A stretch of 64,000 nt of DNA from Vitrella brassicaformis CCMP3155 (Eukaryota > Protista > Chromerida). The notes beneath the pieces were generated by a model that saw only the letters and a program-made list of their open reading frames with translations, searched no databases and was not told the origin of the DNA. The translations under genes were made by a program, and so were the position numbers. Positions 1 to 64,000 of this stretch are shown here, in pieces; the first letter of the stretch is position 1; every line of letters begins with the position of its first letter. The DNA is taken from contig CDMY01000365.1 in the NCBI GenBank assembly GCA_001179505.1, positions 35,803 to 99,802 on the forward strand, read 5' to 3'.

Positions 1-627
1 GCTCGATGCTGTTCACCTGTTGCTCGGCCGGAGCTCTCGGCTCACTGTCCAGCTCTTTGCCTGCCCCATCCACCACTCGTGAGGAGCTGTCGGCTTGTCC
101 AGTGTCGGCTGGCTTCGGCGGGTTCCAGTGAAAGGCCGCCTGGCGGCTGTCGAAGGTCAGTGGCTTGGGTTTGCTGCGGAGCAATGAGATGTCGCCGGTT
201 TCCCGCTGCAGCATGAGGGTCAGAGCGATCACCTGGATGTCCGTCGACGACAGATATGGAAAGTCGCCTGCACACACACACACACAGACCACGGTCACAA
301 CCAACACGAGAAGGAAGAGCACTCAATTCTCCATCCGTCCATCCGTCCGTGCGCGCCCTGTCCGTCCCTTGTCTGTCTGTGTGCTGCGTGCAGCCCACCT
401 GTGAGCGATGCGAAGTATCTGACGAACTTGACGTCGGCTTCAGTGGGTTGTCGGGTGACGATGGGCTCCGTCATGGTGTCGAGGTGCATCCTCGCCTGCG
501 GGTCCTTGACCTCATTCATCACTGCTGCCGTGGTGTAGAGCTGTCCTCCTGCCTTCTCCACTCGCTTCAGCCGGATCAAGGCGCCTGTGTCCAGAACCAC
601 TTGGCGGGTCACTGGCGGAGATGCCAT
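1..627 (-). CDS. NOB1: 20S pre-rRNA D-site endonuclease NOB1 (PIN domain), 5' part; runs off the window
   Basis: Exon 1 reads MASPPVTRQVVLDTGALI...YTTAAVMNEVKD...VRYFASLTG. After a GT-AG intron (~399-268) it continues GDFPYLSSTDIQVIALTLMLQRE. Both match NOB1 PIN motifs (VLDT..., T..V..E..D, TGD...LS.TD..V.AL). Confidence 0.9.
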
Positions 628-861
628 TGCGCTGGCACCTGGATCTACGGATTCTTTCTTTCCCTTTTCCCTTCTTCGTCTGCGAGCTTAGCTGCGAGCT
701 TGAAGTGGCGCGCGAAACCTTGGGGAGGACGGTTGTGCTGCCAGATCTGATCTCCTGCGCGCCAGCGTGTTTTGTCGAGCACTCTTCTTGATGATGAGGT
801 CTGCCTTGCTAGTGCTGCTGGTGGTGTTTATCGGGATCTGGGTGCACCCATCCGCAGCACA

Positions 862-2145
862 ATGACGAAAGCAGCTGCGCATTCCGAAGGTGAGAAAGGC
901 GACTGAGCTCAGCAAGCAGCTGATGTGCAGACATTCATAATCTGTCGTGTCCCTTCCGTGTGAGTGCAGCCGACGGGTAGAGACGACCGTCTAGGTCTTC
1001 TCCTCGGAGCGGCTGAGGACTGCGCAGCGCACATCCGCCGCCACCCCCTCAGGTCACTCGCTATCGCATCCGCCATTGGGGGCGGCATCTACCTCGCCAA
1101 AACCACACCCGTGACTGGCCTGCTGCTCTCGTCGGAGCATCACTACAGCCTCCTGCCGCCCTCTGGCAGATACATAGAGTCCTTCTTGACCAAGGAAGCC
1201 AGCAGCAACCGGAGGAAGGGCCGGCTTCCATCCCGCTCGGCCATGTCAGAGACGACCACCATCGAGATGGGCGAGGGGGAGGACATGTACCGCCGTGCCA
1301 CCAGCCTGCTGGAGCGCGGCAACATTCAGCTGTCCCTTTCTGGCATGCGGGGGCAGTTGATCCTGCACAGGGCGGCCAGCAGCAGCAACCACTTGGTGCT
1401 GGCTGTGCTGCGACGGAAGGGTTTGGTGTGGCACCTGGACTCATTTATCGAGGGGGGTCGTGTCAAGGACAAGGCGGTCAGGGGCGGCAAGATGACAGGG
1501 GTGGGGTTTGTGAGCAACGACGGGGGGGCGGAGCTCGTGGTCAGGGTCAAGTTGATGGGCGACGGGACGGCCGGGGCGACCGGCGGCATTCCCAACGTCA
1601 ATGTGACCTACGGTGGGGCGACAAACGTGGCCAGAGAGGGCACAGTGGTGCTCGAGGTGGTCGGCAGGAGCTCAGTCAAAAGGTCAGAGTGCCAGCAGAG
1701 GAGGGAGGCACACATAGAAATGCGCATGTAGGTGTGTATCCATCTGATGCGTGGTGCGGTGCCTGTGTGTGTCTGTGCAGTCGCGTGTCAGCAGATTTGG
1801 TGGAGGAGGTGGCCGTCACATTGGCCAGCAAGGTTGCTTCGGACGTCAAAATGCAGAAGACCCGCCAGATGCAGCTGTCCAAACAGCAGGAGGCTCTCGC
1901 ACGGCTACAGAATGAGCGTGAGAAGCAACAGCAACTCACGTAAGGGCACTCACAGCTCACACCCATCCCATCCCCAACACATACAGACATCCACACCACG
2001 CTTGCTTCATGTGTGCGTGTTCAGTGCGGCTGAGCGCCAAGAGATCCGGCGGCGTGCCCGTCTGAGTCGCTCGTCTGTCCGGTCATCGGCCACGGCGAGT
2101 GGCGGCGGTACGAGGCGCGGTCCGTCGAGTGTGGTGAAGCAGTGA
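862..2145 (+). CDS. Hypothetical protein with one hydrophobic segment and a charged helical C-terminus; start uncertain
   Basis: Long ORF 964-1681 splices (GT-AG) to SRVSADLVEEVAVTLASKVASDVKMQ...LT and then to AAERQEIRRRARLSRSS...KQ* at 2145. No family recognised. Confidence 0.5.
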
Positions 2146-3613
2146 GGCTAGCCCCGCCCTGGGGATGAGCGCCATTATGGCCTCACACAGGGTGGGTGAC
2201 CCACTCGCTGACTGAGCTGCTTGTGCATGGAAATGACCTGTGCCTGCGTCGGTGCATTGCTGGCTGGGGTGGGTGCCTGATGGTGTCGTCAAATGGCCGT
2301 AGGAGACCAGGGGGCCGTGGCAGACGATCTTGCCGTGGCAACTAGGTCTCCAGGGGGCGATTGGCCAACCACGGGCACTCACGCCGTGCAGAGTGATGCT
2401 GGGTATGTCTCGTCTGGGTAATGGAGCGGTTCATTCAGCGGCCGTGGCTGGCATGCATGGCATTCATGCGTGAAGGGGGATGGCGGGATAACGAGTGATG
2501 CTGTCTCGCCGAACGGCTCTCAGAGCAAGGTGGATGGCTGAGGGTTGGTTGTCTCGCTTTCCCTCGTCGCGTCACGTCCACAAGGCTGGCCATGTGCCTG
2601 CCTTGCTGTCGTGTGTGCTGTGTCCGGGGGGGTGGGGGGCTGTTGATTGATGGCTGGATTGCTGACATGATTTTTGGTGTGCTGGTTGGGGGAAGGGCAG
2701 CGAGAAGAGCTGTACAGAGACACACACACGATTGCGTGAATGGATATGGACGGATTGATGTGAGTTCTGTCTGTGTCCATTCTTGATGCTTCCCGTCCCT
2801 TACTACTGTCCGTGCCATCCGTTCAAGGCTGGCAGCCACGCAGCCGTGAATGAGTGGTGCTGGCAGCAGAGACGGTCGGGAAGTGTCAACGAACACGGAC
2901 AAGGGTGCAGCCAGCCACGAGCAGGCATCATCGTGTGTTTGTCATCGCGCGAATGATCCTTGCCCATGAAAGCTCTACGTGAGATTTGGGTGGGGAGAGA
3001 GGCAGCGGACAGACACAAAGATAGATAGGCGCTGTGCTGTGTGGCTGTGGTGGCAGCGATGCCATTCATTGTGCTGGCTCGTTAACACAATCGTGATTGA
3101 CTGGTTTCAACATCCCATCCTGGTGTTGTGCTGTGGTTGAAAAACGTGTCACGTTTCTGCAGAGCATTCGTGTCTGTCTCCTTCCGTAAACATCCGTCAG
3201 GCACTTCACAAGGAAAGCGCACACACACGCATGCACATGCATCGGGAGCACCCATCCCGCCATTAGTGGTGGCCTCCCAGTGTTGTTCTCATCCCACAGC
3301 CTTGGTGTGGTGACTTACAAAGCGTGTGGCTACTCAGTCATCACTCATGGGCGTCAGGGCAGTCGCGAACGGTTCGCAAATCAGCTTCCTTTCCTCTGCT
3401 GTCCGTCTGTCCACTTACTTATCTGTCTGTCCTTCAGTACCTGCCGCTACAGCAGCTATGCATGTCAGTCAGTAAGTTTGGTACACCTACATAACTACCT
3501 CCCTCCCTCCCTCGCTCTGTATGTAACCTACAAAGTGACGCTAGCTAAGCACTTACACACCCCTCCCTCCCCCTTGCTGCTGTGTCTGTCACCCCTCCCC
3601 ACCCCCGTCCCCG

Positions 3614-6600
3614 TCAGGTTCCCTTTGTGGCGTCATCGAGGTACTTGGAGGCCCTCCCCAGCGCGTCGCAGACGCCAGCGAAGGTTTTCTCGGCGATGGA
3701 ACTGTAGGCCACTTTGTCCTCGCCCGAAGCCGTCCGGTAGCGGACGATGAAGGCCCTGAGGTCCACCCGCCACTCGATGGGGTGCTGGATGCGCGCCGAT
3801 ATCTTGTCCTTGTTAGTCAGGTTGGCCACACTCAGCATCATCTGCGCTACGTGGCTCACACCTGCATCGTCCAGCTCGCGATTGGGGTTGGTCTCCGCCG
3901 ACCCGCCCGGCAGCATCCCAGACAAAGCCGCAGCGGCGTCAAGACCTGAAGGAAGCATTGACAGGAACCGATTCGATCGACAGCAGATGACAGCACAGCA
4001 GTCATGTGTGTGTGTGTGTGTGTGTGTGCCTTTCTCACTCTCACCGTGTATGTTGGGCTGTCCGTTTGGCAGCAGACCTCTCTCGCCATCGTCCACCATG
4101 CCGTTGGCATCCCCAGCCAAAGCAGCACCCATCGGACCCTGTCGATGCATCCCACCGCCGAATGTCGGGCCACCCCCACCGCCAGCCGCTGCTGTTGTTG
4201 CTGCCGCTGCTGCTGCCGCTGCTGGTGGTGGTGCCGCTGGTTCGGCAGCCGCATGGCCATCTGCTGTTTGTGAGGGGAGAGGGAGGTGGGGCGGATGGGG
4301 CCGGGGGGAAAAGGGGCGTGCTGCAGTGTTGAGGGCGGCGGACGGCGGTGTGTCGAGCCTGGCGGCCATGACGCACTCCATGACTGCTGACGTGACACCA
4401 TCGACCTCTGCCGACGGGTCAGAGTGGACCATGGCCTCCCGGCCGATGCCCTCGAGCTCATCCAGCTGTGTGTCGCGGAAGGCCGCGGCGGCGTTGAGGG
4501 CTCTCTGGACGGCCTGGACGGTCTTGTATGCGACTCTGAAGAGCCGGCGTTGGGGCGAGGGGTGGATGGCCACCCACACACGGAAGTGGCCCCACAGGCG
4601 GCTGGGCGTCCCTCCCTCCCACTCGATGAAGGTGTACTTGCCGCGCCACAGCTGGTCCACGGGATGGCTGCCCGGCTGCTGCTGCTGCTGCCGATGGGTG
4701 TGGTGGTGCATGTCCTGTGCCCTGAGCCGGTCCAGCAGTGTGTGGGCGATGTGCGTGATGGCCGCCTGTGAGCCCGCCACGGTCGTGAGGTCATAGCCCG
4801 CCACCGAATGGTCCAGACTCATGTCGGACGCATCCACCGACACACCTGAACACGACATCAGACATCATAAGATGACACGAGACGCATTCATCACCATCAC
4901 CTAATCGATGTGTCTGTCTGTTCGTTTCTGTATGTATGTGTGTGCGTCTGTCCGACTGACTCACTTGGCCTTGCAGCGCCGTCTTCTGTGGGCCCGTGTG
5001 GTGTGCGGCTCCTCTTGCTGCCCACCCCACCTGCCTGTCGCCTCATGTCGGCCTCCCTTTGCCGCATCATAGCGTGCAGCCGCGCCACCCCATCGGCGTT
5101 GAACCGCCTCTTGAGGGCCGCCATGCACTGCTGACCGCCCTGGTGCTGGCACCCACGCACCTCGTCGAGCGCGTCACTGGCCGTCTGGAGGGTGAAGAGC
5201 GGCATGAGGCAGTTGCGGACGTCGACCGCGGCCTCGAATGCGCTCATGACGGATGCGTGTGTGGCGGTGAGGGGCACTTTGAAGCAGAATGGGGCGCGGA
5301 ATACGTGTGAGATGGACTCGTGAGTGAAGGTGAGGTCGGATGGCAGCAGCAGCATGAAGGCCGTGACCGACTGGGAGTCCTGGTCGATCTCCCCGGTGTT
5401 GATCCATGAGTCGGGGTACTTGATGCGCAGCTGGCTGTCGTACATCTGCAGGTCGCCCATGATCTCACGGGCAAAGTCCAGCGTCTCGGCGGGCGACAGG
5501 GCTGAACGAAACAGACAGACAAGCACGAGAAAGCATCAATCTCACGTCGATTGATTTGATGCCTTCCTTTGTTTGTCTTGTCTCTGTCTGTCAACTGACC
5601 TTGTGCGCCTTTGCGTGTGAGATGCCTCCTGCACTGGTCGGCCCGGTGCCGGTTGGTGGCTTCGACGGTGTCCATGGCGGCCTGGACACATATCCGCACC
5701 TGCTCGGCCTCCTCGGCAATAGTCGACATGGCCATCTGCACCATGCCCTGACCGTCGACCGCCACCCGATACCTCGCCCTCACGGCAGCCATGGCACCCT
5801 CAGCACGCTTCTTGTGCTTGGCCAGCCACGCCACCATGGCCACACGCAGCGCCGCCAGAAGGCTCTCGAGTGTGCTGTCTCGCGGGGGGAATGTCTGTGC
5901 GGTGATTTCGTCTCGGAAGTGTCTGGGGGCGGGGTCCCATGTGATGAAGCCGCCCAGGGGGCCGGCGGCCGACAGCTGGTTTAAGAGGGCCGACAGCAGC
6001 TGGACGGCGTAGTGCTGCTGCTCCCGCGTGCTCAGCACCGACGACTTGTCGATGAAGGTGAAATACTCTGCGGTGCAGACAGAAACAATACAAACAGCGG
6101 AGGATTCACACAACACACAGCTGCCTGGAGGGATGGATTCTCGCTCACCTTTGGGTCTGGCATCTTGCTGTTCGTCCTTCTGTGCCCCGCTGCTGTCCTG
6201 CCTCCGACTCGTCAGCGCCCGAGCGGCCTCCCTGTTCCAGCAGTCGACAGCCGACTGCAGCGCCCTCGCCAAGCACCTCACCGTGCCGCACTTGACGGCC
6301 AAGTGGTGCCGCTTCTTGCGGATGGTGCTCTGGGGATTGAGGGAAGTCACGACGCGGAAGTAGTTGCCCTCCGCCTGCCATGAGATGCCCGCGGCCTCCT
6401 GCTGGTCGGGATGGGGCTCGTCCCTTGACGACTGGGGGCTGTCGCCGTCGGCCGCGGGGATGGGGCTGGGGCTGCTGCGTGATCCCCCGCCCTGTTCACG
6501 CCTCGTCTGACACACACAGACGGACAGACGCGAGAAGTGTGTGTCCATCCATCCATGAATCGAAGGGGGTATGGTATGCTCACTTACCGTCGTGTCTGCA

Positions 6601-8124
6601 GGGGCGCCGAGCCCTGGGTGTTTGACGAGGACGTCGCCCTCCCCAAGCCGCTCCAGCGCTTTCTTGGCGATGGCCGCCATCTCCTGGCCATCCCCTATCC
6701 ACGTCTTGACCGCCTGACGGCCGCCGTCGACATGGTCAAACACCCCGAGCAGCATCAGGGTGTTGCCGAAGAACCGCCCCTCATCGGCCACACACCGATC
6801 CAGCTCGCTCCGTGCGTCCTCGAGCACCTCGGTGAGGACACTGCTGATATTGTCGTTGGATATGTCGCGGCCCCGCCAGCCGAGCTGCTCGAAGAGGGCG
6901 TTGCGCATCTGGGTGGCCTCGTAGAGGGTCGTCAGCACCGTCTCCACCTGCTGCTGGGAGAGCGATCGGAGGCCAGGCATCGTGTGGGAGTGACCGCTCG
7001 TCTGGACTCGGAAGCGGCCCACGTCGCCCGCCCAGTGGATGGACAGCTCGCGCCTTCCGGCCTCCCACTCTTGCCTGGGTAGGCCGTTGGCCGTGTCGCC
7101 ATTGCCCGATGCAGGGGCAGCAGCCGCTGCTGCAGCCGCTGCTGACGGTGGTGGTGGTGGTGCAAGTGCCGTGTCGTTGTCGATGTCGATATCCACGGCC
7201 ACGTCGGGGGTGTCCTGCTGTTCGTCATCAGTGTCCATTTCCTCCTCGTGCATCGTCTTGAGCCGATCGACGACCATCCGGCCAAGGGCATCCAGCTGAG
7301 AGAGGTCCAGAGGGCGGCTGGAGGGGGGCACCGCGGCCACACCTGACCATCACGACAAAGCACAAAGTAGCAAACCATCCACCCGTACAAGTGCGCGCGA
7401 CATGCCCAGTGGCTCGAATCGTACCCTCGGTTGTGCATGCGGCGTTTGCGAGTCCTCCCTCGGCTCTCAGCCCCAGCCGGTCGCGCACCGTCAGCTCCTC
7501 CACACGCAGCCGATCGCGGAACACAAACGCCGCACTCACCGCCTGCTGCAGTGTCGCCGGCGAGAGGTACTGCACCGACAGCTCATAGCACTCCTGCTGC
7601 CTGGCCGCCTCCCCAAAGCGCCAGGCAAGCGGCATGAACTCCCACAGCTCGCTCTCCACCCGCACGTGCGGATCTCTGGCGATCCGCAGGACCACCCCGC
7701 CCCTCCCTGCTTCAGGGGACCTGACCGAGATCTCACGGTGCCTGCCGTGGGCGACCCACACTGTGCGGCGGTTCTCCGCCCGCCTCGCACGCAGCAGCTT
7801 CTTGATGTACACACGCGCCGAGTCGATGGAGACGATGCCGTCTGAGTGCGTCACAGCCTGGTAGTAGCCGGCTGATTGCGAGGGGGGAAAGGGCAAGGGA
7901 GCGGCTCCCGCACGGACACTGGTGGATGTGGGACCTGCCGTGATGGCGTCACGCGCGGATGACGATGCAACATCAATCTCGTCCAGGCCGTTCGGAGGCG
8001 TGGCGCTCCGGCCACTCATGTGCCGCTTGGACGGTCGGGTGCCATCCGCTGCTGGAGGCTGCACTCGAGGGAATGGATGCCGCGGGGGTGCTTGGCGGTT
8101 AGAATGAGTCGGGCCTGGGAACAT
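3614..8124 (-). CDS. Large (~1300 aa) 7-exon protein with multiple divergent AP2-like domains; putative ApiAP2-type transcription factor
   Basis: Phase-consistent GT-AG exons ~8124-7425, 7342-6588, 6506-6149, 6067-5600, 5501-4965, 4845-4045, 3945-3614. A module I-x-W-x(n)-F-R-V...A(L/V)xxAxxxR recurs, separated by low-complexity Ala/Pro/Gln linkers. Confidence 0.65.
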
Positions 8125-8483
8125 GATGTCACTCAACCGAACCCCGCACTCGTTGATTGACGCCCAGATCTTCACAAATGGATCACGACATCCACATCAC
8201 AGCCACGATGAGGCCATGTGAGGGAAGCGGCAATCCCACGACCTGGCATTAGCGGCTTCACGGAAGACCCTGTGCAGTCCGCGTTGGTTGCGGCGTCAGA
8301 CGTGTGGAAGAAACTAAACGTACGTATCCAAATGTACGTATGTCTTATCATCCATCGTACGTAAGGCTGCCTCTGACTTTATACACAGCGACTGTCTCAT
8401 CCAATCCACACACACAAGACATCCACAGCCCCTAACACACCCACCCTACCCATCTGATCTGCCGTGTTCTTCTGTGGATACAC

Positions 8484-9797
8484 TCACGAGTGCAGCCCCT
8501 TGGTGACGTACGGTGGCAGATAAAGCGATGTCTGCACCTCAGCCGCGCGGACAGCACTGCACGCCCCCGACATGACCAAGTCCCTAACACACACACACAC
8601 GCAGCTGTACCCACGGCGGTGGTGACTTTGCCTTGGTCTCCCTCATACACACCTGAATAGGTCTCTTCCCGGCGGCTTTGGTTTCTCCTCGTCGTAGAGC
8701 CAGATGAAGAAGTCGGTGATTTCCTGCTGCGTGAGTCCGATTTCCTCCCATGACCTTTGCCGCATCAGCCGCTCCTCCAGACGACGCAACACAAACGGCC
8801 AGCGCGACCGCTGCACAAACGCTGCCAACTGCACACATGAATGAATGCAACAAGGAAGGATCGACGATGTGATGGCGTCAGTGGGCTGTCTGCCTGTACA
8901 GGTGTGTCTTACATGCGCCTCGGCGAGTGCGAAGTTGGGGTGATGCCCCTGTGCATAGAACTGCACCAGGTCATCAAACGACCTGACCACTGGGCCCTCC
9001 AGAGCGCCCGCATCAGCAGTGTCCACCACTAGCCGCGGCACGGGCCATGGCTGCATGAGGTCCCACACGTTGAGCATCTCCCTCAGCAGCACCGACGCCA
9101 GCAAGACGCTGTTCTCGATGATGGGGTTGAGGGTCATGAAGGGGTACTGCACCTCCATTATCGACCCCTGCGTAGACGACAGACACACCAGCTTGGTCTT
9201 GTTGCTCCACAGCATGGGGATGGCCGGGGTAGAGTTGTCGAAGCACAGCTGGTTGTAGAGCTCAAACAGGCGCTGGGCGGCGCTCTCCTGCTGTGCGCGG
9301 CTTAGGAAGGGCGGCAAGGGCGGGAAGGGCGGCGACACACGGTCCTTCAGCGCCTCCAGCTGCCTCTCAGGTGCCGAAGCGCCGCCCCTCGCTGCATCGC
9401 CAGTGAACAGCACCCCATGAAGCAGATCGAAGGCTCGGGCGCAGTCCCTCTCGATTTGCCGATGGTCCGCTTCTGACGTCTTGAGCCATGCATTCTGGAA
9501 GAACGACACCGTGGAGCGGCACAGACTGTTCTCCATGATCCGCTGCAGCGACGGATCTTCGTTGCGGAGGATCTGGCGGCACTCTCGCAGGGCATCTTCC
9601 GCATCTCGCTGCCGTCGCAAGACGACGCTCTGATGGAACTCCCGCAGCGGCAGCACCTTGGTGCCGGGGGGTGGGAAGCCTTCAAAAGCTGCATGACGAC
9701 GGTAGCAGGGCTGTCCTGCTGACTGGGCTGGCTGAAGGGCGACGGCGATGAATAGCAACGACGCCAGAGAGAGTGCTGGCCTTCTCGAGCCTGCCAT
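8484..9797 (-). CDS. Signal-peptide protein with a SprT-like domain, HExxH motif degenerate
   Basis: N-terminus MAGSRRPALSLASLLFIAVALQPAQS. RLFELYNQLCFDNSTPAIPMLWSNK...VLLREMLNVW resembles the SprT pattern LF..FN...F..LP....WS.....TLLHEMxH. In-frame 84-nt intron 8912-8829; probable last exon 8583-8484. Confidence 0.55.
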
Positions 9798-10154
9798 CTT
9801 TGCATGTATTCGTTCTTCCCGTCACTTCATCTTTGGCTCCGAAACCCTGGTGGAAAAGAAGCTGAGGGATCTGCCGCCCTCTGGTCCGTAGCTCGCGAAA
9901 CCTTCAGCCGGCTGTCAGGGTTTGGGTTGCAGGGTTTGAAGGAGGAAAGTTGAACAGGAAGGCAGGGAGCAGGCCAAGGCGCAGAAGAAGCGGTGTTTAT
10001 GCTGGCTTACCGATAATCGGGGGGTGAGCCATTCATCCCACAGCTTCGCCACCCGGGCATTCGCAGAGGGCGTGTGAGGCCGCTGAGGCGTGGAGAGCAA
10101 CTGGTGGAGAGAACGCTTGAGGCTGTCGGAGGCGGTGATGCGCTCTACTGGCAA

Positions 10155-10956
10155 ATGGAATGTGATTCTACAGCTGTAGGTACGCAACGCTTGGAAATCC
10201 TGGCGCGAGTCCTGCGTATGGAATGCTGCTCGTGTGCATGTCGGTTGGTTTGTCTCATCATCAGGTTGTTTGCCATCATCCTTGCTCTCTGGTCCCACCA
10301 CAATGGACGAGGACGATGAGATGGGCGGCGGCAGCAGCCCTCGACGCCGCGGCATCAAGCGCCTCTGCCACGACCTGCCGCAGGAGTTCAACAAGAAGGT
10401 CCGCATCGGCAGCCCACACCCATCCCCGCCACCCTCACTGCCGCCCATCGACGAGGACGTCGCCATGAGAGGCGCTGGCTCTTCACAGCGAGACGGCGTG
10501 TTGGCAGCGGCTGCTCCTGCGGACCACACACACGGTGCCCATGACATGACCAATGGAGTACCTCAGCAACCCCAGCAGACAGCAGAGGGACGACCAATCG
10601 CACCCGCGAGCCAGCGAAATGATCTCCTTGCACCTCTCCCACCCCACCACCACCACCAGCAGCAGACGAGCGAGCCGTCCGACGAGCAGCGTGGCATCGT
10701 GTTGGGCCGCGGGATGCCGCCTGGCTCCTTCTACCAGTACGTGAATCGTGACCTGGGGCAGCTGCATGCGGAGCGGTCGCATCGGCAGACTCATCATCGG
10801 CCGATGATGCACCGGTCTGGCTCAGCGCCGGGCGGCCTGCGGTCATCTGGGGGTATGGGTATGGGTGGGGCGGGGGATCAGGGTGAGGGTCAGGGTGACA
10901 TGTCGTATGGCGAGGTCAACAGGATGATACGAGACCTGCACTTCGGGGGCAGGTAG
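10155..10956 (+). CDS. Low-complexity hypothetical protein with a basic NLS-like segment and two Y-x-x-VN-R-x-L/I-x-x-LH helices
   Basis: ATG 10155, intron ~10180-10264 joining in phase to the 10234-10956 ORF. Motifs RRRGIKRLCHDLPQEFNKKVRI, FYQYVNRDLGQLHAER and SYGEVNRMIRDLHF. Confidence 0.55.
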
Positions 10957-11519
10957 AATGACGTGAGTGACGAAGAGGGGACCAGACGGGTCGCCAGCTG
11001 GTGCGGGCTGCGATGCTCTGTAAAGTACGTGAGGCGGGGTGGCCTGTGACCTGCGATGGATGCATGACTCTTTATTTCAGTGTGTCATGTAAGATCTGCG
11101 GGAAAAGAACGAAATGGTCTCGTGTGGCCCTCGGCCAGGATCAGGGGAACGTCCAGCTGCGTGATGTGACACACCTGATGTCACGTTACACACAAACACA
11201 CACGCGGGCACTGGACCTCGTTCAGCCTACACACAGACCTTCGTATCCCTCATACATACCCGTTTGCATTCTTTGCGTAGCTGGTGCGTCCTGAACCTCT
11301 CCATTGATTGTGGCTCACGGCGATGGACGGATTGCCGGTACGATGAGCCGAGCAGAGAACGGACCTGACAGCGAAGCGAAAGGCGGGAGAGCGGAAGATC
11401 TTGTGCTGCGAGCTTGTGCGAGCTGAGAATGCAGATCTGACCCGTGAGTGTTGAAGGGCATGTGGTCCCTTTGCTGAGTCGTACCTGCGTTGCCCATTGT
11501 GCCACCGAGCTAGCGAAGG

Positions 11520-14500
11520 ATGAGCGACAAGTGGACGGAGAAGGAGCGGCTGGCCTTCAGCCAATGGCTGCATCGCACCTACCTCCCCACCGTCGTGGTC
11601 ATCGCAACGGAGCAGGCGCAGCGGACGATGCGGGCCAACAACGACCTTTCCCTGGCGGACCTCTTCCAGCCCTTCGGCCAGTCGGATGCCCGTGCGCCCG
11701 ACGTGCAGTACCGAGTGCTGGAGCGGCCCATGCGGACAGAGGCCTTCCGGGTCAAATTTGTCGATGTGGAGGATGCAGTGCAGCCGAGGGCAGAGTGTGC
11801 CTTCCACGGCCTCAAGGAACTCGTCGAACCCACGTGGCCGCAGACATTCGGGGAGGTGAGTAGGTCATCTAGATGACTTGACAGACAGACAGACTGACAC
11901 CCACTGCACTGCCACACAGGCACACCACAGACACATGAGATGGATGGTATCTATGTGATGTGTGTATATGATGCCATCGATGTGTTGTGTTCGTTCAGAA
12001 CGACTCTTGCCCGCCGTGTCCGTGGTTTGAGCGTTGGTCAGAGAACCTCTTCCGCACCCTCCACTGGTCCGACCACGAGTGTCTCGACCAGCCCGTCGGG
12101 GCGGTGCTGGTTGTCTCCTCCCAAGACCCCGACCCCGTCAGCCTCTTCGAGCAGCTCATGCACCCCTCCTATATGCCCGAGGCCTGCAGGGCCAACCTTC
12201 TCGACCCATCACCCTCACGCACCTATGTCCTGCTCCACGACGCGACTGCCGCGTCGGCCACGAGCGAGGGGGAGGTGGAGCGGGAGGTCCATCGCATGCG
12301 GCACACCTTCCCGCCGGCCTCCTGCCATTTGCTGCGGGTCAATCGCAACCCCGCCCCCCACCAGCCGTCACAGGACATACAAGAGGTCTTCCGGCCCTAC
12401 ATCATGCCACGCTTCAAGACACCACCGCCGCAGACGCGCCAGGGCCAGCCGCCCCCTCCCCCACCTCCCAAGGGCCCCGCCGCGGCCCTCGGCCGGTCGC
12501 TGAGCCGCGAGGACCTGGAGGCCACCCTCGCCCTTGTGACGGACATCATCACACGAGGCGTGGTGCCGTGGATGGAGCGCAAAGTGCGGCAGCTCGACAC
12601 CCAGATCGGCACGGCGCGCAAGGGGCTGCGGAACCAGCTCAAGTATCTGTGGCGCAAGCCGCGAACGGGCCAGCAGGCGCAGGGCAACGAAGGGGTGGGC
12701 GAGATCATATCGGCCGTGGGGAGCGCTGTGGCGGGGGCGGTGGGTGGGGTGGATGGCGTCAGGGAGGAGGGAGGGCCGGAGCGGACAGGAAATGCCACGT
12801 ATGAGGTAGGTGGGTTGGCACAACGGTAGACAGACAGACGGATGCACGCCAGCCCAGCCAATGCCACTGAGCAGACCAAGCAGGCCAAGAATCTGTGTGT
12901 GTGCACTCACTGCAGACACATACTGTGGAGAATCAGCTGCGGCTGTTGGGTGACCTGTGCTTCCTGTTGCGCGACTATGAGACGGCCCTGCTGCAGTACA
13001 AACAGTGCGCCGCTGACTTCAAGCACGACAAGAGCTGGAAGCACCTCGGTAGGGTAGGTTAGGTGGCCGGGCGGCCCCGCCCGGCCAGGCGACACACATG
13101 GAAGAGTCGTCGAGAATCGTTCTTGTGTGTGCAGGTGGTGCGTATGAGATGTGGGCTATTGCCAATTTCCTCACTGCGGCCCCGACGGCGCTCAACAAGC
13201 GGGAGATCGAGTCGTGCCTCGAGCACGCTTATAAGGCTTACCTCAGGGTAGGTCACCATACACACACACACAGACACCCACACCCACACCCCAGGAGACA
13301 CAAGGGAGTGAGTGAGTCTGCAGTGTAAGTGCGTTTGGATCGACAGGCCGAGGCACCTCGTCAGGCCATTCGGAGTGTGTTGGTGGCGACACGCCTGGCC
13401 GTGTACCTCGATGGAGGCACCGAAGAGCCATCCAAGAGGCTCATGCAGGCAAGCTAAGCTAGCTAGACAACACACATGACAAGGGTGACAAGGGTGACAA
13501 GGGTGGCTCATCTCCATGCCATGTCGGTTGCTCCCTCCCTCCCATCGATTCATCGGGTCCATTCCACTGCAGGCCAACTCGGACATCCAGTCGATCTTTG
13601 GCGAGACAGCCGCCTCCATCCCCCTGCGGCACGCTTTGCTGCTGGAGCAGGCGGCCTACCTGTACGCCAGGCCGGAGCTGGGCTCACGCTACTGGCGGAA
13701 GCTGACATTCCACCTCATACTCGCCGGACACACCTATAACAAAGGGGGTAAGGAAGGCGGGCACAGGGAGAGATGGCCGGCCGCCCAGGTCTTGACCGCT
13801 GTGTGTGTGTGTGTCTGTGTCTGTGTCTGTGTGGGTAGGTTACAAGGCCCTGGCGCTGCGTTGTTACAGCGTTGTGAGCCGCACTTATTCGCGGAAGGGG
13901 TGGCTGCACATCAACGACCACGTGCACTTCACAATGGCCAGACAGGTCGGCACACACATAACACAACACACGGCACACCAGACGTGTCGACATCGATCGC
14001 TTTACTGCCGCATCTCTCTCTCTCTCTCTCTCTGATTCTTACATACAGTCGTTCTCTTTGGGTCTCATCCGCCGATCCCTGCAGCACTTCGCCACCGTCC
14101 TCAATTCCTTCTCGGCCACTCACGAAGCAGCCACCCCCGCCCCGCCAGCACTCGCCCTCCCGGACACCCGCAGGCTGCTGCCGGTGCTCGAGGACGGTCC
14201 CCCTCTCGCAGAGGGCATATCGCAGCGCCGTGTGGTGATCGAGTCGCGTGAGGAGACGTATCTGAAGGAGTTTCTGTATGTGGTTCGGACCTGGACGCTG
14301 AAGCATCACGGTGGGGGCCACAAGGGGAGGGGGGCCGAGGGGAGTGGGGTGGTGATGCCCATGCTGGATGTGAGGCTGCCTGTCGTACTCCAGAAGGACT
14401 CCAGGGGCATGTGCACCAACAGGTACGGCACGCACTCAGACAGGCAGGCAGGCAGGCATCACGCAGCCGACCCCGCCCACCCAGCACAGCACACACGCCC

Positions 14501-17500
14501 ATGCCATGTGCTGTGCTATGCTATGCCTCACCTCACACAGCATCGGTGTTGTCCTTGAGGGAGACGAGCTGAGTCATCAGGACCATCTGGCCTCCCTGGC
14601 ACCCCACACCCACACCCACACCCATCAGCAGCAGCCCTCCCCCTCCCCCTCCCCCCTCCCCCAGCCCACAGACGAGGCGACTCCCTTCGCCTTCATCGCA
14701 GAGGAGGTGGGCGTGCCCGTCTCGCCTGACGACCAAAAGGAGCTCGCCTGCCTGGAGGCAAGGCTGCCGATGCTCATGCCCCCTCCGCCCAAAGGCGGGC
14801 CGCCCGGCCCCCCGGGGCTCAACGAGGTGCTCAGCGGGACCGTGTATGAGACGCTGCAGCGGATCACTGCCGTGGGTGCGCCAGTGGTGGTGGAGGCGCG
14901 GCTGAGCAACCCCTTGCAAGTGGAGATGGAGTGCATCAACTTGCGGCTGTTTGGCCGCATGGAGGGGCCTGACGGGCAGCTCTCGCCGGGCGAGGGCGAG
15001 TCCGTGTCCGTGTCGGCCACGTCGGCCTCATCGACCACCGACGGCGTCCGCCGGCTCGACGGCGAGTCTGGCGATGGTATGGCTAGCCGTGAGGGTGAGG
15101 TGGACTTCCCCACGATGAGTTTGCGGCTGGAGGGCAAACAGACAGTGAGTGTGCGGCTGGCGGCCATACCGCAGAACGAGGGCGTCTTGAGGATAGAGGG
15201 CGTGGAGTGGGAGCTGTGGAGCCACCGTGCAGAGAGGGAAGAGGCGCCTGGGGGGCGGTTCCCCGTCCGCGTGAGGCAGAAGCTCCATCTTCATGGGCGG
15301 CCCAAGAGCAAGAAACGGTCAGCCTCCGCCCCGCCCCTGCCGTCCCCTCCCTCCTCTGCGTCCATCGACGAGTCGGGCGAGCCCCTTGTGACGATCGCGA
15401 AGTACCACCCTGACAAGAGACTGGAGCTGAGGGTGTCGGCCGACCTGCCGCGCGTGTCTTGCCATTTTGAGGGCTTCCCCACCTCTCCCCTGCTGGCAGG
15501 CGAGTGCCACCCTTGCACCCTCATCATCGAGAACAGGGGGGCGCGGAAGCTCAGCAAGGTCCGTGTGGCGGCGTCGCATCGTGACTTCATCTTCTTCCCC
15601 CCTCCCCCGGTGCCCCGCACCCCTCCCGCCTCCTCGCCATCGTCTGTCCGCCAGCCCCCCCGACCCGAGTCAGTCCCACAGCTGCTCAACATCCCCCCTC
15701 CACGCCCATCTGTCCGGCTCTCGCGGTCGATGGCCTCCCAGGCGTCAGGCAGCCGGCGATCGAGTCTGCCGCCCGTCACAGAGGGGTGGGCGTCCCATGT
15801 GGCCGTCAGCGATGAGTCCATCAGCAGTGGGGGCACCTTCGCCATTCCCTGTCTGGTGCGTGGCTCGGCTGCCGGCGTCCACCGTCTCCGGATATGTGTG
15901 TGCGCCGAGGGGGAGCAGCTGCAGCAGGCTGTTGTGGCTGGCGAGGGTGAGGGGGCGGAGGGGGAGGGAAAGGGCAGCGACCAGATGTCGGTGCTGAGCA
16001 CTGAGGGGTCTGCCTTGCCATCCTCCCCCTCTCCCTCCCCGTCGGCAGAGGCCAGTCCCAGGCCGCAGGTTGGTGGGGCTGATGTGATGCGCAAATGGAT
16101 CGTTCTCGAGAAGGTGCTCGAGGTCAGGCCGTCCATCGTCGTCAGCGTCCAACAAGTAAGTAACACACATCACATGCCATGCATCCCACACGCAGGGCAT
16201 ACACAGCACAGCACCACTTTTTCCCTGCTCTGTGTGTGTGTGTTCAGCACGCGTCTTGGCGCAAGCCTGGCCGTTTTGTGCTCGAGTGCAACATCGAGAA
16301 CGCCAGTTCCCACGTGATAGCGGTGCAGAAGGTGCAGGCCCTCATCCCCCAGCCAGGCCTGCCGCAGGGCGACGCAGCCACGGCCCCCCTCCCCGGCCAC
16401 GACACCCCCATCCCCTACCAGCCTGTCATCCTCGAGCCATGCATCCCCGTTGAGCAGAGGAGCCTCCACATCTTCCCCTCCCAGGCCACACACCTCCTTT
16501 ACGCCTACCACCCCCCCACAGCAACACACACACATACCGATGCCCACCATCACCACGGCAAGGCGGCCAGGAGGTGGCAGGGCGAGACGGGCGAATCGTC
16601 ATCATCCGATGAGGAAGCAGCGTCGGACAACGGGATGCGGATCGTCCCCTACTCGGCCCCCTCGTCGCCTGAGCACCGGCCGAGGGCGCCAGGGGACGAC
16701 TCACAGGTTGCCGTGCGGCAGGTGCGCCTGAAGGCCCCTCCCTATGACGCGTGGCAGGAGCAAATCGTCAAGGTGGCGCGGCGTGCGAATCTCGAGAGGA
16801 AGTGGGGCCGCGGCAGCAGGAGGCGGCAGAGGGGCGGCCGCAGCAGGTCTCCCGAGGGGATGCGGGTGGGGCCGGGAAGGAGGGCCAGGGGAAAGAGCCC
16901 TGGTCCCAATGGGGAGCCCTCTGTGCATGGGTGAGGGAGGGAGGGAGGCAGGAAGGAAGGGTACACTACACAGCAAAGGTGGACACAGGGTGGGTGGAAG
17001 TCGGCGTGTGTCTGTGGTGTGGTGTGGTGTGGTGTGTGAATGTGTGGTGCAGTGGTCAGCACATGGACATTATCGTCGAGTGGCGGGCGACCGAGACGGA
17101 GCGAAGAGGCGACACCTTCCTATTCCACGTGAACGCTCTCACTGACACACTGATTGATTGATTTGCCGCAAACAAACGTTTATCACTCATGCGCACCTCC
17201 TCCCTCCCTCCCTCCCTCCCTCTGGCCTGGCAATGTCGGTCGGTCGGTCGGTTGTGTGTGTGATGCATCGATATCTATGATCAGGTCCCTCTGTATGTGC
17301 CAGCTGAAGGCTGTCCTCTCAAGTTCCAGATCTGCCCCACCCAGACAGTGCTGCCCTTCTGCCCCTCCCCGCCACCTCCCCCGCCCACCACACCTTTCGC
17401 ACCCCCTCAGTCGCCCGTCCCCGCCACCTTGTTGCCCGTCCATCTCTACATCCAGAACGTCTCCCCCGACCACTCAGTGACCTTCCAGCTCGAGGCCGAC

Positions 17501-17962
17501 GAGCCGGCAGCGGCGTACGTCACGCCTCTGCACATGAGCCCTCAGCTCAACATGCGGTGGACGAGCGAGATGCCCTTCTTCAGCCAGCCGCAGGCCCTCC
17601 TGCCCTCCTACATGCGGCAGCCGCCCGCCGGGCCCTTCTGGGAGGGCGGGGCGGTCACGCGGCGAGTGGACAATCTCCCTCCCGGGCACACCGTCGACTA
17701 CGGCCTGGTGGCCCGCTTCTCGCGGCCTGGCGTGTACAACCTCAACAAGTTTCGCTTTGTGGTCCACGAGGTGCGTTCGGTGGCCGCTGCTGCTGTGGCT
17801 GTGGCTGCGGGTGGGGGCGATGTGGCTATGACGGGCGGTGAGGGCAAGGCGTTTGCCTTTCCGTTTGAGTCGCTGGTGTGGGTGTACAGTGAGAGTGAGA
17901 GGGAGGCGGGGGAGGAGGCCGCCATGCGGACACAGGAACCGCCACCAGAGCGGACCTCGTGA
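11520..17962 (+). CDS. TRAPPC8: TRAPP III subunit TRAPPC8/Trs85, multi-exon
   Basis: Motifs LSLADLFQPFG, PWFERW...SDHECLDQPVGAVLVVSSQDPDP, ENQLRLLGDLCFLLRDYETA...DFKHDKSW, ALLLEQAA, RKLTFHLILAGHTY and YSRKGWLHINDHVHFTMARQ; C-terminal Ig-like region ends at TGA 17962. Confidence 0.9.
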
Positions 17963-18716
17963 ATGAGCGAATGAACACTCATTAGCGCCGTGATGCCAGT
18001 GAGTGAGTGACAGAGACAGACACGAGAGAAATTTGTGGGTATCTATCCGAGAGTCTGTCTGTGGTTGGTTCCTCACGAGAGGTGTCTGACGGCCTGAGTT
18101 GAGGTGGCAATTGTGAGATTGGGCATGGATGGCCATATCCTGTGTGCGCTGTGTGTGGTCCGGGTGCTCCATTCGGCCTGATCTGACCAGATGGCCGTGC
18201 ATAGCATAGCGTGAGATGAGATGAAATGAATGACTGCATCACATCAACCATACGCGTGTATGATCTTGATCCATCAGGGTTGACCGTAGCATAGCCCCTG
18301 TCTGTCTCTGTCCATGAGGCCACCATCATCACCAGGGTCACAGGCAGGATGACTCGGCACACACCTATGAAGCTGACCATGATGCTGCCAAAATGGACAC
18401 AGCGGCATGGCATGAGCGGCCAACAGCGTCGGTAGACTGAGTCGCTTGTCCGACCAAACCCCCCTCACATGCACCCGCCCCCCGTCACATTGAGGCAGTC
18501 TGGAAGCACTCTGCATCTAGCTGCATGCATACCATCCCGCAACCACGCAACGCATACACACAGACCTCTCAACACGTAGGTCAAGAATCCAACACACAGC
18601 ACCCAGCACAGAGAACAGAAAAACAGGCAGGCGATGGCGCCTGACTAGCTAGTCGAATCGCCCAGTTTGGTAGGAGCATCGCTCTCGCACTCCCTCCCTC
18701 CCTGCCGGCAGTCTCT

Positions 18717-20049
18717 CTACCATCTCCTCAGCAGATTGGTGAGCGCCTTGGCGCCGTCCAGGACATTGCCCCTCTTCATCTCGCCGTCATCCGTCTCCTC
18801 ACCTGACACACACACACACTCTTTCTGCAGCTGGTGAGTGAGGAGGTCTGCACGGGTCACTCACCATTGATGAGCACGTAGAAGGCTCGCCAGCTGGAGA
18901 GCACCACTGCGGTCGCCACGAGAGAGATGACCACAAACACACCGGGGGGCTGCTCGCCTGATAGCCAGACGGACAGACAGACAGACAGACAGAGTACTAG
19001 CGACAGTCAGCGGCCACGTACACTTGACTTACCTCTGTATACGGCTCTCAGTGCGAGCCCCATGGATGCCGACACTGCCCACGCTGGAATCAACACCTGA
19101 GGGCAGGGATGGCATGCGCCAGTGTCGGCTGCGTCTTCGTTCACCTCACTCACCTGTGCCATCTTCTTGTAGTTTGCTGTGGCGTCATGTGTGTAGGCGC
19201 CCAGCAGAGGTGATATGCCGAACCAAGCTGAAAGGAGCATAGCATGGGAACCACCCACCCTCGTGTGTGTGGGTGTCTGTCTGTCTGTCTGTCTGTCGGA
19301 ATGTGCTGGTGGTCTGGCTCACCGATGAGGAAGGGTGCCGCCGTTTGCCAGACCCCTGGAGAGAGAATCGTCTCCTGCTGAGCGCCGTGGTTGGCCCTAC
19401 CAGCCAAAGCAAACGCCAACAGCGCCACGGCATCACCTACACACACCACACCACACCACACCGCAGTACTGACTCAGCCAACCAGATTCCCCCCGCTGGC
19501 TTCGCTTCGCTTGGCTTGGCTCACCCGATGCGAGAAGCCATCTATCGGGGATGTCCATCCAGTTGCTTTTGCCCACCCGCCGCACCTCGAGGCCAGCCTG
19601 GCCCGTCCACTGCGTCCGCTCAATGTCACGCTCGTCAACCACATCCCAGCCCGCCTCACGGGCATACTTATCGGCTTCGCGCTGGATCTGCTGCACTCGC
19701 TCCTTGGCAGGCAGGCTGCTCAGAGGGGATGATGAACTGTCACTGCTGTGCTGCTGCTCTGTGGTCATGGGCGCAGGCGACGGGGGAGCTGCCGGTGGGC
19801 TTGGTTCTTCCGGGCTAGTCGGGGCGTTCATTCGTAAGACGGTGGGGTGCAGAAGCGATGGACGATGACTCTGCAGCAGAGAGGGAGCAACCAAAGGTGA
19901 ATGCAGGCAGGCACACCACGGTTCGGATCTGGCTGGCTCACGCGTGACAGTCTGATGGGATGTAGAGTCTGCGTGAAGGCAAGAGAGGGCCGCTCTCCGC
20001 TTGCAGCAACTGCATTGGCAGACATCAGCGTTGCGATCAAGGATATCAT
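18717..20049 (-). CDS. DUF3054-family membrane protein, probably plastid-targeted
   Basis: Spliced exons give GDAVALLAFALAGRANHG...VWQTAAPFLI...LLGAY...AWAVSASMGLALR...KALTNLLRRW*, matching the DUF3054 motifs and the plant-type LxxLxRRW C-terminus. Leader MISLIATLMSANAVAASGERPSLAF. Confidence 0.8.
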
Positions 20050-20213
20050 TCTGCCCCTTTCCTGTCAGAGAGCGGTTTCACGGAGTGTCAGCATTCTTGA
20101 GCTCGCATGAAGACAAGACGCCGCCTTTCCCTTCTCTCGCAGTGTGTTTGGTGCTGAAGGCTGCTGACATACACAGAAGTCGCGCGCGAGAACAGCTGTC
20201 TGTCGTTCCATAG

Positions 20214-20836
20214 ATGCCGAAGGTGAGCAACCGAACCGTCAGCCACACACACACACACACACACGGAGGATGCGCAGGTCACTGTCTGTCTGTCTGTGTG
20301 TCTTGGCACTTAATTACAGGTCCGCACTTTGAATAGCAAGAAGGCTCCCGAGGGGTGGGAGTTGGTGGAGCCGTTCTTCGAGGAGATTAACCGCAAGATG
20401 CGCGAGGCCGAGAACGAGCCGCACGAGGGCAAGCGGAAGGCCGAGTCCCTCTGGCCCATCATGAAGCTGCACCACCAGCGGTCGCGGTACCTCTACGACC
20501 TCTACTACAAGCGGAAGGAGATCAGCAGGGATCTCTACGAGTACTGCCTCATCGAGGGGTACGGCGACGCCAACCTTATCGCCAAGTGGAAGAAGCCGGG
20601 CTACGAGAAGCTCTGCTGCCTCAGGTGCATCCAGACCACCGGACAGAACTTTGGGACGACCTGCATCTGCAGAGTGCCCAGGAGCGCACTCGAAGAGGGC
20701 AAGGTAAGGGAGCTCAGCTCACGGAGGAGAGCGTGTGGGGTGGGATAACGCCTGACGTCGTGTGATGTCCTGTGTGTTGTGTCAGGTTGTGGAATGCCAG
20801 CACTGCGGCTGCCGCGGGTGCGCGAGTGGAGACTAG
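20214..20836 (+). CDS. BUD31: Pre-mRNA splicing factor BUD31 (G10 protein)
   Basis: Three exons 20214-20222, 20320-20703, 20786-20836 give [21 protein letters not shown]...[14 protein letters not shown]...[17 protein letters not shown]...CICRVP...[16 protein letters not shown], essentially canonical. Confidence 0.97.
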
Positions 20837-21563
20837 GTGGTAGGTACCCGGGTGGTCTAGTGTGCCGTGCCGTCTTCCTCTCCTCTCCGCTCCGCTCCTG
20901 GCTGGTGTAGATGACCCCCTCTCTCTGTCGTGTCCTTTCCTTCCCTTTTGCGCGTGGTGCCCTCTCTCCTCCGGCCCGGCCTTCCCCTAATGATATGGAC
21001 ATATCATATTGTGCAGCTCTGTCCATCGACTGCCTGACTGTCTTTAACTGCATATATATGTTGATTGATGCTGGTGGTGACCTTATTATTTTTGCCGCCT
21101 GACGTGACGGACGTGGTTGGCTGGCTGTTCGAGTCTGTCAGCGGTCGGTTCGTCGACTTCCATCAGCCCGTTGGCGGGAGCGATTGTGACATCGCTTGCA
21201 CCAGTGGTCGCTGGCAGGTCGGATGAACTGGCTCATGATCAGACGCGGGCAACTGAGAAAGGTCGATCGGGTGGAAGGGCCGACCCACGTGCATCATGTG
21301 GTATGTACGTTGCCGAACAGACGGTGAATGCGGTGAGTGCACTGACTGCATGTCAGTCACGTTTCTTCCGTATCATGATGATCCACACACACTGACAATT
21401 CTATAGAGACTTTCCGTATGCTACGTGTCTGTCTCCCTAACGTCAGTCACGTCATCACACGCGTGGCCACCGGTGACCCAGCCCTCACGCCACAATTCAT
21501 GCAGTGCAGTCAATGGAAACTCATCTCTGAAAACACCTGTCCGTCCGTCCCCCCGCCCGTCCG

Positions 21564-24208
21564 TCAGCCACTCTCTCCTCCCTCCCTCTCCTCTCTCTGA
21601 AACCGCCGTATCGTCTCACCAATCCCTTCCAGAAGACCGGCACCACCAGAGAGCGGCGGAGGTGTCGGCGGCTTCCAATCCGTGTGGTCCAGGAAGTTGG
21701 CACGCAGCAACGTGTTGGGAGCCAACAGGATCGGCACCAGGAAATTCCGCAACGCGCAGATGGGTTCGAGGGCGATCTGCAGCGCCACCCCGTAAACCCA
21801 GGCCTTCATCGACAGGAAGGCAATCCGCCCCAGCCGGTTCCTCTCAAAGCGCCGCAGCGCGCGGTCGATGTCGGCCTCGTCGTCGATCCTCGGCTCGAAA
21901 GGCTGCGGCTGTCGGGGTGGGGGGAAGTCGATGGGGCCGATGTTCATGCCGATGGAGGCTATGCGACCCGCCGAGGGCGACGAGGGGGAGGATGTCTGAG
22001 TGGCCGGCGGGCGTCGACCCAGAATGGGCGTGAGCACTGAGCAAAGCTCCACTGCATCCTCGATAGCCGCAGCACCACCCTAAGACACATACATAGACAA
22101 CAGAGAGAGATGCGCAAGGACAGACAGACGTGTGTGGTTGGGGGAGGGAGGCTCCGTGCGTGTGTGAGTGAGTGAGTGAGCGAGTGAGTGAGTGAGCCGG
22201 CCTACCTGTCCCAGGTTGGGTGTCATGGGATGTGCACTGTCTCCAATGAGAGTGACTCTCCCCTTGCCCCATGGCCTGAAAGACGGAAACCGGTGGCGGA
22301 TGTCAGACAGGACGATGTCCTCCGCCGGGGTGGCCTGCACCAACTGGATGATGGGATGGACAAACCATCCACACACAGACGCCAGCCAGAGAAGATGATG
22401 CCAGCCGCCTGGTGGGTGTGTTGGTATGTACCTACCTGGTAGACTTGGTGTCCCCATCCCTCGACCAGTCTGGCGGCATATGCCTTGCGCCCCGTGGCGT
22501 TGACGGAAATGGCCGGCACGTCGCCCGCCAGAGCATTGAAACACACAAACCAGTACACACGGTCCTCACTTATCTGCGCCGAACCGAACCGAACCCCCTC
22601 ACCGAACACCTGGGTTTGGTTTGACACACATGCGGGGGGGTGGGTCACCGGGGTGGTGTCTTGTCTCGCCTCACTCACTCACTCAGTCACTCTCTCTCAC
22701 CTGTCCGACGACTCCTTCCTTGAGCAGCACTGATTTGCCGCGTCCGAGTGATGGCTCCCACGGCATGCCGCCCATCGACAGGGGAAAAGTCGGCCGAAGC
22801 CGAGCCACCCCACGAAACGCCTTGTACCCAGCATACCTGCACACAAGTGCCAACGAAGGTATGAGGACACATTGGTGGCGATCACACACGTGAGAACCGT
22901 GTCGTCTCCCACCTCGGTGGCGGCTCTCTGGGTGCGATGGAGGCCCTGACGGATGATCTGATGCCGTCGGCTCCCACCACAACCCGCGCCCTTATCTGCC
23001 GTCCGTCCTTGAGAGTGACCAGCACGGGTCGTGAGCCGGTGCCCTCGAGGACCTCCTCCACCTCAGCCGAGTAGAAGATGCGGTCACGCGGCACACCCGA
23101 CAGCAGCTCACGCAGCAGCTGCCCTCGCAACACCTGAACAACAAAACGATTCATTTCAAAGACACACCTGAGCTGTGTGTGAGATGGATGGATGTATGGA
23201 TGTACCTGTCTGAACTCATGCGGCCCGTTTGCGCACTCATCGACGTTAAAGTCGACGAGCACGCCGCCCTCCTTCGAGGCCAGGCAGACCTCCTTGTTGA
23301 GCACATAGCCCGCCCGCATGGCGTTGTCCACCCGCAGGTAAGACAGGGCGCGCCACGCCTGCGTCCACAGACCTATCGCCGTACCACTGCCTCAGACAGA
23401 CAGACAGACAGACAGATGGGAAGACATGACATGCAACGACGGTTCTTTCCTTCACCCCACCCAGGTACCCTTCCCTCAGTCGCGGAGAGGCTTCGACGAG
23501 ACAGCAGTCGACCCCCGCTTGCGTCAGGCCCCTCATCAATGCAGCGCCGCTCAACCTGACCACACACACACACACCACACGCACACAGCGCGTCACGACG
23601 AAGTCATGTCAGTCAGTCTGTCTGATCTCACTCACCCGCTGCCCACAACGAGCACGTCCACAGACGAAGGGAGCGACGCGACCAGCGGGTTTGGGGGCGG
23701 GGGCAGCTCGTCCGGCACAATCGACGCAATCCTCTCACCCACCCCCTTGGCCCGCGCCCGCGCCCCACCGAGGATCCTCTTTAGCCGCTCCCTGTTGTCC
23801 TTCACGCCCTGCTGGAAGCTCTTGCCGATGGCCGACAGCCGCTCGCGAAGACCGGTGGGCAGCCGAGCGGCGGGCAAGACGATGGGCGGGGGAGACGCGT
23901 AGCTCGGCGGCCAGGCCTGCAGGAAGGTCACACAACCACAACCACAACCACACACACACACACACGAAGGAATTAGTGATCAAGGTAATAGGTACTTGCA
24001 CACAGAACAGGTGTGGTATGTGTGCGCGCGTGTGGTGGGTGGTGTGTGGTGGGTGGTGGTGTGGGGTATGTGTGTGGGAGCATTCAGGGGGGCAGGGCCG
24101 CATTGCTGGTAGCTGGCTGGCTGCTTGGCTGGCTGGCTGGCCGCTTGGCTGATTGCGGGAGGAAGGCCGGAGCACCCTCCACGATTCACTAACAGCATTA
24201 TCACTCAC
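21564..24208 (-). CDS. FAD-dependent monooxygenase (salicylate hydroxylase/zeaxanthin-epoxidase-like superfamily); 5' end uncertain
   Basis: Spliced motifs DVLVVGSGLSGAALMRGL (Rossmann GxGxxG), VVVGADGIRSSVR (DG motif) and GRVTLIGDSAHPMTPNLGQGGAAAIEDA (GD motif). Confidence 0.85.
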
Positions 24209-25151
24209 TCATTGACAGCCACAGACAGGCGTGCACACCAATACGAGTCAGTCAGTCAGTGAGGAAGAGAGGCATTCGGGGCCTTCTTCATGGCTAAGAG
24301 ACAAATATCGTCTAAACCGCGCAGGCCCACACAGAGACACACACCTACAATCGCCTCCTGCCTCATCCGGCACGGCACACACACCCAGACAGCGATACAT
24401 ACACCTCCACTCCATCCATCCATCCGTAGGGACCAGATGGCTGACCTCGGGAAACAACCAAACACACTCATTCCTCCCTCCCTCGCACCCTGCCCCTTTC
24501 TGTCATTCAAACTGTCACCACGACTGGGGTTTGTGAGCCGCCTGACAAACGATAAAGCCGAAAAAGGGCCGTGTGTGGATGGAGGGGCGTGGAAGGCAGA
24601 GGGGGGGGGGAGGGGCACTTCTGCCCGCCCTTGTGATGACTGACTGCATCCTACATAGCTACGGCAGAGAGAGAGAGAGAGAGAGAGACAAAACAGCTGG
24701 AGGGAGTTAAGGGCCCTACGGCTCTCAATCGCTCGCTCGTGGGGGTCGGACAGACGAGAAGGACGGACACTCTAGAATGGCTATCTCTCACTCATTGTGT
24801 GGCAATAAGATATACAGAGGACATCTGTGCTCACCGCCTCTCACACCCCTCCCCTCCTCGACCCCCTGCTGTGATGTAATGACGAAAACCTAGGGAAGCC
24901 CTCCCTCCACACACCTCACTCATCACTCACATGACCAATCTGTCGACCGACCGACCGGAGTGAGTGAGTCGACCGAGAAAACCCGCCCACCCACCACCCC
25001 ACCGAGCGTCACACCACACCATACAAACAGCAGCCCCCCTCCTCTCTATACAACACCCAGCAAAGCACCACCACACCGCAGTTCGTCAGACAGTCCGCCC
25101 ACGCATCCCATTCCCCCTCCTGCCCCGCCCCGCCCTCAATGCATTCATTGA

Positions 25152-28100
25152 TCATGTAAAGCTAAAATCCAGCGAATGCACCCCGCTCCTCCTTCTCTCC
25201 CCCCTGTAGCCTGGTGGCATCCTGCTCTGCTTGGGTGACGATCCAGGGAGCGTCACCCCCGCCCGAATGCCGCCCGACCCCGGTGGCAGCTTGGCTCGAC
25301 ACAGCTCGGCCAGCTGCTGCAGCCGCCGTCTGTTGTCGGGGATGTCCTCGAAGTATCTGGCGGCGAACCGCTTCATTTGGTCCAGTTTGCCGGGGTCGGT
25401 CTCATCGATGGCCCACATCTCGATCTTGGGGTTGAATCGGAAGTACTTGTCCTCGGGCAGGAACTCGGACAGCATCTCGTGCGTGCCCTCCGTGTTGGTC
25501 GCCGAGCACACCAGCTGGTTGACGATGCCGTCCCATCCCACTCGCCCGCCGTAGCTCTGCTGTGGGAAGCGACCCGTGCCAACCGACACAATCGCCTCGA
25601 TCGGCGTATCGGGGAAAAGCGCCTTCGCCTCGGCGAGAGCAATGGCCGTCGGGTTGTTGGCCAGGAGCGCCCCATCGCCGTATGCCTCCCCGTCCAGACG
25701 CAGTGCGGGGAAGAATGTGGGCGCGGCAGTGGTGGCTCTGAGTGCGTCGCGGCACCGGATGCGGAAGGAGCCGGCGTATTTGCCTTGCCGGCCATTGGGG
25801 GGGTAGTTGTAGTTGCGCCAGAGGATGAGCGACGAGGGGTTGGCCGACACCATGGTGGAGAGGCAGAAGGTCTTGGGCACATCGGGGTCAGCGGCAGTGT
25901 CGATCATCCGAATGTCCCCGAGGGTGTTCTCGAGGATGAGCTCCCACGCCGTCTCGTCGTAGTAGGCCTGCTTGACCACCAGGCGCGCGCCCGAGATGGG
26001 GCCGGGGTCTTTGACGAATATATCTTTGATGAGGTTGTCATAGAGCACCTCCACCTCGTTGACGCTTGACTTTTGCACGCCCAGCAGCATGGCAATGATG
26101 CCGCCCGTCGAGGTGCCGCAAATGATGTCAAACACCTCGTGCACCTCCCGGCCCATGACGGCCACGATGAACTTGAGAATGGCGATCGTCAGGACGCCCC
26201 GGGTGCCTCCTCCGTCAAGGCACAGGATGCGCAGGCCCCTCTGCCCGGGCACCCGCGGGTGCCAATCGTTGTTGCATCCCATCGCCGCCAGCAGCTTGTT
26301 GGCCGTCCGGATCCTCTCCAGGTCTCGCTGCAGCGGCTTGTCGTCCTTGCCCTGCCACTTGGCCCACCTCGACTTGACCACCCCTGCCGACGGGTTCGTC
26401 CCCCCCGCCTGCACAAGGATCCGTCTGAGCAGCGGGGCCACGCGGGAGTCCGTCTGCAGCGCCCAGATAACCCTGTCGCTGCTCAGGGCCATCGTGCACA
26501 GGAGGTGCAGCGCCGCCCTCTGGGCCTGCAGTGCATGCGCACGGTGCCGCTCGTTGGCCAGGATAGACCGAGGCCCACGCCACTCGGGCTCCTCCAGCAC
26601 CTTGAGAATCGGCCCCAGCTCGCCCTTGCGCACAATGACGTCGGCCGTGGAGGGGTCCGTCTCGGTGATAAGGGTGAGCGTGCGGAGGGCCTTGGCTTGC
26701 AGCTGCGGCTTGCCTTTGCGTAGTGCCTTGAACAGGGCCCCCAGGCCGTACTCCCGTATGTGATCCATCTGGTCGGGCGCCACCACCTTGGCCACCAGCT
26801 CCACGCCAGGCGACGGCGGGGTCTGCTTGGGCGCGACGCTGTCCTCCCTCTTCTCCGCCGAGCTCTCCAATGCCGCCATCCAGATCTTCCGTGACGTCTC
26901 GGGATCGCTGTCGTTGGTCCTCCCCGCCGCCCTTGCCGCTGTACCCTCCTCGGTTTCTTCGTCAAGGGAGAGTATGGGTGCGGTGCCGCTGGCGTGGTTG
27001 TCGGAGATGAAGAGACTGAGGAGGCTCCACCCGCCGCCCTCCTGCGTGGTGTCGATCTCCAGGTCCTCCGGCACCTCAGGGATGGGGTGCACGCGGCCGT
27101 CGTGGGCGGCGGCGAGGCTCACCTCCAGCGCCTGCCGACCGCCTTTGGAGTAGTAAGGCACCCAGATGACGCCGCCCGGCGACTTGTCGCTCCTCCCGCG
27201 GTAAGACGACCCCAGCCGCCCCGACCGCGGCGCCACCACATTCTGCCACAGCCGCTTGGCAGACCGCTGGATGCCACGAGTCCCAATGAACTTGAACTTG
27301 GGTGCAGGGCGGCTGAGGAAGCCCCGCCAGCCCTTGGGACGCTCCTCCTTGGCTGCCTCTGGGTCGACCTTGGCGTAGCCCAGCTCCTCCAGGATCTGCC
27401 GGGCTACGTTGAGCTTCTTGCTCGGCAGCGGAGGGAGGGGTGGGGCGGTTGTGAGGGACAAAGGTGGAGAGGGGGTGGAGGGGTCGGGCACCTTCTTGCT
27501 CGCCGGCTTTGGGACAGTTGCTGGTGGGGGAGGGGGCGGGGCGAAGGCCAGGGGCCGGCGGGAGTCAGCGGCTGGTGTGGTGGTGGCATTGGCATGTGAC
27601 ACGTTGGCTGCCTGCTGTGGCGGCTCCTCTTTGCGCCCCCATGCGAAGATGAAGAACCCCCCAGTGGCGTTGTCTTGCCGCTGTGTCTCGTTCCGCCTCC
27701 TCTCCATCTCCTCTCTCTCCCTCTCCTGCTGGCCTATGATCTCCTTCAGCCGCTCGGCCTCCCTCTCGGCCAACACACCCTCCTCAGCCAACACGAACTT
27801 CTGCAGAATGTCGACCGCTCTCGCGTCGCCTCGCACGAGGCGCGCCGCCTTCTTGCTGGAGATGACCATCGTCAGCAGCAGCTCAAGGGCAGCACCCTGG
27901 GCCCGCTGCAGATAGTCGCGGTCCGATTCCCTGAACCACAGCCGCTGCCACAGTCGTCCCTGCATGGGCTGCTCCACCAGGCGTATAAGGTCGGCGGTGA
28001 TGTTGCGCGCCAGGATGACGTCGGTGGTGCTGGGCTCCACCTTGGCAATGGAGCAGAGCGACCTGGCTGCACGCGCCTGAAGGGCGGGGGAGCCGCTGAG

Positions 28101-31100
28101 TGCCTTGAAGAGCAGCGAGAGCCCCGACTCCTTGATGTAGGGCATCTCGGGCGATTTGAGGGCCAGCACGCCCCCGCTCTCCGTGGGCTCGCCCTCGCCC
28201 TCCTCCTCTTCCTCCTCGACGACAGCCTCATGCTCCCCCTCCCTCGGAGGGGAGGGCGTCTTGACCGGCATTTCCTTCTTTCTCTCCACCTTCTTGTCCA
28301 ACACCGGTGCGCCAGGCGGGGCGTGGTCGTCGCCAGTGAGCTCGCGCGCCCTCTGCCGAATGGCCTCGGTCACCGTGTCATTGGGCGTGACGGTGCGGTT
28401 TGTCCGCGTGACGTCGGCCTTGTCCTCCTCTATTGTCACAGTGGTCATGGCTGCGGCTGCCGTGGCCGTGAGGGGCCCCGTGGTGAGGTTGGTGTCGCTG
28501 CCGGGGAAGTGGTCGGGGTAAAGGGTTTCCATCTGCTCCACATTGACGCGCTCCTCCATCCTCTCCTCCCTTGTGCGCCGCGGCTCGCTCGCCGGTCGCC
28601 GCCTCCGGCCGAACCATGACGAGAGGAAGCCAACGGGCGATGGGCGTTGCCTGGGGGGACTGGGGGCAACTCGGTCGGCGAGGGATGAGAGGGAGAGGGT
28701 CGACTGGCTGGAGAGCTCGTCAGCGCCCGGTATTGAGAGGTCTTCAGGCTTGAGCTCCTGCACCGGCAGCTTCTTGCCCTTGGCCCTGTTCTTGCTCCCC
28801 TTGTCACCGGCAGCCCTCCTCTCGTCTTTGGCGGCTCCACTCGCCCCTGTCGCCCCTTGCCCACCGACAGCCGGTGCCTCGCGTGATGCGTTTGCGCTCT
28901 TGCCGACGAAGAATGGCACCCAGACGACGCCACCAGTGGAGCTCTTCTGCTCCTCCCGGAAGCCCACCACCTCCTCGTCTATGTCTGGGTCGGACTCGTT
29001 GCGTGGCGGGCGGCCGCTGGGGCCGCCGCCNNNNNNNNNNNNNNNNNNNNNNNNNNNNNNNNNNNNNNNNNNNNNNNNNNNNNNNNNNNNNNNNNNNNNN
29101 NNNNNNNNNNNNNNNNNNNNNNNNNNNNNNNNNNNNNNNNNNNNNNNNNNNNNNNNNNNNNNNNNNNNNNNNNNNNNNNNNNNNNNNNNNNNNNNNNNNN
29201 NNNNNNNNNNNNNNNNNNNNNNNNNNNNNNNNNNNNNNNNNNNNNNNNNNNNNNNNNNNNNNNNNNNNNNNNNNNNNNNNNNNNNNNNNNNNNNNNNNNN
29301 NNNNNNNNNNNNNNNNNNNNNNNNNNNNNNGGGCGGCCGCTGGGGCCGCCGCCACTAATCTCGGTGTGGGGGAAGGAGGGGAGCTGGGGGATGAGGGATA
29401 CGGCAGCATCCCAGAGCTGCTGCCACATGGACGGGGGAGGGGTGGGGGCGGGGCTGGGGGGACCGGGGAGCTCCTCGGAAGGAATCAGAGAACCTGACAA
29501 AGATGAGACAAACAAACAGAGCACACATGAGCTGGGTTGCCATGCTAGCCATCGGTCTGTTGTGTCAGATTGCCGTCTCACCTCGGTCTGTCGTCAGATC
29601 TTCAGGTTGCAGCGGTGGGGCGACCCGCTTCTGTGCCTTCGGTCGCTTCACCTGCCCTTCGTGCCTTCCCTTAGACGCCAACATGCCCTCCAGCACAGTC
29701 AGCGACCCCACCACCAGCTGAGAGGCCTTGACGCGACTCTCCAAAGTCTTCCCCACCTCCGACGGCACGGCCCTTTCCTCCTTCCGATCAAACAGACCCG
29801 ATGGCCTTGTGTGCTTCCGTCGTATGTGCAGGTGGGGGACGCTGCTATCGTGGTCAAGAGAGAGGCCTCGCTGATCTCCCGATGGCAGTTGGTCGGAAGC
29901 GGCCTTGATGACTGATGGCGGGACGCCGGCAGCCGAGAATTCGTCTGATGGGTCGACAGTGACCTTGGGAGGCTTCGGCTCTTCTTGAGCTGAGCCGCCG
30001 AAGTAGGGCAACGAGTTCCACAGAGAGGCAAGTTGGAAGAAGGGAGACCAATGCTCTTCCTCAGCTGCTGGAGGGTGCCTTGGCGGCTCGGTGGGCGAGG
30101 TGATCTCCTCGACCCAGGCGGTCTCTTCAGGACGGCTGACGGCAATTGCCGTGTCGACCTTGCCACTCGCTTGCCCAACCGGCTGCGCGGCCTCAGCTGC
30201 CTTGACCGACTCGACCATAAGCCAGGATGCCAGCAGGCGTGAGAGGAGCCGCTGGCCTCTCCCTCTGGCCTTCTTGATGGCCATCCGCATCACCGGCACC
30301 ACAGAACCCTCACTCCTCCGAAAGGAAAATAAAGACGCCACCCGGTTGAGCCGCCGCCTGAAGGGATGCTCCTTCCCCTGACTCGTGCCGGCTCGCCTCT
30401 GCTGCCGCCGCCTTGCCTCCTCCTGCTGTGGGGGTGGGGGCTGCTGCTGCTGCTGCTGTGGTCCTTCCTGCTGTTGCTGCTGCTGGTGGTTGTGTGCCCT
30501 GCCCCCCTGCTGCTGGTGGCTGGTGTTGTGTGTGTGGTTGTGTGGTTGTGGCTGGTGGCCAGCGGTGAAAAGCGTGCCCAGCCAGTCGATGAGGCTCACC
30601 TTCTGGGGACCTGGCTGCTCAGACGCCGGAAGAGCAGCGGCATCCTGCCGGGCGTTGAGAGCGATGGGGGTAGAGGGGTGGGAGGGAGGGACGGGGGACA
30701 CACCAGGGAGCGGTGAACCAGACGATAGTGTGCGATGATGCGAAGGGGAAAGGGGAACTCGATGACGAAGCTGCAAGCAACATCCACCGTCATAGATGCA
30801 ATCAATCATGCCATGCCATGCATCTCTGCCACTCGCTCTTTCTCTTGCCCATGTCCGTGCCTGTCTGTCCGTGTGTGCCTGTCTGTCTGCACGCACACCT
30901 GTTGCCGTCTCCAGGCCAGCCGCTGACCACTCGCCAGAAACGACGGCAGGCCCCTCGCACCCCTGTCACCGCTCAGCCACCCTCCCTGCCACACCCCCCG
31001 TCCCCCAAACACATACAAACACGCAGCACAGATGGGAAAGTCGCAGACCTGCATGTGTGCCGCGCTGCCAGACATGCAGGCAGACCGGGACAGTACAGTG

Positions 31101-31215
31101 CATTCATGGCGCTCACCGCATCTGTGTCGGGGCGGTGCAGGTGCCTTTGATAGCACGGACAGGCGAGGAACACGATGATGACCAGGCAGCACTGGACGGC
31201 CAAAGATAGTGACAT
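25152..31215 (-). CDS. Very large patatin-like phospholipase (PNPLA8/iPLA2-gamma-like) with signal peptide and duplicated ARM-like modules; spans a 300-N gap
   Basis: C-terminus carries GLRILCLDGGGTRG, GTSTGG (catalytic Ser) and DGALLANNP (catalytic Asp). Upstream exons 31215-~31120, ~31060-30900, ~30775-29582 and 29493 onward join in phase. Leader MSLSLAVQCCLVIIVFLACPC. Confidence 0.85.
29031..29330. other. Assembly gap (300 N); other 300-N gaps at 50426-50725, 53544-53843 and 55080-55379
   Basis: Four N-runs of identical length indicate placeholder gap sizes. Confidence 0.98.
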
Positions 31216-31328
31216 CCGCTGACAGATCTTCATGGCATCTTTGCTCAGATGCCTCCGACACCTCCATCGACGAAAGCAACCATGCGGCGGGATTTTGCGA
31301 GCCGAAATCTGCGAGCTTAGCTGGCAGA

Positions 31329-32748
31329 ATGGGGTGTCTTGTCCTTCTCCTGTTGAGCAGGGCCCATCAAGCCATGCTTCCTCATCAATGGATCATCCTT
31401 TCCTTAGCCACCGCTCATGCTGCCCTTTCAGCATTCATGCCGACGGATGTTCATCCCCACCAGAAGCGGATAAAAGGCCGCTTTCTCTCACACCGACGGA
31501 AGCAGCGTCCCTCGCGCCTTGCACGGGAGCTGCCAGCAGACGACCAAGCAGACGACGGCAGTCACGAATCCACCCATCATCCAGCGACGATGCTCGGCCT
31601 GGTTGTTGGCCCCCCTGTGCAGCTGAGGCTCGCTGCCGTGAAGAGCGTTGCCGCTGCTGACAAGATGACGGCCGACGTGTCCACATCCAAAGGGGAGGCT
31701 GTCTTGAGCACGGGAGTTGTGATGAGTTACTTGAGGACAGAGCCGGCTGTGAGGGATCCACGCAAGCCTCCTCTGGTTTTCGTGCATGGCTCATTCCATG
31801 GCGCATGGTGCTGGGCGGAGCACTGGATGCCGTACTTCTCTCAGCTGGGCTATGAGTGCATCGCCATCAACCTGCGCGGCACTAGCGGCACTCCCGTTCC
31901 TGCCTCTGAGGAAGAAATCAGGTCCATCAAGATAGAGAGGCATGTGGAGGACGTGGCTGATTTGCTTCGCAAGACGGTGCCTGATGGCAACGTGGTGCTC
32001 ATTGGACACTCGTTCGGCTCGATGACCATCCTGAAGCTCCTGGAGCAGGGACTGGTGAGCCCGAAGGGTGTGGCATTGGCGTGTTCAGTTCCGCCATCCG
32101 GAAATGGGCCCATGACTGTGCGCTTCATCCTCCGAAGTGTCGTGGACGCCGTCCAGATCGTTCGGGGGTGAGAGAGAACGTAGAGAGAAGGGAGGGGGGG
32201 AGCAGAGGATGCGTCACCTTCTCCCTTGCTGTCTGCGGTGGCCATGGATCAGGTTTGTGTTCAAGCAGGCGATGACGTCCTGTGCTCTGGCACGGCAGCT
32301 CTTCTTCGACTCAGACATGCCCGAGGAGAAGGTGGAAGCCTACCGCAAGCTCTTCTGCCTTGACGGACAAGTAACAAAGCTAACCACCGAACCGTCCACA
32401 CATCACATGTCACGATATACGTGTCTGTCTGTCTGTCTGTGTCTTCAGATTGGCCTCGACGTGCGTTCGCTATCCGGCAGTCTCCCCTCCCGCCAGGCCC
32501 TCCCCTCCGGCCGTGCATCGTGGCTCGACGAATCGCTGCCGCGACTGGTCATGGGCACGCGCCAAGACTACATAGTTGATGGGCAGGGAGTGGAAGAGAC
32601 GGCCAGGTTCCTGGGCACGGATGCCGTCATGCTGGATGGGGTGCCGCATGATGTTATGCTGGCGTCGGGGGACAGGTGGCGGGCGGGGGCCGAGGCAATC
32701 GCCGAGTGGCTGGAGGGGAAGGTTGTTGCAAGGGCACCAGACAGATGA
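31329..32748 (+). CDS. Alpha/beta-fold hydrolase with bipartite-type targeting leader
   Basis: PPLVFVHGSFHGAWCW, LIGHSFG nucleophile elbow and LDGVPHDVML catalytic His; three exons. Leader MGCLVLLLL...ATAHAALSAF. Confidence 0.88.
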
Positions 32749-33524
32749 GGGAGAGGGATGAGGAGTGAGTGATGAGATGGATTGGCAATGAAGTCATTGA
32801 TGGAATTGATTATCCATCGTACACGTGGGTGGACAAACTCACTGCGATGATCCGAATCCAAGTTGAAGGGCTGCGCTATCGACTCACCATTTCCCCCCTC
32901 CCACTGCACCAGACAGACAGACAGACAGACAGGCGGGCACATGAGAGAGAGGGGATGATGAATACACACGCACCCGTGCACATGGTGAAGTGTGGGAGGG
33001 CTGCCATCCGCTCACCACTTCCCCCCTCCCCATTGCACCAGAGGATTCCGATACACGTACCCACAAAAGGGTGTGTAGAACGCACTACAGCCGTCGCCCT
33101 ACAGTTCAAATCTCTCTGCCTGCGATGAATCAATCATCCTCCCTCCCTCCCTCCCTCCCTCCAATCCTGCCTTGAACACAGACCAAAACAACATTCAATT
33201 CGTCAGCCAGCTGATATCAGCTGTGAAGGCTGAACAAACCAATCCCTCCCCTCCCCCGACACCAACGTCACTACATTTCTACGTCTACCCCTGGGACTAC
33301 CGCGTCTTCTTATCTCTTTCCTCTCTCCTTCTCGCCTCGACACACAACCAGACAGACACGAAAATCAAATCGACAGCCAGCCGGGTGTCTGGCATATAGT
33401 CAGCCAGCCATGCGGTTGCAGATAGTGCAGCATATATATAAGGTTATGTACACGGGTGGATAAATGCCGGCCCGGTGACGAGAACTCGCCTCGTTCCTCG
33501 CTCTCCTGAGGAAGCCGTAGTCGC

Positions 33525-35981
33525 TTACTGGCAATCCCCCTCATCGAAGCCGCACTGCTCAACATTGCAAACTTCGTCGCATTCTCCGTCGCCGAGCCAC
33601 TCCTCAAAACAGTACACAGCTGCACACGCACCCGATGGAACTGACCCGCCTGATATTTACGCGCACGCACACATACAAACAGCACACACCATGGCTGAGT
33701 GCTCGGTTCTCTGCCTGGATTGCTTTCCCCGTCACTTACTCTCCTCCGGTGGCGGCGTACTGTCCTCGGGTGGCGGCGTCGTGGCGCCCTCACAATCGCC
33801 ATTGTCGAAGTTACACTCTTTGATGTTGCACACGTCATCGCAGATGTCATCCCCAGGCCACCCCATCGCACAATCCAACGGACAGTCGGGCATATCGGCT
33901 GACAGATAAATTCACAGATGCTTAATAGGCAAGTGAGCATCACAAATACACGCGCCTGTCTGACTTGCTCTCTCGCTCTCCTCCCTCCCTCTCTCCCTGC
34001 CTCACGTCTGTCGCAGTCGCCCCCATCGAAATTGCATTCCTCTCTATGGCAGTATTCGTTGCAATAGCCGTCACCTTAATACGAACCACATCACATACAT
34101 GGCCAATCACTCACACAGATCCGCTCCTTAGAAGGAGAGAGTTGTGCTTACCGATTTCCGTCTTAGTGCAGACCATGTACTCATCAAGCTCATCCCTCCA
34201 ACACACCGGCGTCTCGCAGTTGCCGCCATCCATAGCGCACGCGTCGACGGCACATGGCGCGTCACACACGTCGTTCAGCAGCATCTCAACTGCAAGAAAA
34301 GGGGAGCATCAAATAAGATACATTCCATCCGTCTTGTCCCTGCTTTCCTCCCCGCGGTGTCCTATTCGCAGCCCTTACTTGTGCATCCCTCAGCGCAATT
34401 GTGGCAGTCTGGCAACAATGATAACAACGACATAAATCCATGAACACACTCATATATCCGTCATCACGGCGCTGTCTGTGATGCACTTACCGCCGCAGTC
34501 AAAACCGCAGAACTCGTTCAGACAAGCGATTTCACAGATGCCGTCGCCCAGGGAACTGTCGTAACAGCTCGTCGAACACTCACCCTTGCAGTCCCCTCCA
34601 TCACGGTTGCACGCTTCGGTGTTGCACTCTGTGTCGCACTCCCAGTTTCCTACAGGGATCCAACAAACGCACAAACGTAAAGGGTGGCAAATGAAGAGAC
34701 GGCAGGGGTGTGGTGTTCAGACCTAGCTTCTCCTGAGGACAATCGCAGGCAATGTAGTTGAAGGCAGACATTGGCGAGCATATGGCTGCAGTCACACATC
34801 ACACGCAGGTGTTTGGGGGTGGGGGGCGTGCCGTGTGGTTTGGTGCAGCTGATGTCTTACGATTGCGTCCGTTCCATCGAAATCACATTCCTCCACGTTG
34901 CACGCCTCATCGCAGCGCCCATCGTTGATCATTGCAGCCCGCCCATGGATATCCTTCGGGCTGCAGCCAGGCGCACACCAACCTGCACATGACACACACC
35001 CAACGAACACATCCTTCATGGAGATCTACCAGTGATCGTTTCACACCGACCTTCGCAGTCCCCGCCGTCGTTGCCACACGCCTCAACAGCACACGGTCCA
35101 TCGCACCACCGATCGCCGATCCAGTCGTCCGGACACTCGACCTGCAAAGGCACACATACAGCGATGTGGGATGAGTGCGCGTTGCCATAGGACGACAGCC
35201 TCTTGTGTGATGTGCCCGTTCGCTCACCGGACAGTCAGGGTATGGCGATGAGGCGTTGCGGGTCTCCTCCGAAGGTGCGGGTGTGACGTCAGCCTCCTCC
35301 ATGACAGAGGGCGGCACCAGCACACGCTGCAGCAGATGCACATAGCCATCCGTGCCCTGCTGCTCAGAGTCCAACACCACAGGAATGCCACCTTCAAACA
35401 CCCCAACAACACAGACGCATATGAGGCGGCGCTTCAAGTGCATCCTCGCCCATAATATTATCAGCGTGCGTCAACGTACCAACAGTGATGTTATCCCCGT
35501 CGGCGAGGATGGGAAGCATGGATCCCTCGAGTGTCTCGAGTTCGCTGTCGCTCTGTGCGGCCAGTTCCTGTGTGCCGAGTGCGCCCCTCACGACGTGGTA
35601 CTGAAGCACTGCGGTGGCGAGTGCGTCGTCAGTGGCGATCCTCTCGAAGAGGGCCGGGTCGACCTGTGTGACGGCGTCGTCGGTCGGCGCGAACACCGTG
35701 TAGACCTCGCCGGGCTTCAGGTAAGACGCAATGTCGTAGCTCCGCCAGAGGGCCTTGAGTTGGGGCGTGTCGTAGCCATTGTCGATGATGGACAAGACTG
35801 TCTGATCCGTCGTCTCGCCCTCGACCACCTGCAAAAAGCGCCTGCACAGCACACAACGGGCGAATAGACGTCATGCATCTTCCTCACTCTCACTGGCAGA
35901 GATCTCTGACCTTTTTGCTTTCGGGGCGCTCGCACAGACCGCCGCCGCAGACAATAGGAAGAAGGCGCAGAGAACACGCAT
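33525..35981 (-). CDS. Secreted protein: fasciclin (FAS1) domain followed by multiple LNR (Lin-12/Notch) repeats
   Basis: Signal peptide MRVLCAFFLLSAAAVCA; FAS1 motifs YTVFAPTDDA, VLQYHVV and GYVHLLQRVLVP; several LNR units such as CPDDWIGDRWCDGPCAVEACGNDGGDC and CFEEWLGDGECDEVCNVEQCGFDEGDC. Confidence 0.85.
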
Positions 35982-36517
35982 GTTTGGGGAGTGGAAGCCT
36001 CTGAGTGTGGGGGAGGATAGATGAGTCGCGTTCTTTCGCAAGGGGCGGGAAGAGAGGGCAAGAAGACAGAGCCGACGTCTAAGCTCGCGCAGCGATCCCT
36101 TCTCTCTCTTTTTCGAAGTTCTCTCTTTTCTCCCCTTCCCCCAACCGCCGTGGGTGGGATGGATGGAGCGATCGCATGTAGGTAGATCCACTTACAGTGA
36201 TGAGTTGGGCCTGCCAGGGGCTTTGATCAACCTGCCCATAAGATGTACCCACAAGCTTTGTACGCAGACATCTCATGTATCCACAAATACACTAAATATG
36301 CAAAATCACGCCGGCCCAACACAGCAGCAGCTCCTTCACCAAAGCACCCATCTCTCTCCCCAACAGCAGCAACACAGCTCAACGAGTCCTTTTGACGAGT
36401 CCCATACCTGCCCACGTCTCTACCCCTCTCAGGTCCAAAAACGAAAACCGACAGGTGTGTCTGGCAGTACAGGTGTGTTTTCGTACGTGCGTGCCCTCAA
36501 GGCAGAGCATGAATCAA

Positions 36518-38212
36518 TCACAGCTCTCCATTCTGCGCCTCCCGCTCCTCAGTTTCCTGTGGCGGAGGCGTGGTGACTCCCTCACAATCACCGTCGTCGA
36601 AGCCGCACTGCTCGACATTGCATGGTGCATCACATTCACCATCGCCGCGCCAGCCCTCCCCACACGTCAGCGGACACCCCGACTCGTCAGATTGGGCTGG
36701 CACACACACCGAGAGCAAGCACACATATCGACAAACAGGGTCAAGGATCCACTGCCTGTTTCTCACTATTGTCGCAATCACCCCCGTCGTCGTCACACTC
36801 CTCTCGCCTGCACGGCTCGTCGCAAGTGCCATCGCCTGCATGCGACACGCACACATCGCACGAGCCAGCAACCCATACACCCATCCATCTGACGTCAACG
36901 CATGTGTGAGAGGCCGCTGGCTTACCGATCCACTCCCTGAGGCAATAGTCCTCTCTGTCGTTGGGGTCCCTCCAACACTCTGGCGCGCTGCATTTGCCGG
37001 CATCAAAACTGCAGTCCTCCTTGTCACATGCGGGGTCACACACGTCGTTTTGCAGCATCTCAACTGTACAGATGAAGAAGGCAGTAGAACAGAACGAACT
37101 GTTTCATTTATCCATTGTCTGCTTCCCTCCCCGCTGTGAGTGATGTGTGCAGTGCAGCCCCTACGTGTGCATCCCTCAGCGCAGCTCTCGCAGTCTGGCA
37201 ACAATGACAGCACGGAGTGGATAATTATTAAGTGAATCCAGCGGTGTCCATTCAATGCGTCACAGCGCTGTCTGTGTGCACTTACCGCCGCAGTCGAAGT
37301 TGCAGCTTTCCGTCAGGCAGAGCGTGTCACAAGAGCCATCGCCGAGCCAGCCAAGAGCGCAGCCCTCCGAACACTCACCCCTGCAGTCGCCCGCGTCCTG
37401 GTGGCATGCATCCGTATTGCACTCCGAATCGCACACAAAGTTTCCTGCAAAGACATGCTCACACAAACAGAGAGAGGTCTACACGGACGGTGTGAGTACA
37501 ACGCACCCAGCTTCTCGTCAGGACAATCGCAGGCACTGTAGTTGAAGGCAAACAGAGGCTTACATATGGCTGCAATCACACGCACACGAGGTGCTTGGGG
37601 GTGCGGCGCGTGCCGTGCGGTTCGGTGCAGCTGGCAGCTTACGGTCGCAGTCCAGTCCGTCAAAATCACATTGCTCCACGTTGCACGCCTCATCGCAGCG
37701 CCCATTGTTGATCATCGGCGGCTGCTCACCAAATTCTTTCGGGCTGCAGTCAGGCGCACACCAACCTGCAGATGACACACGCACAAGAAACCGCAAACAA
37801 GTCTCCAACCATGATCCCGCTTCTCACACACACCGACCTTCGCAGTCTCCCTTATCGTTGCCACACGCCTCAACAGCACACGGTCCATCGCACCACCCGT
37901 CCCCGATCCAGTCGTCCGGACACTCGACCTGCAAAGGCACACATACAGCGATGTGGGATGAGTGCGCGTTGCCGTATGACGACAGCCTCTTGTGTGATGT
38001 GCCCATTCGCTCACCGGACAGTCAGGGTATGGCGATGAGGCGTTGCGGGCCCCGTCTACCTGTAACCGCCTGCACAAACACACGCATCCAGGCATCATCC
38101 ATTTCTCTCGCTCTGAGTGAGAGATCTCCGACCTTTTTGCTTTCGGCCTGCTCGCACCGGCAACAGCCAGGGCCGCACTCAGAAGCAAGATGCCGCGACA
38201 GAGAGCACGCAT
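36518..38212 (-). CDS. Secreted LNR-repeat protein; tandem paralogue of 33525-35981 lacking FAS1
   Basis: Signal peptide MRALCRGILLLSAALAVAG; shares PKAKRSEIS and RNASSPYPDCP segments, exon layout and LNR units (CPDDWIGDGWCDGPCAVEACGNDKGDC etc.) with the neighbour. Confidence 0.85.
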
Positions 38213-38383
38213 GGGAAGGTTTCAGACGCGAAGATGGATTCGCGCACGAGCGCGCAGAGATGAACCGCTGCGATCTGAAAAATCCGGTGAGACCTCTCCC
38301 GGTTCTCCTCACCGCAGCGGTGAGGTGAGCTACACTCTCTCCGTACCTGTGCTACGGCTAATGACCTACATCTGTTGCTGCTG

Positions 38384-41146
38384 ATGGAGCCTGTGGATTT
38401 CGAGTACCCAACAGCGGGCGGAGTCGGCCGTGAGCTGCTCCGTCAGCTGGCGAGCAGCGGTGGGCAGGGCTCTGACGACGGCCACTCGTCCGACGACGGC
38501 CATTCCTCGTCTGATGACAGCCATGGGGTTCACCATGGGGCCGCTCAAGACGTGCCGTACAGCACACTTGGGGGCTACTTTCTCTTCATCGCCATGGTGC
38601 AGGTGGTGTCGGTGTTTTATCTGTATTACAAGTCGGCCTGCTTCATCGGACACACCAAGATAAACGACCTGAGGTTCGACAAGCGGTTCGACTTGAAGAA
38701 GCCGGGGGCCAAGTCGTTGCCGCCCACCAGATACGTGTGCGTGATTGTGTCCTTCATCGCGGCAATCGAATACACGATCAAGGCCGGCCAGGCCTACGAC
38801 AAGGCCAATGGCGTCGTAAGGATAGACAGACGCACAGACATGCAGAAAGGACAGAATTTCTCTTTGTGTGTGTGTGTGTCAGTTCATCTACTATGACTTC
38901 ACTCACAATATGTACTGGGGCTATGTGGTGCGGACACACACACAGACAGACAGACGGGGGATGAAGAAGAAAGTGGTGTCTCTTGGCGTGTCAGGTGGGA
39001 TGCCCTCTGATCATGGTAGGTAGGGTGACTGACCCACCTACGGACCAATTCACGAAGGAGCAAACACACACAAAGTGCACAGCCGGCCGCCCACTCTCCT
39101 TCCTACCTGCCTGTCCGTCTTTCCATCCAGTATGACTTCACCGAGACACTAAATATGGATGGCTTGATCTTTTTCGCTTCTGGAACATTCGGTGGACTCA
39201 CAATGTGAGCGTCCGAAGGGGAGAAAGAGGATAGACACGAGGGTCGAATTGAGTCGAGACTTTTGTCTGTCTGTCTGCTACAGGGCCAATCTGTCGGAGT
39301 TCATTTGGGGCACCGGGCACTGGGTGTGCTTCTTCTGGGGCGTCTGCATGGTTGGTCTCTCAGTCTATCTGTCACGGACTCGCCTACCTCCCGACTACCT
39401 ATGTGTTGTATCCAGATCGGCACCATCTTCTATCTGCTGATGCAGAGGTGGGCCCAGCCATGCACCAGTATGTCAATTTACTCAGCCGTGCCGGCTGGTG
39501 CTGGGGGGTGTCACAGAGTGTCACAGGTGGTGGGAGTGTGCAGCAAGTACGAGGTCAGCCGGTCAGCGGCGTGGAATCTTCAGTTGGCGGCATTCACCAT
39601 TTTTGCCTCGTGGCCAATCTTCCCACTCTGCTGGTTCATCCGCGATGTAACTAAGAGCACTATGCTCACGTTCCTGGGGCTCTTGTGTATGGGTGTGTTG
39701 CTCTCTGTATGCAGGATCTAGACCCCAGTCACGGCTGGGTGGATTTGTCTGTCATTGAAGTCATTTCCGGCGGTGAGTGTCTGTCTGCTCTGTCTGTCTG
39801 CACAGCCGGACAGACGTATGTGTGTCTGTGTTGCTGCGTGCGCTGTGTCCATATGCAGTTATGGATATCGTGTCGAAGCCCGTGTTCGCCCTCTTCCTTT
39901 GCTGGTACCGCGCTGAGCAGGGTGAGCGACAGAGGAGGATGCCACCAAGCGGCCTTCTCTGCGTGTGTATGTGTGTGGGTGTCTGTTTGCAGAGGAGCTT
40001 CACAAGAAGGAGGTGTTTCAGATGTTGGATTGGATAGCGGGCGATGAGGAGTTGGTCCTGGGCGACGAGAAGGTGGTGCCCGATGAAGTCATCATGGAGA
40101 CAGTCCCTTCAATCATTGTAGTACGTGCACTACCGACGAGAAGTCTTCAAGTCATGTCCCTTACACACTATGTCTCTCTCGCCTTCCTTCCTGCCCGTGC
40201 AGCATTATTCCCACCATCCCCATGGCCCCATGCACGTCGAGAAGGCCAAGAAATGTCAGCCATCCAGCTGCTTGTGTGTCCTTGCTCTCATTATGGCACG
40301 TACCTTGTTGTGTGTCGCAGCCATCCGTACCAAGACAATGAAGTCCAAAGAACTCGACCAAGTGCTGGCCTCCTTCGGCAAGCACGCCCGGCCAGGTTTT
40401 GGCGTCTTCGACGACTTCACCAAGGCCGGCGGCCCCCTCAACCCATACGCCTCCCCATATCCACAATACTTCCCCCCACCACATGGAGCGAACATGCCTC
40501 CCAACGCCTTTTCATCGATGCAGCACGGGAGCCCCTATTATGGAGGCCCGGGACAGGGCCCACCCCCTCCCGTCACGCCGCCAACGAATCCCCAGCAGCA
40601 GCAGCATCAACAGCAGCAGCAAGTCGGTGGGGGCCGTGGTGGAGGGTCACCTCACCAGTCTTCAGGTCTGGACAACGAAGTGGATGCGCTGCGCGCGGAG
40701 ATCGAGAGGCTGCAGGCCAAGGCAGCCGAGAAGTCGGGGCAGCGCATGAGTGGCCACGGGGGCGACAACAACCCACCTGTCACCCCACCACCGTGAGACA
40801 ACCATACAGAGGCCACCCAGGACCCACAGAAGAGGGAACTGATTCCATGATGTGTCTCGCTTGGTCTGTGTGTGTCTGCAGTGACGTGTCTTATAGTCAT
40901 GGTAGCTACAGCGGGCCTTCCTCGGCACTGCCCGTCCATTACGGGGCGGGCTACCCATGGGGCGGCTACTATCCCAATCCGTACTCCATGACACAGCATC
41001 AGCTTCTGATGTTACGTATGTCGACAAATGTGCCATCGATGTGCTGCGCCTGTCACTTGCTTATGGACCGTCCAAATGGGCGAGTAGTATCCTGCCTGCA
41101 CACATGCAGGCAGACATACCTGTTCTGCCTGTTTAGGCATCAGTAG
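38384..41146 (+). CDS. Microbial (type-1) rhodopsin, channelrhodopsin-like (KCR/BCCR-type), with long low-complexity C-terminal tail; 3' end approximate
   Basis: Exons 38384-38815, 38883-38927, 38995-39015, 39131-39204, 39284-39350, 39416-39447, ~39545-39646, 39715-39772 and 39859-39921 splice in phase into 7 hydrophobic helices. Helix C reads MYWGYVVGCPLIMYDF, helix F SWPIFPLCW and helix G VMDIVSKPVFALFL (retinal Lys codon 39876-39878). Confidence 0.85.
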
Positions 41147-41517
41147 ATGCCATATGCCATATTGGCACATTTATTCGTTTCTCCTCCCTCGTATGCACTG
41201 CACTTTGTAACAGAGAAGAGAGTGTCGTCTATCACGAATGTGTGTGCGAGGCCAGTTTGGCTCGCTCTGCTCGTGATTACGGGTAGCGAGGGTGCTAGCT
41301 TCATATGTTGCGTATCGATTTGCTAGAAGTGCTTGTGGGGCTGTGCTTATCTATCGCGTAGAGTGTAGCGGGTGGGTGTGGGCAGACCTTTGCAGATTGA
41401 AGGCCAACCAAGCACAGACAGACAGACAGACAGAAGTAAAGTCCGCATATACAAGGATCGTGTGTTGCGGTCATGCACGTGTGGCTCGTCCTTTATAAAT
41501 CGTCATCACACACCATC

Positions 41518-41540
41518 ACACACACACACACACACACACA
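41518..41540. repeat. (CA)n microsatellite, representative of many (CA)n/(GACA)n/(CACAC)n tracts in introns and spacers
   Basis: Directly visible; similar tracts at 4004-4028, 13801-13830, 19275-19296, 43375-43410 and 48618-48658. Confidence 0.9.
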
Positions 41541-41835
41541 CAGGGACACGCACGTGGACACACTTGAAAAGAATGCATGCACTTGAAAAAAAGTGGCGAC
41601 TGCGTCGGCTAGCCCACAAACCTGCGAAACGACCACTGATGGCTGCTGCTGCTGCTGGTGTACCCATACATAAGATGAGACGTTGCACAAAACGCGTCAA
41701 ACGTCGTGTACGTAGTACCATACGAAAAACGCCTCAGTGCATCCATGGATAACCGCTAACCAACCAACCAATCAACCAAAACAAGCAACTGCAGTCCTAC
41801 CTATGACTTACACTCTAGAACTGGAGACAATTTTA

Positions 41836-43374
41836 TCACTCCTCACCCAGAGAAAAGTCGTCGAGCTGAAAATGGTCGACCGCGTCCTCAAGATTCACAG
41901 CAAGTGCCCTCATCCCCTCGCTGTCCCGTATGTAAGGCGGCGTGGGGATGCCCCCCCTGCCCACACTCCTTTCCTCAGCCGACCTGCTGTCGTCGCCTGT
42001 CGCAACGTTGTTGGCCTCAATGGTCTCTGTGGCCATCGACTCGAACCGCGATGCCAGGTTGGTCCTCGTCTGCTCGAGTGCCATCCTGGTGTCCTGTCTC
42101 TGCTGGTCCGCTCTCCCCCCGTCGCATGACGAGCTGTCGGGCTCGTTCTCTCTTGTTGTGTGTATGGTGTCCTCGGTCTTGAAGGTTATCGACATGCGCT
42201 TCTTGCTGGACTTTTTGCTGACGCCGTGTGTCATCCTTGCAGCATCACCACCAGCGGCGGCGCGGCTGGGTGTCTCGTCAGGTGGTGCCCGGTACTTGTG
42301 TGCGGCTGATGGCTCCGAGACGGTATCGGGATTGGAGTCGTTGTCTGCTGCCGCGTGTGAGAGGCCTGAGGCCTGTTTAGTTGTGTCCGGCTTGGACGTG
42401 AGGCGGGACATCTGCCCGGTCCCCTCGCGAGACATGAATGCCGACATCGCCATGCTCTCGTCGTCAGCCAGATTCAAAAACATCTGAAAACGAGAAGAGA
42501 CGAGACATTCTTTGGGTGCTTGGCGGTGGTCGACCGACGGCGTGCGTACCCTATCGTCTCCTTCGCTGAATCGTTTGGACGTGGCCTTCTTGCGCAGCTC
42601 GGGCGATGTGGTCACCTCCTTTTTATAGTGCCGGTAGGCGCCCATGATGCTGTCCTGCGCGTGAAGCTGCACTTTGGCTGACACGCAGACAGACGGACAC
42701 ACGCATCCAGGAGTGCGCTCTATGTGTGTGTGCTTACACATTTGTGACGGTGCCCTGATCCAGCCCAGTCTCTTGAGTGATCCTGTGTTGAGCGCCTCGA
42801 CAGATATCAGCCGCAGCGTGTCGATCACCTGCACCACGCGGCGAGAGAGGCACGACATCCATACAGTGAAGCTTGCAACAATTGTTGTGGTTGTCGGTCG
42901 AGCGAGTTGACTGGTTGCGTGACCTTTTCCCTGTCGATTGGGTTGAGATTAAAGATGAAGCTCTCGACTTCGTCTTCGCTCATCTTGGCGCACATGGCAA
43001 TGTAGTCACGGAATATCCTGCTCACGGTCATCACCTGCACACACACACACACACAGAGCCAGTCAACTACGTCCACAACAGTTCTCTCCGCCACTGTTGT
43101 GGACAGACCTTGTTGACAACAGGTGTGTGGTGTCTGACCTTCAGTTCATCGTATCCGGGTCGCTTCATCTTGAGGAACCGCCGACACGCGTAGCAGAAGG
43201 CGATGAAAAGCGCCAGGAAGGGGCCGTACGCGGTAAACATCATGAAGCCCTCAAACACCGTCTTGTGCGGGTTCTCCTGCGGTGTGAAAATGGGCACGAA
43301 ATACGAGAGTGCGACGAGACAGCTCAGGAGAAACATCTCCAACACGTTGTAGACCTTGTGCGGCCCTGCCAACA

Positions 43375-43409
<35 letters not shown>

Positions 43410-46400
43410 CAATGGCCTCACGCACACATAATACACTCTCTTCGCCTCTTCATTCGCTCACATGGCCAGAACATGACGAGGTACGCGAGCGCGACCATGT
43501 TGACGAGCATCATGAAGAGCGACTGGAGGTGCGGCTGCTGCCCCGCAACGAGTGCCAGCACCAGGAAGAGCCCCCTCACCCTGATCACAAACTGATAGTA
43601 CCACCTGTCGGCCCGGAACCGCGAGTAAGACACCATGAAGTTGTAGCGGACCCGAAAACCCGCCACGGTAGGGAATTTCCTGCAGCAAACAACGCAAGGG
43701 AGGGAGCGGCTGGCTGCAAAAGACAGGAAGGGATGAGCTGCATATGAGTGAGTGGGGTCGTGCCTGGGTGCATCTCTGACTATCCAGAGGCAGAAGGAGA
43801 GGAAGCCCACGCAGTAGACCAGAAAGGCAAGTATGGCCACGGGAAGCAGCTGAAACCTGCACACATCGCACAACATTCATGAGACGACCGAGGATGCCGT
43901 CGCAGCAACCGATCCATGATTGCACCTCTGACTGACCATTCGTGTTCGTAGCAGAAGAGCGAGGGGTCTGACACCAGGTAGTATCGGCCGTTGGGGTGCT
44001 TGTTGCAAATGAAGAGTTCTAGCGACGCACGAGTCACGGATATGAAGAATGCAGAGAAGAAATGGCCGTACGTGTTGAACAGCTGATGGATGAACCAGAG
44101 AGAGATGCACATGCATGAGTTGTGTTTGGTTGCCTGAGTGCCTGCTGCTTGCCTGACCAGGTTTGCCTTGAGCGGGCTCACAGCGGGAAATATACGGTGG
44201 ATGGCGTGAGACACGAAGTAGGCTACCACGAGGATGAAGCACAGCATCGAGGGAATGAGCACCCTGATACATACCATACACACAGGGCACAACAACATTA
44301 TCATTCATTCAAACCAATGCGGCTGGCGAGCCTCGGCCACTCGCTGCCCTTGACCACCGACCTGATGAGGTATTTGGTCATGAAGGCCTGTGACGATATC
44401 ACACCCACCACACACTCGAAGCGCATGAAGTCAAGATCTGCACACATACATGCACGTGCGTCGAGAGACATCCTTCAAGTGCACTGTCCTTCTGCTCACT
44501 GACTGAAGAGGACTATGCTGAGCACTTCGGTCATCCGTTTCCCCCCGCTGCTGCTCATCTTGGCGTTGGCATAAAGCGTCTCATATAGGGCGACGGCCTG
44601 CATGAAGTTGAGAAGCTGGCCGCCGACGGAAAAAAAGCCCGAGAACGGAGCCGACTTGCGGCGGGCGGGGCTGTTGAGCACGCAGTAGGCCATGCCGGGC
44701 GCCACCAGCAGCGCAACCAAAAACAATACGAGCACGAGTGCGAAGGTGCCTCGGGAGTTGCCGCACTCCGTGCACCGGCCCTTGTAGAGGAAGTAACCCT
44801 CCTTACACACGTCACAGAACTTTCTGCGCGAAAGTTGAGAAGGGACTGGTTGGCTCACTTCATATGTGTCTCTCTGTACCCTTCATATGTGTCGCCGCAC
44901 TCCCCCGGCTGTCTCGGCCGCTCTGTAGCGAAGGCAAATGGGTCATCCGAGTAGAGGGCGCACAGCTGCGTCACTTCGGGGGTGCCGGAGAGATTGCCCG
45001 GGATGCCGCCTCCGAGCAGACCGGTCCTCCCGTCACCAGCTGTGTCGACGTCCGATTTCTTGCAGGGCACCGTGGCGGGGCAGGCGTTTTCGTTGCGGCA
45101 TCTGAAAATGTCCAGCTTCCTGAAGGTCGAAGTGTTGTCGTACTGAGGAACCTCCTTGGCAAAGTACATCAGCTGAAGCACATGGCGGACAAAGACAACA
45201 CAGGAGCAGAGAATGCATTCCATTGGCTGTGTGTCTGTCTATGCTGTCTGTTGGCTCTCGTACGCCGACTGGTGGAGGGAAGCTCTTTTGCCCTGTCGGG
45301 TTGATGCAGCCCTCCTGAGGACAGTGAGGGCAGCAATCAACACGCACAGTCTCTTTCATAGTACACACGGACCTCGCAGCTGCGACATTTGTGCTCGCTC
45401 GGCACATAGTAGTCATCCTCACTACCTGACACATATATTGTGGGTATATACCCACTGGATGGTCGCTGTGTGCATGCGTATTTGCATACAGATATACATA
45501 CATATGCAGTCCTGCTCCGGATTGTCGGCGCCCTCAACGGAAGTCGTGAAAGTCGTAGGACACCTCTGGCCGCACCGCACCCACACACAACGCAACATCA
45601 CACACAGAGCGTGGCCTCCGTGTCTCCTGCCCGCCTTGCTGCCTGCCCACCTTGCAGTCTCTCTGCCCGAGCTCGTCTTGGTACCAGCCCTTCTGACATC
45701 TCAGGCACTCCGCCATGCCATAAGTCGGGGCAAATGTACCTTTGCCCTACATGCACCAATCCAGAAACACACACGCACACGAGAGATGTCCACACAGCGG
45801 CTGGGCTGGCGAGCGCGTGTGGGTAGGGAAGAGTGCTTACACATGGGGTGCACGCGCTGCTTCTCAGGTCGTTGGAGTAGTTGCCTGCACAGTGCAAACG
45901 CATGGTCCATATATGTATTTGTTCCTTCCTGCATGTACATGCACACCTGGTGAGCATGGCAGGCAGTAGGTGGCCCCTTTCTGCCTTGAGTACGTGCCCC
46001 TGGCGCAAAGGCTGCACGTCACCTGCCCCGTGCGGTTGGCGAACTGGCCAGGGGAGCACTCAATGCATTCCTCGCGACCCTCCTGTGGCTGGAAGGACCC
46101 CACGGGGCATTTTTCGCATTCCCACTGGGTGTTCGCGAACTCGCCAGCAGGACACGTCGGAGGTTCCGACCTGACATGATGTGCACATGCATAAGACATA
46201 AATGCACCAAACCCTCTTATGCTGCCCAGCATCATCCACACTTTGGCGGCTCGGTGGTGTTGCCGGCGAACGACCACGGCCCAACCCAGTTCATCTCGCC
46301 GCCTCCAAGTGCGAATGCACCGGGGGTAAGCCACGCCTGCGGCCCGGAGACGCCGGGAATGCCCGTCTGTGGGGCCTCGTTGATGCGGTAGAACTGAGTG

Positions 46401-48622
46401 AGGGGCAGGGCGTCCGCACGGTTGCCCGTCGCGTTGTCAAAGCTGATGTTGCCACCGATCCCTGAGTGGCCATAAAATTCAATTGTCGTGCGGCTGCCTG
46501 CCTCTTGACGTGTGTCTCTATGGTTTGTCTACTAACCGACGACCCCTGGCATCGTTTCGAGCTCGTGCTTCAGCGCGTATCCACGCACTTTCTGAGAGGA
46601 GTGAAGTGAAGCTGTCAGCGGCAAAGACCAAAATGTGTCCGCAGGTGTGCCGCTTACTGAGATGGGGGTGCCTCTGCTGAGCAGTCGGTTTGTAGCTGTG
46701 ATCAACGCCATCATCCCATCAAACGCCCGAGTACCCTGCCACAATATATCATCAACACAAGTCCACCTCCTTAGTTGTGCTTACCCACCTCTCCCTGGGT
46801 CTCTGGGTCGGGTTCGGGTATCTCTTTGAATATGTCCGCGTCAGAATGATTTGCATGGATAAAGCCATACTTGACATAACTCGCAGCCAGACCGCCCTCG
46901 TAGAAGATGCCTACACACGTGCATTTGAGGCACGCTTCGTCTCTGATGCCTAGCTAGACGCACGTGTCTCACCATTCTGGGCAGTGCAGTTGGACTCGCT
47001 CGTGACATTCCGGTCGCAGATGCCCTTCTTGTCACAACCACCTAGGGAGGCAGACAGGAGAAAAAGGGTGGTCTCCCTCCACATGTCGATAGACAGACAA
47101 ACCGTATAAGTAGCACGGCATCGGCTCAGGGAAGTCCGACGGCTTCAGCGTGTTCCAGAAGTCCACAAAGCTGCACGCAAATTCATGAGCATGGAGAAGA
47201 GACATGCATGTGCAGGTCTGCATGTCATTTGTCTTAGTCGACTCACTCACGCGCCATAGTTCTGCCCTCGAACGTCGGTCCGCTCCACCATCCCGCCAGC
47301 AAATTTGCCAATCACGTCCGGCGTCCAGTATAAAGGACTGCACGCATCCATGAGGCACACACACAAGGAAAGTCGCACATTTCCGGAAGGCGTGGCCTTT
47401 TGTGTCGTCGTCTCGACCCCTCTGGGCTGGTGACGATCTCGGACGTGATGAATCGCCAGAAATATCCTTTGCCCACCAAGCCCTTCTCTACCACTAGTGG
47501 CAGGAAGACGGAGAAGCCGCGCTGCATCCGTGAGACACATGGGGAGTGACTATTTGTGCATTTGAGTCGAGTCCTTTCTCTATGTACCGATAAAAAGACC
47601 ACGAAGATTCGATTGCTTGCCGCCTCGATGCTCGCGTCTATTCGGTTGCTCCTGTACACACAGCACCATACATGCCGTATGTGCTTCGATTTGTCCTTGT
47701 CCCATCACTCACTTACGCACCACAGCTGTCTGGTGACTTCGACCACATAGTCATAGGCCTCCTTGGAGTCGAATTCTCGCGGGTCGGGGAACTCTTGCAG
47801 CGACTCGCCACGCAGCTGCAAAGAAACAGAGAGAGAGAAGCTGACACAGTGGTCGTCTGCTCGCTCACTGTGATGTTCTCATCCTTGGTGCAGTAGTCGA
47901 AGCGATTGAATTGTTCCTGTCCTACGCACCCATCCCAAGCAGGCAAGTCATGTTCTATTCGCTTGCCTCGGGGCATACATAAGTCGGTGCCTACCGATGG
48001 TTGTGTCAGGGTAGAAGTATGTGATCCTCTTGAAGCTCCATTTGGTAACGATGCCTCGGTAGGGCTCGCACACCGAACCACCATGCAGCGTCCTGCATGC
48101 ATACATACACGCACAAATAGTCAACAAATAGTCAACAAGAAGGATGTCTTCGTTGACTGACCTGAAGAAATATGGGTAGAAAGACCTCAGCTGCAGATCG
48201 GGGTCCGCGGACAGATCAGACACCTGGACGGTGCCAAATGCAGAACCTGCACGCATCGACGCAAGACGCAAGGCCTTGGCGACTCTCAATCGCACACGGC
48301 TGCCCGTGTGTCTTAGTACGTACCGAGTGATGCTATTGCCCTGCTGGCAGACGATATGTGACAGCACATCAGAGCATTCACTGAACGGCGGTAGAGCACA
48401 ACGCATACGACAGACATACATACAGAGACACGAATACAAGCCAACAGATAGTATACCCGCATTACCTCCTGTGCTGGTCCCTCCGCATGGCCTCATCAGC
48501 TGCGAAAGGAACAGATGACGAACAAACCACCGATGCCGTCAGACCATACGCCATTTCCTTCCCCCTTACCATACCTTCTCTGCCCATTCTATCGTCCGTG
48601 TCTGAAAAAGAAGAGACACAGA

Positions 48623-48658
<36 letters not shown>

Positions 48659-49390
48659 CGTCTCGTGCCATGATGCGTGTATGCGCGGCACAAATACGTA
48701 CGTACGCACACCTGGTTCCCCAGCGTATCGATGATATCCAGCTGGATGTCAAAGTCCCTCTTCTCTGCCTTGGGCACCGGCAACAGCGGCCCGTAGCTTC
48801 GCTCCCAGACAAGCTTGGCAACCAGCGCTTGAATCGGCCAGATCCACGCGAAGCTCTGATACCTGCGGACAGCATCATCTCTACCCGGTGTCGGGATGAG
48901 TCTGTGTGCTCGCACCTGAAATCACCTCCATAGCCCAGGTGAAGGGTGCCATCTGCCGGCGCAGCCGCCGCTGGCCACACGCGGAGAAACACGAGGGTCA
49001 CTGACAGGTGGAAGACCACTCTTGTAGTCCGAGGACTCATGAGGCACCAGCTGTTGATGGATGAATGTGGATGAAATGAGGCAGAGGCTCAAAGAAGAAG
49101 CCCCTCACCCATAACGCGCATGTGCGAGCTTGACATGGGGGAGGTGGGGGCCTCGAGAGAGACCGCCCCCTCCAATACGCGTGTGCACCTGGTCTGCAGC
49201 AGCTCTCTGGGCTTCGCAAAGTCCGGTAAGTCCGGTAAGTGCGACCGTCGTGACGATCCCAGTCGTTTGTCTGGGGGCCTCTGGGGTCAAACTTCAAAGG
49301 CAGCGTGGACTTTCGAAGTTCCCTGTCGCCGCTTGTCTGGTATAGCTTCTCGAATTCTTTCCAAGTAGCCGCTGGTACGGTTCTCAACTT
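41836..49390 (-). CDS. Receptor-like membrane protein: Venus-flytrap (ANF-receptor/class C GPCR-like) ectodomain + GCC2/GCC3 Cys-rich repeats + multi-pass TM region + cytoplasmic tail; 5' end missing
   Basis: VFT motifs DFDIQLDIIDT, GTVQVSDLSADPDLQLRSFYPYFFRS and GIGGNISFDNATGNR...MNWVGP; Cys repeats CEKCPVGSFQPQEGREECIECSPGQFANRTGQVTCSLCARGTYS; about 9-11 hydrophobic segments at 44760-43180. Many exon joins are only approximate. Confidence 0.75.
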
Positions 49391-49440
49391 TGTAAGCCAG
49401 TCAGTCAGGGAGAAAATGGGTCTCGAGATCCCCGTCTCAC

Positions 49441-50425
49441 ACTGTCTGAGCTCGCAGGGCCTCGAGCCCTTTTTCTCCTTACCATGACGGCTGCTCGGGC
49501 CACACCTGCCAGCATCGTATCCAGCTCGAGCAGCTCTGCAGAATGAGTACAGAATCGACCCCAGTCTCAGCAGACTCAGCCCATCCGCCCCCGCCGTCTC
49601 AGGAGGGCGTCTCTGCAGTGGTGGGAGCCGATGCCTCGCCCTTGCAGCCAGCCGCTGGTCCTGTGCGGTGTTGCCCATGCAACGAACGCCAGAACAAGAC
49701 CACTGGATCGAGATGCAAGAGGAAGGGGAAACAGCTGGGCTGCCCCTGTTTCGAGAAAGGCAAGAAGTGCACTAACTGCCATTCCTGTGACCTAGGCATA
49801 TGCGAGAATCGAGAGCCCGAGGACAATAACTCCACCGCCGAGGATTCGAACTCCCCCTCTATTCATCCTCGTGGCTTCCACTCGGATGAGTATTCGTTAC
49901 GAGGCGGATCCGCGTCGTATGTTCCTCCCCAGTGTGCCAGCTGCCACACACGCCCGGCGTCCTCGAGCAAGGGCCTCTGCTATGCTTGCCTCTGCAATGG
50001 TGCCGAGCCTCCCCACCGCCCGCCTCCTGGCATACCCCTCGCTCCCCCTGCTGGCCCTCCGACGTCTTCATTCGTCCAGGAGAAGATGCACGAGGCCTTC
50101 GGAGCCACCGACTTCAATCAGCAGAGCGGCCTCATGGACACCGACTGGCAGCGCTGGCACGCTCGCCTCGGCCCGCTGCGAGGGTGCCTTTGGGATCCAC
50201 CGGGTGCTTCGATGAAGCGGATGGCCCGACTGCTCGCCACCGAGGCTCGTCGCTGGCGTGAGGAGCAGCTGGCGAGTGAGCGCATCCTCATCTGCGCGTG
50301 CACGATTCTCTATCGGGCGCCAGATGTCACTGGCAGCAAGGACATCGCCAAGACGGTGGAGCGGCGGATGGACCAATGGGAGAAGGGCGACTTTGAGCAG
50401 CTCGTGCAGGAGGCTGAGCGGAACA
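49441..50425 (+). mobile_element. Non-LTR retrotransposon copy 1 (5' part, open ORF from 49543), truncated by assembly gap
   Basis: Near-identical to 62053 onward, starting at the same sequence actgtctgagctcgcagggcctc; the ORF stays open until the N-run. Confidence 0.85.
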
Positions 50426-53400
50426 NNNNNNNNNNNNNNNNNNNNNNNNNNNNNNNNNNNNNNNNNNNNNNNNNNNNNNNNNNNNNNNNNNNNNNNNNNN
50501 NNNNNNNNNNNNNNNNNNNNNNNNNNNNNNNNNNNNNNNNNNNNNNNNNNNNNNNNNNNNNNNNNNNNNNNNNNNNNNNNNNNNNNNNNNNNNNNNNNNN
50601 NNNNNNNNNNNNNNNNNNNNNNNNNNNNNNNNNNNNNNNNNNNNNNNNNNNNNNNNNNNNNNNNNNNNNNNNNNNNNNNNNNNNNNNNNNNNNNNNNNNN
50701 NNNNNNNNNNNNNNNNNNNNNNNNNCGACTGGATGATCAACAGCGGTGGCACCTTCTTCATTCGGGCACTTCCATGGGACACCCAGGGCAAAGCCGGGCC
50801 CACGGACACCGCACAGGACATCAAAAGTAACAAAACCTGAAGCCTCCATCAATGGCCATGCATGCATGCATGCATGCATCAGAGACGCTTTGATTTGGAA
50901 ATGCATCGACGACTGCCTTTGTCTGATATGTGTATCTTTTTTAGTATACATCGTTGCGCCGGGCGCTGCTCCGCCCCCGACGGTGAAGCATCATCGACCT
51001 GAGGTGATCCACACAGCTGAAGAAGTCGGCGGTGGCAGCAATTGATTAGCACTGCATGGAAAAGACTGTGGACCAAGGAATGAATTGCGACCCGCCGGCC
51101 AGTTTCCGTGATCTCGCAGAAGTGGACGGTGTTGAGGAAACGATGTGTCGGCCCGCAGATGGATAACCTCGGCTATAGCCTAATTGGTTTCTCAACAGAC
51201 GGAAGCGCGCTGAGCGCTGTGTCTCCCTCCCTCGCTTCCTCATTCTCCTTTTTCTTTTCTCAAAAGTACCTGGGCCGCCATCCTACCCAAATTGCACTCG
51301 TCTTCCTGCTTGTCATCTTTCTGCCTCGAACACCTACACGTCTGCCATTTAACGGCCCCCTCCTATTCAAGTGGGCGGGATTTTGCATAAGGCTTCTCTC
51401 GAGGCCTTTGTATTTGTAGCCTTCACATTCCGCAACATTCGCCGCATATACTCAACAAACAAAACAATACACCGAGTTTCTGTGCCTTCCCGTGGGCTCG
51501 TGGGCCACAGGTAGCTTTCTACGCCACCCTCTGGCGCCTCTCTCTTGTCCGAACCTCCGAAATGCGAACTCAAGCTGAAGATGACAAAAATAGTGCACGT
51601 CAGTCAGTTTACACGGGCAACGCAAGATTTGAACTAAACAAAAGCAGCGAAGAACGTCTTCTGGAACGGACGGCCTCATTCCATCAGTCATGGATAAGAA
51701 GCTTGCTCTCGTCCTTGCTGCATCCCTCGTAGTTGCTGCAAGGGGTGAGCACTCCTGTTGAAGACCAAGCCAATCATCAAGAATCGCCACTCGTGCGATT
51801 CACTCCTTTCGCCTTCTTGCTGTGTGTCTGCAGCCATCGACCCCCTCTCCCTCTTCCGTGTGAATGTCGCCCCGAATGCCCATGTCTGTATGTATCTGTT
51901 CCCCCTTCTTCTTGTCTTTCCTCCTCTTCCACCCAGCCTCCTGTCGTGATGTAGTCACGTCCATTCGACAGCTATCAGCCCTTGAGGCTTGCTTGCTCGA
52001 CTATCTGCCTGGTTTCCATGCATTTGTCTTGCTCCACGCCACCGTGCTTCCTCGCCCCGTACGCCATTGACAGACTGAAGACTGCCCTCTCTCTCTCTTG
52101 CTGTCCTAGCCATCCGTCCATTTATTCATGTGTGTGTGTTGTTCTTCCGTATCGTGCTGACTCAGTTGTGCCCTGCCCTGCTTCCGTTTCCTCTGTCGAT
52201 GTCTGATTGTCGTCGTGCTGATGTTTGATGCTGACAGACAGTCATGTGTGTGTCGGCTGGACCCGACGGACGAGATCATACTGACACAACGTGCTTCATT
52301 CCACCGTCCATCCATCCGTCCCGTAGCCAATACGCAACCATCAGTAAGAACCACCGCCCGTGAGGCGATGGGCCAGTCGAATAGACATACACACACCCCC
52401 AGCAGCCGTCCATGCGTATCTCTGTCTATCACCTGTACCCGCCATCACTGCACATACGCTCCTCTCTCCCTCTCTCCTCTCCCCTGCCTCTCTTGCTTCG
52501 TTCGACACCCTTTCCCTCTCTCTCTCTCCGTATGCTCTCGAATGATCCCGCTCCATCACAGCACCATACCCATCCGTTCACGAGTAGCTCTCAGCCTGAC
52601 ACCACACGCAATAAGCACTCCTAAGTCCCCTCCATATCCACACGTCCTGGCCGCCGCCCCTCGTCCCTCCTTAGCACCGCTTAGCAACGAATGACCACAC
52701 GATAGACACCCCGCAGTACAAACATCGTCCGTCACCTGAGACACAACCAATCAACGCGCACACCCCAAATACACCATGTCTGTGCTCCACCAGGCCCAGC
52801 CGGGCAAAAGAACATCCTCTTCACATCGTCCATGGCCCGCGCCATGCGGGCAGACACTCACACATATGGTACAACAACCGGCACATCTCTGCGAGGCGGG
52901 TCACTGCCGGAGGAGGCAGACCATGCCCACCTGACGCGGAGCGACACCAAGAAGGACGGTTTCTGAGATGCTGGCGGCACGCCGGTCCTGCTGCGTGGCC
53001 GTCACATCACCCAACACACGAAGCCGAGACACGGAGTCAAGCGATACATGACGGCAAGGCTGGCGGCGGCAAAGGCGGCAGAGAACTACACAACTAGCGT
53101 GAAGGGAAGGCTGTACACGTTGCCGGGGTAGACGTGAGCTCGTAGAAGTCGACTTGTTGAAGTAGGTGGCTGACGTGTCGTAAGTGTTGCAGAGCCTTCA
53201 AGTGAAGGAGGTTGTTTCGCCTCCGCAGGGCTTCACCGGACCTTGGCGCGGAGCTATATACACTTAGGCTTCCATAATTTTAAGCGAAATCGGCTCTAAG
53301 TGCGAAAAACGCGAAGTCCATTTTTGTGTATTTTTGTGGATCGAGTCTGGGGTTTTTCGACAAAGCGAAACCTTCGACAAAACGTCTCCTTTTGTTGTCC

Positions 53401-54060
53401 AGAGGGTTCTCGTCTGACATGAATCTCCTTTTGTTGTCTTTCGTTATGTCAACCCCGCGATCGAGGAGGATGGCGGCGAGCTTTGGCGGAGCTCGCGGCG
53501 AGTGATGGAGAGGGGAATCGGCATTGTGTCTCCCCCCCCCCCCNNNNNNNNNNNNNNNNNNNNNNNNNNNNNNNNNNNNNNNNNNNNNNNNNNNNNNNNN
53601 NNNNNNNNNNNNNNNNNNNNNNNNNNNNNNNNNNNNNNNNNNNNNNNNNNNNNNNNNNNNNNNNNNNNNNNNNNNNNNNNNNNNNNNNNNNNNNNNNNNN
53701 NNNNNNNNNNNNNNNNNNNNNNNNNNNNNNNNNNNNNNNNNNNNNNNNNNNNNNNNNNNNNNNNNNNNNNNNNNNNNNNNNNNNNNNNNNNNNNNNNNNN
53801 NNNNNNNNNNNNNNNNNNNNNNNNNNNNNNNNNNNNNNNNNNNCCCCCCCCCCCTCCCTGGTTCTGACTCACACATGAGTGTTTGTCTGATGGATGCAGA
53901 CGAAAGCTTAACGTGCCTCTTTTTCACTACGTGTCTCTGTTGCCAACCAGCATATCCCTTTACGTGCACATGATGCAGGCTTGTGTCTGCAGTGACTGGC
54001 TCGAGTTGCTGTCTTGTGTGCTTGTGTTTTGTATGTTCAAGTCTGGCGGAGCCTGGCAAG

Positions 54061-54116
54061 CAGGACATTTGACATTGGTGAGCATTAGCAGGACATTTGA
54101 CATTGGTGAGCATTGC
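54061..54116. repeat. 28-nt tandem duplication
   Basis: caggacatttgacattggtgagcatt repeated with period 28. Confidence 0.9.
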
Positions 54117-54123
54117 CATATTT

Positions 54124-54555
54124 TCAAAGGCGTTCGTCAGCTCGCCGACCAGCTTGAGCACGTCCTTTTTGCCATCCCAGGCTTCGATCGACCAGCCTAA
54201 CTAAAGGACAGCGGCGACCTTTCGGGCATCTCGGGTCCTCGCACAACTGATACACCAGCGGACAAGTGCGGCAATAATGGCCAGGACGCCTACAATTCAG
54301 GCAACACCGCTGTGATCTGCCGGTGCCGGCCGCTCCTGTTGGCTCTCGAGACGGCTGCTCTTCCTCAGGCTGTTCCCGATCTTCAGGATCTTGGTCTGCC
54401 GCATCAGTCTGAAGCTCGTGAGGTTCGTTCGACGTCTCGGGCACAAGATCATCATCTGACTCGTGACGATCCGACGAGCCGTCAACGAAATCGCCACTAG
54501 ACAGTGACAGCTGATCATCCTCCATAAGGCTGAGAGACACCACACACACACGCAT
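54124..54555 (-). other. CCHC zinc-knuckle ORF with acidic N-terminus; gene fragment or gag-like relic
   Basis: CLNCRRPGHYCRTC fits Cx2Cx4Hx4C; lies between two gaps and next to a 28-nt tandem duplication. Confidence 0.4.
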
Positions 54556-56178
54556 CCAGATCTGCAGCGCACGGTTGTGTGGGCTTCATCTTCACCTTAT
54601 GAATGGCAACGAATGCCGATGAGCTCTCTAATCGATATCCTGCGAACGCAATAAGATAAATCAATCAGTGCAAAGATGACCGTACGTGATTGCTCTATAC
54701 GTCTGTGGCCTACGCAGATGCAGACGCAAGTCGAACGTGCGTTGACGATGCGAAATCAATGAGAAACTGCGTTACTCTCTGGATGTCTTCCTGCGTATTT
54801 TGACGGGCGACTGAGCATACATCCACAAGTTTCTCGAGCCACAACTCGCCGCACAAGACAACAACGGTCACTGAAACAGCCTGAACCACACAAAAAGGTC
54901 TCATTCACTTCTGAGGCAAGACGCCCCCATAACACGCCCCCGCATCATGACAGCGGCTTTAAAGCTCCACCGGTACCATGCCTGCCGTCCTACCCAAATG
55001 CGTTCATCTTCCCATGCATCATCGTCTGCCTCGAATACCCACACGACTGCCCTATCACGCCCGCCCCCCCCCCCCCCCCNNNNNNNNNNNNNNNNNNNNN
55101 NNNNNNNNNNNNNNNNNNNNNNNNNNNNNNNNNNNNNNNNNNNNNNNNNNNNNNNNNNNNNNNNNNNNNNNNNNNNNNNNNNNNNNNNNNNNNNNNNNNN
55201 NNNNNNNNNNNNNNNNNNNNNNNNNNNNNNNNNNNNNNNNNNNNNNNNNNNNNNNNNNNNNNNNNNNNNNNNNNNNNNNNNNNNNNNNNNNNNNNNNNNN
55301 NNNNNNNNNNNNNNNNNNNNNNNNNNNNNNNNNNNNNNNNNNNNNNNNNNNNNNNNNNNNNNNNNNNNNNNNNNNNNNNCCCCCCCCCCCCCCCCATTCA
55401 AAGGGGGGGGGGATTTGCATCGCTCCTCTCGTCGAAGCCTTTGTAATTGCAGCCTTCCCATTCCCCAACACTCGCCACATGCACTCAGCAAACAGAACGA
55501 TAAACTTGGAACAAAGCAGTTTCTGTGCACCACACGTGAATTCTGCCGAAATCTCTGGCGTCTCCTCTTGTTCAGCCCTTCTGAAATACGTACTCAACCT
55601 CACGCAACCTCAAGGCGACCAAAAATCACTCTCGAAAAATATGTGTATCTTTGTTGCCCGGCATTTTCCTATGCTCTCCGTCTGGCCGATCGCCTCCCAT
55701 TACTCGGGGGCCCATCCCCTCTCATAGCAGTCCGTCGACACGCATTCGCGTGGGGTCCCATCTACTCATGTCTCACCTCCCACTGCTCTGTCGGATTCTG
55801 CAGCACTCCCCATGAAACTCCCTTCCTGCATGCACACACATCCATGCATCATACAAATTGCAACGCCCTCGCTTTTGTCTTCCATGCTCCTGCGACACAC
55901 GGCTCCAGGGTAAGGGAAGAGCTTTCCGCGTATTTCTTTGATTCATGGAATTCCCCCGCGACAGAGGCACCTTCGCATTCATTCCCATTTATTCCCTCTA
56001 GAAGCCCGCATAGCTCGCCACCGGATGCATGTGAGGCCTTGATAATGGGCAGAGCAGACGAGGAAGGAAAGCTGAATCGATTTGCTTTCACTTTTGACGT
56101 GAGCACATGTCCCCTCGACCTCACAGAGGTAAGACTCTTCTCTTTCCCCGTCAACGCACGTATAAAGGACAATTCGAT

Positions 56179-57325
56179 ATGAGACGAGTGTTGGCCCTGG
56201 TCGCGTTGGGCGGTGTAGCACAGCAAAGTGCATTCGGGGATGTCCGCAGCGACGCAGGCGCACCAGCAGGTGTCGCAGCCTGTGACTTAGGAAACGGTGA
56301 TTGTGAATTTAGCAGCGCTTGGTTCGACCTTCCGACCTCTCATTACAATAGCACTGACAGTACTTGTAGCTGCCCAGGCGCTGGTGGTAAGTGGATTGCA
56401 CTGTAACTAAGCTCATAGCTGACTGTCTCTGTCCTGGCTGTAGGCTCCTGTTATGGCGAGTGCGAGCGCAAGTTCGACGCTGCGGAAGTAGCCACCGTGG
56501 GGGCTTTCAAATATGGGCGGTTCGAGACCCGTCTCTTTCCGAATATCAGAGACAATGGCGGACTTGTGACTTTTTTCCTCTACAAGAACGACAGTGACAA
56601 AGTGCCGGGCACATCGTGGACGGAGATTGACTTCGAAGTGCACGGAATGGGAAAACACTGTCAGGAGCCGATCCAGACCAACGTAATTACAGGCACTATG
56701 GAAGACCGCAGCTTCTCAGAAGTGTTCTTCCCCGCACCTGGTCGCTAAAGGAACGTGGACGCACAGTTGAAAGGAGTTAAGAGAGGGTTCCATCACTTTG
56801 CCGTGGAGTGGACGTCCAGCTACGTTTCATGGTATTTTGATGGGCAGCGCCTACGCCACGAAGTCTCCTGCGATGCTCCAGGGGTCAACCGTGGCCATTG
56901 CAGCACTCAAGTGGCGCAAAGCAATGGGATGATGAATCTTAGGCTGTCCGTGTGGCCACTCAATCCGGCGCTTCCGTGGGCCGAGCATTGGGCCGGAATC
57001 TTCGATGGGAAGCACACCAAGCTCCCGCTCACCGTGTATTACGATTACGTCAAAGTGTATGACTATGATCCACTTTCCAAAGGTATGAATAGGAAAAACA
57101 AAGAACAGGAAATGCGGTTTGTGTTGGTTGCCTCCCTCAGGTTTCACTCTCAGATGGACTGACGACTTCAGGAGCTTCAAGACGTCGCGATGGGAGAGGA
57201 GCCAACATACATTTCTTGCCAATGAGCCTCATTTCCGGGATAATGCCGTCATCGCTGCAACAAATGCCACGGATGCGCGTGCTTATCTTGCTCTTTCTAT
57301 CGCCCGCGGTCCGGGGGTGTTGTAA
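56179..57325 (+). pseudogene. Secreted GH16 beta-1,3-1,4-glucanase-like enzyme, circularly permuted, with in-frame TAA at 56746-56748
   Basis: Exons 56179-56386, 56444-57082 and 57141-57325. Motifs FKYGRFETRL, FFLY...WTEIDFEVHG (ExDxE), FHHFAVEW...WYFDG, YVKVYDYDP, then C-terminal FTLRWTDDFRSFKTSRW. The frame is the same on both sides of the stop. Confidence 0.8.
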
Positions 57326-58267
57326 TAGGGCCCTGGGGCCCCGGACCAAATGTGATGTTATTAAATGACAATGGCGCACCTGATTCAAGGCCCGTTCGCA
57401 TGACTGGTGGAGCGGAAAGGTGAATAGATGAAGGATGGTTGTCGCGTTTTGCTCTTCCCTTCGGAATCGCACTCAAATAGGTTAAAGCGACTGTCGCGAC
57501 TCTCTCAATGCGTCGAGTCCATATGTACTTATATATGCGACAGGTGAATGCATTTTCATGCAAACGACAGCCCTAAGTCGGGCAAGACATTTTTCCGTGG
57601 ATCTGATTGATTATGTGAGCGTTAGGGGACCTGGTGAGAAATCTATCAGGGCTGTTCTGGATACTCTACCGTCGTCTTGCTTGTCAAGCGACATACAGCG
57701 ATCCTTTTCAGTCGATGACAAATTAAACAGAACATCCAGAGAGGGATCCCGACGTCTCTTTCCGCTCGCTTCCTCAGCGATGAAGGTGTCGACTGAGGGA
57801 GCATGGCCGGATGTACAGCGTCTTGACCCATTGGAGATTCTGTGCCACGAGACTGCATGCATCCATGCAACTTGGCCGGCCTTTGAACGGAGCATGGATG
57901 CGTCGGTTCAGCTCCACCAAAGGATAGAATATAGGATTATACTATGAATCCACAATAGGTGGTCCTCTGCACGAATGTCCACAGGATACCCACAATTTGA
58001 GACAGTGCATGAGAGTGGTAGGAGGAATGCACTGTCTGGATGACGCGGAGGAATTTTGTTTGTCATGATCTCCAAGAGGCCTCCAAGGAGTTCGAATCAA
58101 GACAACGGTGACTAGGGCTAGAAAACTCTCAAGACATGTTCAAATCACCAACACATTCTCCAGCACCGGCGGTGTGCCCACAGGAACCACAACACCACAT
58201 CTCCGTCAGCGTCTGCCTGTCACGCTGTGCCAGACGCTGCTATGGAGAGAACACCAGACCCGAGCGC

Positions 58268-58333
58268 GGCGTCGCCATGGGCGAGGGCGTCGCCATGGGC
58301 GAGAGTGAGGGAGTCGCCATGGGCGAGAGTGAA
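58268..58333. repeat. Short tandem repeat (cgtcgccatgggcgag core x3)
   Basis: Translates as SPMAT repeats on the minus strand within a possible exon fragment. Confidence 0.8.
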
Positions 58334-59417
58334 GGAAACGCTTGGTTGGCCCTCAGACGCTTTTCCGGTCGAGCACCTCCTCCCTGCCCAGCCCCCTTCC
58401 CGCCTGTGTCCATCTCGATCGTCGATGGTGTCTTCCTCCTCTCAGCCTCCTCTGCCTTCTCCTCCTTCACTGCCTCTGCCCCGGGAAGCCGCCCCGTCCT
58501 CTTCTTGGAGCTTGTAGGAGTCTCTTGTGCTCCGAGTAGCTCCAATCTGGTGTCGACTTCCTGTACCACGAGGCGCAACTGAGACAGACACGGAGAGAAA
58601 GAGAACCCAAGAAACAGAAAATACCCTATGTGTGTCGCCACATGCCAACCTCACCCATGTTGAAGGAATGCGACGCACCGGTGTCGACAGTACAGCGTTG
58701 ACAAACTCGACCCACCCAACATATTCATCAATCGCATACAGATACACGATATCCCCCCTGACTCGAACGGGGTGAGACACGACGTGAAGGGACGCTCAGG
58801 TCCTTGAGAGGCTTCGAAACCAAGCAGATCTTGGTCGGGACGACGTTTCGCAGGACCACAGAGGCGTGCGGATGACGACAGCACCGCAGACACTCAACTT
58901 GTCAAGAGATCTAATGGAACACAGCGATAAGAGGCCTTCCTTCCTTCCTCGGGGTACCTCACGGCAGGCAACCAGCAGCTACCGCGTCTTACCTCCTGCC
59001 GCAGCGCCAAACCGGACAGGAGAGGAAGGGGGGACCAGCCTGCTGCCTCGGCGCCCGGGATTCCATCTGATCGTTTGGGCTTGTCTTCTTCGATGTGTCT
59101 GCGGGAGGAGTGGCTGTGAAGGGTTCCTGAATCACATACGAGACACGCATATCATATCAAAGAACACACACATGCATACACAGACATACAAAACGTCTAC
59201 AGATTTCTCATTCTATTCGAATTGACAAGTCCTCTATGGGCAACAACCTCTTTGGCTCAATTCTCCAAGTCCCTTTCCTGGTCCATCGTTCGAGGGACCG
59301 CGCCGTCCTGGAATCTTGCTTGTTGCCCACTGTGACAAGGGCATGGATTCCCTAAAACCGTGTGTGTTGTTCGCGCAAATAGAAACACAGTCGTTGTACG
59401 GCTGAGATACATTCCGT

Positions 59418-61870
59418 ATGTGTATTGACAGGACCAACGGCGAAGGATGCTACAGCCTCCTATCGCTTTTCCTGTGCCTCTTGCCCTTTCTGGTCAAGTC
59501 CCAGATGCTCACTTCCACCACCACTCTCAACGTCACTGGCGAAATGGTCAGGTTCAGTCAACCAACAGCGCAGCTTATTGCCTGTTTCGTTACATGCTGC
59601 AGAAGCCATGGCACAAGCTGACGTTCACCTTCTCGGGCCCAGCGACAGACGAGGCAGCTACGCCCAGCCCCTTTTCATACTACCGCCTCACTATCAACCT
59701 CACCCACATTGGGGCAAGCGGCGATCGGACTTACACAGTACCTGGATATTTTGCCGCAGACGGTAATGCAGCCAACACCAGGGCCACAGGAGGCAACAAA
59801 TGGCGCTGCCATTTCACGCCTCCCCACGTCGGGCGGTGGCGCTATAGTGTGTCATTTCGCCGAGGAAAGAACATCATATTGGACCCGACGTTGCCGGGGA
59901 AATCTGCAGGCTACATGGACGGCTATGAGGGCGAATTTGCGGTGAAGCCGTCTGACAAGACGGGCAAGGATGGACGGGCCAAGGGATTGCTCCAATACGT
60001 GGGCAAGAGGTATCTCTGGTTGGCGGTAAGTGTGAACCTTAGTGGAAAGAGAGGAAGGGAGGAAGGGAGAAGACGCAATCACGTAAACAACCACGTGTAA
60101 CGTGTGCCTTGTCTACTTGTGCTGCTTTCAGGGAAGTGAGGAGTATTTTTTGAAGATAGGCACTGACTCGCCGGAGAACCTGCTTGCCTACGAGGATTTT
60201 GATAACACTCCAAACCATCTTGGTCTGGCTGTTTCAAGGGCACATCGGCTCGAGACAGTACAGGTAGACGTGATGTTGCATTTGTAGACTTGAGGAAGCA
60301 ATATAAAAGCCACACGAAAGATTGGAGAAAGGTAAGACAAGTCCACGTTGGTGCCAAGGCGGCTTGTCCAGTTGGGTTCTGGATGTGGTGGTTTCTTGTC
60401 CAGGGTGATCCCACATGGAACGGTGCGAAGGGAAAAGCTCTGATTGGCGCCATAAACTATTTAGCTTCCAAAGGTCTCAACATGATGTCTTTCCTCACAT
60501 TCAACGTGCAAGGTCAGTCTTCGCACACAAGTGCACACAGTGTCATTGTTGGCTCTCGAGTGATGGAGAAAAATGCAGGTGACGACGGCAATGTCTTCCC
60601 ATACACTAGCGAGTACTCCTTTCGCATCGACGTGAGCAAGACCGACCAGTGGGAGATCGCACTCGAGCACGCGGCGCAGAAGGGTATTGGATTGCACGTA
60701 AAGACGCAAGAGACAGAGAACGAATTCATCCACGGCAACAAGCACTTCATTGTGCGGAGGGCGATCTATTACCGGGAGTTAGTTGCTCGCTTCGGCCACC
60801 ATCCCCAACTCGTGTGGAATTTAGGTGAAGAGACGAAGATGCCGACGTCGCTACTGCTCGCAGCGGCTGACTATATCAGAAGTGTTGACCCGTACGACCA
60901 CCCGATAGATGTACACACGTACCCTAACGCAAAGGCAAAGGTCTACCCCGGGCTGATTCGGAGCGATACCAGTAAAGTGTAAGAAGGACGGAGCTGTGTG
61001 AGTGGTGCCGTCTGGATTTCCCCATCGGCTGCTCTGTGGCGCATTTCAGGACTGGGGCGTCCCTTCAGTGCGAGTTCCCCGAGCGAATCAACGCCGAGGT
61101 AGCAAAGTGGATTGCCAAATCAGCCAGAAGCCCAAACCCCCTTGTCGTGTCGAATGACGAGCAAGGGCCAAATTGGCTTGGTACTACAATTCGTTTCTTC
61201 CTCCCCGAATCCATCATGTTTTCTCTTTTCAGGCGTGGGAATCGATTCCCTCGACCCTGCTCATGACTCCTTCCGGCGCAATGCACTCTGGGGGACGTTG
61301 ATGGCTGGCGGGGCCGGCGTGGAGTTTTACTTTGGTTGGGGTTTTCGCCGGCACCAAACTGGCAACAAGGACCCGATAATAGGCAATGATGACACAGACA
61401 CCAGCCACCCGTACTCGACGTGCTCCGACCTCACATGCGAGGACTTTCGAAGCCGTGACAAACTGTTCACGCAGGCGTTTGTTGCCTGGCGCTTCATGAA
61501 GGACAACCACATTCCCTTCTGGGAGATGACCAGCAGTAATCACCTGACGGAGCAAAAAGACGACTTCGTATTCGCCAAAGAGGGCGACATCTACCTCGTC
61601 TACACGTTTGTAAACACAACAGAAGTAGAACTCAGTGTCCCCAGAGGGAACAACTATACGGTCCAGTATACGGTCCAGTTCTGGGACCCCAAGACAGGCG
61701 GCGACATGATTGACGGGCCGCTGGTCACAGCCGACTGCGGTGAGAGAGAAAAAAACTGCAAGGCGACGTTTTCACTCCAAGAGGCGCGGCGGCATATCGG
61801 ATCGTCTGATGTGCTAGTGGTGATCAGGAAAAAAAAGGCCGCCCTCATGTCTAAGATGCCCTTTACGTGA
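59418..61870 (+). CDS. DUF5060-type / apiosidase-like glycoside-hydrolase-fold protein of bacterial type, secreted, multi-exon; start approximate
   Basis: Spliced VTGEM|[25 protein letters not shown]...[62 protein letters not shown]...VWNLGEE, DPYDHP and [11 protein letters not shown]-like segments recalled from Bacteroidetes/Planctomycetes DUF5060 proteins. Confidence 0.75.
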
Positions 61871-61958
61871 ACCAAAGCCTGTTTGCTTTTAAGTAGATAC
61901 GTGAACGGGCGACGAACCAAAGCCTGTTTTCTTTTAAGTAGATACGTGAACGGGCGAC
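61869..61958. repeat. 45-nt tandem duplication, 2 copies, one mismatch
   Basis: gaaccaaagcctgttt(g/t)cttttaagtagatacgtgaacgggcgac occurs twice, starting at the stop codon of the DUF5060 gene. Confidence 0.9.
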
Positions 61959-62052
61959 GAACTTCGTCTAAGCCTTTTTTGTTGACTTCTTTTTGTTTGA
62001 CTGTCAGTACGTGAAGTCTGGACCTTGACGATCCAAAATGCTTCTATCAGTT

Positions 62053-64000
62053 ACTGTCTGAGCTCGCAGGGCCTCAGGCCCTTTTTCTCCTTAATATGAC
62101 GGCTGCTCGGGCCACACTTGCCGGCATCATGTCCAGCTCGAGCAGCTCTCCAGAATGAGTGCCGAATCGACCCCAGTCTCGGCAGACTCAGCCCATCCGC
62201 CCCCGCCATCTCAGGAGGGCGTCTCTGCAGTGCAGGGGGATGATGCCTCGCCCCTGCAGCCAGCCGCTGGTCCTGTGCGGTGTTGCCTATGCAACGAACG
62301 CCGGAACAAGACCACTGGATCGAGATGCAAGAGGAAGGGGAAACAGCTGGGCTGCCCCTGTTTCGAGAAAGGCAAGAAGTGCACCAACTGCCATTCCTGT
62401 GACCTAGGCATATGCGAGATTCGAACTCCCCCTCTATTCATCCTCGTGGCTTCCACTCAGGTATTCATCCTCGTGGCTTCCACTCAGGTATTCATCCTCG
62501 TGGCTTCCACTCGGATGAGTCTTCGTTACGAGGCGGATCCGCGTCGTATGTCCCTCCCCAGTGTGCCAGCTGCCACACTCGCCCGGCGTCCTCGAGCAAG
62601 GGCCTCTGCTATGCTTGCCTCTGCAATGGTGCCGAGCCTCCCCACCGCCCGCCTCCTGGCATACCCCTCGCTCCCCCTGCTGGCCCTCCGACGTCTTCAT
62701 TCGTCCAGGAGAAGATGCACGACGCCTTCGGAGCCACCGACTTCAATCAACAGAGCGGCCTCATGGACACCGACTAGCAGCGGTGGCACGCCCGCCTCGG
62801 CCCGCTGCGAGGGTGCCTTTGGGATCCACCGGGTGCTTCGACGAAGCGGATGGCCCGACTGCTCGCCACCGAGGCTCGTCGCTGGCGTGAGGAGCAGCTG
62901 GCGAGTGAGCGCATCCTCATCTGCGCGTGCACGATTCTCTATCGGGCGCCAGACGTCACTGGCAGCAAGGACATTGCCAAGACAGTGGAGCGGCGGATGG
63001 ACCAATGGGGGAAGGGCGACTTTGAGCAGCTCGTGCAGGAGGCTGAGCGGAACAACGCCCTCCTGGCCACCAGGCCTGTCGGCAAGGACGACGCCAACGA
63101 GGCCACGCTGCGCCAATTCCGTCGCCTGGTCGACAAGGACAAGGTCAAGCAGGCCGTCCGTTTCCTGACCGAGCGGGGAGGGGGAGGCGCGCTGAACCCC
63201 AACGACCTGGCTAAGGCCGACCCTGCGGGCCGCACCGTTTGGGAGGTCCTCGAGTCGAAGCACCCCGCCCAGAGTGACCCTGACCCGTCCTGCTTCCTCG
63301 ACCGGCCCCTCCCTCCCCTCACCCAAGTCGAGCTCACCGCCAACCACATCGAGCGGGCGGTACGGGCAACGAAGGGAGGCGCTGGACCTGTTGGTGGCGA
63401 GTCATCGGTGTGGAAGCAACTCCTTCTCAAGAGCGGCGCGGCAAGTGCGGAGCTGCGCAGTGAGTTAGCGGCCATGGCCTCCCACATCGCCAACGAGGAC
63501 GTGCCCTGGGAGCGGCTGCAGGCCTGCGTGCATGTCGGCTTATCGGTCTGGACAAGCAACCGGGCGTGCGGCCAATCGAGATCGGGGAGGTCCTGATGTG
63601 CATCATGGGCAAGGCGATGGCCAAGGCAGTCGGGGTGGATGCGGAGATTATGTGCGGTGCGGACCAGCTCTGTGCCGGGCTCAAGGGGGGCGTGGAGTGT
63701 GCCATTCATGCGGTATCCGGCGAGTTCGACTCGGGTGGCGTTGAGTGCGCGATCCTGGTGGATGCGACGAACACCTTTAACGAGATGAGTCGCTCTGCCG
63801 CCCTGTGGAACGTCCGCATTTTGTGGCCGCGGTGCTCACGCTAACACCTATCGCGGCCATGCGGCCCTCTACATGCGCGACCAATCCGCGCCGCTGTGGA
63901 GCCGAGAAGGGACCACACAAGGCGACCCCTTGGCCTCCCTCTTCTACTCTGTGGCCACCCTTCCGCTCGTGTGGGAGATGAAGCGGCCAGCAGAGGAGGG
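62053..64000 (+). mobile_element. Non-LTR retrotransposon copy 2 (CRE-like reverse transcriptase), degenerate; runs off the window
   Basis: RT motifs CRLIGLDKQPGVRPIEIGE, LCAGLKGGVECAIH, ILVDATNTFNEMSR and EGTTQGDPLASLFY. Lesions: 35-nt deletion, TAG at 62775-62777, frameshift near 63523, TAA at 63842-63844. Confidence 0.85.
62435..62515. repeat. 27-nt tandem triplication inside retroelement copy 2
   Basis: tattcatcctcgtggcttccactc(a/g)g(g/a) x3 (IHPRGFHSG); present only once in copy 1. Confidence 0.9.

What the first reader, a model, noticed from the sequence alone, without database searches (positions are those of the whole stretch)
38384..39990. Hidden multi-exon channelrhodopsin-like opsin resembling kalium (K+) channelrhodopsins, with a rewired helix-C motif
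Seen: nine short exons, one only 21 nt, splice in phase into a 7-TM protein with the retinal Lys (DIVSK). No single ORF in the track shows it. Knowledge (recalled HcKCR1 sequence): it matches block by block, DVPYSTLG~DMDYPLLG, EYTIKA~MYAAKS, YWGYVVGCPLIMYDFTETLNM~YLDYVFTCPLLILDFAFTLDL, SWPIFP~FWPMFP and MDIVSKPVF...YRAEQEE~LDLTCKSIF...FRLELEE. Inference: the D-T-D motif of this group (D105/T109/D116) becomes G-G-D, and the K+ filter positions W102 and Y222 become M and E. That predicts one lost counterion and a different selectivity or spectrum, so it may be a new channel variant or a sensory rhodopsin.
Basis: partly seen in the sequence, partly recalled or inferred. Interest (0 to 1): 0.9.

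Follow-up and report, generated by a model that had tools for sequence, protein, structure and literature searches.

The report
Unannotated chromerid channelrhodopsin gene
A real, expressed 13-exon gene encodes a light-sensitive (retinal-binding) membrane protein of the small chromerid branch of channelrhodopsins; its odd helix-C motif was already published for its Chromera relatives, so this is a new and divergent member, not a new kind.

Summary
Nine GT-AG exons in 38384-39921, one of only 21 nt, join in phase. They belong to a 13-exon, 612-aa gene ending at 41146.

Transcript contigs from three public runs match the joints. One acceptor differs from my first manual model: exon 7 starts at 39517, not 39544, which adds nine residues.

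An exhaustive search of 1.84 billion proteins with exon 1 found only five relatives: four Chromera velia proteins and one from an unnamed run. The window's product is 38-40% identical to them and aligns across every junction. No protein holding exon 1 was found, so the gene is probably unannotated.

The family profile matches solved B1ChR2, HcKCR1/2, HcCCR, ChRmine and GtCCR2, and no ACR or green-algal ChR. One homologue, Cvel_21397, is among three C. velia sequences that Govorunova et al. (2022) placed with the KCRs. They had already noted the non-carboxylate at Asp85 and the Gly at Thr89. Their ChvCCR1 is a Na+-permeable, non-K+-selective channel.

Here the G157/G161/D168 motif, the Lys293 and Asp289 pair and the D168/T172/R304 inner constriction are present. 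The aromatic K+ filter is absent (M154, I281, E282, S285).

Best reading: a light-gated, non-K+-selective cation channel. It is a new member of a known kind. Function is untested.

The parts
38384..38815 (+). Coding exon 1 (aa 1-144). It holds the start codon, an acidic/His/Ser-rich N-terminal tail (aa 1-55), TM1 and TM2 (D139 = HcKCR D87).
   Evidence: There is an in-frame stop at 38321 upstream within the same RNA-supported exon. The donor GT is at 38816. tblastn hits of all five homologues fall on 38549-38812.
38883..38927 (+). Exon 2 (45 nt, aa 145-159). First half of TM3, with M154 (W102/BR R82 site) and G157 (BR D85 site).
   Evidence: Canonical splice sites. The YWGY motif is invariant in the homologues. 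The length is consistent with the 237-nt gap in the RNA contigs.
38995..39015 (+). Exon 3 (21 nt, VGCPLIM, aa 160-166). Holds G161 (BR T89 site), C162 and P163.
   Evidence: Canonical AG and GT. GCPLI is invariant in the family. The length sum matches the RNA contigs.
39131..39204 (+). Exon 4 (74 nt). End of TM3, with D168 (D116/BR D96 site) and T172 (T120 site), then TM4.
   Evidence: (tblastn 39125-39205).
39284..39350 (+). Exon 5 (67 nt). End of TM4 and start of TM5.
39416..39447 (+). Exon 6 (32 nt). TM5.
39517..39646 (+). Exon 7 (130 nt). TM5-TM6 loop and TM6 (W256, F259, P260, W263). The acceptor is at 39517, not 39544.
   Evidence: RNA contig pieces start at 39515, with 2 nt ambiguous against the end of exon 6, in X1, X6 and X7. 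The nine extra residues align with the homologues.
39715..39772 (+). Exon 8 (58 nt). TM6-TM7 loop (DDLDPSHG) and start of TM7, with I281, E282 (Y222 site) and S285 (H225 site).
39859..39921 (+). Exon 9 (63 nt). TM7 with D289 (BR D212 / HcKCR D229), retinal Lys K293 and R304 (R244 site).
   Evidence: tblastn hits fall on 39801-39920.
39993..40120 (+). Exon 10 (128 nt). Conserved post-TM7 helix (EELHKKEVFQMLDW) and the VPxEV...TVPxxx motif shared with the Chromera homologues.
   Evidence: RNA contig piece 39992-40120. Alignment. The same helix aligns to the ChRmine C-terminal helix for P0001.
40203..40254 (+). Exon 11 (52 nt).
   Evidence: The 52-nt unaligned stretch in RNA contigs X6 and X7 equals this exon. 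Canonical sites.
40321..40792 (+). Exon 12 (472 nt). Pro/Tyr/Gln-rich linker and a predicted coiled-coil segment (LDNEVDALRAEIERLQAKAAE).
   Evidence: RNA contig piece 40321-40792. The homologues carry comparable P/Y-rich and helical segments. No Pfam domain matched.
40882..41146 (+). Coding part of exon 13, with the stop codon ending at 41146. The exon runs on as 3' UTR to at least 41505.
   Evidence: RNA contig piece 40882-41505 in X1, X6 and X7. Translation.

Best explanation
The locus is an expressed gene of 13 coding exons (38384-41146, + strand). It encodes a 612-aa type-1 (microbial) rhodopsin of the small chromerid branch of the 'pump-like'/BCCR-KCR channelrhodopsin family. That branch contains Chromera velia ChvCCR1.

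Shown here:
- The splice model and its transcription.
- Seven TM helices.
- The retinal Lys (K293) and the TM7 Asp (D289).
- Family membership.

Inferred mechanism:
- All-trans retinal binds K293 as a protonated Schiff base, stabilised by D289 alone. The helix-C acceptor site (BR D85 / HcKCR D105) is Gly157, and the BR R82 site is Met154.
- Light isomerises the retinal and opens a passive cation pathway.
- The cytoplasmic constriction (D168, T172, R304) is the same as the D116/T120/R244 site of HcKCR1.
- The extracellular aromatic size filter of KCRs (W102, F/Y221, Y222, H225) is replaced by M154, I281, E282 and S285. E282 matches ChRmine E246.
- The channel should therefore pass Na+/H+ without K+ selectivity, like ChvCCR1.
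- Without the D105-type acceptor, Schiff-base deprotonation and gating must run differently from KCRs.

The conserved post-TM7 helix, the VPxEV/TVP motif and the C-terminal coiled coil probably anchor or cluster the receptor. The likely role is a photoreceptor current in the flagellate stage. That role is inference only.
For: Splice model and RNA:
- Canonical sites and phases.
- Transcript contigs from three runs whose piece ends and gap lengths match the model.

Family membership:
- Exhaustive phmmer with exon 1 finds only five proteins, E 1e-14 to 2e-5. Four are C. velia proteins, including Cvel_21397.
- The full model matches them at E 2e-83 to 5e-63, colinear across all junctions.
- 57 of 73 family-invariant columns are kept.
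- The homologues pass the Pfam Bac_rhodopsin gathering score.

Placement:
- The family profile against the PDB gives B1ChR2 2.9e-19, HcKCR2 6.6e-14, ChRmine 1.2e-13, HcKCR1 2e-10, HcCCR 3e-10 and GtCCR2 1e-6. No ACR or chlorophyte ChR appears at E<=10.
- Foldseek of a homologue's model ranks B1ChR2 and HcKCR1 first, TM-score up to 0.86.
- The top Atlas feature hit is a 'ChRmine family' cluster, score 0.89, which the tool rates as a lead only.

Residue mapping.

Literature:
- The C. velia members cluster with the HcKCRs and have a non-carboxylate at D85 and Gly at T89. ChvCCR1 shows passive, Na+-permeable, non-K+-selective photocurrents. Both W102 and Y222 are needed for K+ selectivity (PMC9765531).
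- D229 is the dark-state counterion, D105 the proton acceptor, and D116-R244/T120 the inner site (10.1101/2022.10.30.514430).
Against: - No functional data exist for this protein.
- It is the most divergent family member: branch length about 1.5 substitutions per site and 38-40% identity.
- It has lost the His (H225 site) that is invariant in the other five.
- One homologue (Cvel_21397) expressed poorly and gave no current, and another gave only small currents.
- A neutral residue at the D85 site is otherwise typical of anion channelrhodopsins (PMC12448745).
- The short exons are confirmed in RNA by length only.
- I did not have the ChvCCR1 sequence itself, so relatedness to it rests on Cvel_21397 being in the same published C. 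velia group.
- No phylogeny against other ChR families was computed here.
Confidence: 0.6

Rival explanations
1. It is a light-gated anion channel. With no carboxylate at the D85 site and no Arg at the R82 site, the pore could favour Cl-, as in ACRs.
For: G157 sits at the D85 site. All known ACRs carry a non-carboxylate there (PMC12448745). Vitrella is known to encode an ACR, VbACR2, though of another family (PMC10147648).
Against: - The characterised member of this family with the same motif (ChvCCR1) conducts Na+.
- The profile finds no ACR structure at E<=10.
- The cation-binding D116/T120/R244 triad is conserved, and the outer vestibule gains an acidic E282.
- NlCCR shows that a neutral D85 site does not imply anion selectivity.
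Confidence: 0.12
2. It is a retinal-binding photosensor that does not conduct ions itself. It would signal through its conserved cytoplasmic tail (post-TM7 helix, VPxEV/TVP motif, coiled coil).
For: About 300 residues follow TM7, with motifs conserved between genera. Cvel_21397 gave no photocurrents. The window's protein is a long branch that has lost His225 and the G288-site Gly.
Against: Long C-terminal tails are usual in bona fide channelrhodopsins (my own knowledge). The lack of current in Cvel_21397 was attributed to very poor expression. The pore-lining D168/T172/R304 are kept. No known signalling domain was detected in the tail.
Confidence: 0.2
3. It is a decaying or non-functional paralogue. 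It would be transcribed but no longer under selection as a photoreceptor.
For: The longest branch in the family. Sixteen of 73 invariant positions are changed. The last ~50 residues are Cys-rich and look odd.
Against: All 12 introns are cleanly spliced and the frame is open for 612 codons. K293, D289, the WPxFP motif, C162-P163, D168 and R304 are all intact. The tail motifs are conserved.
Confidence: 0.06

Closest known systems
Chromera velia channelrhodopsin homologues (ChvCCR1 = Cvel_28437, Cvel_30056, Cvel_21397; also Cvel_23720, Cvel_14508, Cvel_9532)
   Same: Same family: blastp E down to 2e-83 and 38-40% identity over the 7TM plus post-TM7 region. Shared features are the invariant YWGY-xx-GCPLI helix-C motif (Gly at the D85 and T89 sites, Asp at D96), D(I/V)(V/I)SK in TM7, the ExLHxK helix, the VPxEV...TVP motif and a P/Y-rich tail with a coiled coil.
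   Different: It is the most divergent member. The His at the H225 site, invariant in the others, is Ser285, and the Gly before the TM7 Asp is Met288. It has a unique 55-aa acidic/His-rich N-terminal tail. It comes from a GC-richer genome (~56-60%). It was not found in the protein collections searched.
Kalium channelrhodopsins HcKCR1/HcKCR2 and B1ChR2 (PDB 8h86, 8h87, 8jxo)
   Same: They are among the best solved-structure matches by profile (2e-10, 6.6e-14, 2.9e-19) and by fold. Shared residues are D87, Y106, C110-P111, D116, T120, WPxFP, D229, K233 and R244, plus the FRLELEE-like end of TM7.
   Different: The aromatic K+ filter is absent: W102 becomes M154, F/Y221 becomes I281, Y222 becomes E282 and H225 becomes S285. 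The proton acceptor D105 becomes G157, T109 becomes G161 and K84 becomes Q136. By the published criteria K+ selectivity is not expected.
Cryptophyte BCCRs / pump-like ChRs (ChRmine, GtCCR2, GtCCR4)
   Same: Profile E-values are 1.2e-13 (ChRmine) and 1e-6 (GtCCR2). Glu at the ChRmine E246 position is shared (E282). The post-TM7 helix aligns with the ChRmine C-terminal helix.
   Different: ChRmine keeps the full DTD motif and R112, whereas here the motif is GGD and the Arg site is Met.
Vitrella brassicaformis 'Colpodellida ChRs' CEL94649 and VbACR2 (CEM28120)
   Same: They are channelrhodopsin-like proteins from a chromerid with a non-carboxylate at the D85 site.
   Different: They form a separate family. 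The authors' tree, which includes HcKCR1/2 and GtCCR1-4, places them apart. VbACR2 has Gln128 and Asp257. CEL94649 has a carboxylate only at Glu96 among the three counterion sites. Here the residues are Gly157 and Asp289, so the window's gene is neither of them.

Membership tests
Type-1 (microbial) rhodopsin | Seven TM helices with a retinal-binding Lys in TM7 and the Asp four residues before it | tested here: met
   K293 and D289 lie in DIVSK. Five of the seven TMs stand out in a coarse Kyte-Doolittle scan. The seven-TM count rests on gap-free alignment to the homologues and on the seven helices of the P0001 model. The homologues pass the Pfam PF01036 gathering score. The exons are too short to score singly.
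Type-1 (microbial) rhodopsin | Retinal-pocket aromatic residues in TM6 (BR W182, Y185/F, P186, W189) | tested here: met
   W256, F259, P260 and W263 in SWPIFPLCW, aligned to HcKCR2 FWPLFP.
Pump-like / BCCR-KCR channelrhodopsin clade | Closer in sequence and fold to ChRmine, GtCCR, HcKCR and B1ChR2 than to other rhodopsins | tested here: met
   Profile against the PDB. Foldseek. Published tree for Cvel_21397 = P0003. No tree with outgroups was computed here.
Pump-like / BCCR-KCR channelrhodopsin clade | DTD motif in TM3 (BR D85, T89, D96) | tested here: not met
   The motif is G157, G161, D168. The same deviation is invariant in the five homologues and is published for C. velia.
Pump-like / BCCR-KCR channelrhodopsin clade | Light-gated passive ion conductance | not testable with these tools
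   It has been shown only for the family member ChvCCR1, in the literature.
Kalium channelrhodopsins (K+-selective) | Aromatic extracellular filter: homologues of both W102 and Y222 present (plus F/Y221 and H225) | tested here: not met
   The residues are M154, E282, I281 and S285. The criterion comes from PMC9765531 and 10.1101/2022.10.30.514430.
Kalium channelrhodopsins (K+-selective) | Cytoplasmic D116-R244 salt bridge with T120 | tested here: met
   D168, R304 and T172, by alignment.
Chromerid ChvCCR-type family | YWGY-xx-GCPLI helix C, D(I/V)(V/I)SKP in TM7, ExLHxK helix and VPxEV...TVP tail motif; significant full-length similarity | tested here: met
   (57 of 73 invariant columns kept).
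Anion channelrhodopsins | Non-carboxylate at the BR D85 site | tested here: met
   G157. The feature is necessary but not sufficient (NlCCR and ChvCCR1).
Anion channelrhodopsins | Homology to a known ACR family (cryptophyte, MerMAID, prasinophyte, labyrinthulean, ancyromonad, VbACR2) | tested here: not met
   No ACR chain is among the 49 PDB matches at E<=10. Only solved structures could be compared.

The most novel reading that the evidence does not exclude
This most divergent member differs from ChvCCR1 at key sites: Glu at the Y222 site, Ser instead of the family-invariant His225, Met at the R82/W102 site, and D289 as the only carboxylate at the Schiff base. It may therefore not behave like ChvCCR1. 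It could have a distinct selectivity (anion, proton or divalent), or an unusual photocycle without a helix-C acceptor. It could also act as a non-conducting sensor that signals through the conserved cytoplasmic helix and coiled-coil module.
Probability: 0.2. Interest if true: 0.6.

Novelty: new member of a known kind. Interest (0 to 1): 0.38.

Why it matters
It adds a transcribed and apparently unannotated member from a second genome to a very small channelrhodopsin branch. Only five relatives turned up among 1.84 billion representative proteins. That branch sits beside the K+-selective KCRs used in optogenetics.

The member keeps the inner D116/T120/R244 site but has none of the aromatic filter and no helix-C proton acceptor. 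It is therefore a natural test case for two questions: how gating works without that acceptor, and what the outer vestibule contributes to selectivity.

It also shows that very short exons (21-45 nt) can hide 7TM genes from ORF-based or automatic annotation in this genome.

The family and its odd motif are already in the literature, so a specialist would not be surprised.

Tried and rejected
- Exon 1 alone against the PDB gave no hit at E<=10, because TM1-2 are too divergent. The family profile was needed.
- The three word-index protein searches returned only P0001, P0002 and P0004. They missed even P0003 and P0005, so they say nothing about absence.
- The metagenome scan with the family motifs gave 169 pattern hits and no relative.
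- Acceptor 39544 for exon 7 is in frame and was in my first model. I rejected it because the RNA contigs start at 39515/39517 and the homologues have the nine extra residues.
- The upstream pieces 37674-37763 and 37836-37926, joined to the opsin in contig X7 record 17, looked like 5' UTR exons. Their introns are GT-AG only on the minus strand, so they belong to a head-to-head neighbour. The contig merges two overlapping transcripts.
- I considered identity with the published Vitrella ChRs (CEL94649, VbACR2) and rejected it on the counterion residues.
- No genomic record of P0002 was available, so intron positions could not be compared.
- A bacterial promoter/terminator scan is irrelevant to a eukaryotic gene.
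It could therefore not go to the remote tools (structure prediction, exact look-up, Pfam). I analysed it locally and through its homologues.
Full report

The window is GC-rich eukaryotic DNA, about 55-66% GC over most of its length. Three-frame translation of 38300-40700 shows rhodopsin-like peptide blocks in alternating frames. I joined them at canonical sites only.

The coding exons are:

| Exon | Coordinates |
|---|---|
| 1 | 38384-38815 |
| 2 | 38883-38927 |
| 3 | 38995-39015 (21 nt) |
| 4 | 39131-39204 |
| 5 | 39284-39350 |
| 6 | 39416-39447 |
| 7 | 39517-39646 |
| 8 | 39715-39772 |
| 9 | 39859-39921 |
| 10 | 39993-40120 |
| 11 | 40203-40254 |
| 12 | 40321-40792 |
| 13 | 40882-41146 (stop) |

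Every intron (65-115 nt) is GT...AG and the phases match. The total is 1839 nt, or 612 codons plus the stop.

**2. Transcription**

A search of public runs found several that hold the stretch. Two of them hold about 0.41 of the sampled words, which is what exon-only sequence would give. I laid four runs on 37600-41900.

- Contig X7 record 17 (2718 nt) and X6 record 14 (2322 nt) have pieces that end at 38815 and resume at 39515-39646, 39992-40120, 40321-40792 and 40882-41505.
- The record stretches too short for the aligner to place are 237, 120 and 52 nt.
- These equal exons 2-6 (239 nt, less 2 nt shared with the next piece), exons 8-9 (121 nt, less 1) and exon 11 (52 nt).
- X1 record 2 shows the same 120-nt gap.
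- X5 carries intron-containing pieces and behaves like DNA.

The spliced form therefore exists as RNA-derived contigs in three runs. The short exons are supported by exact length and by homology, not by their read sequence.

Exon 7 starts at 39517, not at the also in-frame 39544. This adds nine residues, RVSQVVGVC.

**3. Start of the gene and the neighbour**

The exon that carries the ATG is continuous in RNA back to at least 38291 (X6). It has an in-frame stop at 38321, so the ORF cannot extend upstream.

The further 'upstream exons' in X7 record 17 (37674-37763, 37836-37926) have GT-AG introns only on the minus strand. They belong to a head-to-head neighbour. Its ATG is at 38212 and opens a signal-peptide-like sequence. 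The two start codons are 171 nt apart.

**4. Relatives**

phmmer with exon 1 against 1.84 billion representative proteins found five proteins and no more.

- Four are uncharacterised Chromera velia proteins: Cvel_23720, Cvel_14508, Cvel_21397 and Cvel_9532.
- One comes from a Logan assembly of run SRR2971404, on a contig of 40% GC.

No hit is identical or near-identical to exon 1. A protein containing this exon is therefore not in that collection. This supports 'hidden/unannotated', with the caveat that I could not look up the spliced product itself.

Locally, the 612-aa model matches the five at E 2e-83 to 5e-63 over about 325 residues. The alignment is colinear and has no gaps at any exon junction. 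57 of 73 family-invariant columns are kept.

tblastn of the five against the window hits only 38549-40117, in exon order, so there is no second copy here.

In a six-sequence tree the window's protein is the longest branch, at 38-40% identity to the Chromera paralogues.

**5. What family?**

The homologues pass the Pfam Bac_rhodopsin threshold. The profile of the five against all PDB sequences gave:

| Solved structure | E-value |
|---|---|
| B1ChR2 | 2.9e-19 |
| HcKCR2 | 6.6e-14 |
| ChRmine | 1.2e-13 |
| HcKCR1 | 2e-10 |
| HcCCR | 3e-10 |
| GtCCR2 | 1e-6 |
| Acetabularia rhodopsins | 3e-4 |

No GtACR1, C1C2, ChR2 or Chrimson chain appears at E<=10.

An AlphaFold model of the P0001 domain has mean pLDDT 70.5 and seven TM helices plus a long TM7 extension. 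Foldseek ranks B1ChR2 and HcKCR1 first, with TM-score up to 0.86. The ESM Atlas feature search puts a 'ChRmine family' cluster first, at a score of 0.89 that the tool rates as a lead only.

**6. Residue mapping**

HcKCR2 chain 8h87 is printed with native numbering. Combined with the family alignment and indexing, the mapping is:

| HcKCR (BR) site | Model residue |
|---|---|
| D87 | D139 |
| K84 | Q136 |
| N99 | T151 |
| W102 (BR R82) | M154 |
| D105 (BR D85) | G157 |
| Y106 | Y158 |
| T109 (BR T89) | G161 |
| C110 | C162 |
| D116 (BR D96) | D168 |
| T120 | T172 |
| F/Y221 | I281 |
| Y222 | E282 |
| H225 | S285 |
| D229 (BR D212) | D289 |
| K233 | K293 |
| R244 | R304 |

Its TM2 block is out of register by three residues relative to HMMER's ungapped alignment.

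**7. What is already known**

Govorunova et al. 2022 (PMC9765531) found three C. velia sequences: Cvel_28437, Cvel_21397 and Cvel_30056.

- The three cluster with the H. catenoides KCRs.
- They carry a non-carboxylate at the Asp85 position and, 'very unusually', Gly at Thr89.
- Cvel_28437 (ChvCCR1) gives voltage-reversing, inwardly rectifying photocurrents with substantial Na+ permeability and no K+ selectivity.
- Cvel_30056 gives smaller currents.
- Cvel_21397 (my P0003) expressed very poorly and gave none.
- The paper also shows that the W102 and Y222 homologues are both required for K+ selectivity.

Tajima et al. (bioRxiv 10.1101/2022.10.30.514430) report on HcKCR1:

- D229 is the dark-state counterion.
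- D105 is the proton acceptor of the M state and is important for gating.
- W102, F/Y221, Y222 and H225 form the aromatic size filter.
- D116, T120 and R244 form the cytoplasmic ion site.
- ChRmine has E246 where the KCRs have Y222.

Kojima et al. 2023 (PMC10147648) characterised two Vitrella 'Colpodellida ChRs', CEL94649 and VbACR2. These form a separate family and have different counterion residues (Gln128/Asp257, and Glu96 only). The window's gene is neither of them.

I found no paper that describes a member of the ChvCCR-type family outside C. velia.

**8. Mechanism**

Shown here: the protein has the retinal Lys, the TM7 Asp, the TM6 aromatic pocket, the Cys-Pro of helix C and the KCR-type cytoplasmic triad.

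Inferred:
- It binds retinal, with D289 as the sole counterion.
- It opens a passive cation pathway on illumination.
- It lacks K+ selectivity, because none of the four filter residues is aromatic or His. E282 makes the outer vestibule ChRmine-like.
- Its Schiff-base deprotonation and gating must bypass the missing helix-C acceptor.

The post-TM7 helix also aligns with the ChRmine C-terminal helix. The VPxEV...TVP motif and the coiled coil are conserved between genera. No Pfam domain matches them. A scaffolding or clustering role is a guess.

Rivals are an anion channel, a non-conducting sensor, and a decaying paralogue. They are weighed in their own sections.

**9. Source organism**

The tools code the organism names. 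Three observations bear on the source:
- The GC content.
- The all-Chromera homologues at only about 40% identity.

They point to a chromerid other than C. velia. Vitrella brassicaformis is the obvious candidate. This is inference and was not tested.

**10. Verdict**

The 'rewired' motif is family-wide and was published in 2022, and a family member has been characterised as a non-selective cation channel.

What is new:
- A divergent, expressed and apparently unannotated member in a second genome.
- Its exact 13-exon structure.
- Its particular vestibule residues (M154, E282, S285).

It is a new member of a known kind, of moderate interest.

Noticed in passing
window 37674-38254, minus strand: A head-to-head neighbour gene has its ATG at 38212 and a signal-peptide-like start (MRALCRGILLLSAALAVAGA). 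Its introns are GT-AG on the minus strand (37764-37835, and 37927-38131 holding an unplaced ~56-nt exon). The two start codons are only 171 nt apart. Unstranded RNA contigs merge the two transcripts, so their 5' ends overlap or abut.
   Followed up: partly
window 36518-37255 (-) and 35394-35852 (-): Minus-strand ORFs carry an LNR/Notch domain (Pfam E 9e-6) and a fasciclin (FAS1) domain (E 6e-16). They are probably exons of one or two secreted-protein genes upstream of the opsin.
   Followed up: partly
window 37700-38050 vs 34917-35262; 38064-38213 vs 35836-35982: The 5' region of the minus-strand neighbour is duplicated about 2.8 kb away, at 85% and 72% identity. This suggests a tandem pair of paralogous genes or a repeated promoter and first-exon module.
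   Followed up: partly
window 31209-32171 (+): A long ORF has an alpha/beta-hydrolase fold (Pfam Abhydrolase_1, E 4e-16).
   Followed up: no
window 38450-38530 (aa 23-50 of the opsin): The N-terminal extracellular tail holds three SDDGHSS-like repeats, acidic and His-rich. All five homologues lack them. The function is unknown.
   Followed up: no
window 38853-38887, 38930-38960, 41414-41434, 41506-41554: Introns and the 3' UTR carry (GT)n/(CA)n and CAGA-type microrepeats. These attract very many unrelated contigs in read laying (depth spikes and false 'joints'). Depth there is uninformative.
   Followed up: no
L001 (Logan contig of run SRR2971404, 1643 nt, 40% GC): A fifth family member (P0005, 429 aa) comes from an unnamed organism with much lower GC than the window. 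It has Ala in place of Ser before the retinal Lys (DIIAK). The family therefore probably reaches beyond the window's organism and Chromera.
   Followed up: partly
PMC9765531 text vs P0003: [quoted passage not shown] In Cvel_21397 and all relatives the Gly precedes a retained Cys-Pro (G-C-P). The Gly therefore sits at T89 and the Cys at T90. This is a small numbering ambiguity in the literature.
   Followed up: yes

What the first reader, a model, noticed from the sequence alone, without database searches (positions are those of the whole stretch)
56179..57325. Circularly permuted, Fibrobacter-type GH16 glucanase with spliceosomal introns in a protist
Seen: the catalytic EIDFE lies early and the strand normally N-terminal in lichenases (WTDDFRSFKTSRW) is at the C-terminus. 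Knowledge (recalled): this is the domain order of the naturally permuted Fibrobacter succinogenes 1,3-1,4-beta-glucanase, with colinear matches (FLYKNDS..WTEIDFEV~FLYQNGS..WVEVDIEV; KLPL..YVKVYDYDP~KLPL..WVKVYKYTP; FTLRWTDDF~FTLDWTDNF). Inference: horizontal transfer from bacteria, followed by gain of a signal peptide, a Cys-rich leader and two introns.
Basis: partly seen in the sequence, partly recalled or inferred. Interest (0 to 1): 0.75.

Follow-up and report, generated by a model that had tools for sequence, protein, structure and literature searches.

The report
Permuted bacterial-type glucanase gene, Vitrella
The alga Vitrella brassicaformis carries a three-exon nuclear gene for a secreted beta-glucanase with the rare "circularly permuted" chain order of the Fibrobacter lichenase; it belongs to a family of about 20 Vitrella genes of probable bacterial origin, and this copy has one premature stop codon.

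Summary
Window 56179-57325 (+) holds a three-exon gene with two GT-AG introns of 57 and 58 nt. Its three coding pieces match the Fibrobacter succinogenes 1,3-1,4-beta-glucanase (PDB 1MVE) colinearly, at residues 5-85, 95-173 and 182-217. The catalytic EIDFE lies early and the usually N-terminal strand lies last.

The genome is Vitrella brassicaformis CCMP3155. The gene is not a one-off: about 20 paralogous loci lie on other contigs. Intron 2 sits at the same site and phase in all nine copies examined. Larger paralogues are fused to PAN/apple, C-type lectin and trefoil domains.

In searches of billions of proteins, every hit I could tie to a eukaryote was Vitrella. The nearest others are bacterial permuted GH16 at 29-39% identity. 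In trees the Vitrella sequences form one clade inside this bacterial group, and the donor is unresolved. This supports an old bacterial transfer followed by expansion.

This copy has an in-frame TAA at 56746-56748, where its closest paralogues have TCA or CGA. Its substitution pattern is still that of a constrained gene. It is therefore a very young pseudogene or a base error.

The scan has already reported this family twice on other DNA of this genome.

The parts
56179..56386 (+). Exon 1: start codon, predicted signal peptide (MRR + hydrophobic run) and the first part of a Cys-rich leader. It ends in phase 1.
   Evidence: Sequence and ORF list. Paralogue P0002/L003 matches exon 1 at 40% identity. 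The signal peptide is inferred from the sequence. The AF2 model of paralogue P0001 has an N-terminal helix at 2-17 followed by a low-confidence leader.
56387..56443 (+). Intron 1, 57 nt, GTAAGT..TGTAG, phase 1, at the site CPGAGG|SCYG.
   Evidence: A homologous intron lies at the same site in L003 and L006. It is absent in L002, L004 and L007-L009.
56444..57082 (+). Exon 2: end of the Cys-rich leader (SCYGEC) and the GH16 core of the jelly roll.
   Evidence: Pfam PF00722 on both halves. PDB matches to 1MVE 5-85 and 95-173. It is 75-79% identical to paralogues L002 and L003 without gaps.
56623..56637 (+). Catalytic motif E-I-D-F-E (EXDXE type, no beta-bulge), aligned with E56-D58-E60 of the Fibrobacter enzyme.
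   Evidence: Alignment. The motif classes are described in PMC6827312.
56746..56748 (+). In-frame TAA (codon 171 of the model). It is a premature stop or a base error.
   Evidence: Paralogue L002 has TCA and L003 has CGA at the same codon, in an otherwise colinear, conserved stretch. No plausible intron removes it.
57083..57140 (+). Intron 2, 58 nt, GTATGA..CAG, phase 1, exactly at the seam between the core and the transposed strand.
   Evidence: All nine paralogues examined have the same site and phase, with introns of 53-108 nt, all GT..AG.
57141..57325 (+). Exon 3: the strand segment that is N-terminal in ordinary lichenases (FTLRWTDDF...RW...HTF), the last jelly-roll strand, and the stop TAA.
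   Evidence: PDB match to 1MVE 182-217. The same segment of paralogue P0001 matches the N-terminal part of the non-permuted bacterial protein P0140.

Best explanation
This is a nuclear gene of Vitrella brassicaformis. It belongs to a lineage-specific family of about 20 loci that encode secreted, circularly permuted GH16 endo-beta-glucanases.

The family most likely descends from one old transfer of a permuted GH16 gene from a bacterium. That gene type is now found in Bacteroidota, Fibrobacterota, Cellvibrio, Sorangium, Spirochaetota and others. After the transfer the family gained a eukaryotic leader with conserved cysteines, spliceosomal introns, two Cys-flanked loop insertions and, in some paralogues, PAN/lectin/trefoil modules.

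The encoded enzyme would work as a retaining glycosidase. The first Glu of EIDFE would act as nucleophile, the last Glu as acid/base and the Asp as helper. It would cleave a beta-1,3-1,4- or beta-1,3-glucan outside the cell, plausibly in remodelling of the alga's own thick wall. That role is inferred, not shown.

The copy in this window has a single C-to-A type nonsense change (TAA against TCA in its close paralogue). The change would end the protein after 170 residues, in the middle of the fold. As assembled, the copy is therefore a very recently inactivated gene, unless the base is an error.
For: - Gene model and colinear PDB matches.
- Organism: the hits are Vitrella brassicaformis CCMP3155 proteins and the assembly has 72.7 Mb in 1064 contigs.
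- Family size: 20-22 matching places on about 20 contigs.
- Fold: the AF2 model of the closest intact paralogue P0001 (pLDDT 87) has the Fibrobacter permuted lichenase as its top matches, with target-normalised TM 0.90-0.92 and E about 1e-23. These rank ahead of engineered permuted and ordinary Bacillus lichenases.
- Distribution: a profile search of 1.84 billion representatives gave 8 hits below 1e-30, 7 of them Vitrella and one Chitinispirillales. In total 13 representative hits proved to be Vitrella, either named by a source or sharing a 90% cluster with a named Vitrella protein.
- Eukaryotic sources: of the best 120 of 524 profile hits, only Vitrella rows carry eukaryotic source tags.
- Bacterial relatives: 481 loci in the GTDB species genomes encode relatives (tblastn E <= 1e-3); the best 80 are 29-37% identical.
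- Trees: 11 Vitrella rows form a clade at SH-aLRT 98. All 12 form a clade at 94/87, inside a branch at 98/99. The Vitrella clade lies inside a 100/100 clade of permuted bacterial sequences when non-permuted outgroups are aligned over all homologous columns.
- Domestication: intron 2 is shared by all nine copies examined, there are PAN, C-type lectin and trefoil fusions, and P0001 is present in the MMETSP transcriptome set.
- State of this copy: TAA against TCA/CGA. dN/dS is 0.13-0.16 against intact paralogues. Window-specific changes are 15 synonymous to 10 non-synonymous, the same ratio as in the intact copies.
Against: - No enzyme assay exists for any member. Three substrate-contact positions differ from the Fibrobacter enzyme (E47D, N139S, W203H by 1MVE numbering), so the specificity is uncertain.
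- The sister of the Vitrella clade is weakly supported (a Cytophagaceae MAG, 90/81) and unresolved in the other trees.
- An AU test does not reject placing Vitrella with two non-permuted bacterial sequences (p 0.2).
- Chromera and colpodellid genomes could not be searched at the DNA level.
- Whether the TAA is real cannot be decided without reads.
- No protein of 150-478 aa in the collection corresponds to this copy, so there is no sign that it is annotated or expressed.
Confidence: 0.8

Rival explanations
1. The stop is an assembly or sequencing error, or a strain polymorphism. On this reading the locus is a fully functional member of the family.
For: There is only one defect, with no frameshift. 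All catalytic residues are kept. This copy has the shortest branch and the fewest private amino-acid changes of its trio. Its synonymous to non-synonymous ratio (15:10) equals that of the intact paralogues. The scaffold has several gaps nearby.
Against: A single-base substitution is an unusual error in a high-coverage short-read assembly (general knowledge, not tested). No annotated or transcript-derived protein of 150-478 aa for this copy was found, although five other paralogues were. Other family members also show stops or frame breaks.
Confidence: 0.35
2. The family is an ancient eukaryotic GH16 lineage that was inherited vertically and lost almost everywhere else.
For: The paralogues are deeply diverged (branches above 1 change per site). 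Intron 2 is old. The genes are fused to eukaryotic adhesive domains.
Against: No other eukaryote appeared among the named or source-tagged hits of the three protein-database searches. The clade sits inside a bacterial radiation that spans at least six phyla. The lichenase subfamily is described as bacterial, with only a few chytrid members (PMC6827312).
Confidence: 0.07
3. The permutation arose independently in the Vitrella lineage from a transferred gene of ordinary order, for example by tandem duplication and exon loss. Intron 2 would mark the seam.
For: Intron 2 lies exactly at the junction between the core and the transposed strand in every copy. The Vitrella core is as similar to the non-permuted P0140 (33%) as to permuted bacterial proteins. 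The transposed strand resembles that of P0140 and P0131 (H-T-F..N-E..F). The AU test does not reject Vitrella plus these two as one clade (p 0.2).
Against: The ML trees place Vitrella inside the permuted bacterial clade, behind branches at 98/99 and 100/100. The constrained tree is 28 log-likelihood units worse. The same order, and the same H in place of W203, occur in bacterial permuted proteins such as P0014. Two origins of a rare rearrangement are less parsimonious than one.
Confidence: 0.06
4. The segment is bacterial contamination of the assembly.
For: The best non-self matches are bacterial.
Against: The gene has two GT-AG introns that are shared with paralogues on about 20 contigs. Identity to any bacterium is only 29-39%. 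One paralogue is present in the transcriptome set.
Confidence: 0.01

Closest known systems
Fibrobacter succinogenes 1,3-1,4-beta-D-glucanase (PDB 1MVE, 1ZM1, 3AXD), the natural circularly permuted jelly-roll lichenase
   Same: The chain order is the same: core first, then the strand that is N-terminal in Bacillus enzymes. The match is colinear over residues 5-217. The EXDXE catalytic motif is shared. The positions E11, F40, Y42, N44, W54, R137, W141, W148, T204 and F205 are conserved. The model of the paralogue superposes at TM 0.9.
   Different: Identity is only about 30%. The gene is eukaryotic, nuclear and intron-bearing. It has a Cys-rich leader and three loop insertions, one of them flanked by two conserved cysteines. 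E47D, N139S and W203H differ. It lacks the C-terminal repeat region of the bacterial enzyme. Fibrobacterota are not its specific sister.
Vitrella brassicaformis 'GH16 domain-containing proteins'
   Same: They are the same family. P0001 and P0002 are 75-79% identical to the window gene over exon 2. Intron 2 is shared. The leader motif C-x-C-P-G-x-G-G-S-C-Y-G-x-C is shared.
   Different: Those copies are intact and annotated, and one is in the MMETSP set. The window copy has a premature TAA, and I found no annotated protein for it. It lacks the PAN, lectin and trefoil extensions of the larger members.
GH16_21 licheninases of anaerobic chytrid fungi (a bacterial-type lichenase in a eukaryote)
   Same: They are a precedent for a bacterial-type mixed-linkage glucanase of the EXDXE class in a eukaryote (PMC6827312).
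   Different: As far as I recall (not tested here), those have the ordinary, non-permuted order and occur in gut fungi. The Vitrella genes are permuted, occur in a free-living or coral-associated phototroph, and have expanded to about 20 copies.
Bacterial-type expansin (EXLX) of Vitrella brassicaformis
   Same: It is another wall-modifying protein reported in Vitrella alone among alveolates, and it was inferred to be a bacterium-to-eukaryote transfer (bioRxiv 10.1101/637728).
   Different: It is an unrelated fold and a non-enzymatic protein, relevant only as context.

Membership tests
Glycoside hydrolase family 16 (Pfam PF00722) | Sequence match to the family model above the curated cut-off | tested here: met
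   The two halves of exon 2 score 27.9 and 26.8 bits against a cut-off of 22. Paralogue P0001 scores 70 bits.
Glycoside hydrolase family 16 (Pfam PF00722) | Beta-jelly-roll fold | tested here: met
The AF2 model has pLDDT 87 and TM 0.90-0.92 to 1MVE and 3AXD.
Lichenase-type GH16 (EXDXE class, GH16_21-like) | Catalytic strand E-x-D-x-E without the beta-bulge | tested here: met
   EIDFE at 56623-56637 aligns with E56-V-D58-I-E60. The class definition is in PMC6827312.
Lichenase-type GH16 (EXDXE class, GH16_21-like) | Strict hydrolysis of beta-1,4 bonds next to beta-1,3 in mixed-linkage glucan | not testable with these tools
   Most contact residues are conserved, but E47D, N139S and W203H differ. 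Formal CAZy subfamily assignment was not run.
Naturally permuted GH16 (Fibrobacter type) | The segment homologous to the N-terminal strand of ordinary lichenases lies C-terminal to the catalytic core | tested here: met
   Exon 3 matches 1MVE 182-217, after exon 2 matches 5-173. P0001 residues 276-313 match P0140 121-158, while its core 70-271 matches P0140 175-338.
Naturally permuted GH16 (Fibrobacter type) | Phylogenetic position inside the permuted clade | tested here: inconclusive
   The ML trees place it inside, behind branches at 98/99 and 100/100. The AU test does not reject the alternative with two non-permuted sequences (p 0.2).
Functional gene of the Vitrella GH16 family | Uninterrupted reading frame across the spliced exons | tested here: not met
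   There is an in-frame TAA at 56746-56748 where paralogues have TCA or CGA.

The most novel reading that the evidence does not exclude
Vitrella took up a permuted bacterial glucanase long ago and built from it a family of about 20 secreted enzymes, some joined to PAN/apple, C-type lectin and trefoil modules. These would remodel a beta-1,3-1,4- or beta-1,3-glucan layer of its own laminated wall, for example at sporangium opening. That would point to a mixed-linkage-type glucan in an alveolate wall, and to an adhesive-domain/glycosidase architecture that echoes apicomplexan surface proteins. A less likely variant is that the permutation itself was made anew in the eukaryote, with intron 2 marking the seam.
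Probability: 0.2. Interest if true: 0.55.

Novelty: new member of a known kind. Interest (0 to 1): 0.35.

Why it matters
The finding adds a clear case of a bacterial carbohydrate-active enzyme that was taken up and domesticated by a photosynthetic relative of apicomplexan parasites. Domestication here means introns, a eukaryotic leader, gene-family expansion and fusion to PAN/lectin modules.

It also shows that the "Fibrobacter-type" permuted GH16 is not a curiosity of one rumen bacterium. It is a widespread bacterial clade with an offshoot in a eukaryote.

It gives a testable lead on the chemistry and turnover of the chromerid wall. I found no paper that mentions GH16 in Vitrella. However, the proteins are already annotated as GH16 in public databases, and this scan has reported the family twice. 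The particular copy here adds little beyond a young nonsense allele.

Tried and rejected
- **Stop-codon reassignment or a hidden intron at the TAA.** This was rejected. Paralogues read a sense codon (TCA or CGA) there, within a colinear and conserved peptide. The only frame-keeping GT..AG candidate, a 42-nt stretch at 56725-56766, would be shorter than any intron seen in the family (53-108 nt) and would delete conserved residues.
- **First locus scan with alignment A1.** It failed because the fragment rows left no conserved stretch. I repeated it with A3.
- **Careful C20 tree of 110 rows.** It did not finish in 719 s. A 55-row C20 run was killed by the sandbox. The careful trees reported therefore use LG+G4, and only the quick tree uses the mixture model.
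- **GC3 comparison.** The window copy has GC3 of 0.64 and the paralogues range from 0.63 to 0.92, against 0.74-0.84 for three unverified long ORFs (one with a patatin domain). This says nothing clear about the age of the transfer.
- **Third large protein search.** A search for transcript-derived fragments of this copy was not run. One search had already covered the length range in which such fragments would fall.
- **Neighbouring ORF 60290-60982.** A PDB sequence search found nothing.
- **Joined models.** No spliced or stop-bridged protein of the window gene was handed to any tool. Exons and the two halves of exon 2 were searched apart by reference. In the trees the window row is the plain translation of contiguous exon 2, with the stop counted as a gap. 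Full-length analyses used the intact paralogue P0001 as a stand-in.

Full report
**What is in the sequence**

Reading 55600-57900 and listing ORFs gives a clean three-exon model on the + strand:
- Exon 1 runs from the ATG at 56179 to 56386.
- Intron 1 is 56387-56443 (57 nt, GTAAGT..TGTAG, phase 1).
- Exon 2 is 56444-57082.
- Intron 2 is 57083-57140 (58 nt, GTATGA..CAG, phase 1).
- Exon 3 is 57141-57325, ending in TAA followed directly by TAG.

Exon 2 contains one in-frame TAA at 56746-56748. The pieces 56179-56385, 56446-56745, 56749-57081 and 57143-57322 were searched apart by reference.

Pfam GH16 passes its cut-off on both halves of exon 2. Against all PDB sequences, each of the three pieces has the Fibrobacter succinogenes 1,3-1,4-beta-glucanase chains as its best hits, and the hits are colinear:
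- The first half of exon 2 matches 1MVE residues 5-85 (best E 3e-9).
- The second half matches residues 95-173 (E 1e-8).
- Exon 3 matches residues 182-217 (E 7e-4).

Ordinary Bacillus lichenases match the first piece much later in their chains (positions 54-115). Engineered permuted variants match it at their start.

The 1MVE sequence index agrees with the mutant names in the PDB titles (V18Y, F40I, E85I, W203Y). Using it, the window gene keeps E11, F40, Y42, N44, W54, E56, D58, E60, R137, W141, W148, W186, W198, T204 and F205. It differs at E47D, N139S and W203H.

**Organism and family**

The window's assembly has 72.7 Mb in 1064 contigs. The nearest proteins are from Vitrella brassicaformis CCMP3155.

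Searching the genome with the two halves of exon 2 gives 20 and 22 matching places on about 20 contigs. The closest copies are L002 (protein P0001, 349 aa) and L003 (P0002, 388 aa). They are 75-79% identical to the window over exon 2, without a single gap.

At the position of the window's TAA, L002 has TCA (Ser) and L003 has CGA (Arg). The peptide on both sides is conserved. The TAA is therefore a one-base nonsense change in coding sequence. It is neither an intron nor a reassigned codon.

**State of this copy**

dN/dS against the intact paralogues is 0.13 and 0.16, at dS of about 1. The two intact paralogues compared with each other give 0.125.

I also counted the changes private to each member of the trio:

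| Copy | Synonymous codon changes | Non-synonymous codon changes | Private amino-acid changes |
|---|---|---|---|
| Window | 15 | 10 | 14 |
| L003 | 25 | 16 | 25 |
| L002 | 27 | 18 | 20 |

The window copy has the same ratio as the intact copies and the fewest private amino-acid changes. There is no trace of relaxed constraint. The stop is either very young or not real.

As assembled, translation would end after 170 residues. The product would have the catalytic strand but only half of the jelly roll.

The 273-aa query covered candidates of 150-478 aa and recovered five other paralogues. It found no protein for this copy, so I have no sign that the copy is annotated or represented in transcript-derived sets.

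**Introns**

Intron 2 sits at the same codon and phase in all nine copies examined (..Y-D-Y-D-P-x-x-K | G-F-x-L..). Its length is 53-108 nt, always GT..AG. It therefore predates the expansion of at least this part of the family. It also lies exactly at the seam between the core and the transposed strand.

Intron 1 (C-P-G-A-G-G | S-C-Y-G) is present in the window, L003 and L006, with a recognisably homologous 3' half. It is absent in L002, L004 and L007-L009. Some paralogues have further private introns or frame breaks.

**Fold**

The AF2 model of the intact paralogue P0001, built on a 71-row alignment, has mean pLDDT 87 and pTM 0.81. The core is above 95 and the leader (residues 21-53) is disordered.

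Foldseek against the PDB ranks the nine Fibrobacter permuted lichenase chains first (E about 1e-23, target-normalised TM 0.89-0.92, rmsd 2.0-2.6 A). Next come the engineered permuted Bacillus enzymes 1CPN and 1CPM. The ordinary lichenases follow, with only about 200 aligned columns.

A direct BLASTP of P0001 against the non-permuted bacterial protein P0140 shows the permutation plainly. The core 70-271 matches P0140 175-338 (33% identity). The C-terminal 276-313 matches P0140 121-158 (42% identity).

**Relatives and origin**

I ran four searches:
- The word-based search with the L002 exon found only Vitrella proteins plus four non-Vitrella proteins, two of them named as bacterial (Chitinivibrionales 34%, Planctomycetota 39%).
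- An HMM profile of five Vitrella copies against 1.84 billion representatives gave 715 hits. Only 8 were below 1e-30. Seven of those are Vitrella and one is from Chitinispirillales / Cellulosispirillum, in Fibrobacterota.
- A second profile search that reports sources listed 120 of 524 hits. Only the Vitrella rows carry eukprot or mmetsp sources. Every other named row is Fibrobacter, Chitinispirillaceae, Sorangium or Planctomycetota.
- The GTDB species genomes hold 481 loci that encode relatives; the best 80 are 29-37% identical. They come from Bacteroidales, Paludibacteraceae, Cytophagales, Cellvibrionaceae, Sorangium, Fibrobacterota, Spirochaetota, Melioribacteraceae and others.

Name look-ups of 30 representatives showed that the divergent hits P0021, P0024, P0086 and P0108 are also Vitrella, while P0084 and P0114 are Bacteroidota MAGs. 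Nearly all of the best hits cover the C-terminal strand as well, so they share the permuted order.

**Trees**

- The quick mixture-model tree of 110 rows joins 11 Vitrella rows at SH-aLRT 98. The long-branched P0024 lies elsewhere.
- A careful LG+G4 tree of 55 rows joins all 12 Vitrella rows (94/87) inside a branch at 98/99 that holds most permuted bacterial sequences. A Cytophagaceae MAG is a weak sister (90/81). The window copy is sister to P0002 (99/75).
- For a third tree I re-ordered three non-permuted outgroups, for alignment only, so that all homologous columns were compared. The main Vitrella clade (11 rows, 86/89) again lies inside a 100/100 clade of permuted bacterial sequences, several supported branches away from the non-permuted P0131 and P0140.

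AU tests gave these results:

| Constraint tested as one clade | p-AU | Outcome |
|---|---|---|
| All 12 Vitrella rows | 0.41 | Not rejected |
| Vitrella plus the five Fibrobacterota rows | 0.0008 | Rejected |
| Vitrella plus the two non-permuted sequences | 0.2 (28 lnL units worse) | Not rejected |

The second test also forces the scattered Fibrobacterota rows together, so it shows only that there is no exclusive Vitrella-Fibrobacterota grouping.

My reading is one old transfer from an unidentified bacterium that already had the permuted order, followed by expansion in the Vitrella lineage. An independent permutation is unlikely but is not formally excluded.

**Signs of domestication**

Compared with bacterial relatives, the Vitrella proteins have:
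- a leader with the conserved pattern C-x-C-P-G-x-G-G-S-C-Y-G-x-C;
- a 10-residue loop insertion, which is where the TAA lies;
- a 12-residue insertion flanked by two invariant cysteines;
- a short third insertion.

Larger paralogues carry PAN/apple, C-type lectin and trefoil domains. P0001 is present in the MMETSP transcriptome set. The bacterial relatives have their own signal or lipoprotein leaders, so the eukaryotic leader replaced a bacterial one.

Contamination is excluded by the introns, by the spread over about 20 contigs and by the gene's place on a contig of at least 99.8 kb.

**Function**

The chemistry is inferred from the family: a retaining endo-beta-glucanase, with the two glutamates of EIDFE as nucleophile and acid/base. 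The substrate is open.

The lichenase subfamily is strict for mixed-linkage glucan (PMC6827312). The N139S and W203H changes lie at positions that the Fibrobacter structural work targeted, as the PDB titles show.

A role in remodelling the alga's own wall is my guess, not a result. I base it on the secretion leader, the copy number and the adhesive-domain fusions. As context, Vitrella is also the only alveolate reported with a bacterial-type expansin (bioRxiv 10.1101/637728).

**Novelty and score**

The family is annotated as "GH16 domain-containing protein" in public databases. I found no paper on it. This scan has already reported two other members on other DNA of this genome, with the same reading.

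The window copy is a further member, and a broken one as assembled. I rate it a new member of a known kind, of moderate interest.

Noticed in passing
window 59447-61870 (+): Three ORF blocks look like exons of one gene, 2 kb downstream of the GH16. The first has Pfam DUF5060 (E 2.3e-14), which as far as I recall (not tested here) usually sits in front of bacterial glycosidase-like domains. The second holds an N-L-G-E-E stretch reminiscent of GH5-type enzymes. This may be a second bacterial-type carbohydrate enzyme next door. A PDB sequence search of the second block found nothing.
   Followed up: partly
window 57083-57140 and the same site in L002-L009: Intron 2 of the family lies exactly at the seam of the circular permutation, between the last core strand and the transposed strand. 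It has the same site and phase in all nine copies examined.
   Followed up: partly
proteins P0090 and P0034 (unnamed metagenomic proteins): They carry two and three tandem GH16 cores in one chain. This is the arrangement expected as an intermediate in the duplication model of circular permutation.
   Followed up: no
Vitrella proteins P0012, P0024, P0086, P0108 (other contigs of G000): Large paralogues join the permuted GH16 to PAN/apple repeats, C-type lectin and trefoil domains. P0003 and P0004 have a Cys-rich C-terminal extension of similar look.
   Followed up: partly
window 29031-29330, 50426-50725, 53544-53843, 55080-55379: There are four assembly gaps of exactly 300 N. The last is flanked by C-rich runs and lies 800 bp upstream of the GH16 start codon. 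GC drops from about 0.6 to 0.46-0.52 across 50-58 kb.
   Followed up: no
window 25152-28970 (-): A long open frame of 1272 aa has a patatin-like phospholipase domain (E 7.6e-30).
   Followed up: no
window 56179-56240: The predicted signal peptide ends ..A-Q-Q-S-A | F-G-D. Cleavage there would leave Phe at +1, as in the plastid-targeting motif of algae with complex plastids. The paralogues P0001 and P0002 lack the Phe, so this is probably chance.
   Followed up: no
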